Shown here piece by piece: positions 1 to 64,000 of a stretch of 64,000 nt of DNA. Made by a program: the position numbers and the translations under genes. Location: positions 800,001 through 864,000 of the forward strand of contig CAWJSJ010000001.1 in the NCBI GenBank assembly GCA_963845565.1, written 5' to 3'. The notes below the pieces were generated by a model, which was given only the letters and a program-made list of their open reading frames with translations, was not told where the DNA came from and searched no databases. Every line of letters starts with the position of its first letter. Position 1 is the first letter of the stretch. This DNA comes from an uncultured Methylomirabilota bacterium. GTDB taxonomy: Bacteria; Methylomirabilota; Methylomirabilia; Methylomirabilales; 2-02-FULL-66-22.

Positions 1-5
1 CCCCT

Positions 6-719
6 TCAGACGGACGGCGATCGCGGCCATAACTTCCCTTGGGTCACATCCGCCGTAAGGGTTCCCGGCCGCACCAAGGGGTCGGGCAGGTGAGCGAGCG
101 AGTGCACGGGGGCAGGCAGGACCCGGGTCCGCTTGCCTTCCTCGGCGACACAGAAGACCCCGCGGAGAGGGATCGGATTCGGAAGGCTCTTGAACCGCAC
201 CACCTGGTCGAGGAGATCTACGAGCCCCAGCACCGTGCCGCCCGTGGTCACGACATCGTCGATCAAAATCACCCCGCAGGCCGCGCGTGCCGCCAGCAGG
301 TTGATGTCACGCTCGTAGAGCGCCAAGTACTTGACCCCGCTGGTGATGGAGTCCGCCCCGACCTGAATCACAGGACGTCCGGAGGGCTCCATGTGCGGTT
401 TGACCCGATTATAGGCTACAGCCATCGCGGCCATATCCAACTCCGACGCCACCACTTGCGCCAATTGCAGCGCTTTCTCGACGACGGTGATGAGGCAGAG
501 ATCCCGATACTCCGCGCAGGCCGACCGGATCCGTTCCGCCAACAATCGCCCGAGATCGCGATTCCATCGAATCTGGCCGACGAGGTTCAACGAGGCAATG
601 CGCACGTCTCGGTCGTCACCCGACAGCCAGACCCAGGGAAGGTGGAGCGGATACGACACCCCGGGAACCGTCAGGACGTACCGTTCGCCGCTTTCGAAAG
701 GCTCACTGGTGGCACCCAT
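6..719 (-). CDS. Type I phosphoribosyltransferase (adenine/purine PRT-like)
   Basis: PRPP-binding loop VILIDDVVTTGGT; lies downstream of the BMP-family gene on the same strand. Confidence 0.8.
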   Translation of the reverse strand: MGATSEPFESGERYVLTVPGVSYPLHLPWVWLSGDDRDVRIASLNLVGQIRWNRDLGRLLAERIRSACAEYRDLCLITVVEKALQLAQVVASELDMAAMAVAYNRVKPHMEPSGRPVIQVGADSITSGVKYLALYERDINLLAARAACGVILIDDVVTTGGTVLGLVDLLDQVVRFKSLPNPIPLRGVFCVAEEGKRTRVLPAPVHSLAHLPDPLVRPGTLTADVTQGKLWPRSPSV

Positions 720-791
720 GGCACCTCGCGCTGCCCGCCCAGCCCGGGCGCCGCGAAGAGCCGCACCCGGGCTGGGGCCCCGTTACGTTCG

Positions 792-1913
792 TCACTCCGG
801 GATTTTCCCGACCACACCCTCCACGAACCACTTCATGGTGAGCAATTCCTTGTCGGAGGCTCGCTGTCCGGCGACGAGGACCACTTTGCCCTCCTGGTCC
901 CTGATCGGACCAAGGAAGGAATCGTCCTTGCCGTCCTTCATCTTCTTCAACTCCGCCAACACTTTCTGCTGGGCGGACTTCGGCACGGACGGGTGGAATG
1001 CGGACAAGCCGATGAGATTCTCCTTGAACCCCCAGAAAACCTCCTGCGGCTTCCAGGTCTTGTTCATGACGCGCTTCACCGCGTCCACGTAGTAGGGACC
1101 CCAGTTCCACGTGGTGGACACCAAGGCGCAGTCCGCTCCGAACTGGCGCACATCCATCCCGTACCCGATCGTCGGGACCTTCTTGTAGCAGGCGGTCCGC
1201 GCCGAATCCGGTGTGTCCGCCATCTGGCGAATGAGGTCATGCTGTTGATTGATCAGCGTCTCCGCCAGGACTACCTCATTGATGGGGTCCAGCCATTTCT
1301 TCAACCAGACCACGGTGTTGACCTTCTTGGGATCGTGAGGGTGATTCCCCTCTTTCAACCCGCGCAGCAAGCCGAGCGTGAAGGCGTTAATCCCCCGAAC
1401 CGGCTCCGGAATGGGTTGGGTGGCGACCGTGCCGACGTTCTTATAACCCATCAGTCCGGCCAGGTACCCGGCGAGGTACTCGGACTGCTCCATCCGCGCG
1501 AAATAGTTCCCCATGTTCGGGCCGGTCTTGTAGCCGGAGCAGTGCTCGAACGCCGTCTTGGGAAAATCCTTGGCGACGATGAGGGTCGGATCCATGTGCT
1601 CGAAGGTCGTGGCGAAGACAATCTCGTGACCGCTCTTCGCGTACCCTCGCACGACCCGTTCCGTGTCCGCCGCCAAGACATTTTCGGTGTAGGAGACGCT
1701 CACCTGGTCCTTCATCTCCCTCTTCAGGTACTCGATCCCCCGGTAGTGCGCCGTGCTCCAGCCCAGGTCGTGAATCGTAGACAGCAGCGCAAATGCCACC
1801 TTCGTCTTGGCGGGTTTTCCCGCCTCCTTCTTCTCTTGTGCCGATGCGCCCGCGCCGAGGGCCGCGAACGTAAGCAAACCGATGACCAGCATCGAAACAG
1901 ACCGAGACGTCAT
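792..1913 (-). CDS. BMP-family ABC transporter substrate-binding protein (purine nucleoside type), 373 aa
   Basis: ATG at 1913 with RBS AGAGGAGG; signal peptide; motifs HDLGWSTAH, IVFATTF, FEHCSG, YLAGYLAG, INAFTLG, WNWGPYY, MKWFVEGVVG. The track ORF 792..4301 is over-extended. Confidence 0.9.
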   Translation of the reverse strand: MTSRSVSMLVIGLLTFAALGAGASAQEKKEAGKPAKTKVAFALLSTIHDLGWSTAHYRGIEYLKREMKDQVSVSYTENVLAADTERVVRGYAKSGHEIVFATTFEHMDPTLIVAKDFPKTAFEHCSGYKTGPNMGNYFARMEQSEYLAGYLAGLMGYKNVGTVATQPIPEPVRGINAFTLGLLRGLKEGNHPHDPKKVNTVVWLKKWLDPINEVVLAETLINQQHDLIRQMADTPDSARTACYKKVPTIGYGMDVRQFGADCALVSTTWNWGPYYVDAVKRVMNKTWKPQEVFWGFKENLIGLSAFHPSVPKSAQQKVLAELKKMKDGKDDSFLGPIRDQEGKVVLVAGQRASDKELLTMKWFVEGVVGKIPE

Positions 1914-2042
1914 GGAGGCCTCCTCTGCGGTAAGGGCATTACCAGAAAGACACCGTGTCGCACGCGACCGGGAGCGCCGATCGTCCTCCGGAACGCACCA
2001 CGATCGGGTATTCGTATCGTACCCGCGCGACGCCGGCGTTTG

Positions 2043-2069
2043 ATTATCACACCCCCGTCCCCATTGCAA
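2043..2069 (-). promoter_or_regulatory. Possible sigma70 promoter for the BMP/PRT genes
   Basis: TTGCAA-N15-GATAAT with TGn extended -10; spacer is short. Confidence 0.3.
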
Positions 2070-2163
2070 TACCGGCCGGTCGGTCGTGTCGTCATCCACA
2101 ACAGTGCGGACCCCCGGCATGTCACCGGCGTGGCTTCCCCGGGAACCCGACGTGGGAAACCCA

Positions 2164-2192
2164 TTGACTCGCCTCAGCGCTCCCGGTAGTCT
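2164..2192 (+). promoter_or_regulatory. sigma70-type promoter of gdhA
   Basis: TTGACT-N17-TAGTCT, about 130 nt upstream of the ATG. Confidence 0.55.
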
Positions 2193-2324
2193 TGCGTGGG
2201 AAGGTACCTGGAGTTCCTGCAGCGCTTTCCCATTGCGCCCCGGTGTCGCATGCGCATCGCGGAGGGGTGACCGGTTGCGATGACGTGCGGAGGCCATGGG
2301 GCCCGGCGAGAGGAGGAGAATCGC

Positions 2325-3572
2325 ATGGCCGAGTTGAATCCGTTTACCATCGCGCAGAAGCAGTTGGACACGGCCGCGGCACGATTGGGGTTGGACCCAG
2401 CCACCCATGAGTTCCTCCGGTGGCCCCAGAAGGAGTTGGTGGTCTCGATCCCGGTGCGGATGGACGATGGCTCGGTCAAGGTATTCCGAGGCTACCGCGT
2501 GCAGTACAACTCCGCCCGGGGCCCGAACAAGGGCGGTCTCCGTTGGCATCCGGACGAGACCATCGACACCGTTCGCGCGCTCGCCGCGTGGATGACCTGG
2601 AAGACGTCCGTGGTGGACATCCCGCTCGGCGGCGCCAAAGGCGGGGTCACCTGCAATCCAAAGACGATGTCGGAGGGCGAGAAAGAACGTCTGGCGCGGG
2701 GGTATATACGCGCAGTGGCCGCATTCCTGTCGGTCTCCAAGGATGTCCCCGCCCCCGACGTGTACACCACGCCCCAGATCATGGCGTGGATGATGGACGA
2801 GTACGAAACGCTGGTCGGCGAGCACCATCCCGGCGTCATCACCGGGAAACCCATCCCGCTGGGGGGATCCGAGGGCCGCGGGGACGCCACCGCGCGCGGC
2901 GGCGTTTATGTGACCCGCGAGGCCGCCAAGACGCTCGGGATTGATCTGGGCGGCAAGACCATGGCCATCCAGGGGTTCGGCAATGCCGGACAGTACGCGG
3001 CCCTCCTCGGCCACGACATCCTGGGGCTCACACTGGTGGCGGCCTCCGACTCGAAGGGCGGCATCCACAACCCCCGAGGGCTGGATCCTCGGAAAGTGGT
3101 GGATTACAAACGCAAGACCGGCAGCCTCCAGGGTTTCCCCGGTGCCGACCCGATCAGCAACGAGGCGCTCTTGGAGTTGGAGGTCACGGTGCTCTTCCCC
3201 TCCGCTCTCGAGAACGTCATCACGCCGGCGAACGCCAACCGCCTCCAGTGCAAGATCTCCTGCGAGCTGGCCAACGGGCCAACCACGCCGGAGGCCGATG
3301 ATATCCTGTACGACCGCGGGATCTTCGTGGTGCCGGATTTCCTGGCGAACGCCGGCGGGGTCACCGTCTCCTATTTCGAGCAGGTGCAGAACACCTACAA
3401 CTTCTACTGGCCGCTGAGCGAGGTCCACCAGCGTCTGGACGAAAAGATGACCCGCGCGTTTCACGGCGTGCATCAGATGTACACCAAAGAGAAGGTCAAC
3501 ATGCGGCAGGCCGCCTACCTCGTGGCGGTGGCGCGGGTGGCCGAAGCCTGCAAACTGCGCGGCTGGGTGTAG
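2325..3572 (+). CDS. gdhA: Glutamate dehydrogenase (Glu/Leu/Phe/Val dehydrogenase family)
   Basis: ATG 2325 after [57 protein letters not shown]. Confidence 0.95.
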
Positions 3573-3610
3573 GCGGTGCGCTACCCACGGTAGGCGCCTC
3601 CGACGTTTTC

Positions 3611-3649
3611 GACGGGGATTCCCCCCGCGTCCCATGGGGAGTCCCCGTC
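3611..3649 (+). terminator. Stem-loop after gdhA (no U-tract; terminator or mRNA-stabilising element)
   Basis: GACGGGGATTCCCC-N11-GGGGAGTCCCCGTC. Confidence 0.45.
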
Positions 3650-3719
3650 CGCATCTCGGCAGGCAAGCGCACCCCTCTTCTGTCACGGCACAGGTCGCCG
3701 TCCCCCCTGTGGAGCTGCC

Positions 3720-6023
3720 ATGGATCTGCTGCACATCTATCGGCTGTACCGGAAGATGCATCAATACCCGAACCTCATCGGGCTCATGCGCAGCATCTTT
3801 CTGGACGTGCTGGACCAACGCGGCGTCGTCGGCCGGGAGCGCCTCTACACGCAGGCGCTCGAGGAGATGCGAAAGGACGCCGCGCCGGATACGGAGACGA
3901 ACCGACAGGAGTACATCGAGGCGTTGATCGACACCTACGTCGCCCAGCACCTGAGCGGAACCGACGTCGAGAACTACATCAACCTGGCGCGGAAGAGAGA
4001 TAATGCGCAGACGTTGAGCATGCTTGTCAACCGCGACCAGGCGACGGCCGAGGAGATCGTCAAGGCCCTCCGGGAGTTCTGTGACATTCCCAAGGGCGAG
4101 GTGTACATCTCGGGCGAGGAGGCGGAGGGCATCCGCGTGGCGCTGATTTCGCGCTTCATCTCGAACCAGTTGCCCTTCATCGGCCTGGCCAAGAACTACA
4201 TCACGATCCGCGACACCGATCTCATCCTGCGGAACACGCTCTTCAGTCGGCGCCGGCCAGGTAAATTGGGCGGCAAAGCGGCCGGCATGATCTTGGCCCA
4301 CAAGATCCTGTTACCCACGCTGGAGAAGAAGGACCCGGAGCTGGAAGGGCGGATCCGGGTCCCGGACACCTGGTATCTGAATTCCGGCGTGTTCTCCGAA
4401 TTCCTGGACCGCAACAACCTGTACCTCTTCCACACCTTCAAATACAAGGACCGCGAGAGCATCGAGAAAGACTTCCTCCGGATCGAGGAGCAGTTCAAGT
4501 TCGCCACCTTCGCCCCCGAGGTCGTGGAGGACTTCCGCCGCATCCTGGAAGAGATCGGGGACCACCCGATCATCGTCCGATCCTCCAGCATGCTGGAAGA
4601 CAACTTCGGCCTGGCGTTTTCCGGGAAGTACATGTCGGTGTTCCTCACCAACCAGGGCGACCTGGAGACGCGCCTGAGTCGCTTCATCGTGGGCCTGAAG
4701 AAGGTCTTCGCCAGCACCTTCGGCCCCGACCCCATCCTGTACCGACGCGACCATGGCCTGCTCGATTACGACGAGCGGATGGCGATGGTCGTCCAGAAGG
4801 TCGTCGGTCGGCGCTTCGGCGACTATTTCTACCCCTTTGCGGCCGGGGTCATGTTCTCGCGTAACGTGTACGGGTGGAACCCGAAGATCGACAAGGAGGC
4901 CGGTTTGGTTCGGCTGGTGCACGGACTGGGAACCCGCGCGGTGGACCGGGTCGGGTCGGACTATCCCCGCATGGTCCCATTGAGCCATCCCACCCTCCGC
5001 CCCGAGGTGACCGCCGACCAGATTCGCAAATACTCCCAGAAGCAGGTGGACGTCCTCAACTTAAAGAAGGGCGTCCTTGAGACGGTGGATTTCCAGACCC
5101 TCACCGCATCGGACACCCATCCGGACCTCTTCTATGCCGCCTCGATCCAGGACCACGATCACCTCGCCGCCCCGCTCTTCAAGACGCAGGAGTTGCGGGG
5201 GCAGGAGCTATGCCTGACGTTCGACAATTTGTTGGCCAAGACCCCCCTCGTGCAATTGGCCCGCACGATTCTGGCCCGGGTGGAAGCCGCCTACGGACGC
5301 CCGGTCGACATCGAGTTCGCGTGGGACCACGACACGTTCTATCTCCTTCAGTGCCGGTCGCTGTCCATGCGCAAAGAGCACCAGAAGGTCGCCATCCCGG
5401 ACGACACCCCGCCGGAACGCGTGCTGTTCACGACCCACTCGAGTCTGTCCAACAGCGTGGTCGCCGACCTGGAGTACATCGTCTACGTGAACCCGCGTGC
5501 GTACGATAGCCTCCCGACCTACGACGCGAAGTTGCGTATCGCCTCGGTGGTCAATCTGCTCAACAAACATTTCGCCGGCCGCCGGTACGCCCTCATGGGG
5601 CCCGGCCGCTGGGGCAGTAACGACATCAATTTGGGCGTCCGCGTTACCTACTCGAATATCAACCGGACCTCGCTGTTGGTGGAGATCGCCTTTGCGAAGG
5701 AAGGGGGCACGCCGGAGGTGTCGTACGGAACCCACTTCTTCCAGGACCTGGTGGAGGCCGACATCACCGTCGCCTCGCTCTTTCCGGACGACCCGGAGGC
5801 GTTCCTCAACGAAGAGTTCCTCCTTGGCGCCGAGAACCTGCTCGGCGTGATAGCGCCCGAGGTGCAGGACTGCGCTCCGGTGGTTCGGGTCATCAACGTC
5901 CCGGCGGTGCGTGATGGGGATTATCTGCACGTGTACATGGACGCCGGCAGCCGAAAGGGGCTCGGCTTCTTCGGTCCGCGCCAGGACGGCGGCACCGAGC
6001 CGCCCCACATTCCTGCGTCGTAG
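3720..6023 (+). CDS. PEP/pyruvate-binding (PPDK_N, ATP-grasp) domain protein, PEP-synthase-like
   Basis: GKLGGKAAG, IVRSSSMLED, FSGKY, GLGTRAV, PVDIEFA, LLQCR; C-terminal GPGRWGS...SYGTHFF. Confidence 0.85.
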   Translation: MDLLHIYRLYRKMHQYPNLIGLMRSIFLDVLDQRGVVGRERLYTQALEEMRKDAAPDTETNRQEYIEALIDTYVAQHLSGTDVENYINLARKRDNAQTLSMLVNRDQATAEEIVKALREFCDIPKGEVYISGEEAEGIRVALISRFISNQLPFIGLAKNYITIRDTDLILRNTLFSRRRPGKLGGKAAGMILAHKILLPTLEKKDPELEGRIRVPDTWYLNSGVFSEFLDRNNLYLFHTFKYKDRESIEKDFLRIEEQFKFATFAPEVVEDFRRILEEIGDHPIIVRSSSMLEDNFGLAFSGKYMSVFLTNQGDLETRLSRFIVGLKKVFASTFGPDPILYRRDHGLLDYDERMAMVVQKVVGRRFGDYFYPFAAGVMFSRNVYGWNPKIDKEAGLVRLVHGLGTRAVDRVGSDYPRMVPLSHPTLRPEVTADQIRKYSQKQVDVLNLKKGVLETVDFQTLTASDTHPDLFYAASIQDHDHLAAPLFKTQELRGQELCLTFDNLLAKTPLVQLARTILARVEAAYGRPVDIEFAWDHDTFYLLQCRSLSMRKEHQKVAIPDDTPPERVLFTTHSSLSNSVVADLEYIVYVNPRAYDSLPTYDAKLRIASVVNLLNKHFAGRRYALMGPGRWGSNDINLGVRVTYSNINRTSLLVEIAFAKEGGTPEVSYGTHFFQDLVEADITVASLFPDDPEAFLNEEFLLGAENLLGVIAPEVQDCAPVVRVINVPAVRDGDYLHVYMDAGSRKGLGFFGPRQDGGTEPPHIPAS

Positions 6024-6100
6024 GCACACGACCCCGGCCTCTTGAGGTGGGGCCCCGACGAGCGACCGGGCGGAGCCCCGGGGGTGCGCCGGCTGACAGC

Positions 6101-6958
6101 CTATGACTTGGCGGGTGGGGCGGATTGACCGATCGGGCGCTGGAGCGGTCGGAGGAGCGGTTCTTTTTCTTTTTGGAAGCGGACGATGATGCTGATGCGT
6201 CGATTGGCCGAGTCCAGCGGATCGGACCGGCTGGCCAAGCGCCGGTCGGCGTAACCGACGACGGTCGCCACCTGCGTGGGGCGCAGGCCGGCGCCGTCCA
6301 GGATCCGGCGGGCGGCGTTGGCCCGATCAGTCGACAACTCCCAGTTGGTATAGCTCGGAGGACCGACGTACGGGCGGCTATCGGTGTGCCCTTCCAGCAC
6401 AACGTCGTTCGGCAACTTTCCCACTTCTCGTCCGATCAGCGCAAGAACGTCCTGGGTCCCGGCCTTGATCTTGGCGCTCCCCACATCGAAGAAGATCCCT
6501 TGGTTCGTCTCCACGAGCTGGATGCGCAACCCCTCGTCCACGATTTCAATCTTGATCTTATCCTCTAACCGCGCCAGATGCCCCGCGTTGTGGATCTGCT
6601 CCCGGAGGGCCGTTGCCGTCGCCTCCAGCGCTCGCCGATCGGCGTCTCCCGACTTCCCCTCGCCTTCCGGTGTGGGAGGCGGCGGCGCCGGCGTGGTGCG
6701 TCCCATCGGCGCACCCGCTCCCGCCCCCCCCTTCAGGACACTGGCAGCCCCAGTCTGGAATGCCGTGGGATCCTTGAAGTACGCCGAGACCGCGTCTTTG
6801 ACCGACTTGTTTTGGCCCACGATCCAGAGCACGATGAACAGCGCCATCATGGCGGTGACGAAGTCCGCGTACGCTACCTTCCAGGCGCCCCCGTGGTGCC
6901 CGCCGTGGCCGCTCTTCTTTTTGATGATCCTGCGTGGTGCCTCGCTGATGTCCCGCAT
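6101..6958 (-). CDS. motB: Flagellar stator protein MotB
   Basis: HGGAWKVAYADFVTAMMALF transmembrane segment with the essential Asp; OmpA-like GHTD...NWELSTDRAN. Confidence 0.97.
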   Translation of the reverse strand: MRDISEAPRRIIKKKSGHGGHHGGAWKVAYADFVTAMMALFIVLWIVGQNKSVKDAVSAYFKDPTAFQTGAASVLKGGAGAGAPMGRTTPAPPPPTPEGEGKSGDADRRALEATATALREQIHNAGHLARLEDKIKIEIVDEGLRIQLVETNQGIFFDVGSAKIKAGTQDVLALIGREVGKLPNDVVLEGHTDSRPYVGPPSYTNWELSTDRANAARRILDGAGLRPTQVATVVGYADRRLASRSDPLDSANRRISIIVRFQKEKEPLLRPLQRPIGQSAPPAKS

Positions 6959-6964
6959 GGCGTC

Positions 6965-7825
6965 CTACCGTGGCACGACGGCTTTACACGCCGTTTCCAG
7001 TTCGTCGTTACTGGGGCGGTCATAACTGAAGATGACCCGACGGCTAAACTCCACCGCGACGATGGGCGCAGAACCGTTGGCGAATGCCAAGATCCCCGAC
7101 TTGATGCACAAGAGGAATTTCGCCTCCTCTTCACTCATCGACTGAAGGTTGTTGGCCATGGGACCGACGAAACCGTAGCACAGCAGGATCCCGACGAAGG
7201 TGCCCACCAGCGCCACCGCCACCTTATGACCGATCTCCTCCGGCGGACCATTGATGGCCTGCATCGTGATGACGATCCCGAGCACCGCAGCCACGATTCC
7301 CAGGCCCGGCAGGGAGTCGCTGACCCGCGTCAGGATACTCGGATAGCGACCCTCCTCTTCATGGTGCGTCTCCATCTCCGCGTCCATCATCTCCTCCAGT
7401 TGGATCGGCGTGACCGAGCCATCCACCAGCAGCTTGAGGGAATCGCAGAGGAAGTGTAGCGCGTGGTGGTTTTTCAGGAGTGTACCGTACTTGGAAAAGA
7501 TCGAACTCTTGATCGGGTCGCTCACGTCCTGGTCGAGTGCGATGAAGCCGTTCTTTTTGGCGTTAATGAAGACCTCATAGAGGGCTGTCAGTAATTCCAA
7601 GTAACTGGCTTTGGAGGGCCCGGCTCCCGAGAGGAGGAGTGGGAGTTTCCCGACCAGCCCCTTGAGGATCTTGAGCGGAGTTGCGATCAGAATGGAGCCG
7701 ATCGCCGCCCCTCCAATGATCAGAAATTCCACGGGCTGGATGAGGACCAGCGGCGGTCCGCCCTCAATGACAAACCCGCCCACGACTCCCGCAATCACCA
7801 CCACACTGCCGATAATGACGAACAT
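6965..7825 (-). CDS. motA: Flagellar stator protein MotA
   Basis: QPVEFLIIGGAA, PGLGIVAAVLG, ALVGTFVGILLCYG, VEFSRR. Confidence 0.97.
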   Translation of the reverse strand: MFVIIGSVVVIAGVVGGFVIEGGPPLVLIQPVEFLIIGGAAIGSILIATPLKILKGLVGKLPLLLSGAGPSKASYLELLTALYEVFINAKKNGFIALDQDVSDPIKSSIFSKYGTLLKNHHALHFLCDSLKLLVDGSVTPIQLEEMMDAEMETHHEEEGRYPSILTRVSDSLPGLGIVAAVLGIVITMQAINGPPEEIGHKVAVALVGTFVGILLCYGFVGPMANNLQSMSEEEAKFLLCIKSGILAFANGSAPIVAVEFSRRVIFSYDRPSNDELETACKAVVPR

Positions 7826-8174
7826 GTTCTGACCCTCGGTGTACAGATTTACCGCAAGGCCCCGCTGTTCACTCTTCCAGGCGTGAAAATACTCTCCAAT
7901 GATTTCCCTTGATTTCCTCGCATCCTATTCGGTAGACTATTTCATATGGTTGCCCAGGTTATTGATCTCACGCCGTCCATGACGGGCTGGTATTACGCGT
8001 CGGTGTCCCCAGCGCACTTTCAGGCGCGGGAGGCCCGGCCGACCCCGAGAACCACGCCCATCCCGGTCGCGCCGGCCGACCCCGTGTGTCTGGGGTATGG
8101 CGCGGATGGCCGGCCGCGCCTGGCATCAGTTCGACCGCGCGTCTGGTACCTCGCCTAGCATTCATCCCCCGCCG

Positions 8175-8201
8175 TTATCGGTTTCGACCATCCTGGTAAT
8201 C
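8175..8201 (-). promoter_or_regulatory. Possible sigma28 -10 element upstream of motAB
   Basis: ACCGATAA at 8182-8175; -35 region (GATTACCA) matches poorly. Confidence 0.25.
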
Positions 8202-8232
8202 CACCACGCGTCGCCTCGCCCCTCGCCGGCCA

Positions 8233-8862
8233 TCATCCGTCGGTGCGACTCGCCTTTCGGTAGTGCGCAATCAGGTTTGCGGCATGAAATCGGTTGAGTC
8301 CATTCGGGTCATTCTGCGCCCCGACGGGGGCGTAGCGGGACGACAGGAAACGAAGGAAGTCCTCCGTGTACCGCCCGCTGCTCCGATCGACCGCGATCCC
8401 TCCGCCCCGCTCGAAGCGGACGACATTGTTTCGCACGGTGTTGGCTGCAATGCGCGCCTGCCCGCCAAAATCGGAAGCGGGAACGGACAGAACGCCGAAT
8501 TCCTTTCCGGGCCCACCATTCTCGGTCCGGCGCAGGGCAGTCAAGAGCGAGGGGTCAACCCCGGTCCGGTCGGCCTCGCGCGCGATGACGAGCGCCTCAC
8601 CAGGTGTCCCTTCGGACACCGCTCCCTGTGCTCGTGGTGAGATTTCCGGGTCAGGCGTCGTCTCGGCTGGATCGGGTTCGGTCGCGCCGCCTCCCACGGC
8701 GTTCCGGTGAGCGCAGGCCTCCAGAACCGCGTCCCGGAACGACAGCGCCGCAAGGCCCAACAAAGCCGCCGATCCATGCGTCACGCGACCGCCGTCCACC
8801 GATGGCGTTCCACACCCGACCGCGGGGGCGCTCCAGCCGGCGGGATGAATCGGACCGATCAC
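8233..8862 (-). CDS. Lysozyme-like/lytic transglycosylase-like protein, 209 aa
   Basis: GTG 8862 with GGAGG RBS and GTGA overlap with the upstream stop; IAREADRTGVDPSLLTALRRTENGG (SLT motif I-like Glu); C-terminal YAPVGAQNDPNGLN. Confidence 0.6.
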   Translation of the reverse strand: MIGPIHPAGWSAPAVGCGTPSVDGGRVTHGSAALLGLAALSFRDAVLEACAHRNAVGGGATEPDPAETTPDPEISPRAQGAVSEGTPGEALVIAREADRTGVDPSLLTALRRTENGGPGKEFGVLSVPASDFGGQARIAANTVRNNVVRFERGGGIAVDRSSGRYTEDFLRFLSSRYAPVGAQNDPNGLNRFHAANLIAHYRKASRTDG

Positions 8863-9185
8863 GACCGCACCTCCAAGCTGCCGACACCCCTGGCGGGATG
8901 GCCATACGGCGTGGGGGCGTCCACCGGACGCCACTCACTTCCACCCTTCGGGAGTTCCGTCACAACGATCAGGCCCATGAGCACCAGGTCCATCAGCGCC
9001 TGCTCGAGGAGTTGTCCGGCGCTTCCCGTCCCCTGCAAATCTTCCCGCATTTCATCGGCGACCGACACCAGGTCGCCCGGATGGGTGCTGATTCCGGCGC
9101 GCACCCGTTGTTTGAGGTGCTGCTGCAGGACTGCGGCGTTCCATCGCCGCCAGCGTCGGTCGCACTCCGCTGTCGCCGTATCCAT
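8859..9185 (-). CDS. Hypothetical protein, 108 aa
   Basis: ATG 9185 with AGGAG RBS just after the kinase stop; its stop overlaps the next start. Confidence 0.55.
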   Translation of the reverse strand: MDTATAECDRRWRRWNAAVLQQHLKQRVRAGISTHPGDLVSVADEMREDLQGTGSAGQLLEQALMDLVLMGLIVVTELPKGGSEWRPVDAPTPYGHPARGVGSLEVRS

Positions 9186-9201
9186 CGGGTTGCTCCTGCG
9201 T

Positions 9202-10653
9202 CTACCCCTCCGGCACCGCCATGGGGAGCGTGAACCAAAAACGGCTTCCCTGTCCGGGCACACTCTCGAGTCCGACCGTGCCGCCGTGGAGGACAACCAG
9301 TCGCCTGGTGAGCGACAGCCCCAGACCGGTCCCTTGCTGCTCTCCGCCCGTTGCCTGCTCGAAGTCCCGAAAGAGCCGCTGCTGATCCTCCAATGCGATT
9401 CCGATACCCGTGTCCCGAACCGAGACCTCCACGAACTGCCCGCCTGCTTCCCCGTATGTCGGCGCGCCGGTTTCCGGCGATTTGGGTGCCGACCTCGTCG
9501 GTGCGGCTGAGACCGTCACCGAGCCCCCTTCGGGCGTGAACTTTATCGCATTGCTGAGGAGATTCAGCAGGACCTGATGGACCCGCGCCGGGTCGGCCTG
9601 GACACACGCGAGTTCTTCGGGAACACTGTGTGCCAGCTGCACATGTTTGCTATCGGCCTGGGGTTGCATGACCGCCAGCGCCTGCTCGATGGTCGGAAGG
9701 AGTGCCATCGGGTGCGTTTGCAGACTGAGCTTGCCGGCCTCCACCTTCGCCAGGTCCAGGATATCGGTGATCAATCGCAGCAGGCGTGTCCCGCTATCGT
9801 GCACGTGACGGACGTAGCGTTCCTGCCGGTCGTTGAGCGGCCCGGACATCTGCGTCCGCAACATGTCCGAGAACCCCAGGATCGAATTGAGCGGGGTCCG
9901 CAGCTCGTGGGAAAAGTGTGCGAAGAACCGGAGCTTCTGCTGCGAGGCGGCCTGCAGTTCGGCGTTCAGATGCTCGAGTGCAGCCGTCCGCTCCCGCACC
10001 CGTGCCTCCAGCGTATCCGAATGCTGCTTGATCCGTCGATACAAGGCGGCGTTCTCGATGGCGATGGTCGCCTGATTGGCCAGGAGCGGAAGCAATCGCG
10101 TGGCATCCTCCGAGACGTCGCCCACCTCCCGCGCGTGCAGCGCGAGGATGCCCATGCAGGCGTTCTCCGGCCCAAGCGGCGCCGTGAGCAACGCGCGCCC
10201 CTCCGACGGGAACCAGCCCGGCGTCTCGTCGGATATAAACGGCACGACCAGGACCTTCCCGGTGGCGAACGTCTCGCCGAGCGGGCCCGACCCCGCGGGA
10301 ATACGGCAGGCGCCCGAATCCCGACGCCGCAGGATCTCGACGGGGCCGTCCGCCGTGCAGCGGGCTCGCAGCACCAGCTCCCCACTGTCATCCGCCAGAT
10401 AGAGGCTGCACGCCAAGGTGCTGAGTTCCTCTTGGACGATGGCGAGCAGACGCCGGAACACCTCGTCCAGCTCCGTGCAATCTCGCAGAACCTCCAGCAC
10501 CCGTCGGAGGACGGACAACTCCTGGATCTTCTGCTCGTACCGTTGCGTCATCTCTCCCAGCCCGGTCGCGTACAGGTCCCGCTCGCGCTGGAGTTGGCCG
10601 AGCACGGCGAGCGACGGCTGGGAGATCCCTTCGACGTGGAGCTGTGTTGTCAA
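9202..10653 (-). CDS. Cytoplasmic GAF-domain sensor histidine kinase
   Basis: GAF ending QATIAIENAALY; H-box SHELRTPLNSI; N-box NLLSNAIKFT; DTGIGI; GTGLGL. Confidence 0.93.
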   Translation of the reverse strand: MTTQLHVEGISQPSLAVLGQLQRERDLYATGLGEMTQRYEQKIQELSVLRRVLEVLRDCTELDEVFRRLLAIVQEELSTLACSLYLADDSGELVLRARCTADGPVEILRRRDSGACRIPAGSGPLGETFATGKVLVVPFISDETPGWFPSEGRALLTAPLGPENACMGILALHAREVGDVSEDATRLLPLLANQATIAIENAALYRRIKQHSDTLEARVRERTAALEHLNAELQAASQQKLRFFAHFSHELRTPLNSILGFSDMLRTQMSGPLNDRQERYVRHVHDSGTRLLRLITDILDLAKVEAGKLSLQTHPMALLPTIEQALAVMQPQADSKHVQLAHSVPEELACVQADPARVHQVLLNLLSNAIKFTPEGGSVTVSAAPTRSAPKSPETGAPTYGEAGGQFVEVSVRDTGIGIALEDQQRLFRDFEQATGGEQQGTGLGLSLTRRLVVLHGGTVGLESVPGQGSRFWFTLPMAVPEG

Positions 10654-11549
10654 TGCATCACCTGCAGAAAGGCCTCGACAGCCTCTCGCTCTTGGGTCAG
10701 CTCCTCAGTCCACCCCAGGAGGTTGGCCGGCCCGATTTTCAGCCGGTGCAGGACCTCGGCATCCGGCAGGGGGATCAAGTCGTCCCCACCCGACCCGATG
10801 GCTGCGTTTCGGGTCAGAATGTCCGCCAGGTGCACCACCGACGCGAGGCCTCGATAATCCGCGCTGGCTGCCGCAGGCCGATGATGGAATGCCACGGGCT
10901 CCACGATGGCGGCCGGAAACCGCCATCGTTCGGCGAGCCATTGACCCACCGCCGCGTGGTTGACGCTGAAGAGGGCCGTCTCCGCCTCGCGGATGAGACA
11001 CGGGGATTCCGCCGCCCGTCTCGCCGCTTCCGCGTACCGCCGGTAGAAGAACCGATCGAGCACGACTTTCCCGACGTCGTGAAGGAGGCCCCCCACGAAC
11101 GCCGCCTCGGGGTCGGCGATCCGGAGATGCTTCGCGATCCGACGGGCGGCGGCCGCCGTGGCACCCACGTGCAGCCAGAAACGTTCGCGATCGAAGCTGC
11201 TCACGACGTCCCCGTCGTTCAAGGTCTCGAAGACCGTTGCGGCGAGCACGATGCTCTTCACCGTATCGAAACCCAACAGGACGACCGCATGGTTGATGGT
11301 CACGATCTCGCGCCGAAAACCGTAAAACGCCGAGTTCGCCAGACGCAGGATTCGGGATGCCAAGGCCTGGTCGCTTCCAATCACCTTGGCCAAGTCTCCC
11401 GCCGAGGCGCGCTGATCCTCCACCAGCCGCAGCACCTGCGGAACGACAATGGGCAGCGTCGGGAGGTCCACGATGCGCTGCACCAACCGCCGGGTCTCTT
11501 CGGCGGGGAGCGGCGTCATGGTATGCGGATCTCGCTCTGTCGCGATCAT
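10650..11549 (-). CDS. HDOD domain protein
   Basis: LPTLP, DQALASRILRLANSAFYG, AVVLLG, GGLLHDVGK, HAAVGQWLAERWRFP. Confidence 0.92.
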   Translation of the reverse strand: MIATERDPHTMTPLPAEETRRLVQRIVDLPTLPIVVPQVLRLVEDQRASAGDLAKVIGSDQALASRILRLANSAFYGFRREIVTINHAVVLLGFDTVKSIVLAATVFETLNDGDVVSSFDRERFWLHVGATAAAARRIAKHLRIADPEAAFVGGLLHDVGKVVLDRFFYRRYAEAARRAAESPCLIREAETALFSVNHAAVGQWLAERWRFPAAIVEPVAFHHRPAAASADYRGLASVVHLADILTRNAAIGSGGDDLIPLPDAEVLHRLKIGPANLLGWTEELTQEREAVEAFLQVMH

Positions 11550-11885
11550 CTACCGCGTCGCCTCCCGTCCACGCGTCAGTTGCTCCAGCAGCCGAATGAT
11601 CTCGTTCTGTTGCCGCAGCAGTTCCACTTGTGCCTGCGCGCTGGCCCGCGTCGCCGCCGCGATCTGGCGCAACCATTCCGCATCCTTCGCGCTGCCGTAT
11701 CGCACCGCATCCGCCGCCCCCGCCGTGAGATCGGAGATCTCCTGTTGCAGCAGAAGAATCCTGCCGTCGGGCACGATGTCCCGGCGGGGTGCCGATCGCT
11801 CCGGGCCGGCGGCCAGCGCCGCCCCGAGCACCACGATCAATCCGCACACGCTTATGCTGCACCACGCCCACCGCGGTCCGCTCAA
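11550..11885 (-). CDS. Hypothetical exported coiled-coil protein, 111 aa
   Basis: Hydrophobic N-terminus; QVELLRQQNEIIRLLEQL; abuts or overlaps both neighbours. Confidence 0.55.
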   Translation of the reverse strand: MSGPRWAWCSISVCGLIVVLGAALAAGPERSAPRRDIVPDGRILLLQQEISDLTAGAADAVRYGSAKDAEWLRQIAAATRASAQAQVELLRQQNEIIRLLEQLTRGREATR

Positions 11886-12478
11886 CGCGCCACCTCCGTC
11901 GCGTGCGCTTCGTGTGTGTTGCGCGCACCGGCTGTTGTGCGTTCCGCCGGCGCCGTCCCCCGTTGCCGCTCCGGCCGGCCCCCGCCGGCGTGACGCCGAC
12001 TCCCCCCGGTCGTCTCCTGTTTCGCGCCCATACCTACCCGTCCCACCCGACGGACGGTCTTGCTCGACGCGGCCCCACGTGTCAGGTTCCTGAGGACCTG
12101 CAGTTCTCCTTCGAGGAGCGTCGACTCTCCGGCGAGGCTCTCCACGGCAACGCCTTGCTCGAGCATCTTGACGGCGCCTTGGAATCGGTCCGCGGGTACC
12201 GGACTCGCAGGCGGCGCGGGAGGCCGCTGCGGCAGGATTCCGGGGTCCCGGACCTTGGGCCCGCCGGAATCGGAGATCGGCGTGCGACCGACAACCGGGT
12301 CCCCCTGCCGCGTGACCTCCCGCCCGACAGCGCAGAGTTCCGCTGCCAGCGACTCCAACCGCTCTTCGCGTCGACGCGCCTCCACGGCGTATGCCTTGCG
12401 CTCTTGCACGAGGCGGATCAGGCTGGTGAGGATCGCCACGTTCATGGCGAGCTGGATCAGGATGAAGGTTAGGAGCAT
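11882..12478 (-). CDS. Membrane-anchored protein, TM-coiled coil-HTH-like (DUF2802/DUF6115-like)
   Basis: ATG 12478; N-terminal TM; RFQGAVKMLEQGVAVESLAGESTLLEGELQVL resembles the motif of proteins found after fliA in flagellar operons. Confidence 0.6.
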   Translation of the reverse strand: MLLTFILIQLAMNVAILTSLIRLVQERKAYAVEARRREERLESLAAELCAVGREVTRQGDPVVGRTPISDSGGPKVRDPGILPQRPPAPPASPVPADRFQGAVKMLEQGVAVESLAGESTLLEGELQVLRNLTRGAASSKTVRRVGRVGMGAKQETTGGSRRHAGGGRPERQRGTAPAERTTAGARNTHEAHATEVAR

Positions 12479-12894
12479 GGCGCCACCGTTCCTCCCCGCG
12501 CGTGCAGGCGAAAGAGCGAATGGACCACCGGCACAGTCACTTGCGTGAGTGTTGCGGTCTCCTCGATGCTTTTCCCCTGCAACATACACCGAAGGATCGC
12601 CAGCCGTTGTCGGAGGGGGAGACCCACGTTGCCCTCCCCGTCTCCCGTGCTGTCCCCGTCGGCTCGCACCGGCGGCGGAGACGGCACCGACGACGCGACC
12701 ATCGTCCCGGAACCGGCAGTGTGCGGCAGGCGCGCCGCGGCCACCGGGCGGAGCGCCGCCAGGATCGTGGCGAAGGTGCGCGTGTCGTCAGCGCCGTACG
12801 CTGGACGCCACACGCGCACCGCGACCGCCAGCGCCGCCACCAGGCATGCCACGTTCACCATCACGAGTATCGTCAGCACGGCGCCTCCCCTCAC
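12469..12894 (-). CDS. Hypothetical TM protein with C-terminal HTH-like segment
   Basis: N-terminal TM; LPLRQRLAILRCMLQGKSIEETATLTQVTVPVV (sigma region 4-like). Confidence 0.55.
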   Translation of the reverse strand: MRGGAVLTILVMVNVACLVAALAVAVRVWRPAYGADDTRTFATILAALRPVAAARLPHTAGSGTMVASSVPSPPPVRADGDSTGDGEGNVGLPLRQRLAILRCMLQGKSIEETATLTQVTVPVVHSLFRLHARGGTVAPCS

Positions 12895-13088
12895 ACCCGC
12901 ACATCGAGCGTGTCACATCGTTTTCCGTCTTGGGTGGACGCGTCAACATCTTCTCGACCATGTCCCTCAGGACCGGAAGGCGGCGACTCGTCGGAGCCTG
13001 CAAGACGCCGTCCTCGTCTGGATGACCACTGGTCCAGGGTGCGTCGCGGTGGCTCGCCGGCGGCCGGCACCCGATCGATGTCCCGCAT
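12891..13088 (-). CDS. Small hypothetical protein, 65 aa, ending LDVRV
   Basis: GAGG RBS; GTGA overlap with the next gene; tail resembles the FliK tail (VDIRI). Confidence 0.5.
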   Translation of the reverse strand: MRDIDRVPAAGEPPRRTLDQWSSRRGRRLAGSDESPPSGPEGHGREDVDASTQDGKRCDTLDVRV

Positions 13089-13097
13089 GGCTGCGCC

Positions 13098-13733
13098 TCA
13101 GTTCGGGGTGAAATATTCCACCACCGGCCAGCTCGCCGCCGGCGTATCTTGCAGCCGCGGCCACCCGTCGGAAAGAAGCCGCACCAGTTCACTCGCCGCC
13201 CGCCGCGTCGCCGCGTCGTACCCTCGTCCGGGAGCGTCTGAGATCTCGGGATCATACCGCCCCTGCCACAGCGTGCGACCGTCCGCGAGTTGCACCAGCC
13301 GGCCCTCCACACCGACGCGCGTGATCCGCGTCTCGCGCCCCCAGTGCTGCTCGTAGCGAAAGACATCCACCACCAACAGCTGGCCCACGCCGTGCCGACT
13401 CGCCAGCCGGTCCACACACTCTGGAGAGACCCGCTGGCCGATGGCGACTTGCCGTGCGGCTTCGGCCAGGATCACCCCGAGTTCCGGCACCGCCTGCACC
13501 AAGAGGTCCCGATCCAGCACGTTGAACCAGCGCGCACCGAGCTCCATGGTGACCAGTCGCCCAACCTGACGACTCGGCGTCGCCAGCTCCGCTTCGCGGG
13601 GCAGATCCACCACCAGCACCCAGCTCTGTCCCCGCTCCGCTCGATAGCTGGGATCGGCCACCACAAACGGCGCGGGAGCGCAACCACAGACCAGGAGGCA
13701 CGCCGCCAGATGGAGACCGCTACGGAAGAGCAT
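13098..13733 (-). CDS. Putative lipoprotein (DUF799/CsgG/FlgO-like fold)
   Basis: Lipobox-like LLVCGC; RVGVEGRLVQLADGRTLWQG; overlaps the fliA 3' end. Confidence 0.65.
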   Translation of the reverse strand: MLFRSGLHLAACLLVCGCAPAPFVVADPSYRAERGQSWVLVVDLPREAELATPSRQVGRLVTMELGARWFNVLDRDLLVQAVPELGVILAEAARQVAIGQRVSPECVDRLASRHGVGQLLVVDVFRYEQHWGRETRITRVGVEGRLVQLADGRTLWQGRYDPEISDAPGRGYDAATRRAASELVRLLSDGWPRLQDTPAASWPVVEYFTPN

Positions 13734-14592
13734 GCGCCAGCACTCCTTGTCCCTGCAAACCCTCCTCTGGAACCGTCAAGGCCGCCGCCGTCAGCCGTTG
13801 ACGTTGGAGTTGGCCACGCATGTGGAGGAGCGCCGCGCTGTGAATCTGCGAGACGCGAGACTCCGAGACCTCGAGCACGGCCGCAATCTCTTTCATCGTC
13901 AGCTCCTCGTAGTAGTACAGGCTGAGCACCGTCCGCTCGCTGTGAGGAAGCTGGTCGATGATGGTCCCAAGGATGGCACGCCGCTCGCTGAGCGCCAGCG
14001 CCCGCCAGGGATCCGGGGTGCGGCGCTCCGCGAGTGCCGGCGGGTCTCCGCTTTCCTCCTCCTCGTCGCCGCCACCCGGTCGCCCCGCATCCAATGAGAG
14101 CTGCAACCCGCCCCGCAGTTCGTACAGCACGCGAAAATACACGTCCAGGTCCATCCCCAGGTATTCGGCCACCTCGTGGTCGTGTGGGGCACGGAGGAGG
14201 CGTTGCTCCAACACCACGGTGGCGCGGTCGATCCGCCGTGCCTTCTCGCGGAGAGAGCGGGGCAAGGTGTCCAGGCTCCGGAGTTCGTCGAGGATGGCAC
14301 CGCGGATCCGGACCTGGGCGTAGACGGCGAACTCCACCTCCATGTCCGGGTCGTAGGCCTCAATAGCGGCCAGCAGACCTGGAATACCCGCCGACTCCAG
14401 ATCATCCAATTCCACGTGCGGAGGCAGCCTGAGGGCGAGCCGGCCCGCCACCTTGCGCACGAGCCCGATCGTCTCCTGGATGAGGGTGTCGCGTATGTCG
14501 GGATCCCGGTTCACCCGGAAGCGGCGCCAGAGCGGGCGCAAATCCTCTCGTATGCCCCCTCCCGGTTTTGTGCGAGGCGTCCCTCGGGCCAT
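13720..14592 (-). CDS. fliA: Flagellar sigma factor sigma28 (FliA/WhiG)
   Basis: LPPHVELDDL, RIRGAILDELRSLD, LSLYYYEELTMKEIAAVLEVSESRVSQIH. Confidence 0.97.
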   Translation of the reverse strand: MARGTPRTKPGGGIREDLRPLWRRFRVNRDPDIRDTLIQETIGLVRKVAGRLALRLPPHVELDDLESAGIPGLLAAIEAYDPDMEVEFAVYAQVRIRGAILDELRSLDTLPRSLREKARRIDRATVVLEQRLLRAPHDHEVAEYLGMDLDVYFRVLYELRGGLQLSLDAGRPGGGDEEEESGDPPALAERRTPDPWRALALSERRAILGTIIDQLPHSERTVLSLYYYEELTMKEIAAVLEVSESRVSQIHSAALLHMRGQLQRQRLTAAALTVPEEGLQGQGVLAHALP

Positions 14593-14593
14593 C

Positions 14594-15451
14594 TCACGCC
14601 ACCTCCGGCGACTCGATCAGCCGCTGCCAGAACTCTCGACCATCACCGGAAGACGCCTTCCGTGCCAGACGCGCCGCCATTCCCCGGATGGCTTCGGTAG
14701 CCCGGGCGTAGGGAAAGTAGAGCGCCAGTGGCCGCTGTTCCCGTACCGCCCGCTCGACGCAGGCGTCGCGAGGGATCCATCCGCCTAACGGGATCTCGCG
14801 ATGGAGGAACCGCCGGATGATCCGATCCAAATGCTCGTGCACCTCGCGTGCCTGACCCGCGTGCTCCGCCAAATTGACGACCAACTGCAGCGGCAGGCCC
14901 GGTCGCCGGTGGGTGAGGATCTTCACCATGGCGTACGCGTCAGTGATGGCCGTAGGTTCCGGCGTCGTAACGACCAGGACCTCGTCCGCCGCCAGCGTGA
15001 GCGCCAAGACGGTTTTGGACACCCCGGCACCCGTATCGAGAATTGTGACCCCCGTCCCGAGGGACAGGTTCTGCAGCCGGTTGACCAAGAATTGCCTCGC
15101 CACACGGCTCAAATTGGCCAGCGCCTCGACTCCCGACGCCGCCGGGATAATCTCCAGTCCGGCCGGTCCCTCGAGAATCACCTCTTCCAGCGGCATCCCG
15201 CCGGCGACCACGTCCCGAAGGGAATGTCGGGGGTGCAGGTTCAGGAGAACGTCTACGTTGGCGAGTCCAAGGTCGCCGTCCACCAGCCGCGTGCGTTCGC
15301 CCGCCTGCGCCAACGCCAGGGCCAGATTCACGGCCAGTGAGGTCTTCCCCACGCCGCCCTTGCCCGAGGTGATCGCCAGGCTCCATGATCGCTGTGCTGG
15401 CGCGGCCTGCCGCAGCCGAGCGGCCTGATCGCGCGGGACGGTCTCAAGCAT
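14594..15451 (-). CDS. flhG: MinD-like flagellar number regulator FlhG/FleN
   Basis: ATG 15451; DQAARLR; SGKGGVGKT; DGDLGLAN; TTPEPTAITDAYA. Confidence 0.95.
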   Translation of the reverse strand: MLETVPRDQAARLRQAAPAQRSWSLAITSGKGGVGKTSLAVNLALALAQAGERTRLVDGDLGLANVDVLLNLHPRHSLRDVVAGGMPLEEVILEGPAGLEIIPAASGVEALANLSRVARQFLVNRLQNLSLGTGVTILDTGAGVSKTVLALTLAADEVLVVTTPEPTAITDAYAMVKILTHRRPGLPLQLVVNLAEHAGQAREVHEHLDRIIRRFLHREIPLGGWIPRDACVERAVREQRPLALYFPYARATEAIRGMAARLARKASSGDGREFWQRLIESPEVA

Positions 15452-15455
15452 CGGG

Positions 15456-16637
15456 TCACGCCCTCGGCGAGCGCTGCGGCCGCCGCTCGCGAATACTGGG
15501 GAGGAGCAATGTCGCCAGGCGACGGGATGTCGCAATCTCCAGGTCGTCCGGAACTTCCTGGCCGGTGGTGAGGTAAGAGATGGACAGATCGCGCTGCAGC
15601 GCCAGACCGAGGAGCGGCCCGGGTGAGCGCACCTCGTCCAACTTGCTGATCGCCACATGCTGATACGCGAGCGGCCGGAACCGCTGCAGGACCTCCTCCG
15701 CGTCGCTGCCCTTGGTGGTCGCGCTGACGACCAAGTGGACCTCCGCGTTCGGGAGCCGCTGCAGGAAGGGTTGCAGGTCGGCGATCCCTTCCCGGTGCTG
15801 CGGGCTCCGACCCATGCTGTCCAGTAAGACCAGGTCCGCATCCTGTTCCGCCCGCAGCGCGCGGTCGAGCTCTCCCGGCGTCCGGACCACGTGGAGCGGC
15901 GCCTGCAAGAGCTCCGCGTAGATCCGCATCTGGGCGATCGCGCCGATCCGGTAGGTATCCAGACTCATCAGGGCAACCTTGAGACCACCCGCCCGGCGGC
16001 ATTGCCCGGCGAGTTTGGCGAGCGTCGTCGTCTTGCCGACCCCCGTGGGACCCACCAGCGCCACGACCCGCCGCCCCCGCCCGACGTCCGCCGCTTGCTG
16101 CACCCGAAAGGCGCGGTTCAGCGCGGTCTGCAGCACCGTCCGGATTTCGCCGTCGCGACCCCCGGGGACGTCCGCGGACAGATCCAGCAGCAGTCGCCGG
16201 GCGAGCGCCGCAGGCAGTTCCCGCCGGCACAGTTCGGAATACACAGGGCGGAGGGCCGCCGGCATGCGAGGCGTGGGGCTCGTGCCCGCTCGAAGCTCCA
16301 GGAGCATCCGGTACATCTCGTCGATCCGATCGCCGTCGCTCGCGTGTCCGCCCGGCAATGCCACCGGTTGCACCCCAGATTTCACGGACACGCCAGCCGC
16401 TCGTGCGTCGGCGGGCCGCTCGTCATCGCTCCAACCGCCCCGTCTCGCCGTCCGACTGGAGGACCTCGCCTCATCGTCGATCGCCGCCGTCACCTCGACC
16501 CAACCGCCCGATAGGTTGCTCTGCCGTTCGCGCTGGGTTTCCCGGGCGTGCAGGATCACCGCCTCGGGCCCCAAGTCCGCGCGTACCTTCGCCAGCGCCT
16601 CGGTTACCGTCGCCGCTTCAAACCGTCGCAGCCGCAT
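15456..16637 (-). CDS. flhF: SRP-family GTPase FlhF
   Basis: EALAKVRADLGPEAVIL; GPTGVGKTTT; DTYRIGA; KLDE; GQEVPDD. Confidence 0.96.
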   Translation of the reverse strand: MRLRRFEAATVTEALAKVRADLGPEAVILHARETQRERQSNLSGGWVEVTAAIDDEARSSSRTARRGGWSDDERPADARAAGVSVKSGVQPVALPGGHASDGDRIDEMYRMLLELRAGTSPTPRMPAALRPVYSELCRRELPAALARRLLLDLSADVPGGRDGEIRTVLQTALNRAFRVQQAADVGRGRRVVALVGPTGVGKTTTLAKLAGQCRRAGGLKVALMSLDTYRIGAIAQMRIYAELLQAPLHVVRTPGELDRALRAEQDADLVLLDSMGRSPQHREGIADLQPFLQRLPNAEVHLVVSATTKGSDAEEVLQRFRPLAYQHVAISKLDEVRSPGPLLGLALQRDLSISYLTTGQEVPDDLEIATSRRLATLLLPSIRERRPQRSPRA

Positions 16638-18687
16638 CTGCCGCCTCCACCATGGCCAACGCCTTGAGGGTCACTTCCGGTCCGATCTCGTTGTAGGACA
16701 GCATGGCAAGGTGCGGCAGGTATCGCTCGGTCAACCGTCGGAGGTGCGGCCGGATGACCGGTCCGCACAGGACCACCGGCGTGCCGTCGGGTGGCTCCTT
16801 TCCGATGGTCTTCGCGATGGCCTCGATGACCCGTTGCGCCGTCCGCGGCTCCAATGCCAGATAGCGACCCTGATCGCCCTCCGCCAGCGCATCCGCCAGT
16901 CGCTGTTCCAGCGCCGGGCTCAACGTGAACACCTTGAGAACCCCGTCCCCGGCGGTCAATTCGCGGCAGATCGTTCGACCGAGTCCTTGTCGGACATACT
17001 CGGTGAGCACGACCGGATCCTTCGTGGCCGGCGCCGCGTCCGCCAGCGCCTCCAGGATCAGCGCCAGATCGCGGATGGATACGCCTTCCGCCAACAGATT
17101 CTGAAGCACCTTCTGCACAGTCCCCAAGGGCAGAAGGTTGGGCACGAGCGTCTCGACCACGCTGGGATGGCTGGGCTTGATGACGTCGAGCAGACCCTGC
17201 ACCTCCTGCCGCCCGAGCAGATCGCGGGCATGTCGTCGGATCGTCTCCGTCAGGTGTGTGGTGATCACCGACGACGGATCGACCACGGTGTATCCCAGCA
17301 CCTGCGCGCGCTCCCGTTCGTCCGCCGAGATCCATTGGGCCGGAAGACCGAAGGTCGGCTCGGTGGTCGCGACCCCGGCGATCGGTTCGGTGGCGGTGCC
17401 GGGATTCATCGCCAGGAAATGCCCGACCAGAATCTCGCCCTGCGCCACCACGAGGCCGCGAACTTTGATCGCGTACGCCACAGGCTTCAATTGCAGGTTG
17501 TCCCGAATGCGCACGGGCGGAACCACGAAGCCGAGATCGGTAGCAAACTGACGCCGGACCAGCCGGACGCGATCCAGGAGATCGCCGCCCTGCCCCGGAT
17601 CCACCAGCGGGATCAGGCTGTACCCGACCTCCAACTCGAGCGGATCGAGGGCCAAGAGCTTCTCGACCTTCTCCGGTCCGGTCGCCCCGGCCGGCGCGCT
17701 GGTCGCCGGCAGCTCCGCGCCGCGCTTCGGCTCTTTGAGTCCGCTGTACGCCACGGTTCCGGTGACGGCGGCCATCAACAGGAAGGGCGCTTTGGGAAGA
17801 CCCGGGATCAGCCCGAGAATCAGCAACGTGGCGGCCGTGATCAGGAGCGCGCGGTGATGCCCAGCGAACTGCTGTGTCACCGCAACCGCCAACTCGCTCT
17901 CCGACGCCGCCCGGGTGACCACGATGCCCGCCGCCGTGGACACGATGAGCGCCGGGATCTGGGTCACCAGCCCGTCCCCGATGGTGAGGAGCGTGTAGGT
18001 CGTCAATGCCTCGAAGAGTTCCATGCGCATTTGGGCGACGCCGATGACCAGTCCCCCCACGATGTTGATGGCGGTGATGATGATGCTCGCCACCGCGTCG
18101 CCGCGTACGAACTTGCTTGCGCCGTCCATGGCCCCGTAGAAATCCGCCTCACGCGCGATCTCGCGCCGCCGCCCACGCGCCTCCGCATCGGTAACCAGTC
18201 CCGCGTTGAGGTCGGCGTCGATGGCCAGTTGCTTCCCCGGCATGGCGTCCAGGGTGAACCGAGCCGCCACTTCGGCGATCCGGCCCGCGCCCTTGGTAAT
18301 GACCACGAACTGAATCACCACCAGGATCAGGAAGACCACCGCTCCCACTACATAGTTGCCCCCGACCACGAACCGGCCGAACGCGTGGATCACCTCGCCT
18401 GCGGCCTGCGTCCCGTCGCTGCCGTGGAGCAGGATCAACCGCGTCGAGGCCACGTTGAGCGACAACCGAAACAACGTGAGAATCAGCAGGAGTGACGGAA
18501 AGAGGGAAAAGTCCAGCGGACGCAGGATGTACATCCCGATCAAGAGCGTCATCAGCGACAGGGCCAGATTACTCGTCAGGAGCAGATCCAACAGGAGCGG
18601 AGGCAGCGGGACCAGCATGACGCCGAGGATACCCAACACCGAGAGCGCCAGGGCCACGTCCGTGCGGGCAGCCAGCGAGCGCTTCAT
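16618..18687 (-). CDS. flhA: Flagellar export protein FlhA
   Basis: ATG 18687; FPSLLL, RIAEVAARFTLDAMPGKQ, FYGAMDGASKFV. Confidence 0.98.
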   Translation of the reverse strand: MKRSLAARTDVALALSVLGILGVMLVPLPPLLLDLLLTSNLALSLMTLLIGMYILRPLDFSLFPSLLLILTLFRLSLNVASTRLILLHGSDGTQAAGEVIHAFGRFVVGGNYVVGAVVFLILVVIQFVVITKGAGRIAEVAARFTLDAMPGKQLAIDADLNAGLVTDAEARGRRREIAREADFYGAMDGASKFVRGDAVASIIITAINIVGGLVIGVAQMRMELFEALTTYTLLTIGDGLVTQIPALIVSTAAGIVVTRAASESELAVAVTQQFAGHHRALLITAATLLILGLIPGLPKAPFLLMAAVTGTVAYSGLKEPKRGAELPATSAPAGATGPEKVEKLLALDPLELEVGYSLIPLVDPGQGGDLLDRVRLVRRQFATDLGFVVPPVRIRDNLQLKPVAYAIKVRGLVVAQGEILVGHFLAMNPGTATEPIAGVATTEPTFGLPAQWISADERERAQVLGYTVVDPSSVITTHLTETIRRHARDLLGRQEVQGLLDVIKPSHPSVVETLVPNLLPLGTVQKVLQNLLAEGVSIRDLALILEALADAAPATKDPVVLTEYVRQGLGRTICRELTAGDGVLKVFTLSPALEQRLADALAEGDQGRYLALEPRTAQRVIEAIAKTIGKEPPDGTPVVLCGPVIRPHLRRLTERYLPHLAMLSYNEIGPEVTLKALAMVEAADAAATV

Positions 18688-18748
18688 CGTGCGTGCCTCC
18701 GTATCTCGGGTCGGGCACTCTGTGCTCCCGAACCCGTGCTGGCCCTCT

Positions 18749-19819
18749 TCACGCCGCACCTCGACCCGTTGCCTGCCCGTACACGTACGCCAGGATCTTG
18801 GCCACCGCGCGGTACAGCGCCAGCGGAATCTCGCCCCCGACGTCCACCACCTTGTACAGGGCGCGCGCCAGCGGGATGTCCTGGACGACCGGGATCCCCT
18901 TCTCGCGCGCAATCCCGATGATCCGTTCCGCCAGCAGCCGCTTGCCCTTGGCGAGAACTTTCGGGGCGCGCATGGATCGCCCGTCGTATCGGAGCGCGAC
19001 GGCAATATGGGTGGGGTTCACGATCACGACATTGGCCTGCGCCACATCCTGCATCATCCGACGCATCTTGCGTTCTTGCTGCAAACTGCGCACTCGCGCG
19101 CGCACCTGGGGGTTTCCCTCTTGCTGTTTGCCTTCGTCCTGGATCTCTCCGCGACTCATCCGGAGACTCTTCTCATGGTGCCAGCGCTGATACGCGTAGT
19201 CGGCAACCGCCACCAGGCCATAGACCCCGACGACTCGGAAGGCCAGCCGAAGTCCGAGGGACAGCTGCCACCACACGAGTTCCTGTAACTCCATCTCTGC
19301 CAATGACGGAAAGCGCGCCCATTCGGGTTGGAGGGTCCGGTACGCGACCACCCCCAGCAGGGTCAGTTTGAGCAACGCCTTGACCGCTTCCACGCCTCCG
19401 CGCAGCGACAAAAGGTTCCCCAGCCCTCGCGCGGGGCTGATACGCTCCCAGTGAAACCCGATGGCCTCGGAACTCATGAGCACCCCCACTTGCAGGAGGT
19501 TCGCCAGCACACCCATGACGGTGCCCGCCACGACCACCGGGAAGATCGCCTGCGCGACCGACCACGCCGCCGACAGGATGAGGCCTCGCACCGCCTCCAG
19601 TGTCAGGTCGGTCCGACCGCCCAATTGGAGCCCCTCGCGAAACGCCCGAAGCAGCGTGTCGCCCATCAGTGCTCCGCCGAAAGAGAGCGCCCCGAACGCT
19701 CCCAGGAGGATCAGCGCAGAGTTCAACTCCACGCTGCGGGCGACCTGACCGCGCTCGCGCGCCTCCTGGCGCCGTTTCGGTGTCGGGGCTTCTGTCCGCT
19801 CTGCGTCGTCAGATGCCAT
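18749..19819 (-). CDS. flhB: Flagellar export protein FlhB
   Basis: ATG 19819; ERTEAPTPKR; NPTH autocleavage motif. Confidence 0.98.
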   Translation of the reverse strand: MASDDAERTEAPTPKRRQEARERGQVARSVELNSALILLGAFGALSFGGALMGDTLLRAFREGLQLGGRTDLTLEAVRGLILSAAWSVAQAIFPVVVAGTVMGVLANLLQVGVLMSSEAIGFHWERISPARGLGNLLSLRGGVEAVKALLKLTLLGVVAYRTLQPEWARFPSLAEMELQELVWWQLSLGLRLAFRVVGVYGLVAVADYAYQRWHHEKSLRMSRGEIQDEGKQQEGNPQVRARVRSLQQERKMRRMMQDVAQANVVIVNPTHIAVALRYDGRSMRAPKVLAKGKRLLAERIIGIAREKGIPVVQDIPLARALYKVVDVGGEIPLALYRAVAKILAYVYGQATGRGAA

Positions 19820-20597
19820 GGCGCATCCGGAGGAGCAGCGCACCCAGCGTCGCCGGGAGTTGCTGGAATGTGGTCGTCATGACCGTGCCCAGGAGCGGGA
19901 GCGCCGCCAAGAGCACCAAGAATCCAACCCCGAGGGTGAGCGCGAAACTCACCATGAACACGTTCACTTGGGGTGCGATTCGGTTGAGGAGTCCGAGGAC
20001 GATCATGGTGGCCAGCATGGCGGCCCCGACCGGGGCTGCCATGCGAATCGCCAGGACGAGTGCCGCGCTGAACAACCCCAGCAGGAACTCCAGGCTGCCG
20101 CCGCGGAACGCGACCGAGAGCGGCGGGACGACCGTCACGCTCTGCGCCAGCGCCGCCAGGACCGCGTGGTGGCCGCCGACCGTCAGGAACGTCAGGATCG
20201 CCACCTGGTCCAACAGGTGATTGACCGACGAGACCTGGCTCATCGAATGCGGATCCAGAGCTGCCGGAAGACCGATGCCCATCTGGACGGCGGCCAATTC
20301 CCCGGCCATCCCGATTCCCGCGAACACGAACCGGACCGCGAGCCCCATGACGGCCCCGATCACGATCTCCCCGGCCAGCGTTGCCGTCAAACCGAGAATG
20401 GACGTCGGCAGCGTCAGCCCGCCCCCGACCAGCAGTGGGGTGAGTATGAGCGCCAAACTCCCCGCCAAACCGACCTTGAGGGTCGGCGGAAGGTTTTGGC
20501 TTCCAAACACCGGTCCCAGCGCCACCACCCCGCTACAGCGGGCCAGCGCCAGCAGGAAGGTGGGTGCCCATCGCGTGAGGAAGACCTCAACCGTCAT
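19809..20597 (-). CDS. fliR: Flagellar export protein FliR
   Basis: ATG 20597; GEIVIG, AGELAAVQMG, GGHH, RIAPQVNVF. Confidence 0.95.
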   Translation of the reverse strand: MTVEVFLTRWAPTFLLALARCSGVVALGPVFGSQNLPPTLKVGLAGSLALILTPLLVGGGLTLPTSILGLTATLAGEIVIGAVMGLAVRFVFAGIGMAGELAAVQMGIGLPAALDPHSMSQVSSVNHLLDQVAILTFLTVGGHHAVLAALAQSVTVVPPLSVAFRGGSLEFLLGLFSAALVLAIRMAAPVGAAMLATMIVLGLLNRIAPQVNVFMVSFALTLGVGFLVLLAALPLLGTVMTTTFQQLPATLGALLLRMRHGI

Positions 20598-20863
20598 CGC
20601 GCGTACTGCCCCAGATTGCCGAACAGGTCCACAGCAAAACGCACGACCAGATCCGTCATCCACGGCATGCACAGCACCAAGGCGACGAAGACCGCCAGGA
20701 GTTTCGGGACAAAGGTCAGTGTCGCCTCTTGAATGGAGGTCACCGCCTGGAAGAGGCTCACCGCCAAGCCGGTGACCATCCCCGCGAGAAGCACCGGCGC
20801 GGAGAGCATCACGATCAATTGCAGGGCGCGCTGACCGAGGTCGATGACCTGTTGCACCGTCAT
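20594..20863 (-). CDS. fliQ: Flagellar export protein FliQ
   Basis: SLFQAVTSIQEATLTFVPK. Confidence 0.97.
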   Translation of the reverse strand: MTVQQVIDLGQRALQLIVMLSAPVLLAGMVTGLAVSLFQAVTSIQEATLTFVPKLLAVFVALVLCMPWMTDLVVRFAVDLFGNLGQYAR

Positions 20864-20879
20864 GGAACAGACCGTCCCC

Positions 20880-21755
20880 TCAGTTAAAGCTGGTCACCAG
20901 AGACCGCACGACCAGGTGCCACCCATCCGCCAGCACAAACAGGAGAAGCTTGAACGGTAGGGCAATCATCGTGGGCGGCAGAAACATCATGCCCATCGAC
21001 AACAGGACGCTGGAGACGACGAAGTCGATCACGATAAACGGCAAGAACAGAACGAAGCCCATCTGGAACCCACTTTTCAATTCGCTGATGATGAACGCCG
21101 GGATGAGAATGTAGGTCGCCACGTCCGCCCGATCGCGAGGCCGGGGCGCCTTGGCCAGGTGGACCATAAGGGCGAGGTCGTGTTCTCGGGTTTGCCGAAA
21201 CATGAACTGCCTGATGGGCTCGAGTCCCCGCTGAAAGGCTTCATCTTGCCCGATCTGCCGACTCATATAGGGCGCATACGCCTTGTCGCGGATCTCGGTT
21301 GCCACGGGAGCCATAATGAACGCGGTCAGGAAGAGCGAGAGGCCGATCAACACCTGGTTGGGCGGCATCTGGGGGGTCCCGAGCGCCTGGCGAAGGAGGC
21401 CCAACACGATGACGATCCGGCTGAAGGAGGTCAGCAGGATGATGAGCGAGGGGGCCAGCGCCAGCACCGTCAGGAGGAGCATCACCTGCAGCGCGCTGGA
21501 CAACTCCTGCGGTCCCTTGACCTGCCCGACACCGACGCTGATCGTGGGGAGCGCCAACCCCGGGCCGCTGGTCGCCGCGGTCGCCGTCGTGGCCCCCAGG
21601 AGAAGCGTCAGGATGACCAGAGCTGCGACACCGACCGCATGCCGCGCAGCCCGCGTCCGCGTAACGCAGCCGATGCAACGCGCCGCCGATGGTCTCTGCC
21701 GCACAGGGTCAGCGTGGTCTGCGTTGCGTCTCTCTCCGAGCCCGCAGGGGATCAT
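20880..21755 (-). CDS. fliP: Flagellar export protein FliP
   Basis: TSFSRIVIVL, PPNQVL, PAFIISELK, LPFKLLLFVLADGW. Confidence 0.97.
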   Translation of the reverse strand: MIPCGLGERRNADHADPVRQRPSAARCIGCVTRTRAARHAVGVAALVILTLLLGATTATAATSGPGLALPTISVGVGQVKGPQELSSALQVMLLLTVLALAPSLIILLTSFSRIVIVLGLLRQALGTPQMPPNQVLIGLSLFLTAFIMAPVATEIRDKAYAPYMSRQIGQDEAFQRGLEPIRQFMFRQTREHDLALMVHLAKAPRPRDRADVATYILIPAFIISELKSGFQMGFVLFLPFIVIDFVVSSVLLSMGMMFLPPTMIALPFKLLLFVLADGWHLVVRSLVTSFN

Positions 21756-22396
21756 CGGTCCCCTCGTGGGTCCGCGGATCCGAGGCCCCAGGCTGTTTGG
21801 ACCTCCCGGATCTTCGCCGTCAGCTCCTGGAACCGACTGCCGGAAACCAGGTCTCGCCGTTCGGCCCCGCCGGTCGTCGGCGGCTTGGTGGCCTCGACGA
21901 CACCCCCCTCGAAGCGGTGTAACAGACTAATGCCCGCCGGGCTGACACCCACCGCTAGGACCGTGCTCCCCGCCCGAACCAAGCAGATCGCTTCTTTGCC
22001 GGTCAGCGGAAGTCGGCCGAGCACTTGGAGCGCCCCCGCGCTCGTGTCCCGCGAGGTCAGGCCGGGCCACCGCCGAATCACCTTGACCCCCACCGCCAAC
22101 AGGAACAGGACCAGGGCCAGCGACAGCCCCATCCGGGTCGTGTCCCAGAGGAGCGACGACTCCGGTTCCCCGGTGGCGAGCCGGTACTCCGGAATGCTGA
22201 CGCTCTCGGGCGACCGTGAGGCTTGCGGGCCAGCCGCACCGGTCGGCGAGGAACCGCTCGCCCCTCGCGACTCCGTCGCGACCGTGGCCGCGGCGGGCGG
22301 GCCGACCACGTGCCGCCCCTTCGCCTGAGCCAGTCCGCTTGCCGGCCCCACCAGGCACAGCACACACCCGCACGTGACGAGAATCCGCGGCATCAT
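21752..22396 (-). CDS. fliO: Flagellar protein FliO/FliZ
   Basis: ATG 22396 overlapping the upstream stop; TM followed by [30 protein letters not shown]; located between fliN and fliP. Confidence 0.85.
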
Positions 22397-23241
22397 CGCA
22401 GACTCGCCACCCGCTCGCTCGGGGTCACGATGCTGGTCAGTCGCACGCCGAAGGCTTCGTCGATGACGACCACTTCCCCGCGCGCGATCGACTTGTCGTT
22501 GACCAAGATATCCACCGGCTCCCCCGCCAGCTTGTCCAGTTCCAGGACCGACCCCGGCGCCAGGTGGAGAATGTCTCGGATCATCATACGGGTTCGGCCC
22601 AACTCCACCGTGACCGGCAGCGAAATGTCGAGGAGTAGATCCATGCCGTTCCCATTCTTTCGGCCGGGGGACTCGCTGAGCGGCGGCAAGGTGGCCTCGA
22701 TCGGTTTCGGCGGTTCCGATACCACGGCCGCCCGCGGGACCACCAGCGCACCCTCGGCGCCCCGTCCCCCGACCGAGAGGTCCATGGCAAGACTGACCGC
22801 ATCCGTCCAGGCCGGAAGGCCGGCCCCACCCACCGCCACCCACTCGACCGCCGGCGCCTCGAAACCCACCGACTTTCCCAGCACCTCGCCCACCGCCGTG
22901 GCGAGCCCGCTCGCAGCCTGGTTGGCCAACTCCCGCAGCGCGTCCTCCTCTTCGGGCCCCGGCGCTTGGGGGGCCGATTCGAGCGTCTCTCCCAGAAGAA
23001 TCCGTGCCAGACCCAGGCCGGTCGGTCCCGGCAAGACCAGCGCGGCCCGCCCGGTGACGGCCTTACTAAGGCGACAGGTCAGCAGCACGAGCGGCCCGGG
23101 CTGCGTTCGCAGCGTCTCCACGCTGCGCGTTTCACGAAGAGAGGCGCTGGCCGTCGTGCCCAGCGATGCCAGGAGCCGCTCGACACTCGACACCAGTCGT
23201 CGTGCGGTGTCGAGAGGAATCGCCTCGTGTGCGTTAGCCAT
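22393..23241 (-). CDS. fliN: C-ring protein FliY/FliN (CheC-like domain + FliN/SpoA domain)
   Basis: ATG 23241; C-terminal [18 protein letters not shown]...[17 protein letters not shown]-x3-E-x2-N-x22-P motif. Confidence 0.9.
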
Positions 23242-24235
23242 GCTGCTCTCCTCCTGCGTCCAGGGAGGCCGTGATTTCCACCGCGCGCCGTCGCTGCTTT
23301 CGACCCGCCCGCCCCGCAAAACGAGGGCGCCCTCCAACCTCCACGGTTACCTCCAAGGTATCCCTCCAGGGGAGTGGCAAGATGTCCCCGGGTTTCAGCT
23401 GGGTCAGTTGACTGATCGGGACCTGTACCGCGTCCAGGACGGCACGCAGTTCCAGCGACGTCGTGCGGAGATTTCCCTCGATTTCCCGAGTCACCGCGGC
23501 CGCGGCCGCCACCGGTGCCGCGCCGAACCAGCGCTGGGTCATGAGTTTTGGGAGAATCGGCTCCAACATGGCGAAGGGGAAACACAGGCTCATGACGCCT
23601 TCGACCTCCCCCACGCGCACGTCGAAGGTCACCAGGATCGCGATATCGTTGGGCGATGTGAGCTGCACGAACTGGGGGTTGGATTCCAGATTCAGGAGCC
23701 GAACGTCGAACTTGCCGACCTGTGCCCACGCCTGCTGGAGGTCGACCAGGAGCTTTCGAAGGATCCGCGCCACCAGCGCTCGTTCGATCTCGGTCAACTC
23801 CCGAACGTGGATCGACGCCCGTCCTGCGCCACCCAAGACCCGGTCGATCATCGGAAAGACGAGATGGGGATTGATATCCAGCACCGCGCCGCACTTCAGC
23901 GGCGCCATCTCGAAGATCGCCAGGGTGGAGGGCGGCATCACGGAGGTCATGAACTCCCCATAGGTGAGCTGCTCCACCGAGGTGAGCTGAACTTCCAGCA
24001 TGGTGCGCAGATACCCGGAAAGCGTGGAACTGACACTCCGCGCGAACGTGTCGTGCAGCATCTGCAACGTCCGAACCTGCTCCTTGGCGATTCGGTTCGG
24101 CCGCCGGAAGTCATACGGGAGGATCGTCTGGTGCCGTCGCGCCGACGGTTCGGCGCCCGACTCTTGCGGCATCTCACCCTTGGTGACGGCGCTCAGAAGC
24201 GAGTCGATTTCCTCTTGCGTCAATAGCTCAGACAC
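23234..24235 (-). CDS. fliM: Flagellar motor switch protein FliM
   Basis: [11 protein letters not shown] (CheY-binding), [22 protein letters not shown]. Confidence 0.97.
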
Positions 24236-24311
24236 GGTCCCTCCGGGAAGACGAGCTTCGGGTCAGCGAACGGTCGCGCACTGCCGGCACCCCGCGTCAC
24301 GCACGCGGCGG

Positions 24312-24833
24312 CTACTGCACCACGAACTCCGTAATAAAGACCTGTCGCACCCGCTCCGGCCCAAGCGCCTGATTCACCCGCTCCAGCACCTCCCCTCGCA
24401 GCCGGTCCAGTGCTTCCGGCGCCGTCACCTCACTGAGCGTCTTCTTTGTCAGGGTGGCCACGATCAGGTCGAGGAGTTGCGGCTTTCGCGATTCGACCTC
24501 CTTGACGATTTTCTCCTCTTCCGGAACTTCGATGTGCACGGTCGCCTTCAGATAGCGCCGCCCTTCGGTCTGAGCCACGTTGACCACGACCGAGTCCAGC
24601 GCCACCACCCGCCCGAATTTGTGCGGGGTTGGTTTGGCTTTCACATCCCCGGCAGCCACCGGCGGAAACATCGGGCGTACGACGAACAGCGCCACCGCGA
24701 ACGCACCCCCGGCGAGTGCCGCGAGAATTCCGACCGTCGGCAGGTACGCCAGTACCTTCTTGATCGCGCTGGGCGCGGCGGGCGCGGCGGGTTCCTTCGC
24801 CGCGTCGGGGGACTCCTCTTTCACGCCAGCCAT
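24312..24833 (-). CDS. fliL: Flagellar basal body-associated protein FliL
   Basis: Single TM; VVNVA, RYLK, VFITEFVVQ. Confidence 0.93.
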   Translation of the reverse strand: MAGVKEESPDAAKEPAAPAAPSAIKKVLAYLPTVGILAALAGGAFAVALFVVRPMFPPVAAGDVKAKPTPHKFGRVVALDSVVVNVAQTEGRRYLKATVHIEVPEEEKIVKEVESRKPQLLDLIVATLTKKTLSEVTAPEALDRLRGEVLERVNQALGPERVRQVFITEFVVQ

Positions 24834-24854
24834 TCCGTGACTCCTTGGTTGTGC

Positions 24855-26183
24855 TTATACGGTCGGCGCGGCGAGTGCGACACCGGCCTCTTCACGATAT
24901 TGTCGGAGACGGTTCCGGATCGTCCGCACGGAGACGCCCAGGGCTTCGGCCGCCCGGCTCCGGTTTCCTCCGACGCGTTCCAACGTCGCGAAGATCAGTC
25001 GCCGTTCCATCTCGGACCGCGTCCCGGCCTCTGCCGAGGAAGTCACCAGTCCCGGCTCAACCTGCAGATGCGACGGCTGTAGCACCCGGTCTGGGCACAA
25101 CAACAGGGCTCGCTGGATACAGCTCTCCAGTTCGCGCACGTTGCCCGGCCACGCATAACGTTGCAGGTGCTGGAGAGCTGCCTCGCTGAATTCGCGCCCC
25201 TGGCTACCGGTTGCACCGCGGTGCTTCTCCGCGAAGTATCGCGCCAGGAGGGGAATATCCTGGGGCCGTTCCCGCAACGGCGGCAGACGCAAGGACACCA
25301 CATTGAGCCGGAAGAAGAGGTCCTGTCGGAAGGTGCCCGCCTGCAGCGCATCCCGCAAGCAGCGGTTGGTGGTCGCGATGATTCGCACGTCGACCCGTAC
25401 CGGCTGATCCCGGCCAATCCGGTCCAGCTCTCCTTCCTGCAGGGCGCGGAGCAGTTTCGCTTGGAACTGCAAACTGGTCTCGCTGATCTCGTCCAGGAGC
25501 AGCGTCCCCTGATGCGCCGCCTCGAACCGGCCCAGCCGGCGTGCAATGGCGCCGGTGAACGCCCCCCGCTCGTGGCCGAACAGTTCACTCTCCAAAAGCG
25601 ACTCCGGAACCGCGGCGCAGTTCAAGGCAACGAAGGGCCGATCCTTGCGGCCGCTCCGCAGGTGGATCTCGCGCGCGAGCAGCTCCTTCCCCGTCCCGCT
25701 CTCGCCTTGGAGGAGCACCGGTGCCGCACTCTGCGCCACTCGTGCCGCGGTCTCCAGCAACCCCGCCATGCGTGGATCTCCGGTCACGATGCCGGCCAGC
25801 GACGCGGGGGCCGACGCGGCGGGGACGCCCAAGATGCGCTCCAGCAATTCGCCCAGTCGCGCCATGCCGAACGGCTTGATCAAGAAGTCCTGCGCTCCTT
25901 CCCGCATCGCCTCCACGGCGATTTCCACCGAGCCATACCCCGTGATCATGACCACCGACGTGTCTATGTGGCGCGCTCGCACTTCCCGGAGGAGGTCGAG
26001 CCCGCCAAGTCCGGGAAGGCGCACGTCGGCCAGCACCAAACGGAATGACGCGCGCGCCAGTTGCGACAGGGCTTCTTCCCCCGTCCCGACCCCGACGCCT
26101 TCGTGCCCGTACTCTCGAATGATCTGCAGCAACGTCCGCCGAACCATCGCATCATCGTCGACCACAAGCACATCTGGTGTCAT
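24855..26183 (-). CDS. sigma54-dependent response regulator (FlrC/FleR/FlbD-like bEBP)
   Basis: ATG 26183 with AAGGAGG; REC domain; GESGTGKE; GAFTGA; LLDEI; WPGNVREL; Fis-type HTH. Confidence 0.93.
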   Translation of the reverse strand: MTPDVLVVDDDAMVRRTLLQIIREYGHEGVGVGTGEEALSQLARASFRLVLADVRLPGLGGLDLLREVRARHIDTSVVMITGYGSVEIAVEAMREGAQDFLIKPFGMARLGELLERILGVPAASAPASLAGIVTGDPRMAGLLETAARVAQSAAPVLLQGESGTGKELLAREIHLRSGRKDRPFVALNCAAVPESLLESELFGHERGAFTGAIARRLGRFEAAHQGTLLLDEISETSLQFQAKLLRALQEGELDRIGRDQPVRVDVRIIATTNRCLRDALQAGTFRQDLFFRLNVVSLRLPPLRERPQDIPLLARYFAEKHRGATGSQGREFSEAALQHLQRYAWPGNVRELESCIQRALLLCPDRVLQPSHLQVEPGLVTSSAEAGTRSEMERRLIFATLERVGGNRSRAAEALGVSVRTIRNRLRQYREEAGVALAAPTV

Positions 26184-26215
26184 GAGAGCCTCCTTTGCGT
26201 TCGGCGAACCGTATA

Positions 26216-26231
26216 CGCAAGGCCCATACCA
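26216..26231 (-). promoter_or_regulatory. sigma54 -24/-12 promoter for the bEBP-fliL...fliA operon
   Basis: TGGTAT-GGGCC-TTGCG (GG-N10-GC), about 33 nt upstream of the ATG. Confidence 0.65.
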
Positions 26232-26618
26232 ATACGTAAATTTTCCCGGTAAGAAATCCCTGGGAACCGGAAAGGCGCGCCACACTTGTTCTTTCGGTTC
26301 ATCGCGTCCGTCATCGGCCAACCCTGCCACAGGGAGCGGCTCTGGCAGGGAAATCCTCCGGTCACAAATCATCCATTCCGAGGTCCGACGTCAGTCCTGG
26401 CCGAGACTCCGAAAACGCTAACGCATTGCCAATACGTCGTTTTGTGAAACTCTGGATGAATTATTACCGGTTGGTAAATTCTTGATCGGGAAGGCGTGGG
26501 ACGCAGATGACCGGGCCAAAGAGGATAAGGAGGATAGGCGCCGAAATACTCGGGGGGGAACGCGGCCCCGCCACCGTACATTGTGGCGAGGCCGCCTGGC
26601 GATTATTGTGCCAACCGG

Positions 26619-27833
26619 TTACCGCTTCAGGTTCACCGCTTCCATCAAGACCTCATCGCTGGTGGTGATGACGCGCGCATTGGCCTGGAAGCCGCGCTGC
26701 GCGACGATGAGTTTCGTGAACTCATCCGCCAAGTCGACGTTGGACGCCTCCAGGGATCCCGGCGCGAGCGTCCCGCGTCCACCCGTCCCCGGATCTCCCG
26801 TGTTGGCCACGCCCGAGTTCGAGGTTTCCCGATACAGATTGTTTCCTTGTTTGGAGAGCCCCGCGGCGTTGGGGAACGTGGCAAGGCGAATGGTACCCAA
26901 GGACTGCACCCGGCCGTTACTGAATGTTCCATTGATGGTTCCATTGGTTCCAATGGAGAAATTCTGCAGCGTTCCCGACGCGGATCCATCCTGGCTCGCG
27001 AGGGCCAACGTCGCGGGCGATGCGAACCCGGTGACCGGTGACGCGTTGGCCGCGGAGCCGTAGTCCAGCGTGACCACCTGGGCGCTGCTGGCGCCGTTGG
27101 TGTAGTCCAGCGTGATGGTGCCCGTGCCGCCGGCGGTAATCGCCCCGCTGCCACTGAACTGGATGGTCCCGGAACCGCCCGCATTGATACTCATACTCGC
27201 GTCGTTTTCGGTGGTCACGTACGTGAACTCTCCGGCCGTCGCCGTCTTGGTGAAAGTGAGCGTCAGGTTGTGCGTGTCGCCCAGCGAGTCGTACAGGGAC
27301 ATGGTGGCGACATAGGTGGATCCGGCGGCTGTCGTCGGATCCAGGTTCCCGGTGATGGTGGCGATCCCGGATGCCACCGGAGCGGACGTCGCCGTCGGCG
27401 AGATGGTGATGTCGCCGGCGGCCCCTTGAACCCGGTAGCCGGTGACGGAGTCCACCAGGTTCCCGATCGAGTCCACTTCAAACGCGCCGGCTCGGGTGTA
27501 GTAATTGGCCGACCCGTCGCTGAGGACGAAGAAGCCGTCGCCCTGGATGGCGAGATCGGTCGGCTTGTTGGTCGTCAGAATGCCGCCCTGCGTAAACAGG
27601 TTGGTGATGGCGCCGGTGCGCACCCCCAAGCCGACCTGTTGCGGGTCCGTTCCTCCCACGTTCTGACTGGGGGCCGTTGCCCCGGCGAGTGTCTGGCTCA
27701 GCACATCAGAGAAGGTCGTCCGGCCAGCTTTGAAACCCGGCGTGTTCACGTTTGCAATGTTGTTTCCGGTCACGTCCAGCATGAGCTGGTGGGCGCGAAG
27801 GCCGGAGACGGCGCTGTTCATGGAACTGCCCAT
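26619..27833 (-). CDS. flgE: Flagellar hook protein FlgE
   Basis: ATG 27833; GNNIANVNTPGFK, DLAIQGDGFF, YTRAGAF, LEASNVDL, AQRGFQAN. Confidence 0.96.
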   Translation of the reverse strand: MGSSMNSAVSGLRAHQLMLDVTGNNIANVNTPGFKAGRTTFSDVLSQTLAGATAPSQNVGGTDPQQVGLGVRTGAITNLFTQGGILTTNKPTDLAIQGDGFFVLSDGSANYYTRAGAFEVDSIGNLVDSVTGYRVQGAAGDITISPTATSAPVASGIATITGNLDPTTAAGSTYVATMSLYDSLGDTHNLTLTFTKTATAGEFTYVTTENDASMSINAGGSGTIQFSGSGAITAGGTGTITLDYTNGASSAQVVTLDYGSAANASPVTGFASPATLALASQDGSASGTLQNFSIGTNGTINGTFSNGRVQSLGTIRLATFPNAAGLSKQGNNLYRETSNSGVANTGDPGTGGRGTLAPGSLEASNVDLADEFTKLIVAQRGFQANARVITTSDEVLMEAVNLKR

Positions 27834-27888
27834 GGGTCCCTCCTTTGCTGTTGAACAAACGGCCGCCTGGGGCGGCCTCGACACCCGG

Positions 27889-28605
27889 TTACGACGAGAG
27901 CGCGGTACCGGCCATCACATTCACCACCGACGTGAGCGGGACGCGCTGATTTCCCAGCATCAGCATGACCGTGCCCCCCTCGACATTGATGCCCGTGACC
28001 TGCCCGCCGCCGGTATAGACGCCTGAAACGGCGCGCCCAGTAGCATCGGCGGCGGCCACTTGATACGTGTAGCTCCCGGCACTCAGCCGCCGGCCGTTGT
28101 CATCGAGGCCGTCAAACGCCGCTTGGTGCGTACCAGCGCCCTGCTGTCCGACGACCATAGTCCGCACTGCCGTGCCGGACGCGTCGAACACCCGGATAGC
28201 AACGGCGTTCGCTGTTGTGGGCAGCGCGTACGCCAACGTCGCGGATCGCGTTCCGTCCAACGCGAGGGGTGATCCGTTCACGGTCACCGTTTTGCCGAGG
28301 AGCGCCGACGCGCCGACCGCCCCGCCGTTCCCGGATTGGGCCGCCGCCAGCTTGTCCAGGGTCTTGTTCATATTCTGGAGCTGTTCCAGCGAGCTGAATT
28401 GCGCCGTCTGCGCCACAAACTGGCTGTTATCCATGGGATTCAACGGATCCTGGTTCTTGAGCTGGGCGACCAGGAGACGAAGAAACTCGTCCTTGCCCAG
28501 CGTGCTCGAGGCAGTCGCAGACTCGGTCGAGGATCCCGTGACCCCCTGGAGGAGGCCGGATACGACGGCTCCCCCGACAGTGGCCAGAATCGCAGGAATG
28601 GGCAT
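27889..28605 (-). CDS. flgD: Hook capping protein FlgD
   Basis: FLRLLVAQLKNQDPLNPMDN..FVAQTAQFSSLEQ. Confidence 0.96.
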   Translation of the reverse strand: MPIPAILATVGGAVVSGLLQGVTGSSTESATASSTLGKDEFLRLLVAQLKNQDPLNPMDNSQFVAQTAQFSSLEQLQNMNKTLDKLAAAQSGNGGAVGASALLGKTVTVNGSPLALDGTRSATLAYALPTTANAVAIRVFDASGTAVRTMVVGQQGAGTHQAAFDGLDDNGRRLSAGSYTYQVAAADATGRAVSGVYTGGGQVTGINVEGGTVMLMLGNQRVPLTSVVNVMAGTALSS

Positions 28606-28668
28606 CGCGTGGCTCCTTTCAATGAGACCGTCTGCCGTCGGCCAAATCGCCGGTCGGCCTCGCCGTGT

Positions 28669-30234
28669 CTAGATCCGAATATCGACCCGTGTGCTGGCGG
28701 GTGGTTCCGGGATCGGAATCGGTTCCGTCCGGTTCACGCTCTCGACCGGTGGTCCCTCGACCGTCGGGCTCTCCGGCGCCAGATGCCGGTGATGCGACCG
28801 CGCGTCCGAATCCATTCGCAGGTTGACCGAAAGTCGATCGAGGGGAATCCCGTGCTCCTGCAACGCGGTCCGCAGGGCGGGTGCGCCGCTTTCCAGGGCG
28901 TCCCGGGCGGCGGGCGTGGCGGCTTCCAGGCGTGCGCTGAGCGTGCCGCCCTCCCAGCGAACCTGTACGCGCACCTCGCCGAGCGATTCGGGATAAAGCC
29001 GCAGGTGCACCTCCATGCCGCCGCGCGCGAGAGATGCGCGTGCCGCACTCACCACGCGCTCCACGTTCGCCTCGGGAAGCGCGTCCGCGGCCGCATCGAG
29101 TCGTGCGACCATGCGTGGGGCCGCGACACTCCGGGCCGCTGCGGCATCGTCCGCGCGGTCCGCGACTTTCGGCGCTTCGCGCCGTGCCGTCGTGGGCGGT
29201 TGGCGCGGCTCCTCCTGGTCTCGGGACGAATCGCGGGGTGTCTCCTGGCGCTCAATGGCCGGAAGGGGCGTACCGGCGGGGCCCTCGGCCATCCGCCCCG
29301 AGGAGCCGCCATCAGGCCGCTCCATGGTCGGCGTAAGAACATCGTCGTGCCGGACGTCGACTCGGGACATGGGCGGGGCAGCATTTCGAGGCGTTTCACC
29401 GCCGCTGTCGGTCGCCGCGCTCCCCTGCGACACGGTCACGACCGACTCGTCGGAAGGCGTCGCGTCTCGCCGAATGGTCCCGGTCACCGCCGCCGTGTCC
29501 GGTGGTCGTCGCGGGCCCTCAGGCAGGTCGGTGGAACGGATCGGGTCCGCCGCTTCCTTGGCGCCGCGCGGCTTCTCCACCGTTACCGCAAGCGGATCGC
29601 CGGTTGTCCACGGGAGTGTCTCCGCGCGGATCGCGTCGTCTGGCGCAGCCGGTTGGACCGCGGGCGAGCCCGGAGTCTCCGCGCGGCGCTCCCCCTCCGG
29701 CCGCGCGGGCTCGGGTAGGGATTCTCCCTCGACCGCCGGTTGGCCCGCCGCCTGGGTTTCTGGTACGGGCCGAGGCAGGGTCTCGCTCCGATCCGCCACG
29801 GGGGTTCGGACCGTCTCCCGACCCGTCGTCCCCCATTCGACCCCCTCTGTCAGGCCACCGGTGCACGACACCATCCCTGCCGGTGGAACCGGCACTGCGG
29901 GACTGGTGGGCGGCACAGCCATGGCCGCCAAGAGGAACTGGAGTGCCACCAGATTGTTCTCGTACTCCGGTGGCGGTGCAGGTGCGGGGAAGCGCTCCGG
30001 TGGTTGCATCGCCTCGGCCCCCTCGAGACTCTCGGGCGCGTCCGGGGCATCGCCAATCCGGGGAGACGACGCCTCCGCGCACGGGACCGCCGCGGTCGCG
30101 ATCAGGAGCGAGAGGAGATCCACGAACGCTCCGCCCGGGGCGCCCTCTCCGGGAGGAACCGCCGGTGCGAGTCCATTTGCGCTCTGCTCCAGCGCATTGC
30201 CTAGTGCCGGTTGCGGTGCGAGCACGGGCATCAT
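28669..30234 (-). CDS. fliK: Hook-length control protein FliK
   Basis: Long Pro/Ala-rich N-terminus; C-domain LRLYPESLGEVRVQV...LRTALQEHGI. Confidence 0.88.
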   Translation of the reverse strand: MMPVLAPQPALGNALEQSANGLAPAVPPGEGAPGGAFVDLLSLLIATAAVPCAEASSPRIGDAPDAPESLEGAEAMQPPERFPAPAPPPEYENNLVALQFLLAAMAVPPTSPAVPVPPAGMVSCTGGLTEGVEWGTTGRETVRTPVADRSETLPRPVPETQAAGQPAVEGESLPEPARPEGERRAETPGSPAVQPAAPDDAIRAETLPWTTGDPLAVTVEKPRGAKEAADPIRSTDLPEGPRRPPDTAAVTGTIRRDATPSDESVVTVSQGSAATDSGGETPRNAAPPMSRVDVRHDDVLTPTMERPDGGSSGRMAEGPAGTPLPAIERQETPRDSSRDQEEPRQPPTTARREAPKVADRADDAAAARSVAAPRMVARLDAAADALPEANVERVVSAARASLARGGMEVHLRLYPESLGEVRVQVRWEGGTLSARLEAATPAARDALESGAPALRTALQEHGIPLDRLSVNLRMDSDARSHHRHLAPESPTVEGPPVESVNRTEPIPIPEPPASTRVDIRI

Positions 30235-30761
30235 GTTGTCGATTTTCCTCCAGGGTGCCCCAGAAGACGCGTCAGCTCCGCGGCGGCCGCAGGGGTCATC
30301 GCGGCCAGGATCTTGGCGGCGTGACGGGGGTTGATCTCTGCCAGCACCTGCGCAGCGAACGGTCGTTCCAGCTTTTCGAGGACGCCGGCCGCCTCCTTCG
30401 CCCGCATGCCTTCATACATTCGGGAGAGTCGCTTGACAGGCGCACCGGCGTCGGCCCCCGCTTCGGTCGCGCCGCCCGCGGGTTGTGCCGCTGCCTGGCG
30501 CGCCGGCGGGGTTGCCGGCGGTTCGCTCGGCTCGGCTGACGGCGTCGAATCAATCGCCGACTCCATCGGCGCGCGAGCCGTCGCGCCCGCGCCAGGCCCC
30601 TTGGCGCCGCTTTCTGTCTCGTGCTTTTTTTTCGGGTCCTCCTTTCCTGCTCCCGAGAAGCGCGGGAGGATTCCCTGCTGAAACACGCCGGTTACCAAGA
30701 GCGCCACCACGAGCATCCCGGCGAAGAACCCGCTGTACAATCCGATCGTCTTGACGGACAT
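30231..30761 (-). CDS. MotE/FlbB-like protein (MgtE N-terminal-like domain)
   Basis: N-terminal TM; RLSRMYEGMRAKEAAGVLEKL...AAKILAAM; located between fliJ and fliK. Confidence 0.8.
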   Translation of the reverse strand: MSVKTIGLYSGFFAGMLVVALLVTGVFQQGILPRFSGAGKEDPKKKHETESGAKGPGAGATARAPMESAIDSTPSAEPSEPPATPPARQAAAQPAGGATEAGADAGAPVKRLSRMYEGMRAKEAAGVLEKLERPFAAQVLAEINPRHAAKILAAMTPAAAAELTRLLGHPGGKSTT

Positions 30762-30764
30762 CGG

Positions 30765-31223
30765 CTACTCTCCGTTCTCGCTGCGGCGCCGGTTATGCCG
30801 CGCACCCGCTACCTCGTCCATGGCGACCTGCATTTCGTGCGCCTCCGCCTCACGGTATCGTACCCATGCGTCCTCGCGGAGGTGCGACACGACCTCACGG
30901 GCCCGACGGCGTTCCCGCAATTCCTCGCGCCGCTCCTGGGCCCGCAGCGTGGCTTCGGTGCGTTTCCGACGCAGTGCGGCCTCCCGCCCCTTGAGCGCCC
31001 CCGTAAACCGTGCATGCAAGAGGAACTCAGTTCCGTTCATGTGATCCGCCAGTTGGTTGCCCATCGCGTCCGCTTCCCGTAACAGCTGATCGCGCACGTG
31101 CGTCAGATCGGCGCCGATCTTCCGCTCCTGTTCGCATGCTCCCGCCAAGGACCGCTCTGCGGCCTCCTCGTGCAAGCGCCGCTGCCACAGCAGTCGCTCC
31201 AACGAAAACCGAAACGTCTTCAT
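30765..31223 (-). CDS. fliJ: Flagellar export protein FliJ
   Basis: MKTFRFSLERLL; coiled coil; EMQVAMDE; follows fliI. Confidence 0.88.
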   Translation of the reverse strand: MKTFRFSLERLLWQRRLHEEAAERSLAGACEQERKIGADLTHVRDQLLREADAMGNQLADHMNGTEFLLHARFTGALKGREAALRRKRTEATLRAQERREELRERRRAREVVSHLREDAWVRYREAEAHEMQVAMDEVAGARHNRRRSENGE

Positions 31224-31273
31224 CGCGTGTCCTGCCTGCCGTCGTCATCGCCGATTCGCGTTCTCAGCCCGCC

Positions 31274-32626
31274 TTACGTATTCCCCCGTTTCGATTGGGC
31301 GCCGCCGGGTTTGTCAGTCGCCCGCCATAGCGCTTCGAGGTCGGCCACCGTCTGGGTGAACGGGCTGCATTCGTCGACCCTCTGCCTCAAGAATCCCTGG
31401 ATGGCAGGCAGGTGCGCCAGGGCCCAGTCCGCCTTCTGGTCGCTGCCTGCGACGTAGGCCCCGATGCGGACCAGGTCTTCGACCTCGCGCGCCACACCGA
31501 GAGCCTCGCGGACCCGTCCCGCAGCCGCATGGTGACTGGCCGACGTGACCTGTGGCATCACGCGGCTGACGCTGGTCAGCACGTCCACCGGGGGATACTG
31601 GCCCCGATCCGCCAGCGCCCGTGACAGCACGATGTGTCCGTCCAGAATGGCGCGCGCGGCGTCGGCGACCGGTTCGTTCATGTCGTCCCCTTCCACCAGC
31701 ACCGTATAGAGCGCCGTGATCGACCCCTCGCCCGAACCGGGCCCCGCGCGCTCCAGCAATTGGGGAAGCAAGGCGAAGGCCGAGGGCGGGTAGCCCCTCG
31801 TGGTTGGAGGCTCGCCGGCGGCCAGCCCGATCTCGCGCTGCGCCATGGCGAACCGCGTAAGTGAGTCCACCATCAAGAGCACGGACCGGCCCTGATCCCG
31901 AAAGTATTCGCCGACGCCCGTGGCCAGCATGGCTGCTTGCCGCCGCAGCAGCGCGGGCGTGTCCGAGGTGGCTACCACCACAACCGATCGGGCGAGTCCC
32001 ACCGGTCCCAGGTCGCGCTGGATGAACTCTTGGACCTCACGACCGCGCTCCCCCACCAGACCGATGACATTCACGTCGGCCTCGGTGGATCGGGCAATCA
32101 TCCCGAGGAGCGTGCTCTTGCCCACTCCGCTTCCCGCGAAGATGCCCAAACGCTGTCCCCGCCCGCAGGTGAGCACGCCGTCGAGGACGCGGACGCCGGT
32201 GGCCAAGGGTGTGCGGATTGGCTGTCGACTCATGGCGGGCGGCGGCTGGCGAAGCACGCCCACGTCGGACCCTGCGCTCAGCTCCCCTCGTCCGTCGAGG
32301 GGCTCTCCCAGTGGACCGATCACCCGGCCCAGCAGCGCGTCGCCCATCCGGACGCGTACGGGTTGTCCGGTGGTCCGGATCCGGTCGCCGGGCGCCACAC
32401 CCGTCAGGTCGCCCAACGGCATCAAGAGTGCCCGGGTCTCATTGAACCCGACCACCTCGGCCAGCAGCGGCGGCCCCGCCCGCCGTGCGATGCGGCACAA
32501 CTCCCCCACCGGTGCGGTAACACCGCGCGCCTCGACCGTGAGGCCGGTCACGCGGGTGACCCGGCCCGCAACCACCATGAGGGGCCGATCGCCGAGCCGC
32601 GCCGCGAATGTGTCACGCTCTACCAC
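31274..32626 (-). CDS. fliI: Flagellum-specific ATPase FliI
   Basis: GTG 32626 overlapping the fliH end; GIFAGSGVGKS, GERGRE, DSLTR, GEPPTTRGYPPS, DGHIVLSR. Confidence 0.97.
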   Translation of the reverse strand: MVERDTFAARLGDRPLMVVAGRVTRVTGLTVEARGVTAPVGELCRIARRAGPPLLAEVVGFNETRALLMPLGDLTGVAPGDRIRTTGQPVRVRMGDALLGRVIGPLGEPLDGRGELSAGSDVGVLRQPPPAMSRQPIRTPLATGVRVLDGVLTCGRGQRLGIFAGSGVGKSTLLGMIARSTEADVNVIGLVGERGREVQEFIQRDLGPVGLARSVVVVATSDTPALLRRQAAMLATGVGEYFRDQGRSVLLMVDSLTRFAMAQREIGLAAGEPPTTRGYPPSAFALLPQLLERAGPGSGEGSITALYTVLVEGDDMNEPVADAARAILDGHIVLSRALADRGQYPPVDVLTSVSRVMPQVTSASHHAAAGRVREALGVAREVEDLVRIGAYVAGSDQKADWALAHLPAIQGFLRQRVDECSPFTQTVADLEALWRATDKPGGAQSKRGNT

Positions 32627-33288
32627 GGGTGCTCCCGCAACCGCCGCCGGGCTTCCTCCAATTGCGCCGGAAACGTCGCATCCACCATGGAGTGCGGAGT
32701 CTCCACCACGCATCCTCCCGCTGGCACCGCCGGATCGCCCACGATCCGGAGATGCTCCGCTTCCGGGGCCGCATCCTGCAGCGCGTCACGATGGGCGTGG
32801 AGCAACGCGACCGCTTCGGGGTGGATCCGGATCGCGACGTCCCCCGGCGTGGGGAGCAGCGCCAGCGCCCCTCGTACGATCGTGAGGATCGCGTTCGGAT
32901 CCCGCGCGATCTCGACCTGTAGGATACGCTCCGCGACCGCGAGGGCGAGGCTGACCACCATGTCGTCCGCCTGCAACCGGAATTCCGTTTCAAGTGCCTT
33001 CAGACGTTCGGCGGCTCTCGACACACTCTGGGTTAAGTCACGCAATCCGTTCTGCGCCTCGGCAATCGCCTCGGCCCGCCCCTGCACCAGCCCTTCACGG
33101 TGTCCGGCCTCCATGAGCGCCGATGCCTTGTGTCGGGCGGCTTCCATCAACGCCTGCGCCTGGCGCTCGACCCGCTCTAATGTGGCGTGCGCGCCCGCCG
33201 CCGCCTCTCCCGGTGTCGTGGCGCGCCGGGTGAGTTCCGGGAAGATCGCCGGGGTCGTGTGAAGGGCTTGCCACAGAACGTTGCTCAT
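32620..33288 (-). CDS. fliH: Flagellar assembly protein FliH
   Basis: GxxxG repeats (AGHREGLVQGR); IRIHP; GGCVVET. Confidence 0.92.
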   Translation of the reverse strand: MSNVLWQALHTTPAIFPELTRRATTPGEAAAGAHATLERVERQAQALMEAARHKASALMEAGHREGLVQGRAEAIAEAQNGLRDLTQSVSRAAERLKALETEFRLQADDMVVSLALAVAERILQVEIARDPNAILTIVRGALALLPTPGDVAIRIHPEAVALLHAHRDALQDAAPEAEHLRIVGDPAVPAGGCVVETPHSMVDATFPAQLEEARRRLREHPW

Positions 33289-33309
33289 GTCACTCCGCAT
33301 CCGGCGGGG

Positions 33310-34344
33310 TCAGACTACGATATCGTCCTGGCCACCGCGGCCCTGGACGATGATTTCTCCGGACTCCTCCAGCCGCCTCACCACTTCCACGATGCGCCGT
33401 TGCGACTCCTCCACATCCCGCAAACGCACCGGCCCCAGATACCCGATCTCCTCCTTCAGAAGGCCCGCCGCACGCTCGGACATATTCTTGAATATTTTGC
33501 CGCTCACCTCCGTGCCGGACGCCTTCAGCGCCAGGGCCAGGTCGCGCTGGTCGATTTCCTTTAAGATGCGTTGGACGCCACGGTCATCCACGCTGACGAT
33601 GTCCTCGAACGTGAACATCAATCGTCGGACACTCTCGGCCAATTCCCCGTCCTGTTCTTGTAGCGTCCCCAGGAGTGACCGTTCCGTGCTCCGGTCCAGT
33701 CGGTTCATGATCTCGGCCACGGACTTCACCCCTCCCGAGATGGAGACCTCCTGCGTGAAGAGCGAGGACAGACGATTTTCGAGGATCGTTTCGATCTGCT
33801 TGATGACCTCCGGGTTCGTCTTGTCCATCGTGGCGATCCGCAGGACGACGTCCGACTGCAAATCGGACGCAAGCTCCGAGAGGATCTGAGCGGCCTGCTT
33901 CGGATCCATGTTGGAGAGGATCAGCGCGATCGTCTGCGGGTGTTCACGTCGGATGAAGTCCAACAGGTTCTTCGGGTCGACTTTCTTGACGATCTCGAAG
34001 GCGGCCGGCTGCAGCTGCCCCTTGAGCCGTTCCAGGATTTCCCGCGCGCGCTTTGGTCCCAGGGCCCGTTCCAGCACCTCGGATGCATAGCTCAGTCCGC
34101 CCTGTGCGATGTACTCCTGCGCCAGGGCCATCTGCTGGAACTCCTCCAGGATGTCTCCCGTGGTGTCCGCCGCCACGTTGGGCAATCGACTGATCTCGGT
34201 GGTGAGTTCTTCGATCTCGTCATCGTTCATGGTCTTGAAGATCTTCGCAGAGATCTCCGCCCCCAGACTGATCAGAAGAACCGCCGCCTTCTGCGTCCCG
34301 CTCAACTGGTCGGTGCTGAGTTTCAGCGTGGCGGTCATCGTCAT
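33310..34344 (-). CDS. fliG: Flagellar motor switch protein FliG
   Basis: QKAAVLL, EHPQTIAL, MFTFED, GPVRLRDVE. Confidence 0.98.
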   Translation of the reverse strand: MTMTATLKLSTDQLSGTQKAAVLLISLGAEISAKIFKTMNDDEIEELTTEISRLPNVAADTTGDILEEFQQMALAQEYIAQGGLSYASEVLERALGPKRAREILERLKGQLQPAAFEIVKKVDPKNLLDFIRREHPQTIALILSNMDPKQAAQILSELASDLQSDVVLRIATMDKTNPEVIKQIETILENRLSSLFTQEVSISGGVKSVAEIMNRLDRSTERSLLGTLQEQDGELAESVRRLMFTFEDIVSVDDRGVQRILKEIDQRDLALALKASGTEVSGKIFKNMSERAAGLLKEEIGYLGPVRLRDVEESQRRIVEVVRRLEESGEIIVQGRGGQDDIVV

Positions 34345-34354
34345 TGGGCCTTTC

Positions 34355-35992
34355 CTAGGTCCGCTTTCGAAGCATCCAGGTTCGGATGAGCTGCGCCATC
34401 TGCTCTGGGTTCGATGAGGCGATGCCCACGACCCGGCTCTGCAGTTCCTCCCGTTCGCGCCCCTTGAGGATCTGCGCCGGATTCAACGCCGCCGCCGCCT
34501 TGGCGGCCAGTTGCGCCTCGATGGCGGCGCCCGTGAGCGCCGGCTCGGTGAAGTCCAGCCGACCACCCACCGACGGACGTCGGCGTAACAGATTGGCGAC
34601 CAACGGTCGCAGGCCGAACAGGCCCACCAGCACCACCGCCAGCCAGATGGCAACCTGCCGCCCTGCCGACCACCAGAAGCTCACGCGTTCCGCGCGCTCC
34701 GCCACCACGCGCTCGCGTTCGACCACTGAGGTGTCGAACGCCAACTCGGCGACCTCCACCTCGTCGCCGCGGGCCGCGTTGAAGCCGACGGCACGCATCA
34801 CGATGGATCGGATCTTCTCCAGCTCCTCTTTGCGACGTGGTATGGGAGTTTTCTGGTCCGTCCCATCGGGTCCCGGGGTGAGCTTGTACGGCGGATCCAC
34901 GAGGACGGCAACGGAGAGCCGCTTCACCTCACCGGCAACCAGCGTGCGGCGCTCGACGACACGTCCCACCTCGTATTGAATCGACTCCTGCTCCTTCGCC
35001 GTCTCGTTGCTCGACGTCGTGCCCGCGGTGTTGCCCGGCGCTGCGCCGATGTTGCTGGCAGTTCCGACGAATCCGCTGGGCCGCGCCGAGGCCCCCTTGC
35101 TCGACTCGCTGCTTCGCTGCTCGCTCTTGACGACCGTGTTGGGGTCCACGCGTTCCTCGGTTCGCTCCCCGTGCGAGAACTCGACCTGGGCCGAGACCCG
35201 GACACTCGCCTTGGCGACCCCTAGCACTTCGTCCAGCATTCCCTGCACCCGGCGCATGAGCTCCGTCTCGACCGTGGCCTGGTAATCGAGCTGGCTGGCG
35301 GTGCCCGCGCCGAGCGTGCGGTCCGTCCGCTGGGACAGCATCCGGCCGGCGGAATCGATCACGGTCACATGATCCGCCTGGAGGCCCTCGACGCTTCCGG
35401 AGACGAGGTGGATGACCCCTCGCACCTGTTCCGGGCTCAACCGGGCCCCGGGCCGAAGCCCGATCACCACGGACGCCGTGGTGGGTCGCTCACGGTCGCT
35501 GAAGACCGACGGCTGCGGCATCACGATGTGAACCCGCGCTTGCTGCACCTCGCGGATCTGGCCGATGGTGCGCGCCAGTTCCCCCTGAAGCGCCCGCTGG
35601 TAGTTGAGCTTTTGCACAAAGTCCGTGGCCCCGAAACTGGCCCGGTCGAAGAGCTCGAAACCGACTCCGCCGCCCTGCGGGAGACCTGCGGTCGCCAGCT
35701 TGATGCGGGTCTCGTGGACCAACCCGGCCGGAACCAGGATCCGCGTCCCCCCATCCTCCAACTGATAAGTGATCTTTCCAGCCTTGAGCTGCTCGATGAC
35801 CTGCCCCGCATCGGCCGGGTTCAGATTCGCATACAAAGTGGTCATATCCGGTCGATGACCCCACACGCCGACCAGGAGCAGGACCGCTACACTCACCCCG
35901 CAGACCCCCAGGAGCGCGATCTGCTGCACGCGAGCGAGACCGTTCCACACCCCCCGAAGTTGCTCGATGGCTCGCTGAATGGATTCCGGCAT
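34355..35992 (-). CDS. fliF: MS-ring protein FliF
   Basis: GFELFD, YQRALQGELARTI, ARVHI, RLSVAVLV, RGDEVEV, two TMs. Confidence 0.97.
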   Translation of the reverse strand: MPESIQRAIEQLRGVWNGLARVQQIALLGVCGVSVAVLLLVGVWGHRPDMTTLYANLNPADAGQVIEQLKAGKITYQLEDGGTRILVPAGLVHETRIKLATAGLPQGGGVGFELFDRASFGATDFVQKLNYQRALQGELARTIGQIREVQQARVHIVMPQPSVFSDRERPTTASVVIGLRPGARLSPEQVRGVIHLVSGSVEGLQADHVTVIDSAGRMLSQRTDRTLGAGTASQLDYQATVETELMRRVQGMLDEVLGVAKASVRVSAQVEFSHGERTEERVDPNTVVKSEQRSSESSKGASARPSGFVGTASNIGAAPGNTAGTTSSNETAKEQESIQYEVGRVVERRTLVAGEVKRLSVAVLVDPPYKLTPGPDGTDQKTPIPRRKEELEKIRSIVMRAVGFNAARGDEVEVAELAFDTSVVERERVVAERAERVSFWWSAGRQVAIWLAVVLVGLFGLRPLVANLLRRRPSVGGRLDFTEPALTGAAIEAQLAAKAAAALNPAQILKGREREELQSRVVGIASSNPEQMAQLIRTWMLRKRT

Positions 35993-36016
35993 TGCCCCTG
36001 AACTCCCGTCGCCGGC

Positions 36017-36313
36017 TTAGAGCGGCGTCCGCAAGACTTCCTGGTACGCCTCCAGGAGTTTGTTGCGAATCTGGAGCGTGAGTTGGAAACCCAGATTCGC
36101 TTTTTCGACCGCGATCAACGTTCCGGCCACATCCCGGGATCGTCCCAGACTGAACTCCTGCACGGACGTATCCGCTACGTGCTGCAACTCGCTCACCTGT
36201 CCGAGCGCCTGACGCAGGGCTTCCCCGAACCCGGCGCCTCCGGTCCGAGCGCCGGGTGCCACCGCCGCTCCAGGCGACGTGATCCCGATTCCCGCAACGC
36301 GCATGTCGCTCAT
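36017..36313 (-). CDS. fliE: Hook-basal body protein FliE
   Basis: EKANLGFQLTLQIRNKLLEAYQEV. Confidence 0.96.
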   Translation of the reverse strand: MSDMRVAGIGITSPGAAVAPGARTGGAGFGEALRQALGQVSELQHVADTSVQEFSLGRSRDVAGTLIAVEKANLGFQLTLQIRNKLLEAYQEVLRTPL

Positions 36314-36400
36314 TCCTTCACGACTCCTTGCCGATAACTCGACTGACCGGCACTCGGCCGCGACGCATTGTGTGCCGTCGCGGCACGGTCCGCTCCCGGT

Positions 36401-36829
36401 TTAACGCCCGATCTCCAGTGCCTTGTTGCTCATACTCTTCGCCGCCTGCACGGCGGTGACGTTTGCCTCGTACGCGCGTGTGGCGGCCAACAGATCCACC
36501 ATTTCCAGCACCGGGTTGATGTTCGGCAGCATCACGAACCCTTCGGCATTGGCGTCGGGATGGGCGGGCTGATGGATCATCCGCAACGGTTCCTGGCTCT
36601 CCTCGATATCCAGGACCTTCACCGATGTCGCCTGGGCGGCGCTCAGCGCCTGACTGAATGGCGCCAAGGGCTCCGCGCCGAAACGGACGAGTTTTCGCCG
36701 ATAGGGGCCGCCGGCTTCCGTCCGGGTGGTTTCGGCGTTGGCGAGGTTCTCGGCCACGACGTTCAGTCGCGTCCGCTGCGCCATCAATCCGGCCGCGCTG
36801 ATATCCAATGCGCCGAAGTCGTTGTCCAT
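36401..36829 (-). CDS. flgC: Basal-body rod protein FlgC
   Basis: ENLANAETT, GGPYRRK, HPDA, EMVDL..ATRAYEAN. Confidence 0.97.
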   Translation of the reverse strand: MDNDFGALDISAAGLMAQRTRLNVVAENLANAETTRTEAGGPYRRKLVRFGAEPLAPFSQALSAAQATSVKVLDIEESQEPLRMIHQPAHPDANAEGFVMLPNINPVLEMVDLLAATRAYEANVTAVQAAKSMSNKALEIGR

Positions 36830-36879
36830 GCCCTGATCTCCTCTGCGCCCACCCCCGCCCGACGCCGCAGTCGCTACCC

Positions 36880-37251
36880 CTATCCCCTATCCCGAATCGC
36901 CGTTCTCATCATCGCGAAGCGCCCGGCCAGGATCTGCAGCATCGCGTTGTGCCACCCGGTGTTCTGCGCGAGCTTCACCATTTGCCGATCAAGATCCACG
37001 GTGCTGCCATCCCGGCGGACCGGCGCGTCCGGCTCCGCGGCAACCGTGGCGCGCGCACCGACGACGGACGGATTCGCCGCCGCTCCCGCCCGCGTCGCGT
37101 CATCCAAGACGGCGGAGAACGTGACGTCCTGCGCCTGATAGTCCGGTGTCTCGGCGTTCGCGAGATTGGCCGCGAGGACCCGGTGCCGGAGAGCCGTTCC
37201 CTGAATCATCTCACCGAGAAGGCGGCTGGTCGGATCAAACAACAGGCTCAT
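36880..37251 (-). CDS. flgB: Basal-body rod protein FlgB
   Basis: ATG 37251; RHRVLAANLANAETPDY; RRDGSTVDLD. Confidence 0.95.
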   Translation of the reverse strand: MSLLFDPTSRLLGEMIQGTALRHRVLAANLANAETPDYQAQDVTFSAVLDDATRAGAAANPSVVGARATVAAEPDAPVRRDGSTVDLDRQMVKLAQNTGWHNAMLQILAGRFAMMRTAIRDRG

Positions 37252-37357
37252 GCTCCCTCTCTCCGAGGTGTGGGCGGCAATCCGGCGCCCCTCGCGCGGC
37301 ATGCTTTGCCGCCCCGACCCACCATCCTACCTGCGGAGGGCAGCAGCGCCGGCGACA

Positions 37358-37723
37358 TCACGTCCCCAGGATCTGGTCGATCTTTTTCTTCAGGGTTGCC
37401 GCGTCGAACGGCTTCACCACGTAGTTGGTCACGCCCGCCTGCATGGCCTGGAGGATATTCTCCTTCTCCGCCATGGTCGTCACCATCAAGACCGGTGTCG
37501 CCTTGAACGCCGCATTCCCGCGCATGGCCGTCACGAACTCGATCCCGTTCATGACGGGCATGTTCCAGTCCGTAATCACGAAGTCCACGCTGTCGGCTTG
37601 GAGGCGTGCCAGCGCCCCCTCCCCGTTCTCGGCCTCCACGGCGTCGTCGAACCCCGCCGCCTTGAGGCTATTTCGGATGATTCGCCGCATGGTCGAGGAA
37701 TCGTCCACCACCAGGAAGCGCAC
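37358..37723 (-). CDS. cheY: Chemotaxis response regulator CheY
   Basis: Probable GTG 37723 after GGAGGGAG (alternative ATG 37744); VVDDSSTMRRI, ITDWNMPVM, LMVTT, YVVKPF. Confidence 0.9.
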   Translation of the reverse strand: MRFLVVDDSSTMRRIIRNSLKAAGFDDAVEAENGEGALARLQADSVDFVITDWNMPVMNGIEFVTAMRGNAAFKATPVLMVTTMAEKENILQAMQAGVTNYVVKPFDAATLKKKIDQILGT

Positions 37724-37774
37724 GGCCTCTCCCTCCTTTTGCATATGTGGTCGCTCGCGGTCACCGTGGCGTTG

Positions 37775-37790
37775 TGCAACCGCGATGCCA
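37775..37790 (-). promoter_or_regulatory. sigma54 promoter of the cheY-flgB...flgE operon
   Basis: TGGCAT-CGCGG-TTGCA, near-consensus -24/-12. Confidence 0.85.
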
Positions 37791-37915
37791 GATGGATCGA
37801 CGGCTGAGGCGCCGACGGAGTGGCGACATCCTGCGGTGTTCTACTGAGGCGCGTGAGGGATGGGGGCCGTCGATGGGTCCAGCGGCGGCAAGAAATTCAC
37901 CGGGCGGGAAGAAAA

Positions 37916-39271
37916 CTACCGCGGAAGGTTGAGTTTGGCTCGCAGGGTCTGTCGGGTGATCCCCAGGATCTCGGCCGCCTTCGTCTTGTTACCGCCCACG
38001 CGCTTCAGCACGGCCGTGATGTACGCCTCCTCAACCTCGTGAAGCGGCTTGGGAAATAGGCTGCCGATGTTCGGGCCCTCGGCCGGCCCGCTGGGCCGCG
38101 CGCCCGAGATCTCGGGGGGCAGATGGTCTGGCAGGATGAGGTCGTCGTTTTCCAGAATGGTGATTCGCTCGATGACGTTCCGCAGCTCGCGGATGTTTCC
38201 CGGCCAGGGGTAGGCGGCCAATAATCGCTCGGCGTCCGGCGAGAAGCCCCGAATCGTCTTCTTGAACATCTGGTTCGCCTGTTGGAGGAAATGCTGTGCC
38301 AGGGCCAAGATGTCCTCTTGCCGCTCGCGGAGCGACGGCAGAGGGATGTAGATCAGGTTGAGCCGATAGTAGAGGTCCTTTCGGAAGTGGCCGGCTTTGA
38401 CCAATTCGAGGAGGTCGCGGTTGGTGGCGGCGACGACCCGGACGTCCACGGGAATGTCGTGCGTACCGCCGACACGCCGAAAACGTCGTTCCTCCAGAAA
38501 CCGCAGAAATTTTGCCTGCAGCGGAAGCGCCATCTCGCCGATCTCGTCGAGAAAGAGCGTTCCCTTGTGCGCGACCTCCGCCAGTCCCTTCTTGGCCGCC
38601 TTGGCGTCCGTGAAGGCCCCCCGCTCGTGACCGAAGAGTTCGCTCTCGAACAAGGTCTCGGAGATGCCGGCGCAGTTGACCTCCACCAGCGGGTACTCGC
38701 GCCGGGGCCCGCTGTAGTGGAGGCCGCGGGCCACCAGTTCCTTCCCCGTACCGCTCTCGCCGTGGATAAGAACGCTCAACGCTTCACTGGTGGCCACCTG
38801 CTTGACGATCTGTCGCAGCCGCTTCGCCGCCCGTGACTCGCCGATGAGTCGGGTGGTCTTGTGACGGCCCTCCTCCAGTTCCTGCAGCCGCCGGTACTTC
38901 TGCGCCAGAGCGGAGGACTCCAGGATCCGCTGAACCACCAGTTTGAGTTCGTCCAGGTCGAACGGCTTGCAGAGATAGTCGCCCGCCTGCGCCTTCATGG
39001 CCTCCACGGCGCCCCGCACTTCGCTATACGCAGTCATGATGATAACCGGCACCTCGGGCGCCAGGCGTTTCATTCGCTTGAGGACCTGCAGGCCGTTCAG
39101 GTCCGGCAGGATCATGTCCAAGAGAACCAGGTCACAGCTCACTTCCTGGAAGCGCTCCAAGGCTTCCTCCCCCGCACCCGCCTGGAGCGTGGCGTGCCCC
39201 TCTCCCTCCAGCGTGTCCTGCAACAAACGCCGCAGGTTCTTCTCGTCGTCCACAATCAGGATAGTGCTCAC
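37916..39271 (-). CDS. NtrC/AtoC-family sigma54-dependent response regulator
   Basis: Probable GTG 39271; REC domain; GESGTGKE; GAFTDA; WPGNIRELRN; Fis-type HTH. Confidence 0.93.
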   Translation of the reverse strand: MSTILIVDDEKNLRRLLQDTLEGEGHATLQAGAGEEALERFQEVSCDLVLLDMILPDLNGLQVLKRMKRLAPEVPVIIMTAYSEVRGAVEAMKAQAGDYLCKPFDLDELKLVVQRILESSALAQKYRRLQELEEGRHKTTRLIGESRAAKRLRQIVKQVATSEALSVLIHGESGTGKELVARGLHYSGPRREYPLVEVNCAGISETLFESELFGHERGAFTDAKAAKKGLAEVAHKGTLFLDEIGEMALPLQAKFLRFLEERRFRRVGGTHDIPVDVRVVAATNRDLLELVKAGHFRKDLYYRLNLIYIPLPSLRERQEDILALAQHFLQQANQMFKKTIRGFSPDAERLLAAYPWPGNIRELRNVIERITILENDDLILPDHLPPEISGARPSGPAEGPNIGSLFPKPLHEVEEAYITAVLKRVGGNKTKAAEILGITRQTLRAKLNLPR

Positions 39272-39281
39272 AGTCGTCGAC

Positions 39282-40439
39282 TCACGGTTGAACTCCCCTG
39301 CCGGTCGGGCATCCGGCTCCTCGATCGCCCCGGGCCTGCGGGATCCGGAGGATGGCACGACACCCCTGCCCACCGGCGTCTTCCAGACGGATCGTCCCTC
39401 CGTGCGCCCAGGTAATGGCCTGGGCCAGGGAAAGGCCGACTCCCAAGGCGCGCGGGCGCGTGGAGAAGAACGGTTCGAAGGCGCGCTGCCGCGCCTCCGG
39501 CGTCAAGCCTGACCCGGTATCGCGCCACTCCACCTCGACCCAGTCGTCGGAGACATCCGGCACGCCTCGAATCGCCCGGACTTCCACGGTCACGGTTCCA
39601 CCGTCCGGCATGGCATCCTGTGCATTCTGCAGGATCTCCGCATACGCCTGCGTCAGGCGGCCCGGGTCTGCGCAGAGCGTGGAGACTCGCGGATCCCATG
39701 ACGACAGAATCCGAATTCGTCGCGCTCGGCAGGCGGGAATGGCGGTATCCAGCAACCGGCCCAGCAGACCGGGGAGGTCCACCCCATCGACAAGTTGTAG
39801 ACCGCGCGCTCCGAGTCGGCCAAACTCCGCCAGCCGCGCGAGGAAGCGTTCGATTTGCTGAGCTTCCTCCTGAATGATCGCGGCGTACTCGCAGGCCGTT
39901 CCACCGCCGCCGAGCACCCGGACCAGCATCTGGCTACCCGCCAGAACGCCGGACAGCGGGTTGCGCAGTTCATGGACCAGGCCCGGCATCAGGAGTTGGA
40001 GACTCGTCAGGAGAGTCGCTTGGCGCGGTTCGGGTGCGGACCGGGCGCGTCGCATCAGTCGCTCGACCGCCTCTGCCGACACGGGGTCTTCCAGGTAATC
40101 CAGCGCCTGCGCGCGCATCGCCTCGACGGCGTCTGCCACGCGTCCGGGGGCGCCGATGACCGCCACCACCAGGTTCGGGGCCTGCTCTCGCAAACGCCGC
40201 AGGCGTTCTCCCATCGCCACCGCGTCCGGCCCCGTCCGGAGAATCGCCAGCAAGTAATCGGCGACCCCCTCGCCCGTTGGCACGGAGGGCGTCAGGGTAA
40301 CGATGCAGCCTTGTGCCGCCAGCAACTGCCCGAGGTCGTCCGCGCGATCGTCCGACCGACTCGTCACGACCAGAACACGGTCGCGTACCACCGCCCGACC
40401 CGCGTCCCCCGACGTTTCGGCATTGGCGCGCATCACCAT
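39282..40439 (-). CDS. Histidine kinase with degenerate N-terminal receiver domain
   Basis: H-box VHELRNPL; QNAQDAM; DTGSG; FEPFFST; GVGLS; REC-like N-terminus. Confidence 0.85.
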   Translation of the reverse strand: MVMRANAETSGDAGRAVVRDRVLVVTSRSDDRADDLGQLLAAQGCIVTLTPSVPTGEGVADYLLAILRTGPDAVAMGERLRRLREQAPNLVVAVIGAPGRVADAVEAMRAQALDYLEDPVSAEAVERLMRRARSAPEPRQATLLTSLQLLMPGLVHELRNPLSGVLAGSQMLVRVLGGGGTACEYAAIIQEEAQQIERFLARLAEFGRLGARGLQLVDGVDLPGLLGRLLDTAIPACRARRIRILSSWDPRVSTLCADPGRLTQAYAEILQNAQDAMPDGGTVTVEVRAIRGVPDVSDDWVEVEWRDTGSGLTPEARQRAFEPFFSTRPRALGVGLSLAQAITWAHGGTIRLEDAGGQGCRAILRIPQARGDRGAGCPTGRGVQP

Positions 40440-40486
40440 TCGCCCCCACGTAGATCCGCATCGCGGTCACCGAGAATTTGGGTCGA

Positions 40487-40515
40487 ATCATTTCAAGAGC
40501 GGCGGGAGGTGTCAA
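40487..40515 (-). promoter_or_regulatory. sigma70-type promoter for the kinase-bEBP pair
   Basis: TTGACA-N17-AATGAT with TG extension. Confidence 0.5.
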
Positions 40516-40590
40516 GAGGGTGCGGTCGCGAGATGCGGAGTTGTTCGGTTCTGCGTGCCCAAGGAGTGGCGTGGGTCCGGCGGCCGGCGC

Positions 40591-43134
40591 TCAGGCTGCG
40601 GCAGGTGGGTGCTGCTGGAGGACGCTCTCGATGACCTGATGAACCGTCTCGAACGTGTACGGCTTCTGGATCACCTCGGCCACTCCCGATTCCGCCACTT
40701 GCTGGGGATCGATCTGCGCCCCCCAGCCGGACACCAAGACCACGGGGAGTTGCGGCCTGAGGCGCCGAGCCTCCCGCGCCACATCCCAGCCGCTCATCTC
40801 CGGCATCCCCAGATCGGTGAGCAGGAGGTCGAAGGTCTGGTCGGCGAGCAGCGCCACCGCCGCCGCGCCTCCCGTGACCGTCCAGACGCGATGTCCCTGC
40901 AACTCCAGAAACGAGCGGAGCAGTTGGGCCAATTTCGGCTCGTCGTCGACGACCAAAATACTCGCCCCGCGCGAGGATGGTCGGGAGGTTGCCGGCTCCG
41001 CGACAGGTTCGGGGCCTCCGGCTGGCGCACCGAACGGCCGCGCCGTGTCCTCCGAGGCCGCCGGAAGACGGACGGTGAAGATGGTTCCCTGGCTCGGGCT
41101 AGACTGCACGCCGATCGTTCCTTGGTGTTGCTCCACGATGTTGTGCGCAACCGCCAACCCGAGACCCACCCCCGACCCCTCCTTGGTCGAAAAGAACGGG
41201 TCGAAAATGCGGTCCAGAATCTCGGGCGCCATGCCCGCACCCGTATCTGCAACCGTCATTTCCACCCACGCCGGGGCATCCGCCGCGTGGCGCGGCGCCG
41301 GGCGGGTGCCCAAGGTGAGAAGCCCGCCCTGCGGCATCGCGTCCACGGCATTCAAGATCAGGTTCGTGAGCATTTCACGGAGTTCCGAGGGGTTCCCGCC
41401 CACCTCCGGTACGGGCTGCAGATCCAGATGAATCTCGATCGTGACGCCTCGCGCTTGGACGGCGTTCTTCCAGCGCCCCCGAGTCAGCTCCACCGCCTCC
41501 CGCACGACTTCGGGCAGGTCGATCGCCACACGGTGGGGTTCGCGGCGCGCCCGGGTGTACTCCAGGATGCGGCGCACCATCGCCGCTCCGTCACGGGCCG
41601 CGCGGCGAATCGTTTGGATCTCTTCCTGGCGGTGCGGATCCGCGTCCGTCCGCGCGAGGAGCTCCGCGCTGCCCAGGATCGCGGTGAGCAAATTGTTGAA
41701 GTCGTGGGCCACACCGCTCGCAAGCTCACCGACCGCGCGCAGCCGCTCGGTCCGGTCGGTGCGGCCTTGCGTGTGCCGCAGATGTCGCGTCGTCTTGTCC
41801 GCCTGAAGCGCCAGCCGCGTCGCCGCGATTCCCGCCGCCAGCGCATCCGCCAGGATCGCCAGTCGCGCGATCTCCTCGGCGGTGAACACCCCGTTCCTCT
41901 CGTTCGCGACATTGAGGATCCCGATGACGTCCCCGCGGAACAAGAGGGGCAGCGAGAGGTGGCTTGCCGGTACGTCGGCCCCGGATCCTTCCAGGGCCGC
42001 CAGGCGCCCGCACGATACCACGGTGGGCTGTAGGGGGAGGACCTGCAGACCCGCCAGTCTCCGTGCGCAGTCACAGGGGGCTGCACCGCAAAGCGCCGCC
42101 GCCGACACACGAGGATCGTCCGCGGCGTGCGCCGTCCCACCCAGGAACACCTGGCGGTCCTCCTCGACCGCAACGGGCTGGAGGCCTTCGTCCTGGCCCG
42201 CCCGCAGGAAACACCACGCGAAACGGGCCCCGACGACACTCCCCAGGACCCCCGCCAGGCCACGCGAGATCAGATCGGGTAGCCGCACGCCGGTCCGGGT
42301 GGCCTCCCCAAGCATCCGAAGGGCGTCCGCGAGCCGCGCCTGACCCCGCAGGCGGCTCTCCATTGCCAGCAACTGCTCCTGCTGCACCGCGCCGACTCGC
42401 TGCTCCTCGCTGACATCCAGCAAATACGCGGCGTAGCCGATGGGCCGATGCTCAGGATCGAAGAGCGATACGAGCTTCGTCCGGACCGTCAGGACGGCAC
42501 CGTCTTTGCGGCGAACGTGGTGTTCGCGAAGCGTGATTCCCGCCCGCCGGCACGCCTCCAACTCCGTGGTCAAATTGAACCCCGGCGTCACCACGAAGGC
42601 AGCAGGAGTCTGCCGCCCGATCACCTCCTCGGCCGGGTGCCCGAGCAGGCCCGCGCATCCCCAGTACGTGAAGGTCCCGGCCAGATCCACGCTGTAGATG
42701 CCAATCCGACTGCAACGGGAGATCGTTTCGAGGTGCCCCAGGGTCTCGGCAGCCCGGCGCTTCTGGCGCTGCCTGTTCATGAGCTGGGTCAGCAGACCGC
42801 TCATGCGCCCGAGGTCGAACGGCTTGGTGAGGTAGTCGAAGGCGCCGAGCCGGAGCGCCTCGACCGTGGTTTCGGCGCTGGGATAGCCGGTCATGACGAT
42901 GGCGTCCACCTGCGGCTCGGCCTGCCGGGCAGTTTGCAGAATTTGGATCCCGCTGATGTCCCCAGGAAGGATGAGGTCAAGCAGCATGACGTCCGGAGGC
43001 TCGGCCTTGAGCGCCGCCAAGGCGGTGAGGCCGTCAGGGGCGGTGGCCACGCTGTACCCCAGGGTCTCCAAGAGCATGGTGAGCCCCTCGCGCGTCGCCG
43101 GATCGTCTTCCACGATGAGGATGCGTTCCGCCAC
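40591..43134 (-). CDS. Hybrid histidine kinase REC-PAS-GAF-HisKA-HATPase-REC
   Basis: GTG with GGAGG; two intact REC domains; RRKDG PAC-like segment; GVAHDFNNLL; NAVDAM; GVGLGL. Confidence 0.93.
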   Translation of the reverse strand: MAERILIVEDDPATREGLTMLLETLGYSVATAPDGLTALAALKAEPPDVMLLDLILPGDISGIQILQTARQAEPQVDAIVMTGYPSAETTVEALRLGAFDYLTKPFDLGRMSGLLTQLMNRQRQKRRAAETLGHLETISRCSRIGIYSVDLAGTFTYWGCAGLLGHPAEEVIGRQTPAAFVVTPGFNLTTELEACRRAGITLREHHVRRKDGAVLTVRTKLVSLFDPEHRPIGYAAYLLDVSEEQRVGAVQQEQLLAMESRLRGQARLADALRMLGEATRTGVRLPDLISRGLAGVLGSVVGARFAWCFLRAGQDEGLQPVAVEEDRQVFLGGTAHAADDPRVSAAALCGAAPCDCARRLAGLQVLPLQPTVVSCGRLAALEGSGADVPASHLSLPLLFRGDVIGILNVANERNGVFTAEEIARLAILADALAAGIAATRLALQADKTTRHLRHTQGRTDRTERLRAVGELASGVAHDFNNLLTAILGSAELLARTDADPHRQEEIQTIRRAARDGAAMVRRILEYTRARREPHRVAIDLPEVVREAVELTRGRWKNAVQARGVTIEIHLDLQPVPEVGGNPSELREMLTNLILNAVDAMPQGGLLTLGTRPAPRHAADAPAWVEMTVADTGAGMAPEILDRIFDPFFSTKEGSGVGLGLAVAHNIVEQHQGTIGVQSSPSQGTIFTVRLPAASEDTARPFGAPAGGPEPVAEPATSRPSSRGASILVVDDEPKLAQLLRSFLELQGHRVWTVTGGAAAVALLADQTFDLLLTDLGMPEMSGWDVAREARRLRPQLPVVLVSGWGAQIDPQQVAESGVAEVIQKPYTFETVHQVIESVLQQHPPAAA

Positions 43135-43316
43135 TTGCGACCTCCACCGCGCCGCCTGCCCGGCAGTGATTCTCCCAGCTGGGGCCCCAGGATTTTCGAG
43201 AGATTACCGCAAATCCCTGCTTGTCGCCAAGACCCAAATGCACGGGTGTACGCATTTCAGACAATGCCTCTCCGCACCCACCGAACGGTCGCGGCGCAAG
43301 CGCCGACGTGGATCGG

Positions 43317-44951
43317 TCACACAGGCTCAGCGCCCGGGGCCGCGCCGGACGAAGACACGGGGCGGGCCGCCGCGGGGTGCGCCGCACACCAGGCGCAGAA
43401 CGCCTCCACCGCGGCGGGGTCGAACTGCGTTCCGGCTCCGCGTCGGAGTTGGTCGATCGCGGCCGCCTCCGACAGTTCCCGCCGATACGATCGTGCGCTC
43501 CGCATGGCGTCGAACGCATCGGCCACCCCGATGATGCGGGCTGCCAGGGGGATGGCCTCGCCCGTCAACCCGTCCGGATAGCCTGACCCGTCCAGCCGTT
43601 CGTGGTGGTGACGCACGATCCGGGCCTCCTCGGTCAGAAATCCCAGCGATCCGAGAATTCGCGCCCCGAGTTGCGGATGCTCACGCATCGCGGCCCATTC
43701 CGCCGCGGTGAGTTCTCCCGGCTTGTCCAGCACCTCATCGCGAATGCCCACCTTTCCCAGATCGTGCAGCAGGGCGGCCGTGTGCACCTGTTCGTCTGCC
43801 AGGACGGACAGCCCCAAGGTCACGGAGATTCCGTGCGCGTACTCCGCCACGCGCATCGAATGTCCCTCGGTGTACTTGTGTTTCGCCTCCAGCGTCACGA
43901 TCAACGACGCCACGCTCGCTTGGAAGGCTTGCTCCAACTGTCGACCCAGGCTGGCGTTCTCCAGCGCGACCGCGGTTTGCGCCGCGAACGCCGCGAGGAG
44001 ATCCGCATCCGACATGCCGAACGGCGGTCCGCCGGCGAGCCGACCCGCACACAACACGCCGACCATCTCCCCATGGATCACCAGCGCCGCAGCGGCGAGC
44101 GGGGCGCCGTAGATCGTCCCGTACCAGGGTTCCCCCTCCGCTCTCATGCCCAGACGCTGCGCCGCCTCCGTCAACGGGAGTAAACCCGCGCGCACCCCGA
44201 GTGTTTCCACGGGCCGGATCGTTCCGCGCTCCAGCAGTCCGAGGCTCGCCTGATTCGCCCCCAACGCGCGCCGCGCGACCTCCAGGCTGCGCCGCACGAG
44301 CGGTGCCAAGCGGTCGCCCGGACGACTCTTCGCAGGCGAAGTCGGGTCCGTGGTAGGTGCCGCACACAGCGCGGCGGAAAACTGGGTCAGGAGCGACAGT
44401 TGACTGGTCTTGCGCAGGAGGTTGGAATCCAAGCGGTCAAGCCCGGATGGTGCCATCCGCGGCGGAAACCCCGCGGAATCCTGTGGAGCCGCGGACAGAC
44501 CCGCGTCCGGCCGCGCGCGCGTCGCCGCCAGACGGTCGAGAACCTCTACCAGTTCAGAAATCGCCACCGGTTTGCGTAAGCACGCCACTACACCCAAGCG
44601 GTCGGCTTCGCTCAGGATCGACGCGTCAGCGCAGGCACTGACCACCACGCACCGCAGGTCGGGCACGTGTGCGCGCAGGAGCGCCAGGAATTCCAGGCCA
44701 TCCATGCCGGGCATTCGCAGATCCGAACAGACGAGATCCGGTGGCTCGCTCCGGAGCGCCCGCAACGCCTCCCCGGCGTCGCCGGTGCGCCGGACATGGC
44801 ACCCCAAGGCCTCGAACGCCTCGGCGAGGTAGGCCCGGCAGTCGTCGTCGTCGTCGACGATGAGTATCCGCCACGGCGGTACCCCCGCCGCGCGCCGATC
44901 CCCGGATTGTGCTCCGCCGGCGGCGAGGTCTGCGGTGGATGGTGTCGACAC
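43317..44951 (-). CDS. REC-GAF-HD-GYP cyclic di-nucleotide phosphodiesterase
   Basis: Start approximate (GTG 44951); REC domain; YTEGHS, LLHDLGK, HHERLDGSGYPDGL, ADAFDAM. Confidence 0.92.
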   Translation of the reverse strand: MSTPSTADLAAGGAQSGDRRAAGVPPWRILIVDDDDDCRAYLAEAFEALGCHVRRTGDAGEALRALRSEPPDLVCSDLRMPGMDGLEFLALLRAHVPDLRCVVVSACADASILSEADRLGVVACLRKPVAISELVEVLDRLAATRARPDAGLSAAPQDSAGFPPRMAPSGLDRLDSNLLRKTSQLSLLTQFSAALCAAPTTDPTSPAKSRPGDRLAPLVRRSLEVARRALGANQASLGLLERGTIRPVETLGVRAGLLPLTEAAQRLGMRAEGEPWYGTIYGAPLAAAALVIHGEMVGVLCAGRLAGGPPFGMSDADLLAAFAAQTAVALENASLGRQLEQAFQASVASLIVTLEAKHKYTEGHSMRVAEYAHGISVTLGLSVLADEQVHTAALLHDLGKVGIRDEVLDKPGELTAAEWAAMREHPQLGARILGSLGFLTEEARIVRHHHERLDGSGYPDGLTGEAIPLAARIIGVADAFDAMRSARSYRRELSEAAAIDQLRRGAGTQFDPAAVEAFCAWCAAHPAAARPVSSSGAAPGAEPV

Positions 44952-45018
44952 GGTCGTCCTCACAGGATGCAGAGCCGGGGGCGCCCTCGCACAGGCTGCC
45001 CGTGTCACGGAGGGGCGC

Positions 45019-45645
45019 TTAGAGAGAGGCGAGGAGGATTCGCTTCTTTTCTTCAAACTCGGTCGTGGTGATGACTCCCTGCCTGTGCAGCGCCCGCATT
45101 CGTTCGAGGCGATGGAAGGCGTCGTCCCGCCCTGTCCCGTCTAGGGGCCCAGCCGAGCCGGGCAACACCGGAAGGTCGCTCAATTCTCGAGCGCGCGGCG
45201 CGGACGGCGAGCCGGTGGTCTCGACGCGACCGGTCAGCCGGACTGCGCGCAACGCCCGCACCTCGCGGCGGAGTTGAACGAGTTCCGCCGCATTGCCCAC
45301 GCGAGCCTGCACTTCCGGAACGTTGATCGGCTTCACGAGCAGATCCGAGACGCCGGCCTGGTACGCCTCCGCGATGATCTCGTCGCTGGCGAACCCGGTA
45401 ATGACCAAACAGCAGACCTCCGGCTCAACGCGCCGCACGGCGCGCACCAAGTCCAGTCCGTTCATGTCCGGCATGCGGAGGTCCGTGATGAGCAAATCAG
45501 GTGGTTGCGCCTCGGCCAGCCGGAGGGCTGCCCTCGGGCGATCCACCGCCGTCACCGCGAACCCGATCTCCTCCAGGATCGCCTGGAGCAACTGAAGACC
45601 GGTCGGATCGTCGTCCACGATCAACACCGAGAGACCGGAGGTCAT
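45019..45645 (-). CDS. Response regulator with C-terminal SHOCT-like domain
   Basis: ATG 45645; intact REC (VDDD, TDLRMP, ITG, VKP); C-terminal LERMRALHRQGVITTTEFEEKKRILL. Confidence 0.85.
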   Translation of the reverse strand: MTSGLSVLIVDDDPTGLQLLQAILEEIGFAVTAVDRPRAALRLAEAQPPDLLITDLRMPDMNGLDLVRAVRRVEPEVCCLVITGFASDEIIAEAYQAGVSDLLVKPINVPEVQARVGNAAELVQLRREVRALRAVRLTGRVETTGSPSAPRARELSDLPVLPGSAGPLDGTGRDDAFHRLERMRALHRQGVITTTEFEEKKRILLASL

Positions 45646-45922
45646 CGCTCTGCACCTCGTGGGCTCTGCCCTGATCTGCAGTCGCCAAAAGACCAAGCTC
45701 CGCAACCACCGCGCGCCGCACCTGGGCTTCTACCTGCAGGCGGTGACCGTGGGCTGAGATCTCCACGCGATCCCCGTCGCCGTTGGCCGCCGCACACGCC
45801 TCGTCCCTCTCTGCACGCACCGATACGGAGGAATCCGCTTCGCCAGAAGCCCGACCCCCCGTTGTGCGCGCACCAGGACGCGGCAGATCCCGGAGCCAAT
45901 CGGCAAGCGCGATCTCGAGCAT
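45497..45922 (-). CDS. Hypothetical protein with FlgM-like DRVEIS motif (3' end uncertain)
   Basis: ATG 8 nt after the flaG stop; GDRVEISAHG; overlaps the next gene by 149 nt. Confidence 0.35.
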   Translation of the reverse strand: MLEIALADWLRDLPRPGARTTGGRASGEADSSVSVRAERDEACAAANGDGDRVEISAHGHRLQVEAQVRRAVVAELGLLATADQGRAHEVQSDDLRSLGVDRGRRSDRSSVAPGDPGGDRVRGDGGGSPEGSPPAGRGATT

Positions 45923-45930
45923 GCTACGGC

Positions 45931-46248
45931 TTATCCGGTCCGATCCAGCACGACCCCGAGCATCGACTCCATAGCGGCCCGCAGCCGCTGCACTTCTTCC
46001 GCCGGAATCTGCCGGATCACCTGGTGCGTTTCTCGGTTGACGATCTTGATGACCAGCTCCCGGCTCTCCTGATTCACCTCGAACACCAGCCCGACATCCC
46101 CCGCGGGGTCGCGCACCACCGGCTCTGGCGGTCGAGGCCGGGCTGCCGGCTCGCTACGCACGATCCGGGGATCGGGTGGACGAAGCCCCATACCCGACCC
46201 GGGGTTCGCCGCAGCCACCGTTCCGACGGCTTCGATCTCGGTGACCAT
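45931..46248 (-). CDS. flaG: Flagellar protein FlaG
   Basis: LVFEVNQESRELVIKIVNRETHQVIRQIPAEE...GVVLD. Confidence 0.92.
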   Translation of the reverse strand: MVTEIEAVGTVAAANPGSGMGLRPPDPRIVRSEPAARPRPPEPVVRDPAGDVGLVFEVNQESRELVIKIVNRETHQVIRQIPAEEVQRLRAAMESMLGVVLDRTG

Positions 46249-46275
46249 GATACCCTCCGAATCGGGGACCCACCT

Positions 46276-46614
46276 TCAGCGCAAATGATCGAGGTATGCC
46301 GCCGGGGTCGCGGCTCTCGTGGCGTAACACAGGAGGGCGCGACCGCCTGTGTCGAGATGCGACAGCGCCGCCTCCACGCGTTGCATCTCTGCCCGGATCG
46401 CACCGATGGCGTGATTGATCGTCGCCATCACCGGGTCCAGGTCACCGGGACGCACCACGCGACCCTGCAATACGTCGAGGAGGCGTTGCCGGGTCCCCAA
46501 GAGCAACCGGACCTCCTCGAGATTCCCCGTCGCGATCGCGTCGAGTTGCGCGGCACTCACCCGCTCAAGTTCCGCGATCTCTTCTGCGCTGATGAGCGTG
46601 CTCGGCACCGACAT
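46276..46614 (-). CDS. FliT-like flagellar chaperone
   Basis: Helical QLDAIATGNLEEVRLLLGTRQRLL; follows fliD. Confidence 0.6.
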   Translation of the reverse strand: MSVPSTLISAEEIAELERVSAAQLDAIATGNLEEVRLLLGTRQRLLDVLQGRVVRPGDLDPVMATINHAIGAIRAEMQRVEAALSHLDTGGRALLCYATRAATPAAYLDHLR

Positions 46615-46624
46615 GCGGATTCCC

Positions 46625-48070
46625 TCATGCCACCGTAATGGAATCGAGCAGTGACTGCTGGGATTGCAATTGGAGTAACATCTCCTGCAAGGTGGTGTAT
46701 TGGTCCAGCAGCGTGGCTTGCTTGATCTTCAGATACGCTTCTTGCTGCTCGATTGCGCGATTCACGCTGTCGAGCCGCGACGCGGTAGCTGCCAGCGCGT
46801 TGTCCAGCGTCCCGCCGGCCGTGACGAATCCGTTGAGTCGTGTGCTGAGACGATTGGCGACGCCGTCCGGGGAGTTGAAGAGCGCGGTCACCCCGTCCGG
46901 ATTGTCCGTCAGCGCCTTGGTGAACTTGGTCGTATCGCTGATGCTCAGCGTCCCGTCCTTGCCCGCGGTGATCCCGATCTCGGACAGCGCCACCGGCCCA
47001 CCTGGCACCCCGGTGGCGATCCGGCCTCCGACATCCGCGCGGAGATTCATCATCAACGACAGATAGGTGGACTCCGACGCGAGGGTGCCGCGGGTGACCG
47101 CCTTGACCTCCGTCGCTCCCGCGGCCGTCGTGTCCGTGGACACGCTGACGCCGGTCCGCTCCTTGAGGAACTTGATCGTCGTGTTGTACGCGTCGAGGAA
47201 CGCCTGCACCTTGCCCTGGATCGCCTTGTCGTCCGGGCCCACCGTCAGCGCCACGGGGACCGCATCCGCGGTCTGCGTCGCCGTGAGACGGAAGGTGACG
47301 CCGGTCAACACGTCGTCCACGGTGTTGGCCCCGCGCGTGATGGTCAGACCGTCGAAGACGAACCGGGCATCCAGTTGGTCACTGGCATAGAGAAAACCGC
47401 CCGTGGTGCCGCTCGATTGCACCCCGCTGTTTGCGCCCGTCGCCGCAACCAACGTTCCGCTCTGGTCGGCGAGGGCGATCGCGTTGGCGGACCCGCTTTC
47501 TGCGCTTGCCAGCACCAAGCGCGCGGTCGACGGCGAGTCGTTGACGACGGAGGCGGTGACCTTTGCCTCGGACCCATTGATGGCCGCCGCCATCGCACTC
47601 AGCACCGTCCGGTTGTCGTCGGCGGCGCCGATGGCGACCGTCACGTCCGTGTCGACACCGTTCACGGAAATGCGGAACGTGTGCGAGCCCGCACCCACCG
47701 CCCCGACCAGTTCCGTCCCCGCGTGCGACCATTGCGTGGAGACCACGGTGCTCTGTCGGGCGAGCTGTGTCACCAACAGCGTGTGCGTCCCGCTCGTCGC
47801 CCCCGACGAGGCCGTCGCCGTGGCCACGTTCCCGTTACTCGAAATGACCGTCTTCGCCCCGAAGGGAGACAGCGTCCCGGGTCGCACCAACCCTTGGACC
47901 TGGGTGTTCAGCGCGCTGAGATTGCTGCGCAAGTCGGTCAGCGTCGCGGAGCGTTTGTTGAGCGCCTGTTGGTCCGATCGGTATACCTTCGACGCTCCGC
48001 TCTGCCGCTCCAGGTCGATGAGCTGCGCCACGTAGCCACTGAGATCTGAGGTCCCGCTGATCGTCGCCAT
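46625..48070 (-). CDS. fliD: Filament cap protein FliD
   Basis: VAQLIDLER, VTQLA, NTVDDVLTGVTF, FLDAYN, LSEIGI. Confidence 0.93.
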   Translation of the reverse strand: MATISGTSDLSGYVAQLIDLERQSGASKVYRSDQQALNKRSATLTDLRSNLSALNTQVQGLVRPGTLSPFGAKTVISSNGNVATATASSGATSGTHTLLVTQLARQSTVVSTQWSHAGTELVGAVGAGSHTFRISVNGVDTDVTVAIGAADDNRTVLSAMAAAINGSEAKVTASVVNDSPSTARLVLASAESGSANAIALADQSGTLVAATGANSGVQSSGTTGGFLYASDQLDARFVFDGLTITRGANTVDDVLTGVTFRLTATQTADAVPVALTVGPDDKAIQGKVQAFLDAYNTTIKFLKERTGVSVSTDTTAAGATEVKAVTRGTLASESTYLSLMMNLRADVGGRIATGVPGGPVALSEIGITAGKDGTLSISDTTKFTKALTDNPDGVTALFNSPDGVANRLSTRLNGFVTAGGTLDNALAATASRLDSVNRAIEQQEAYLKIKQATLLDQYTTLQEMLLQLQSQQSLLDSITVA

Positions 48071-48110
48071 GCGCCCTCACTGCATCGAGACGGGTCCGGC
48101 GCCCCGGTCG

Positions 48111-48464
48111 TTAGGCGGTCCGACCCGCGACGGCGTCTTCCCACGCCTTCTTCAGTTGCCGCAAGATGTGGGCCGCATCGGTGAAGTGCTGCCGCCGGAT
48201 CTCCCACAAGCAGTACTCGTACAAGCGAAAGAGATCCGTGGCGATTTCACCCGCATCGAAGTTCAGCGCGCCGATCAATTCCGTGACGGCCCGGCTGGCA
48301 CGCTGCGGATCGCGCGCTTCGCACTGTACGATGGCCTGCTCGTACACCATGACGAGCAGTTGCATCGGGCTGGCACTGAGGATCTGCTGGTCGCGGTACT
48401 GACTATACATACCCGGTCGCGGAACCGGTCGGACAGGGGCGTCAAGTAGTGACTGAGGCAGCAT
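48111..48464 (-). CDS. fliS: Flagellin chaperone FliS
   Basis: ILSASPMQLLVMVYEQAI, ELIGALN, LFRLYEY, LKKAW. Confidence 0.93.
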   Translation of the reverse strand: MLPQSLLDAPVRPVPRPGMYSQYRDQQILSASPMQLLVMVYEQAIVQCEARDPQRASRAVTELIGALNFDAGEIATDLFRLYEYCLWEIRRQHFTDAAHILRQLKKAWEDAVAGRTA

Positions 48465-48491
48465 AGTGTCCTCTCTTGAACGAGGGGAAGT

Positions 48492-48525
48492 CCTCAGGGT
48501 GGGCCGTTACCGGCCCACCCTGAGG
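48492..48525 (-). terminator. Perfect 15-bp hairpin between fliC and fliS
   Basis: CCTCAGGGTGGGCCG-TTAC-CGGCCCACCCTGAGG; weak U-tract. Confidence 0.7.
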
Positions 48526-48533
48526 CGTGTGCA

Positions 48534-49373
48534 CTACCGGAAGAGCGACAGCACGCTCTGCGGCGCCGTGTTTGCCTGGGCCAACTGGGCAGTCGCCAGT
48601 TGCCGCAGGATCTGGTACCGGGTAGATTCCACCTGCTCCTTGGCCACATCGGCATCCAGGATACGGCTCTTGGCAGCCGTAGTGTTGACGATGGCCACGC
48701 TCAGGTTGTTCTCCACCAAGCGCATGCGTTGGACCACCGACCCGATCGACTGCACCTGGGTCGCGACCGTGTTGATGGCCGTGTTCACGCTCGCCATCGA
48801 GTTACAGGCCGCCGACGAATCCGTCACGCTGACACTGGTCAGCGAGAGCGCGGTCGCGTCGTAGCTGGCGCTGATGCTGAAGCTGATGTAGTCGGTCTCG
48901 GTGTCGCCCGTCTGGAACCGCCGGTTGGTGAAGGTTCCGTCGAGCATCTTGGTTCCGTTGAACGTGGTCTGCGCCGCAATCCGGGTGATTTCATCCCGAA
49001 GCGCGGTGAGCTGCGTGTTGATGGCGGTGCGCTCCGTGCTGCCCAGCGTGTCGCTGGCGCCCTGCACCACCAGGTCCTTCATGTCGAGCAGGATCTGGTT
49101 GATGTTGTTCAGGCCACCTTCGGCGATGGACAACGCGTTGCTGGCCGTGCCCACCGAATCCAGAGCCACCGAGAGGCCGCGGGCCCGCTTGTCGAACGAC
49201 GTCGCGATGGAGTATCCGGACGGATCGTCCGCCGCCTCGTTGATGCGTCGGCCGGTGGAGAGGCGAAGCTGGCTGATCTCCAGCTTCTTGTTGATGCTCA
49301 TCAGGGAATTGAGGCCGTTCAGGGCACCGATGTTGGCATTGACTCGATTCGCGTCACCGACTGCCATGGTCAT
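48534..49373 (-). CDS. fliC: Flagellin, 279 aa (minimal D0/D1 type)
   Basis: RLSTGRRINEAADDPSG, IAEGGL, TTFNG, SRILDADVA, LAQAN.APQSVLSL. Confidence 0.97.
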   Translation of the reverse strand: MTMAVGDANRVNANIGALNGLNSLMSINKKLEISQLRLSTGRRINEAADDPSGYSIATSFDKRARGLSVALDSVGTASNALSIAEGGLNNINQILLDMKDLVVQGASDTLGSTERTAINTQLTALRDEITRIAAQTTFNGTKMLDGTFTNRRFQTGDTETDYISFSISASYDATALSLTSVSVTDSSAACNSMASVNTAINTVATQVQSIGSVVQRMRLVENNLSVAIVNTTAAKSRILDADVAKEQVESTRYQILRQLATAQLAQANTAPQSVLSLFR

Positions 49374-49557
49374 CTACCTCCGTGTGAGGGAGCCGCGATC
49401 CGTCGCTGGCTCCCAAGCGGCCGGACGTCCGTGTCCGACCTTCGCCCGCCTTCTCCCGGAAGACACCTTCCGTGTGTGGCGGACAGGGATGGGTTGACTC
49501 TGACGAGAAACGCGTTCACCTCCTTCGCTGGCTGATTCTCGTCCATGAGCGCCATTA
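49374..49557 (-). promoter_or_regulatory. fliC 5' leader with six CsrA/RsmA-type ANGGA sites
   Basis: ANGGA at 49542-46, 49521-25, 49469-73, 49428-32, 49399-403 and 49379-83 (the last is the SD); four lie in hairpin loops. Confidence 0.75.
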
Positions 49558-49563
49558 CCATGT

Positions 49564-49590
49564 CTATCGGTCCCGCGGCGAGAAACATGA
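49564..49590 (-). promoter_or_regulatory. sigma28 promoter of fliC
   Basis: TCATGTTT-N11-ACCGATAG versus consensus TAAAGTTT-N11-GCCGATAA. Confidence 0.8.
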
Positions 49591-49700
49591 GGTCGAAATC
49601 ACCCCGGATCTTCCGGTGCCGAATTCGCCGGCGGTACCAACCGGTACCCCACGGCAACCGACGGTAGAGAAGTGCCGCAATTGCGGAATCCGCACGGCGT

Positions 49701-50720
49701 CTATTCGTTCGCGGTCGAGCCGCGTCGCAACCGGACGGCCCCCACATCAAGGATCCCGCGGCAGTGCGCAAGAACGGCGTCCAGCTTGCTGGCGTCCTCG
49801 ATGCGCTCACCTGCCGACGCACGGATTCGGGTGAAGAGCGGATAGGCCTGTTCCACCTGTCCCTGGAACAAGAGCGCCAAGGCGAGCACGTGGAGGGAGA
49901 GCAGGTTATCCGGATCCGCCGCGAGGCTTGCCTCGGCGTGTCGGACGGCGCCCACAAGCTCATTCTCCGCCAGCGCGAGCTGGGCGAGTTTCATGTGCGC
50001 AAGGTCTGCCGTCTCGTGTCCCAGCACCTGCTCCCCGGCGGCAAGGGCTCGACGAAGCGCGGTACGGGCCTCCGGAACTCTCTGCAAACTCTTGTACGTT
50101 GCGCCGATGTGGTAATAGACGTAGGGATCGTCCGATCCCGCCGCGATCATCTGCTCCAACAGCGCCAGATTTCTTGTTGCACGCTCAACCCCGCCCTGGG
50201 CGTTGCGGCCGACATACCCGTGATGGATGACGGTCAGATCCACATCGGCAACCGTCCCGCCGGCCCGCAGCACCGCGGGGGTGACCTGCTCGTGGATCGC
50301 GCCCTCGTACCGGTACTCCGGACGATTCCGGAACAGGCGGGTGATGCGCGCGTCATAGAACCCGCACAGGGCGCCCCGCGGTTGAAGGTTTCGGACCCGC
50401 ACACGCCCCGCGTCCCACCCTGCGTCCTCCACTACCGCCCGCAACCGGTGCGTGTCTGCGCCGTCCAGCTCCTCATCCGCGTCCAGGATCAACACCCAGT
50501 CGCCCATGACGTGCGCCAGGGCGGCATTTCGCGCGCGGGCGAAGTCGTGATTCCATGCGCCCTGGACCACGCGAGCGCCGTGCGCGGCGGCGATGCGCAC
50601 CGTAGCGTCACGCGAACCGGTGTCGAACACCACCATTTCGTCGACGCCTTGCGCCACGCTGGCAAGACTCCGAGGCAAATCCCGCGCTTCATCGCACACG
50701 ATCATGCACAGCGAGATCAT
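49701..50720 (-). CDS. GT2 glycosyltransferase with TPRs (flagellin-glycosylation type)
   Basis: ISLCMIVCDE, DTGSRD, DFARARN, LDADE, YEGAIHEQ, HHGY; TPR helices. Confidence 0.9.
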   Translation of the reverse strand: MISLCMIVCDEARDLPRSLASVAQGVDEMVVFDTGSRDATVRIAAAHGARVVQGAWNHDFARARNAALAHVMGDWVLILDADEELDGADTHRLRAVVEDAGWDAGRVRVRNLQPRGALCGFYDARITRLFRNRPEYRYEGAIHEQVTPAVLRAGGTVADVDLTVIHHGYVGRNAQGGVERATRNLALLEQMIAAGSDDPYVYYHIGATYKSLQRVPEARTALRRALAAGEQVLGHETADLAHMKLAQLALAENELVGAVRHAEASLAADPDNLLSLHVLALALLFQGQVEQAYPLFTRIRASAGERIEDASKLDAVLAHCRGILDVGAVRLRRGSTANE

Positions 50721-50744
50721 GCACCCCCTCGCACCGCCCGGCGC

Positions 50745-53700
50745 TCATCGCCGCGACGGCATGGTTCGCCGCACCGGCTGCAGCCGAAGCGCCTGGAGAC
50801 GTCGGTTCGCCTTGGCAGCCGCGGCATCCCACGTGAAATGGGACCGGATCCGGATGCTGCCCCGATGGCCGCGCGCGCGCGCCTCCTCGCGATGACTCGC
50901 GACCTGCCGCATCAGACTCGCCAAAGCGTCCACATCGGCTTCGCCGTAGTACGGAGCAGCCGCCAGTGCCGTCTGGCCGATCCGCCACTCGGTTTCGCGG
51001 CGCTCTACCGCCGGAATCAGATAGGCCGTCTCGTGATCGCAGAAATCCAGCGCCGCGCCGTAATTCGTCACCAGGACCGGCAGCGCGCAGGCCATCGCCT
51101 CCGCGATCGGCAGGCCGAACCCCTCTCCCCGGTAGGCGTGCACGAGGCAATCGCAAGCCGTGTAAAGAGCCGGCAGCTGCGCCGGCGGTAGATCGTCGGT
51201 CAGATAGAGAATGCGCGGGGCGCCCGCCGTTCCTTGAATCCGGCGGATCATCTCCCCGAAGGTCTGCCCCCTGTAAAACGTCTGCGTGCCCATGTCCTTG
51301 ATGACCAGACACACATCCTGCGCCGCGGTGAACGCTTGGAGATAGGCCCGAAGAAGCAGGTCGATGCCCTTACGGACGATCGTCCCGCCGACGAAGAGGA
51401 ACTTATACGTGGACGACCCCACGTTCGGATGGGACGCTCCGCCGAGGTCGGAAAGAGCGAGAGGTTGCACGTGTGGATGAAACCGTTCGCAATCCACGCC
51501 GTTGGGAACGACGGCGACCCGGTCGGCGGGAACGCCGCTTCGCAGATAACACTCTCGCACGAAGGTCGAGGGTACCCATATCTCATCGACCATCGTGGAC
51601 ATGGGCTCGACCCACGTCTGCGGTATCCCCCCGTACTCCCACGGCTGGATCATTACCCATCGACCATCCGCCGGCGGTTCGAAGTTCGGGGGCCATTGGT
51701 GACGGAGGTGAATCTCGGCGGGACGCGAGAGCCTCGCTCCGACCCGGTCCGCGAGCGACGCGAGGCGCGCATCCGTGTGAGGATCGAACTCATCAGGCTC
51801 GAAGGGAAGAATGGATACTTCGTGCCCAGCCGCGATGAGCCGAAGGCACAATTCGCGATTGACGAGCGCCAAAGAGTGATGAACAAATTGCGACCCCTCC
51901 CAGGTGATCGCAAGCGGCCCGCTGTCCTTCCCGGTTCCGTTCTCGCGGCCCGCGTGTCGTGCCACCGATACCACTGGGGTGACGACCCGTGCAGCAATCT
52001 CTTCGAGCCGTTCCGCAACCCGTCCCGCCACATGGTGCCGGGTGAAATCTCCCAAGATGCGTCCCCGAGCTTCCAGACCCTTTGCCTGGCCGAGTTCCGG
52101 GTCCGTGACCACTTGACGCATGAGCCCACGCAGGTGCGAGATCGAGGGTTGCGCCCAACGGTGACCCCGGAAGTACGGCACCTCCCGACATGCCGACTCC
52201 TCCACCGGAACGACCGCACAGTCGATCAGAAACGCGGTGTCGTCGTCCATGAATTCCAAGTGGCCGCTCCAGCGGGTGGCGATCACCGGCAACGCCATCA
52301 GCATGGCTTCCATGAACGGGCGCCCCCACCCCTCGCCTCGCGTCGGCGATACGTAGGCGTTCGCCGCCCGGTATAACCCCGGCAATTGCCCGGCGGGCAG
52401 GTTCGACTCTAGAAACAGGACGTTCGGCGGGAGGCTGTCGGCCAGGCCCGATGCCCGAAGGACCGCCGTTGCCTGCTCCCGGAGTCGCGCCAGCGGCCAC
52501 CCTGAGGAGGACCAGACTTTGAGGATGAGGGCTACGTCCTCGTCCCTTGAAAACTCTTCCACGAAGGCACGGAGCAGCACGTCCCACCCTTTACGAAGGG
52601 TCCAGTCGAAGACCGAGAGGAAGTTGAACCCCCGCCCGCCTTCGAGCGCGATCGGCGGGACGTCCAGGCGAAACGGTCGCGGGTCGATCCCGCCCGGAAT
52701 CTTGACGAGTTTCTCCCTGACCACGCCGGCCGTCGCGAACGTGTCGATGTTGAAATCGCTCGGGACCCAGACCTCGTCCATCCGGTTGCAGGCGGCTACC
52801 CAGTCGGGGGGGATCCTGTCGGTCTCGAACATGGTGCGCCCGACATGGTAGCTGGCTTCGGGCATCCGCTGGAAGTTCGGGGGAAAGATGTGCGAGACGC
52901 CGACCACAGGCCCCCGAGTGCGGTCGAGGGATACCTCGGTAAGACCCTGCAACGCCGCAGTGTCCTTCGGCGGAAGTTCGGCCGTCGCCGTGTTCCAGGT
53001 AATGGGGACGACACAGACGGGCACGCCGAGCGTGTGGAGCCCCAGAACGAACTGTCGCGCCTCGTCCGCATAGCCGCTCGGATCGAAGATCGGGGCGTTC
53101 CATACCACCTGCGGCTGGGCGCGGTCTGGTCGCCGACCTGCCGGCGGCTGATCGGGGGGCGCGGTCACGCCAACAGCGCCGATGGTGGTTCGCCCCTCCT
53201 CGGCCTGCGCGGGCCGGAGCGCCGCCGACTCCACGAGCCGACCCCCAGCCGCACGCGTCGCCGCATGACGGAGGAAGGCTTCGGCGCTGGGCGGCCGCAA
53301 CTCGCCCCCTTGCCATCCTTCTCGAAGCCTCTGTTCGGCGTACTTCAGCCGGGCCACCATCTCGTACACGCCAGAACACAGCGAGAGGATGAACCCGTAC
53401 GCGTCGTCCTTCCTTCCCTCCGTCTCGTCGTAATACCAGCGGAACATCCGGCCGAACGACTCGGCGGTGTCCTGCCAGGTACACGGGGCTTGCCGCTCCC
53501 CCAACTTGACCGCCTCACCCGCCGTGTATCGGTTCAGCTTCTCGAAGTACGACGCGAGGTCCGGGTAGGTGTCGTGCACGATCGCATACGCCGGATCGTC
53601 CGCGGGAAACTTGACGATGGCCCCGTCGACGACCGGCCCTTGGTGGACGTATGGCTTCCAGTTGAAGCGACCGCGGCGCAGGAGCATGGGAGCCTTGTAG

Positions 53701-55340
53701 CCAGGATACCAGCCGCCAGCGTGACGGATCCACCGCCCGAGGAAGTGATTCCGGTACGGAAGTTGGACGCCCGCGACCTCCGCCGGAGCCCGTCGGAGGA
53801 AGGCGTCAATCCGGCTCGCCAGTTCGGGCGTCATGCGCTCATCGGCGTCGAGGTAGAGAATCCACTCGTTGGTCGCGCGCTGCGCGCTCACGTTACGCGC
53901 ACCATCGAAGTCACGAATAAGGGGGTGGGTTAGAATGATGGCACCGTACCGCCGAGCGATCTCGACGGTGCGGTCGGAACTCTCCATGTCCATGACGATC
54001 AGTTCGCCGGCCCAGCCGGCGACGCTCTCCAGACACGCCGCGATATTGCGCTCCTCGTTCCGCGTGTGCACGATCACGCTCACCGGAACCCGCAATCTCT
54101 CTCGACCAATCGCCGTGGCGACCTGCTCGACCTTCGCCCGGTCCACCGAACGCGCCCCGGTCGGTGCGACGGCGGTAAGCGACGCCGCCACGGTCGTGGT
54201 CGGGATCGCACTCAGGAGCGTCACCACTCTTTGTGCGTCGTCAAGATCGGCGTTCAGTTCCAGCGCACGAACCAAACTTGCCCGCGCGTCGTTGTCGCGC
54301 CCGACCGTCGCCTCGGCCATACCTTTCAATCGCCACGCCACCCACGGTTCCAGAAAGACTGGCTGGTCTGGAGGTTGCGCCCCTTCCGCCAGTGCTACCG
54401 CCTTTCCGTACGCGACAATCGCATCGTCCCACTGACCGAGTCGGGCCAGGGTCTGGCCTCGGAGCGCGTAACCGGATGCAAGTGTCGGCCATAGGGTGAC
54501 GGCACGATCAAGCGCCGCCAGGGCTTCTAAGAACGCCCCACGTTCGAATAGCGCCGCCCCGAGCTGCTGATACGCAGTTCCGAGTTCGGCGGCCACTCCC
54601 GTCTTTCCGGCACGGGGTCCACCCCCCTCCAACCGACCCAACCCACGCCGGTAGCAGGCAATGCTGGCATCGAGCTCCCCTAGCGACGCGTGGCACTCGG
54701 CCCGCTGAATCCACGCCAAGCCGTCCGCAGGATCCCGTTCCAATATCCCGGCCAGAATCCGCAGGTTCCGCGTCGCCTTGGACCGGACGACCTCCGGCCC
54801 GCCAAGAAACCCATGATGGTCAACGACAACGTCGGAATGCGCCACCGCAGCCTCGAACGGAATGGAGGGAAGGATGCACTCGTGGACGGCACCCATGTAC
54901 CGGACATGCGGATCCCGCCGGAACAACCGCGGAAGCCACGCGACTCGGGTCATTCCCGATTGCGCCGACGCCGGGGTTGGTGTTCGCTGCTGTACGAGGA
55001 AGGCCGACACGTCCGCCCGCTCACGCATCAGGCGTCGCACCAGAGACCGGCACTCCGGCCGGAGCCGCTCGTCCGCGTCCAACACCAGCGTCCAATCGCC
55101 ACGCGCGTGCACCAGGGACACATTCCGGGCCGCGGCGAAGTCGTCGGTCCAGGCGTGGCGAATCACCCGAGCACCGAGTCGCTCCGCAACCGCGATCGTC
55201 CCATCTGTGGAGCCGGTGTCCACCACGACGATTTCGTCTACAACCTCCCGCACGCTTTCCAGACAATCCGAAAGCCGGGTGGCTTCGTCCCGGACGATCA
55301 TGCACAGTGACAGCGTGTTGGGTTCAATCGGAGAGCGCAT
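50745..55340 (-). CDS. Multidomain glycosyltransferase GT2-TPR-GT2-GT4-GT4, 1531 aa
   Basis: Two LDADE GT-A domains; TPR block; two GT-B domains (GEGWGRPFMEAM; GEGFGLPIAEAM). Confidence 0.9.
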   Translation of the reverse strand: MRSPIEPNTLSLCMIVRDEATRLSDCLESVREVVDEIVVVDTGSTDGTIAVAERLGARVIRHAWTDDFAAARNVSLVHARGDWTLVLDADERLRPECRSLVRRLMRERADVSAFLVQQRTPTPASAQSGMTRVAWLPRLFRRDPHVRYMGAVHECILPSIPFEAAVAHSDVVVDHHGFLGGPEVVRSKATRNLRILAGILERDPADGLAWIQRAECHASLGELDASIACYRRGLGRLEGGGPRAGKTGVAAELGTAYQQLGAALFERGAFLEALAALDRAVTLWPTLASGYALRGQTLARLGQWDDAIVAYGKAVALAEGAQPPDQPVFLEPWVAWRLKGMAEATVGRDNDARASLVRALELNADLDDAQRVVTLLSAIPTTTVAASLTAVAPTGARSVDRAKVEQVATAIGRERLRVPVSVIVHTRNEERNIAACLESVAGWAGELIVMDMESSDRTVEIARRYGAIILTHPLIRDFDGARNVSAQRATNEWILYLDADERMTPELASRIDAFLRRAPAEVAGVQLPYRNHFLGRWIRHAGGWYPGYKAPMLLRRGRFNWKPYVHQGPVVDGAIVKFPADDPAYAIVHDTYPDLASYFEKLNRYTAGEAVKLGERQAPCTWQDTAESFGRMFRWYYDETEGRKDDAYGFILSLCSGVYEMVARLKYAEQRLREGWQGGELRPPSAEAFLRHAATRAAGGRLVESAALRPAQAEEGRTTIGAVGVTAPPDQPPAGRRPDRAQPQVVWNAPIFDPSGYADEARQFVLGLHTLGVPVCVVPITWNTATAELPPKDTAALQGLTEVSLDRTRGPVVGVSHIFPPNFQRMPEASYHVGRTMFETDRIPPDWVAACNRMDEVWVPSDFNIDTFATAGVVREKLVKIPGGIDPRPFRLDVPPIALEGGRGFNFLSVFDWTLRKGWDVLLRAFVEEFSRDEDVALILKVWSSSGWPLARLREQATAVLRASGLADSLPPNVLFLESNLPAGQLPGLYRAANAYVSPTRGEGWGRPFMEAMLMALPVIATRWSGHLEFMDDDTAFLIDCAVVPVEESACREVPYFRGHRWAQPSISHLRGLMRQVVTDPELGQAKGLEARGRILGDFTRHHVAGRVAERLEEIAARVVTPVVSVARHAGRENGTGKDSGPLAITWEGSQFVHHSLALVNRELCLRLIAAGHEVSILPFEPDEFDPHTDARLASLADRVGARLSRPAEIHLRHQWPPNFEPPADGRWVMIQPWEYGGIPQTWVEPMSTMVDEIWVPSTFVRECYLRSGVPADRVAVVPNGVDCERFHPHVQPLALSDLGGASHPNVGSSTYKFLFVGGTIVRKGIDLLLRAYLQAFTAAQDVCLVIKDMGTQTFYRGQTFGEMIRRIQGTAGAPRILYLTDDLPPAQLPALYTACDCLVHAYRGEGFGLPIAEAMACALPVLVTNYGAALDFCDHETAYLIPAVERRETEWRIGQTALAAAPYYGEADVDALASLMRQVASHREEARARGHRGSIRIRSHFTWDAAAAKANRRLQALRLQPVRRTMPSRR

Positions 55341-55357
55341 CGGCGCGTCGTCCTCTT

Positions 55358-57128
55358 CTAGGCTACCGCCAGGCTGGCCCGCAGCACTGGTATCGCCCTT
55401 GCCGCCAGCGCGTGATTCGGCGCCAGCGTCAGCAGGTCTTGAAAGTAGGCCAGCGCTTTGGACGCGTCCCCTGCGGAGAGGGCGAGGGCTGCGAGGCTCT
55501 CGTAGATTTCGCAGGTCGTGGGCGCACGGCGTAACGCCTCCAGCAGGCTCGCTTCCGCCCCGACGGATTCCCCGCGCGCCATGCGCGTCTTGCCTTCCAG
55601 ATAGAAGATACGCGCATCGTCACCCCCTAGCGCGATGGCCTCCCGACAATGGACGAGCACTTCGTCGTGCGCGCCTCGGGATTCGGCGAGGCACGCCAGC
55701 GCGAGGTGCGCATCGGCACTTGGATCCACCCCGAGCAGGTGATTGAACGCGTCGTGCGCCTCGGCGTGCCGACCGACATGGAGGAGCCCCTCCGCGCGGA
55801 GAGCCAACCCTCGCGGGTCCACGGGTTCTGCCTCCAGGAACGGCTCCAGCGCTTCCAGCGCCTTCGCCCAATGCTGTTGGGCCGCATGAGATTCGGCCAG
55901 CGCAAGGTGCCCGCGGGGGAGCTCCTTGAAGAGGGTCTTCGCCTTCTCGAACGCCTCGACCGCTTCCCCATGCGCACCGCGAAGGCTGTGGATGCGCCCC
56001 ATCCCCAAATAGCCTTCCGGAGCGTCCGGCTGACGCCTGATGGCCTCACGGAACGCTGCCTCGGCGTCCTCGCGCAACCCGAGAGTGAGGAGACAATCCC
56101 CCTTCAGGGCCAATGCGAAGCCCAGGTCGGCCTCGTGTTCCAGCACACGCGCGCCCACCAGCTTGGTCTGTTCCCCCAACCGGACGTAGATATCCAATTC
56201 CTCGATGGCCTCGGCATGCCGACCGAGCCGCCCCAGCGCCATGGCCGCCAGGAGGTGCGGCGGGGAATAGCCGCCATCCGTCTCGGCAGCCCGGCGGCAG
56301 GCCTCGACTGCCCCTCCATAATCCTTCAACCGCAACAGGCCATTGGCCAGACCGCGGTAGGCGACCGCAGCGTTCTGTCTCGGCATCTTCGGGTTCGCAA
56401 GTGCGTTCCGGTATGCCTCAACCGCTTCGAGAATCTTGCCACCCAAGCCGAGCGCTTCCCCGTAGTGGAACATCGTCATGGGATCGTCAGGATGTTCGGC
56501 TAACTCTCGCTCCAACAGCGTCAGATTTCTCGCCTGCTTGTCCCGTTGATCCGAGAAATCCTGATGGTAGCCAAGGTGGTCGATGACGAGATCGGTCGCC
56601 GCAATCGTTCCTCCGATCCGCGCGATGGAGGGTGAGATCTGTTCGTGGACGCGCCCTTCGTACCGAATCTCCGGTCGGTTGCGAAACACCCGCGGCCACG
56701 CGTTGATGACAGCCGCCTGGCTGCGGGTGCCTTTTAGCGGACTGCGAATGTTCAGGAGATACGCTTGATACCGGTCGTCCGCCAGGAGGCTGCGAAGTTT
56801 CCGGCGCGCCTCTCGGGCCAGCGTCTCATCCGCGTCCAGCGCCAGGATCCACGAACCGCGGGCGTGTCGCACCGCCTCGTTTCGCGCCGCGGCGAAGTCG
56901 TCGCACCACGCGAAATGGAGGATCCGCGCCCCGTACTTCTCCGCCTACCGCCACGGTGTCGTCGGTGGAGCCGGTATCCACAATCACGATCTCGTCCACA
57001 ACGCCGCGGACGCTGTCCAGGCAGCGGGGCAGGTTCTTCGCCTCGTTTTTGACGATCATACAGAGCGAGAGGAGGATTCGATCTCCTCCGACGCGCACAT
57101 GCGTGCGTGACGACTTACGCTTTGCCAC
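55358..57128 (-). pseudogene. GT2-TPR glycosyltransferase split by a 1-nt insertion at 56944-56945 (pseudogene or sequence error)
   Basis: Span is 1771 nt = 590 codons + 1; removing one G from GTA-G-GCG gives DTGSTDDTVAVAEKYGARILHFAWCDDFAAARN. Confidence 0.85.
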
Positions 57129-60100
57129 TGAGGGCCTCCGATCCGTGCGGTGCGTGCTCTTGACGTCGCCGCAGTTCTGAACTCAGACGCTCCGCATCCG
57201 CGTCGCCAGGATTCAGTCGATTCCATGTCTCCAGCTCCGCCAATGCCTCCCTGCCGCGCCGTGCTTCGAGGTAGAAGTGTACCAGCAGGAACCTCCACCC
57301 ACGGTCGGTTGGGGCAAGGGATACGGCGCGTCGTAACCGCGCTTCTGCGTCCGCGGCCTGGCCGGCTCCCCACAGAGCACGCCCCCAGAGTCCCTGCACC
57401 TGAGCCGACGCCGGGAAGCCAACACCAAGCGGTTTCAGCCGCGTGAGCGCCTCGTGCCATTGCTGGCCGCTAATCGCCTGAGCCGCCGCCCGAAGCTGTT
57501 CCGGCTCTGGCTCGGGTTGTGCGACGGATGGAGACTTCGCCAACATGGCGGGTTGTGCCGGTAGGACAATGTGGCGAATTCGCTCCGGCGCGTGGATCCG
57601 CAGGTCCCACTTCCGTCGAAGAATCTCGCGGTTACGCGTGAGCAGCGCCTGGTAGTCGGCCTGCACGGCAGCAAACGTCTGGCTCCCGACGTGGTGAATG
57701 AAGACGTCCTTGGCCCACAAGAGCTTGTAACCTCGCTGCCGCACGCGCACGCAGAGATCGTCGTCCTCGTAGTTCCCCATCCCGAAGCGTTCGTCAAAGA
57801 GTCCAACCTCCTCAAACAGTTGTCGCCGAGCCGCGAGGCACACCCCCACGAGTCGGTCCACCTCCTCCCCTTGTCCGGCGTGGTCGCGCGCGATGCGCTT
57901 CGCGAACATGAGGTACTCGTCCAAGTCGTTGTAACCCGCCTCGATCTGCTGGACGGATGAGGCGTAGTTCGTCGACGAGCCGACCAAGCCGATCATCCGG
58001 TCCCGATCCAGGTGTGCAAGCAACCGCCCGGCCCACCCCGGCGAGACGACGGTGTCGTTGTTCAGGATGATCACGTACTCTCCCAACGCCGCACGGATCC
58101 CGGCGTTGCAGGCGGCCGCAAATCCCCGGTTCTCGTCAAAGCGCATGCTCGTCACGTGGTCACGCCCGCACCAGTCGGAAGTGCCGTCAGTGGACCCATT
58201 GTCCACAATCAGGATCTCGTGCGGGGTATCGGTATAGCGACGGATGGTCTCGACGCACTGCTGGGTCAGGGGCAAACCATTGTGCACCGGGATGACGATC
58301 ATGAGTTGCGGCACCAGCCGTGGTCGCGCTGGAAGCCACCGGAACCCCGCGCTCCGCCCCAAGGTATGACGGGCCGGTTCTACTCCATCCTCCCGCGCAT
58401 GTGCGGCCCGCTTCTCATTCCGTATTTCAACGACCGCTCTGGCGCGGTCGAGAATGCGTCGCCAGAGGTCTCCCACCGTGTGGCTGCCGAACCGGGACAT
58501 CATCAACTTGCGGCCCGCCTCCGCCAGTTGCACCCGCAATTCCCTGTTCTGATACAGCCGCACTACAGCGTCCGCGAATGCTTTCGCTTCTTCCGCCATA
58601 AGAACGTGTTTGCCATCCTCCAGACCCATCCCCTCAGCGCCGATCGGCGTTGTCACAATTGGGACCCCTGCCGCGAGCGCCTCCCCCACCTTCCCCTTCA
58701 TTCCGGCTCCGTACCGCAGGGGTGCCACGGAGAGCCGGCATTTTCGCAGAAACGGAAGCGTCGACGGCACGTAGCCCTCGATATGCACGTTCGGTCCTTC
58801 AAGGCGTCTGATCTCGGCCGGAGGGTGACTTCCTACGATATGCAGTGTGACTTCGGGGATTGCGGCCACGATCCTGGGAAGCACTTCCCCGCAGAACCAG
58901 AGTATCGCATCAACATTGGGCGGGTGGTGGAACCCGCCGATGAAAAGGAGTCCCTGACGCTGTTCCGCCCCCGCCTCTGGCACATTCGGAACGATGTCAT
59001 GAATGGTGGGCGCGACGTGCACCTCAAGTTCGGGCGCATCCGCGAGGAGTGCCTGCCGATCCGACTCGGTTACCGTAAGCACCAGATCCGCGGCGCGACA
59101 CATGGTGAGCTCGCGCCGTTTCTCCACTTCAGCCACCCAGAACAGGTCGTCCGTGTGGGCCAGCTGGGCCTTGCGCCACTCCCGAAGAAAGTGAACGTCC
59201 ACCGTATCGAGCACGAAACATGAACGATCAGCGACCTCCTTGATGAAGGAAAGATACTGATGAGCGACGTGGTGAAAGCTGACAATGACCGCCAGGAACC
59301 GATTCTCCCGAAGAAGCGATGCGACATCCACCGGAGGGGCATCAACCGGGGTCCCGAGCAGGCTCAGTCGCTCGGGATCCGGTGCGAAGACGGTCACGCC
59401 CATCACTTCCAGGTCGCGGATGTAGCGCCGGTCGGTGACGTTTCGTCCGAGGTAGGCGATGTCGAAATCCTTGCTGAGTTCTTTGATCGTCAAATAGATC
59501 CGGAGTTCGCCGGCCGCGGTGTCGTGCGCGGGAACGAGCGGGCCGATGAAGAGCAATTTGTCGCGACCGCGCTGGACAGGCAAGGCGTACGCCGACCGAC
59601 GCTTTCGCGATAAGACGTGCTGCCATTTCTCCACGAAGAGCGGCCGATTCCGGTCCTGCAATTGCCGCGATCGACTGGACTGCTCCACGCCCTTGCCGGC
59701 CGTGCCCCCCTCCAGGTGGACTACCACGGCGGTAGGTTCGTACAGGACCTTGAAACCCGCTTCCGCGGCGGCAAAGCACAGGTCGGCGTCCTCGTAGTAG
59801 GCGGGGTGGTAACGCTCGTCTAGGTACCCTACCCGATCGAGCACATCACGCTTAATATAGAGGCACGCGCCGGAACAATAATCCGTTTCGCGTACCTGGT
59901 TGTAAATCCAGCGCTCGGGATCGTCCAGCCTTCCGATGTTACGACCGCTGCCGTCTTGGAATATCTCGCCGCCCGCTTCTTGGAGGCGCCCGTCGGGGTA
60001 GATCAGTTTTGCGCCGACGATCCCGACCTCTGGGACGCTGTAGGCTCGATCGGCCAGCGCGGTCAACCAGCCTGGCTGCACGTGGGTGTCGTTATTCAGG

Positions 60101-60363
60101 AGGACCACGTCGTGGTGCGGGAACCGCCCCATGACCAGGTTGTTCCCTTTCACGAAGCCTACGTTCTCCTCGAGAAGGATCGGGGCCACGCCATCCGCCA
60201 GACGCTGCAGAAACCGTTGGGTCCCGTCCGTGGATCCCTGCTCGATGACGCACACCGTGTGCGGATAGTCGGTGTGCTTCCGAACAGCCCTCAGGCACTC
60301 CCTGAGGAGATGGAGACCATTCCAGCTCAGGATGGCGATCACTACGGGCCGTCTTTCCACCAC
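57115..60363 (-). CDS. Multidomain glycosyltransferase GT2-GT4-GT2-TPR, 1082 aa
   Basis: LLNNDT...YYEDADLC; GGFHHPPNVDA...GAGMKGKV; ILNNDT...NYEDDDLC; C-terminal TPR. Confidence 0.9.
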   Translation of the reverse strand: MVERRPVVIAILSWNGLHLLRECLRAVRKHTDYPHTVCVIEQGSTDGTQRFLQRLADGVAPILLEENVGFVKGNNLVMGRFPHHDVVLLNNDTHVQPGWLTALADRAYSVPEVGIVGAKLIYPDGRLQEAGGEIFQDGSGRNIGRLDDPERWIYNQVRETDYCSGACLYIKRDVLDRVGYLDERYHPAYYEDADLCFAAAEAGFKVLYEPTAVVVHLEGGTAGKGVEQSSRSRQLQDRNRPLFVEKWQHVLSRKRRSAYALPVQRGRDKLLFIGPLVPAHDTAAGELRIYLTIKELSKDFDIAYLGRNVTDRRYIRDLEVMGVTVFAPDPERLSLLGTPVDAPPVDVASLLRENRFLAVIVSFHHVAHQYLSFIKEVADRSCFVLDTVDVHFLREWRKAQLAHTDDLFWVAEVEKRRELTMCRAADLVLTVTESDRQALLADAPELEVHVAPTIHDIVPNVPEAGAEQRQGLLFIGGFHHPPNVDAILWFCGEVLPRIVAAIPEVTLHIVGSHPPAEIRRLEGPNVHIEGYVPSTLPFLRKCRLSVAPLRYGAGMKGKVGEALAAGVPIVTTPIGAEGMGLEDGKHVLMAEEAKAFADAVVRLYQNRELRVQLAEAGRKLMMSRFGSHTVGDLWRRILDRARAVVEIRNEKRAAHAREDGVEPARHTLGRSAGFRWLPARPRLVPQLMIVIPVHNGLPLTQQCVETIRRYTDTPHEILIVDNGSTDGTSDWCGRDHVTSMRFDENRGFAAACNAGIRAALGEYVIILNNDTVVSPGWAGRLLAHLDRDRMIGLVGSSTNYASSVQQIEAGYNDLDEYLMFAKRIARDHAGQGEEVDRLVGVCLAARRQLFEEVGLFDERFGMGNYEDDDLCVRVRQRGYKLLWAKDVFIHHVGSQTFAAVQADYQALLTRNREILRRKWDLRIHAPERIRHIVLPAQPAMLAKSPSVAQPEPEPEQLRAAAQAISGQQWHEALTRLKPLGVGFPASAQVQGLWGRALWGAGQAADAEARLRRAVSLAPTDRGWRFLLVHFYLEARRGREALAELETWNRLNPGDADAERLSSELRRRQEHAPHGSEALSGKA

Positions 60364-60463
60364 TCTGCTCCTGTCCCGTCTCCCATCTCACGGGCGGGCC
60401 GACCGCGTTGAAAAGTGGGCACTGCCGCGCCGCCGGTCGGCAATACCGCCGGTCGCGAAATGG

Positions 60464-63418
60464 CTACCGCGGCGTCCTCGCGCAACGATCCGTCCCGGAA
60501 CTGAACTTCCCTGCGCCGGCCGCCGGCATGGCCCTCCCGTCAGTCTTCCCGTCGCCGCAGAGGTCCTGCGGAGCCTCAGCGACGGCAACAGCCATCTGTG
60601 CGATACACCTCGCGTCTCTCGGGGCGTCGCGGCGCGCCGTCAGGACGATCTGCGGATCGCCCAGATATCCGAAGGCGGATGACCAGAGGAGATGTAGGGT
60701 CGGGTCCGAGACACCGGAAACCGTTAGGCTCGGAAGGAGGTCCCAGCCGAATATGCGATACAGCAAACACCCGCGTTCTGGATCGTTCGGGTCTCCGTGG
60801 TATTCGGGCGGAGCGCAGTGGCGAATCGTTCCATCAGGTTCCAGCACCGCACGTGTGATGGTCGCATCTGCGTCGGTTGCGAAGGGTACGGTGAGCAGGA
60901 GCGCGCCTCCGGGAGCGAGAATGCGCGCGAACTCCGCAAGGGCCGCCCGATAGTTCCCCACGTGCTCGAGCACGTCGAAACACAATACGAAGTCTACCGA
61001 GGCGTCGCCGAGGGTCAACGCCGTGACGTCCTCGTTGCGGATTCCCCGTGCGTCGTGCTGGCCGCGAGGAATGCGATCCCCCAGATATTCGCTCCCGATC
61101 GTCTGCGGATATCGCGACACCAAGTGTTGATACAGAGGAGTGAGCTGCTCGGTCACGTAAACGCGACTGTGACTCTCTGGACGACCCAACCGGTCGAATA
61201 GGTGAAGGGCGGCCCGCGTGCGGTTGTTCAGCCCGCACCGTGGGCACACGACACGCTCCCGCCAGTTCGGTTGTCGCACTCCATCCCGCACCAACGCCGC
61301 ATACGCGTCGATGAGAAATTCCGCTGGTTGCCGGCAGACGGAGCAGTACCCACGCCGAGTGAAGCGCTCCCAATCGACGGGGAGGCGGCTGCTCACAGCG
61401 GCCTGTGCCTCGCACAGGCGTTCGCGCACGTCCCTGGACTGGTCGAACTCCGCCTTGCAGCCAGCCCGGAGCCATACCAACTCCTGTTCCGGTGCCGCGG
61501 CGATCCTACCGCTCACCCCAGGCCCGCCATGAGCGAATTCGCCCTCGGATGCATGGGGACCGCCCGCCGCGTCCGGAGTGAAATCGGCACAGCCGTCTCC
61601 GGACCCATCCTCCCTGCTGTCGCATGAGTCGCGTGCGGACCGATCCGTCCGCGCGCCCTGGTCTCGGAGTCGACGCAGATTGACCCGCGCGGGTTCGTGC
61701 TGGGGGGCCGCCGCCAGGACGGCGGCAAGCAACCGCTCCGCCTCGGCCAGACGCCCCACATGCATGTACCCGCAGGCCAGGTTGCTCACCCGGTCGGGAT
61801 CGGGCCGTAGCTTCACCCCCTCCTCGAGTTGCGCCAGACCTTCCGCCGTCTCGCCCAGCGACAAAAGGGCTAGGCCCAAACCGGATCTCGCCGCAGCGCA
61901 CACGGGTTCGCGTGTCAGAACCTCAATGAAGGCTTCACACGCCTCTGACCACGCCCCGGTGTGCAACGCTTGATCGCCCCTGTCGAGGGCGGATGGTTGT
62001 TCCGGTGTTGGCGCAACCGCCCGCACAGCGCTGCTCGGAGACAGGAGCCCCTCCCACGACACCGGGAGATCCACCTCGGGGTGACCGCATCGCTCCCACA
62101 GTTTCGCCCATGAGAGAAACCGATAGAACGCCATGCACACACTCAAGACAAGACTGTGGACCCCGTCTTTATGGGGCTCGTAGCGGCTGCGCAACTCGGC
62201 TGCCGCCGCTTCCATGGCGTGGGGCCAGGTGAATTTCTCCCCCGCCGCCAAGAGCTTCTCCGCTTCGAACTCCGTGTAGGTGTTCAGCCGTTCGACGAAT
62301 TCTCGCAAATCGCGATAGTTGTAGTGGAGCAGAACCGCCTCGGATGGGCCGACGAGGTTCTCGACCCGTCCGCGAACAATGGGCACGGCATGGACCTCGC
62401 GCGGCCAAGACACCACCCCGGATCGAAATAGCCGCATATGCCATTCGACATCCGTTCCCCAACCCGTGCCTGTCATCCATCGACCCGCAATGAAATTGCG
62501 CCGGGGGACGCGATAGCCGACAATGTCCTCGCTCGTGGTCATCGCGTGCTGTACCAACTGCGCCAGTTCTGCCGTCACCCGTTCGTCCGCATCGAGGAGG
62601 AATATCCACTCGCCGCGGGCCTGATCGATGGCAAATTGGCGAGCCGGCTCGACCACCCCCGTTCGCTCGTGAGACAGGATCCGGCCGGTGTATCGACGAG
62701 CGATCTCTACCGTCCGATCGTCGCTTCGCATGTCCACCACGACGATCTCGTCCGCAAACCCTTCGAGGCTACGCAGGCAGTCCTCCAGGTCACGTTCCTC
62801 GTTCAGGGTGTTGATCACAACCGAAAGGCGGGGGGCCGAGGTGGCGACACCGGCATTCGCGTCGTCCGGCGCGGAAAGACGCCGGGTCGGCATCCGGAAA
62901 CCGGGTTTCATCGCGACCGCGTTAAGGTTCACCACCACCGGTTCCTCCCCGTACCGACACTTGGATACCACGACGTTCTCGAAGCCCGCGCCCTCGAGTT
63001 CCCCGATCACTCCCTGTGCGGTAAAGATGTCCTTGTGAACTTGGAAGGGAACGTCGCTCGGCGAATACTTCCCATGGGTGTATCGCCAGACCTCGTCGAG
63101 ATTGAAGACCGCGCTCTGGATCCCAGCGCGCCGATGGCAATACGCCTCGACGACTGCGTCGAAATCCGGAATCCAATTGATCGTCAGGCGCCCGCCGGGG
63201 CACAGAATCCTGAACCATTCTCTAAGCGCCCCGGGCCGCTCGTGGCGGTATAGGTGTTCATACGCCGCATCCATTCGGATCTCGTCCACGGAGTCGTCGT
63301 CATACATGGGTAGCCGCACGACGTCCGCCACAAGATCGGTCGCCCGAGACGGGACGACGTCTATGTTGATGTAACCCTCCAAGTGCTTCGGACCGCAGCC
63401 GAGGTTGAGCCTCTTCAT
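60464..63418 (-). CDS. Methyltransferase-GT2-TPR-(Cys motif)-methyltransferase fusion, 984 aa
   Basis: RLNLGCG, EHL, ILCPGG; GT2 LLDADE; TPR; CSVC...CPRC; FDVLEHV, ILAPGG. Confidence 0.85.
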   Translation of the reverse strand: MKRLNLGCGPKHLEGYINIDVVPSRATDLVADVVRLPMYDDDSVDEIRMDAAYEHLYRHERPGALREWFRILCPGGRLTINWIPDFDAVVEAYCHRRAGIQSAVFNLDEVWRYTHGKYSPSDVPFQVHKDIFTAQGVIGELEGAGFENVVVSKCRYGEEPVVVNLNAVAMKPGFRMPTRRLSAPDDANAGVATSAPRLSVVINTLNEERDLEDCLRSLEGFADEIVVVDMRSDDRTVEIARRYTGRILSHERTGVVEPARQFAIDQARGEWIFLLDADERVTAELAQLVQHAMTTSEDIVGYRVPRRNFIAGRWMTGTGWGTDVEWHMRLFRSGVVSWPREVHAVPIVRGRVENLVGPSEAVLLHYNYRDLREFVERLNTYTEFEAEKLLAAGEKFTWPHAMEAAAAELRSRYEPHKDGVHSLVLSVCMAFYRFLSWAKLWERCGHPEVDLPVSWEGLLSPSSAVRAVAPTPEQPSALDRGDQALHTGAWSEACEAFIEVLTREPVCAAARSGLGLALLSLGETAEGLAQLEEGVKLRPDPDRVSNLACGYMHVGRLAEAERLLAAVLAAAPQHEPARVNLRRLRDQGARTDRSARDSCDSREDGSGDGCADFTPDAAGGPHASEGEFAHGGPGVSGRIAAAPEQELVWLRAGCKAEFDQSRDVRERLCEAQAAVSSRLPVDWERFTRRGYCSVCRQPAEFLIDAYAALVRDGVRQPNWRERVVCPRCGLNNRTRAALHLFDRLGRPESHSRVYVTEQLTPLYQHLVSRYPQTIGSEYLGDRIPRGQHDARGIRNEDVTALTLGDASVDFVLCFDVLEHVGNYRAALAEFARILAPGGALLLTVPFATDADATITRAVLEPDGTIRHCAPPEYHGDPNDPERGCLLYRIFGWDLLPSLTVSGVSDPTLHLLWSSAFGYLGDPQIVLTARRDAPRDARCIAQMAVAVAEAPQDLCGDGKTDGRAMPAAGAGKFSSGTDRCARTPR

Positions 63419-64000
63419 CTGGCACGCCCGTTCTCGCCGCAGGCCAATGGTCCGTGTTCTGCAAGAGCCAGATCATTCGATCTCACGCCAAGTCGCACCA
63501 CTCCCCGCCCTGGGTCGTGTTCGTCCTGGGCACCCGGGAGTGCCGTATGGTGTGGCGCGGTCGCTGTCATCTCCACGCGTTCAAGGCCTCGAGTCGCGTC
63601 GGAATCCATCGGCGCAATGTCTAACGCTGCCCGATACGCCAGAGCCGCAGCCGCCGGAACGCCGCGCCTCTCCGCGGCAAGTCCAAGTCCCACCAACGAC
63701 CGGGTGTCGGCGGGGTTTACGCGCACCTGCCGCTCGAAGGTGTTGTAAGCCTCGACATACCGCCCGGCCCGCAACAGATCCCAAGCCGGACCATTGCCGT
63801 TTGAAACGGACTCCCACTCAGAGGCAAGGTTCGCCGGGTCCAGAACTGTTCCGCGTTCCACGGTATAGGCCCGGGTCGACAGCGGCGCGGGATCAAATGG
63901 GGGGGGCGCGACCGTACTCGTGGTCGTCGCGCAGAGGACCGCGCCAGCGCGGTCTCCACCCGTGCTCATCCCGCCCCCCACCCGAGCCAGGGCCCGACTC
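63415..64000 (-). CDS. TPR-containing protein (possibly 5'-truncated by the window edge)
   Basis: Frame is open to the window end; GRYVEAYNTF..NPADTRSLVGLG..AYRAALDIAP; ATGA overlap with the next gene. Confidence 0.6.
   Translation of the reverse strand, partial: SRALARVGGGMSTGGDRAGAVLCATTTSTVAPPPFDPAPLSTRAYTVERGTVLDPANLASEWESVSNGNGPAWDLLRAGRYVEAYNTFERQVRVNPADTRSLVGLGLAAERRGVPAAAALAYRAALDIAPMDSDATRGLERVEMTATAPHHTALPGAQDEHDPGRGVVRLGVRSNDLALAEHGPLACGENGRAR

Follow-up and report, generated by a model that had tools for sequence, protein, structure and literature searches.

The closest described relatives of the locus analysed here are flagellin mRNAs under the control of the translational regulator CsrA. 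The hag mRNA of Bacillus subtilis carries one GGA in a hairpin and another overlapping the Shine-Dalgarno sequence (SD), and the cognate CsrA has a long C-terminus and the residue N55 and is encoded adjoining fliW and flgL (PMC6529632, PMC7652899, PMC13443453). N55 is required for FliW binding in that species (PMC6529632). For flaA of Campylobacter jejuni, Dugar et al. 2016 (PMC4894983) likewise describe a sigma28-dependent flagellin mRNA with GGA hexaloops and a FliW-type CsrA, with no Csr sRNA; this mRNA is both a target and a titrator of CsrA and bears two sites, probably for one dimer. A single CsrA dimer can bridge sites 10-63 nt apart, and CsrA protects the flhDC mRNA of E. coli through two 5' sites (PMC7652899). 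A different kind of 5' protection is described for the STAB-SD elements of B. thuringiensis cry3Aa and Listeria inlA: the host has RNase J, and a strong SD-like sequence is placed close to the 5' end of the mRNA and well away from its start codon (PMC12970973, PMC5449094). On the hbs mRNA, RNase J1 is blocked by ribosomes sitting on a strong SD (PMC5737220).

The window, by which we mean the whole 64,000-nt stretch of DNA that was analysed (positions 800,001 to 864,000 of contig CAWJSJ010000001.1 from an uncultured Methylomirabilota bacterium), contains the sole flagellin gene of its genome, fliC (Table 1); one flagellin and flgL are the flagellin-type genes found genome-wide. Upstream of fliC stand two boxes that closely resemble the sigma28 consensus. 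The sigma28 promoter proposed in the earlier note is supported by these boxes, by a fliA gene in the genome and by the pattern T[CT]A[AT]G-N14/15-NCCGATA, common to all 11 close full-length leaders with conserved boxes and a spacer of variable length. The leader measures ~190 nt, not the ~185 nt first suggested, if translation starts at the second ATG (49367), a choice that agrees with the SD spacing in relatives. The promoter-like boxes, the leader and fliC adjoin one another and are all conserved, and the leader is likely the ~190-nt 5' part of a sigma28-driven flagellin mRNA.

RNA contigs with 0-1 differences span fliC into the leader and end at 49541, 49537 and 49535 in three samples of one study, at 49527 and 49499 in a second study and at 49517 in a third, and one short contig from a fourth study extends to 49455; contigs of this kind cannot show transcript ends or strand. 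None extends beyond the promoter. Since one run that is possibly a DNA control (X18) has no cover at 49361-49665, the absence of RNA upstream of 49541, taken alone, carries no weight as evidence. The contigs that run from fliC into the leader do speak against transcription starting close to the ATG. The leader shows no terminator-like site, and none was found on the minus strand from the end of fliC to the gene that follows it. The gene order 3' of fliC is a 117-aa ORF, fliD, a 112-aa ORF and flaG; the 117-aa product, which has no NCBIfam match, is presumably FliS-like, judging by position. Directly upstream of fliC are three glycosyltransferase genes with TPR repeats, likely a flagellin glycosylation cluster.

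Table 1. Features of the fliC leader and neighbouring genes (positions in the window)
Feature	Position	Strand	Remarks
fliA	13804-14484		
117-aa ORF, fliD, 112-aa ORF, flaG	45931-48464	minus	3' of fliC
fliC	48534-49367	minus	277 aa from likely start; 279 aa from 49373; matches NCBIfam flagellin models
fliC Shine-Dalgarno ACGGAGG (site 6)	49377-49383	minus	invariant in 10 aligned leaders
Hairpin 5, ACGGAU loop (site 5, 49403-49399)	49388-49414	minus	20 nt before SD site; probability unpaired 1.0
Hairpin 4, C-ACGGAC-G hexaloop (site 4, 49432-49428)	49419-49440	minus	65 nt before start; probability unpaired 1.0
Variable GC-rich middle stem	49439-49488	minus	contains site 3 (49473-49469), paired
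UUCUCGUC, 3' strand of alternative stem	49502-49509	minus	pairs with GACGAGAA (49543-49536), hiding site 1; minimum-energy fold and ensemble
Site 2, AAGGAGGUGA, extended start-less SD and ANGGA	49516-49525	minus	21 nt after site 1
Hairpin 1, UGGC/GCCA outer and CUC/GAG inner stem, AUGGAC hexaloop (site 1, 49546-49542)	49529-49554	minus	consensus fold; marginally stable
ANGGA motifs, sites 1 to 6	49546, 49525, 49473, 49432, 49403, 49383	minus	
Sigma28-type promoter TCAT(G)-N15-ACCGATAG	49564-49590	minus	from sequence; start site inferred near 49557
Glycosyltransferase genes (three)	49701-56872	minus	directly upstream of fliC

The genes for CsrA and FliW were correctly reported to lie outside the window. 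A search of the genome found both 2.4-3 kb past its end, in a cluster of flgL, fliW and csrA (C1:866442-868022, 2.4-4 kb past the window end). The CsrA of this genome has 105 aa, with R44 and N55 present. Among 251 genomes of the phylum, a denominator that includes two genomes marked unpublished (G028 and G057) on which nothing beyond the phylum-wide tallies depends, flagellin was found in 24, fliW in 17 and csrA in 16, with no csrA match in the other 235. The csrA-bearing genomes include 14 with flagellin and 15 with fliW. Flagellin is patchy across the phylum, occurring within this genus in 5 of 21 genomes, and among the outgroup flagellins of the collection the nearest come from Bacteroidota/Ignavibacteria and Calditrichia. 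One genome has three csrA matches within 3 kb beside fliW (G039:C17:73830-76937), which could be genuine or reflect an assembly repeat. A further flagellin genome (G025, loci L009/L230), 95% complete, has no csrA or fliW match, and its leader contains a GGGCA...UGCCC stem whose loop has no ANGGA and which may be an operator in decay.

All six ANGGA motifs claimed for the leader are located on the minus strand, and their density is above chance, at least six being found in 14 of the 56,466 non-overlapping 190-nt windows of the genome. Ranked by the number of ANGGAN hexaloop hairpins (loops closed by three Watson-Crick pairs) plus the ANGGA count, the leader takes first place in the genome, and only one other segment of the genome reaches three hexaloops. 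The leader fold is stabler than those of shuffled sequences (z = -2.82). The earlier note had placed four of the motifs in hairpin loops. Two of these loops are upheld, since sites 4 and 5 carry the only unpaired GGA in the full-leader ensemble (probability about 1.0). The other two fare worse: site 3 is paired (probability unpaired 0.00), its GGAAG pairing with CUUCC and the proposed ACAC/GUGU stem not being formed, and site 1 is mostly paired within a competing stem of GACGAGAA with UUCUCGUC, the cost of forcing hairpin 1 in this leader being 5.0 kcal/mol. Four of the ten aligned leaders contain the competing stem, and one more has it in shortened form. The genome (G000) has its two richest ANGGA clusters at C3:128979-129335 (minus strand, 8 motifs), a purine-rich short repeat without hairpins, and at C5:604266-604665 (plus strand, 9 motifs), ~0.9 kb after a sigma-factor match.

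Conservation was assessed in a close set of 11 distinct full-length leaders, collected by genome and metagenome searches, whose flagellins are at least 68% identical; duplicates (L027, L109, L028, L111) and partial leaders (L104, L105, L107, L112, L113) were left out. Ten of these leaders align. The eleventh, L116 (flagellin 76% identical), has one ANGGA only and has lost sites 1, 4 and 5. Within the aligned ten, sites 1, 2 and 6 are retained in every leader, site 4 in nine and site 5 in six (hairpin 5 itself being retained), and site 3 occupies the same position in just two. Site 3, paired in this leader, is also not conserved among relatives. The total per leader ranges from 4 to 6, so six is not the conserved number. 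Judged from the alignment, the conserved design is a pair of modules flanking a variable GC-rich stem, and the 44 nt directly after the inferred transcription start align without gaps in all ten leaders. One relative, G008, has the leader and no csrA, fliW or flgL was found in it, an absence that is not interpretable in a genome 87% complete. The same genome has extra flagellin copies (L014, L021, L024, L025) that are 62-66% identical, one with an in-frame TAG, and the leaders of these copies are without CsrA-type hairpins.

The 3' module consists of the site-4 hexaloop, the optional site 5 and the SD. Site 4 has 15 positional homologues, hexaloops of the form C-ANGGAN-G lying 59-68 nt ahead of the start; the GGA is kept in 14 of them and the closing C-G in all 15. 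Site 4 is the strongest hexaloop ahead of an ORF in this genome and a likely high-affinity CsrA site. Site 6 is 20 nt away from site 5 and 49 nt away from site 4, distances that one CsrA dimer can bridge. The locus combines csrA and fliW, a CsrA of the FliW-binding type (R44, N55, 105 aa), an upstream GGA hexaloop and a GGA in the SD (sites 4, 5 and 6), which are the features of the hag/flaA-type operators. An ANGGAN hexaloop with at least four pairs within 130 nt of the flagellin start precedes flagellin in 14 of the 14 flagellin genomes that possess csrA versus 3 of the 10 with csrA not found, kin among them not being independent; the latter ten genomes are 81-97% complete. The same hairpin type stands ahead of 52 of 126 more distant flagellins. 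In five loci of family f7 (L010, L011, L221, L228, L229) the 3' CsrA module is kept and no sigma28-like promoter lies within 300 nt.

By sequence and by analogy, the 3' module is likely an ordinary hag/flaA-type CsrA operator. The proposal that CsrA represses fliC is well supported by the csrA-fliW-flgL cluster, by R44 and N55 and by a hexaloop that tracks csrA across the phylum, from which we infer the repression itself. Compared with hag, the leader is longer, has an extra 5' module and belongs to a different phylum; compared with the two sites described for flaA, it has 4-6 sites, two modules and a start-less SD.

The 5' module begins with hairpin 1, whose support consists of the consensus fold, with 98.6% of cells paired, and one compensatory pair (U-A to C-G in four of ten sequences, probably one event). 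Hairpin 4 has no compensatory change and only one-sided ones. Hairpin 1 is the minimum fold in none of the ten full leaders, lying 1.8-7.9 kcal/mol above the minimum; in the 32-nt prefix its probability is at least 0.57 in six of ten. A covariance model of the 5' module gave one true match in its own genome (75.6 bits, the next match scoring 19.3), and no free-standing copy of the module was found there. In 150 other genomes of the phylum the model gave just 17-26 bit matches, taken as background, and G004, G006 and G008 were absent from these matches, so that this search had no outside positive control. A DNA palindrome, CTCAT-GG-ATGAG, was considered and rejected, being broken in four leaders with ATGGAC that keep the RNA hairpin.

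The second element of the 5' module is site 2, the AAGGAG noted earlier as lacking a clear stem. No conserved intramolecular partner was indeed found for it, its best partners differing among leaders, and we re-read it as a start-less SD, because AAGGAGGUGA is a 10-nt complement of the 16S tail of this genome. Its pairing with the anti-SD is worth -18.1 kcal/mol, versus -13.1 for the real SD, and none of 30 shuffles is as strong. In each of the ten aligned leaders site 2 is the best anti-SD match (-17.0 to -18.1 kcal/mol, equalled by 0-1 of 30 shuffles each), the real SD being weaker (-10.9 to -13.8 kcal/mol). Site 2 is invariant at +33 in 10 of the 11 close leaders, and L116, G093 and G233 have a match of the same strength at +24 to +28, GRGGGGGUGA-like and without GGA. 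Across the 13 leaders with a match, the sole changes are A/G exchanges at three positions opposite U of the anti-SD, never opposite C or A, although such transitions are the commonest mutations, which leaves the wobble pattern no more than suggestive. The pattern RRGGRGGTGA is expected 0.002 times per 170 nt of this genome.

No ATG, GTG or TTG conserved among the leaders follows site 2, and none is present in this one; G093 has a GTG after the match that would give two codons, and G006 and G233 have a CTG. A strong start-less match was not found in 12 other leaders of the phylum with a recognisable promoter, nor in the 27 outgroup leaders with a promoter match among 73 loci. Counted from the inferred 5' end, site 2 is reached after ~33 nt, and folds of the full leader leave it just 35-73% unpaired. 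RNase J (over cut-off), RNase E/G and RNase Y are all encoded. The leader presents three traits of a STAB-SD, namely a strong anti-SD complement far from the start codon, no start at usable spacing and a host with RNase J, and by this analogy site 2 probably works as a STAB-SD-like 5' protector. Its ANGGA suggests that it may also be bound by CsrA. Unlike the cry3Aa and inlA elements, this putative protector is part of a flagellin leader, with an ANGGA overlapping it and a GGA hairpin ahead of it.

On balance, we lean towards a two-module flagellin leader in which a 3' CsrA block of translation is combined with a 5' start-less SD that docks the 30S subunit and protects the mRNA. By extension from B. 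subtilis and C. jejuni, cytoplasmic build-up of flagellin would take up FliW and free CsrA. Freed CsrA would bridge site 4 or 5 with site 6 and occlude the ribosome, and flagellin export would reverse the block. At the 5' end, site 2 would pair with the 16S tail without initiating, slowing 5' decay. In the weakest step of this scheme, sites 1 and 2 might form a second CsrA-dimer site, the 5' end being held by the ribosome or by CsrA according to the state of the checkpoint. Titration of CsrA, if any, would be a side effect limited to flagellar mRNAs. A bolder form of the scheme, which we regard as unlikely, makes the 5' module a switchable cap: the start-less SD would park a 30S subunit that blocks RNase J, free CsrA at sites 1 and 2 would displace the ribosome while silencing the real start, and the checkpoint would set both lifetime and translation of the mRNA.

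The 5' module can also be explained through CsrA alone, all conserved GGA being plain CsrA sites with one dimer on sites 1 and 2, another on site 4 or 5 and site 6, and the SD likeness of site 2 incidental. Such an arrangement could sharpen repression or keep RNase E off the 5' end, as on the flhDC mRNA of E. coli, whose leader (PMC7652899) is also long and flagellar and has two candidate CsrA sites near its 5' end, although flhDC is activated by CsrA and the mRNA here also bears a likely repressive module. Site 1 is a candidate hexaloop of invariant form C-AUGGAN-G, and its distance to site 2 is 21 nt in every one of the ten leaders, the spacing given for the two flaA sites in PMC4894983. We nevertheless consider this explanation somewhat doubtful, as it accounts neither for the invariant GGUGA after the GGA nor for the purine-only N, and three leaders keep the anti-SD match yet lose the GGA. 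It is highly improbable that the module descends from the leader of an upstream gene since lost and was retained for extra CsrA docking: a hairpin followed by an SD right after the promoter does mirror the short flagellin leaders of outgroup loci, but both parts are unlike the flagellin type (CUC/GAG versus GGGC/GYCC; AGGAGGUGA versus ACGGAGGUA), neither a start codon nor a coding remnant comes after them, and the module is more conserved than the remaining leader. A leader peptide starting at the AUG of site 1 (MDENQPAKEV...) is scarcely credible and was rejected. That AUG is invariant at +12 and opens a frame of 63 codons here, ending over the first fliC ATG, but no SD precedes it, the frame stops at 23-68 codons among the leaders, in all three frames relative to fliC, and 7 of 15 codons have amino-acid changes, only 2 varying synonymously alone.

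The earlier note had gone further and likened the leader, or a processed 5' fragment of it, to a CsrB/RsmY sponge coupling filament assembly to global CsrA output, which the comparison renders very unlikely. The likeness is real in that CsrB/CsrC and RsmX/Y/Z (PMC7652899) also have several ANGGA, some in hairpin loops, that the leader is the densest GGA-hairpin segment of its genome, that the genome scan for hexaloops and ANGGA revealed no other Csr-like RNA, and that the C. jejuni flaA mRNA titrates CsrA (PMC4894983). Against it, the 4-6 sites vary among relatives and are far fewer than the 22 GGA of CsrB; just two of the six here are predicted open loops, one is paired, one is the SD and one the start-less SD. 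Nor is the leader a free RNA: it is without a terminator, RNA contigs bridge it and fliC (contigs that would still allow a processed fragment), its 5' module has no free-standing copy, and no credible Rfam match was found in 48000-50500. Sponge RNAs of this kind are transcribed under BarA/UvrY (GacS/GacA), and the promoter here is of sigma28 type. As for global output, csrA is limited to a largely flagellated minority of the phylum, and ANGGA hexaloops occur in the genome at the rate of seven control pentamers; candidate leaders with such a loop number 22 versus 16-23 for the controls, fliC being the top candidate target, in a crude scan that misses single-stranded sites. Given the genomes unmatched for csrA and the lack of a hexaloop excess, a global role of CsrA is unlikely. 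What survives of titration in trans is a modest effect, plausible among flagellar mRNAs, and the dual role of target and titrator is already described for C. jejuni.

Returning to the two-module reading, our literature search found nothing joining CsrA binding with ribosome-based 5' protection on one mRNA, and no flagellin mRNA with an SD-like stability element. Papers on STAB-SD with CsrA, judged by title or abstract start, included none about flagellin, and no title dealt with this element or with this phylum. The core of the leader is a known form of control, the flagellin-FliW-CsrA checkpoint, here extended to an uncultured lineage of Methylomirabilota, a phylum in which the hairpin corresponds cleanly with the presence of csrA; the 5' module is a modest new addition. 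If the reading is true, a single mRNA would bring together two known mechanisms, CsrA binding and 5' protection by ribosomes, through a start-less super-SD that overlaps a CsrA site.
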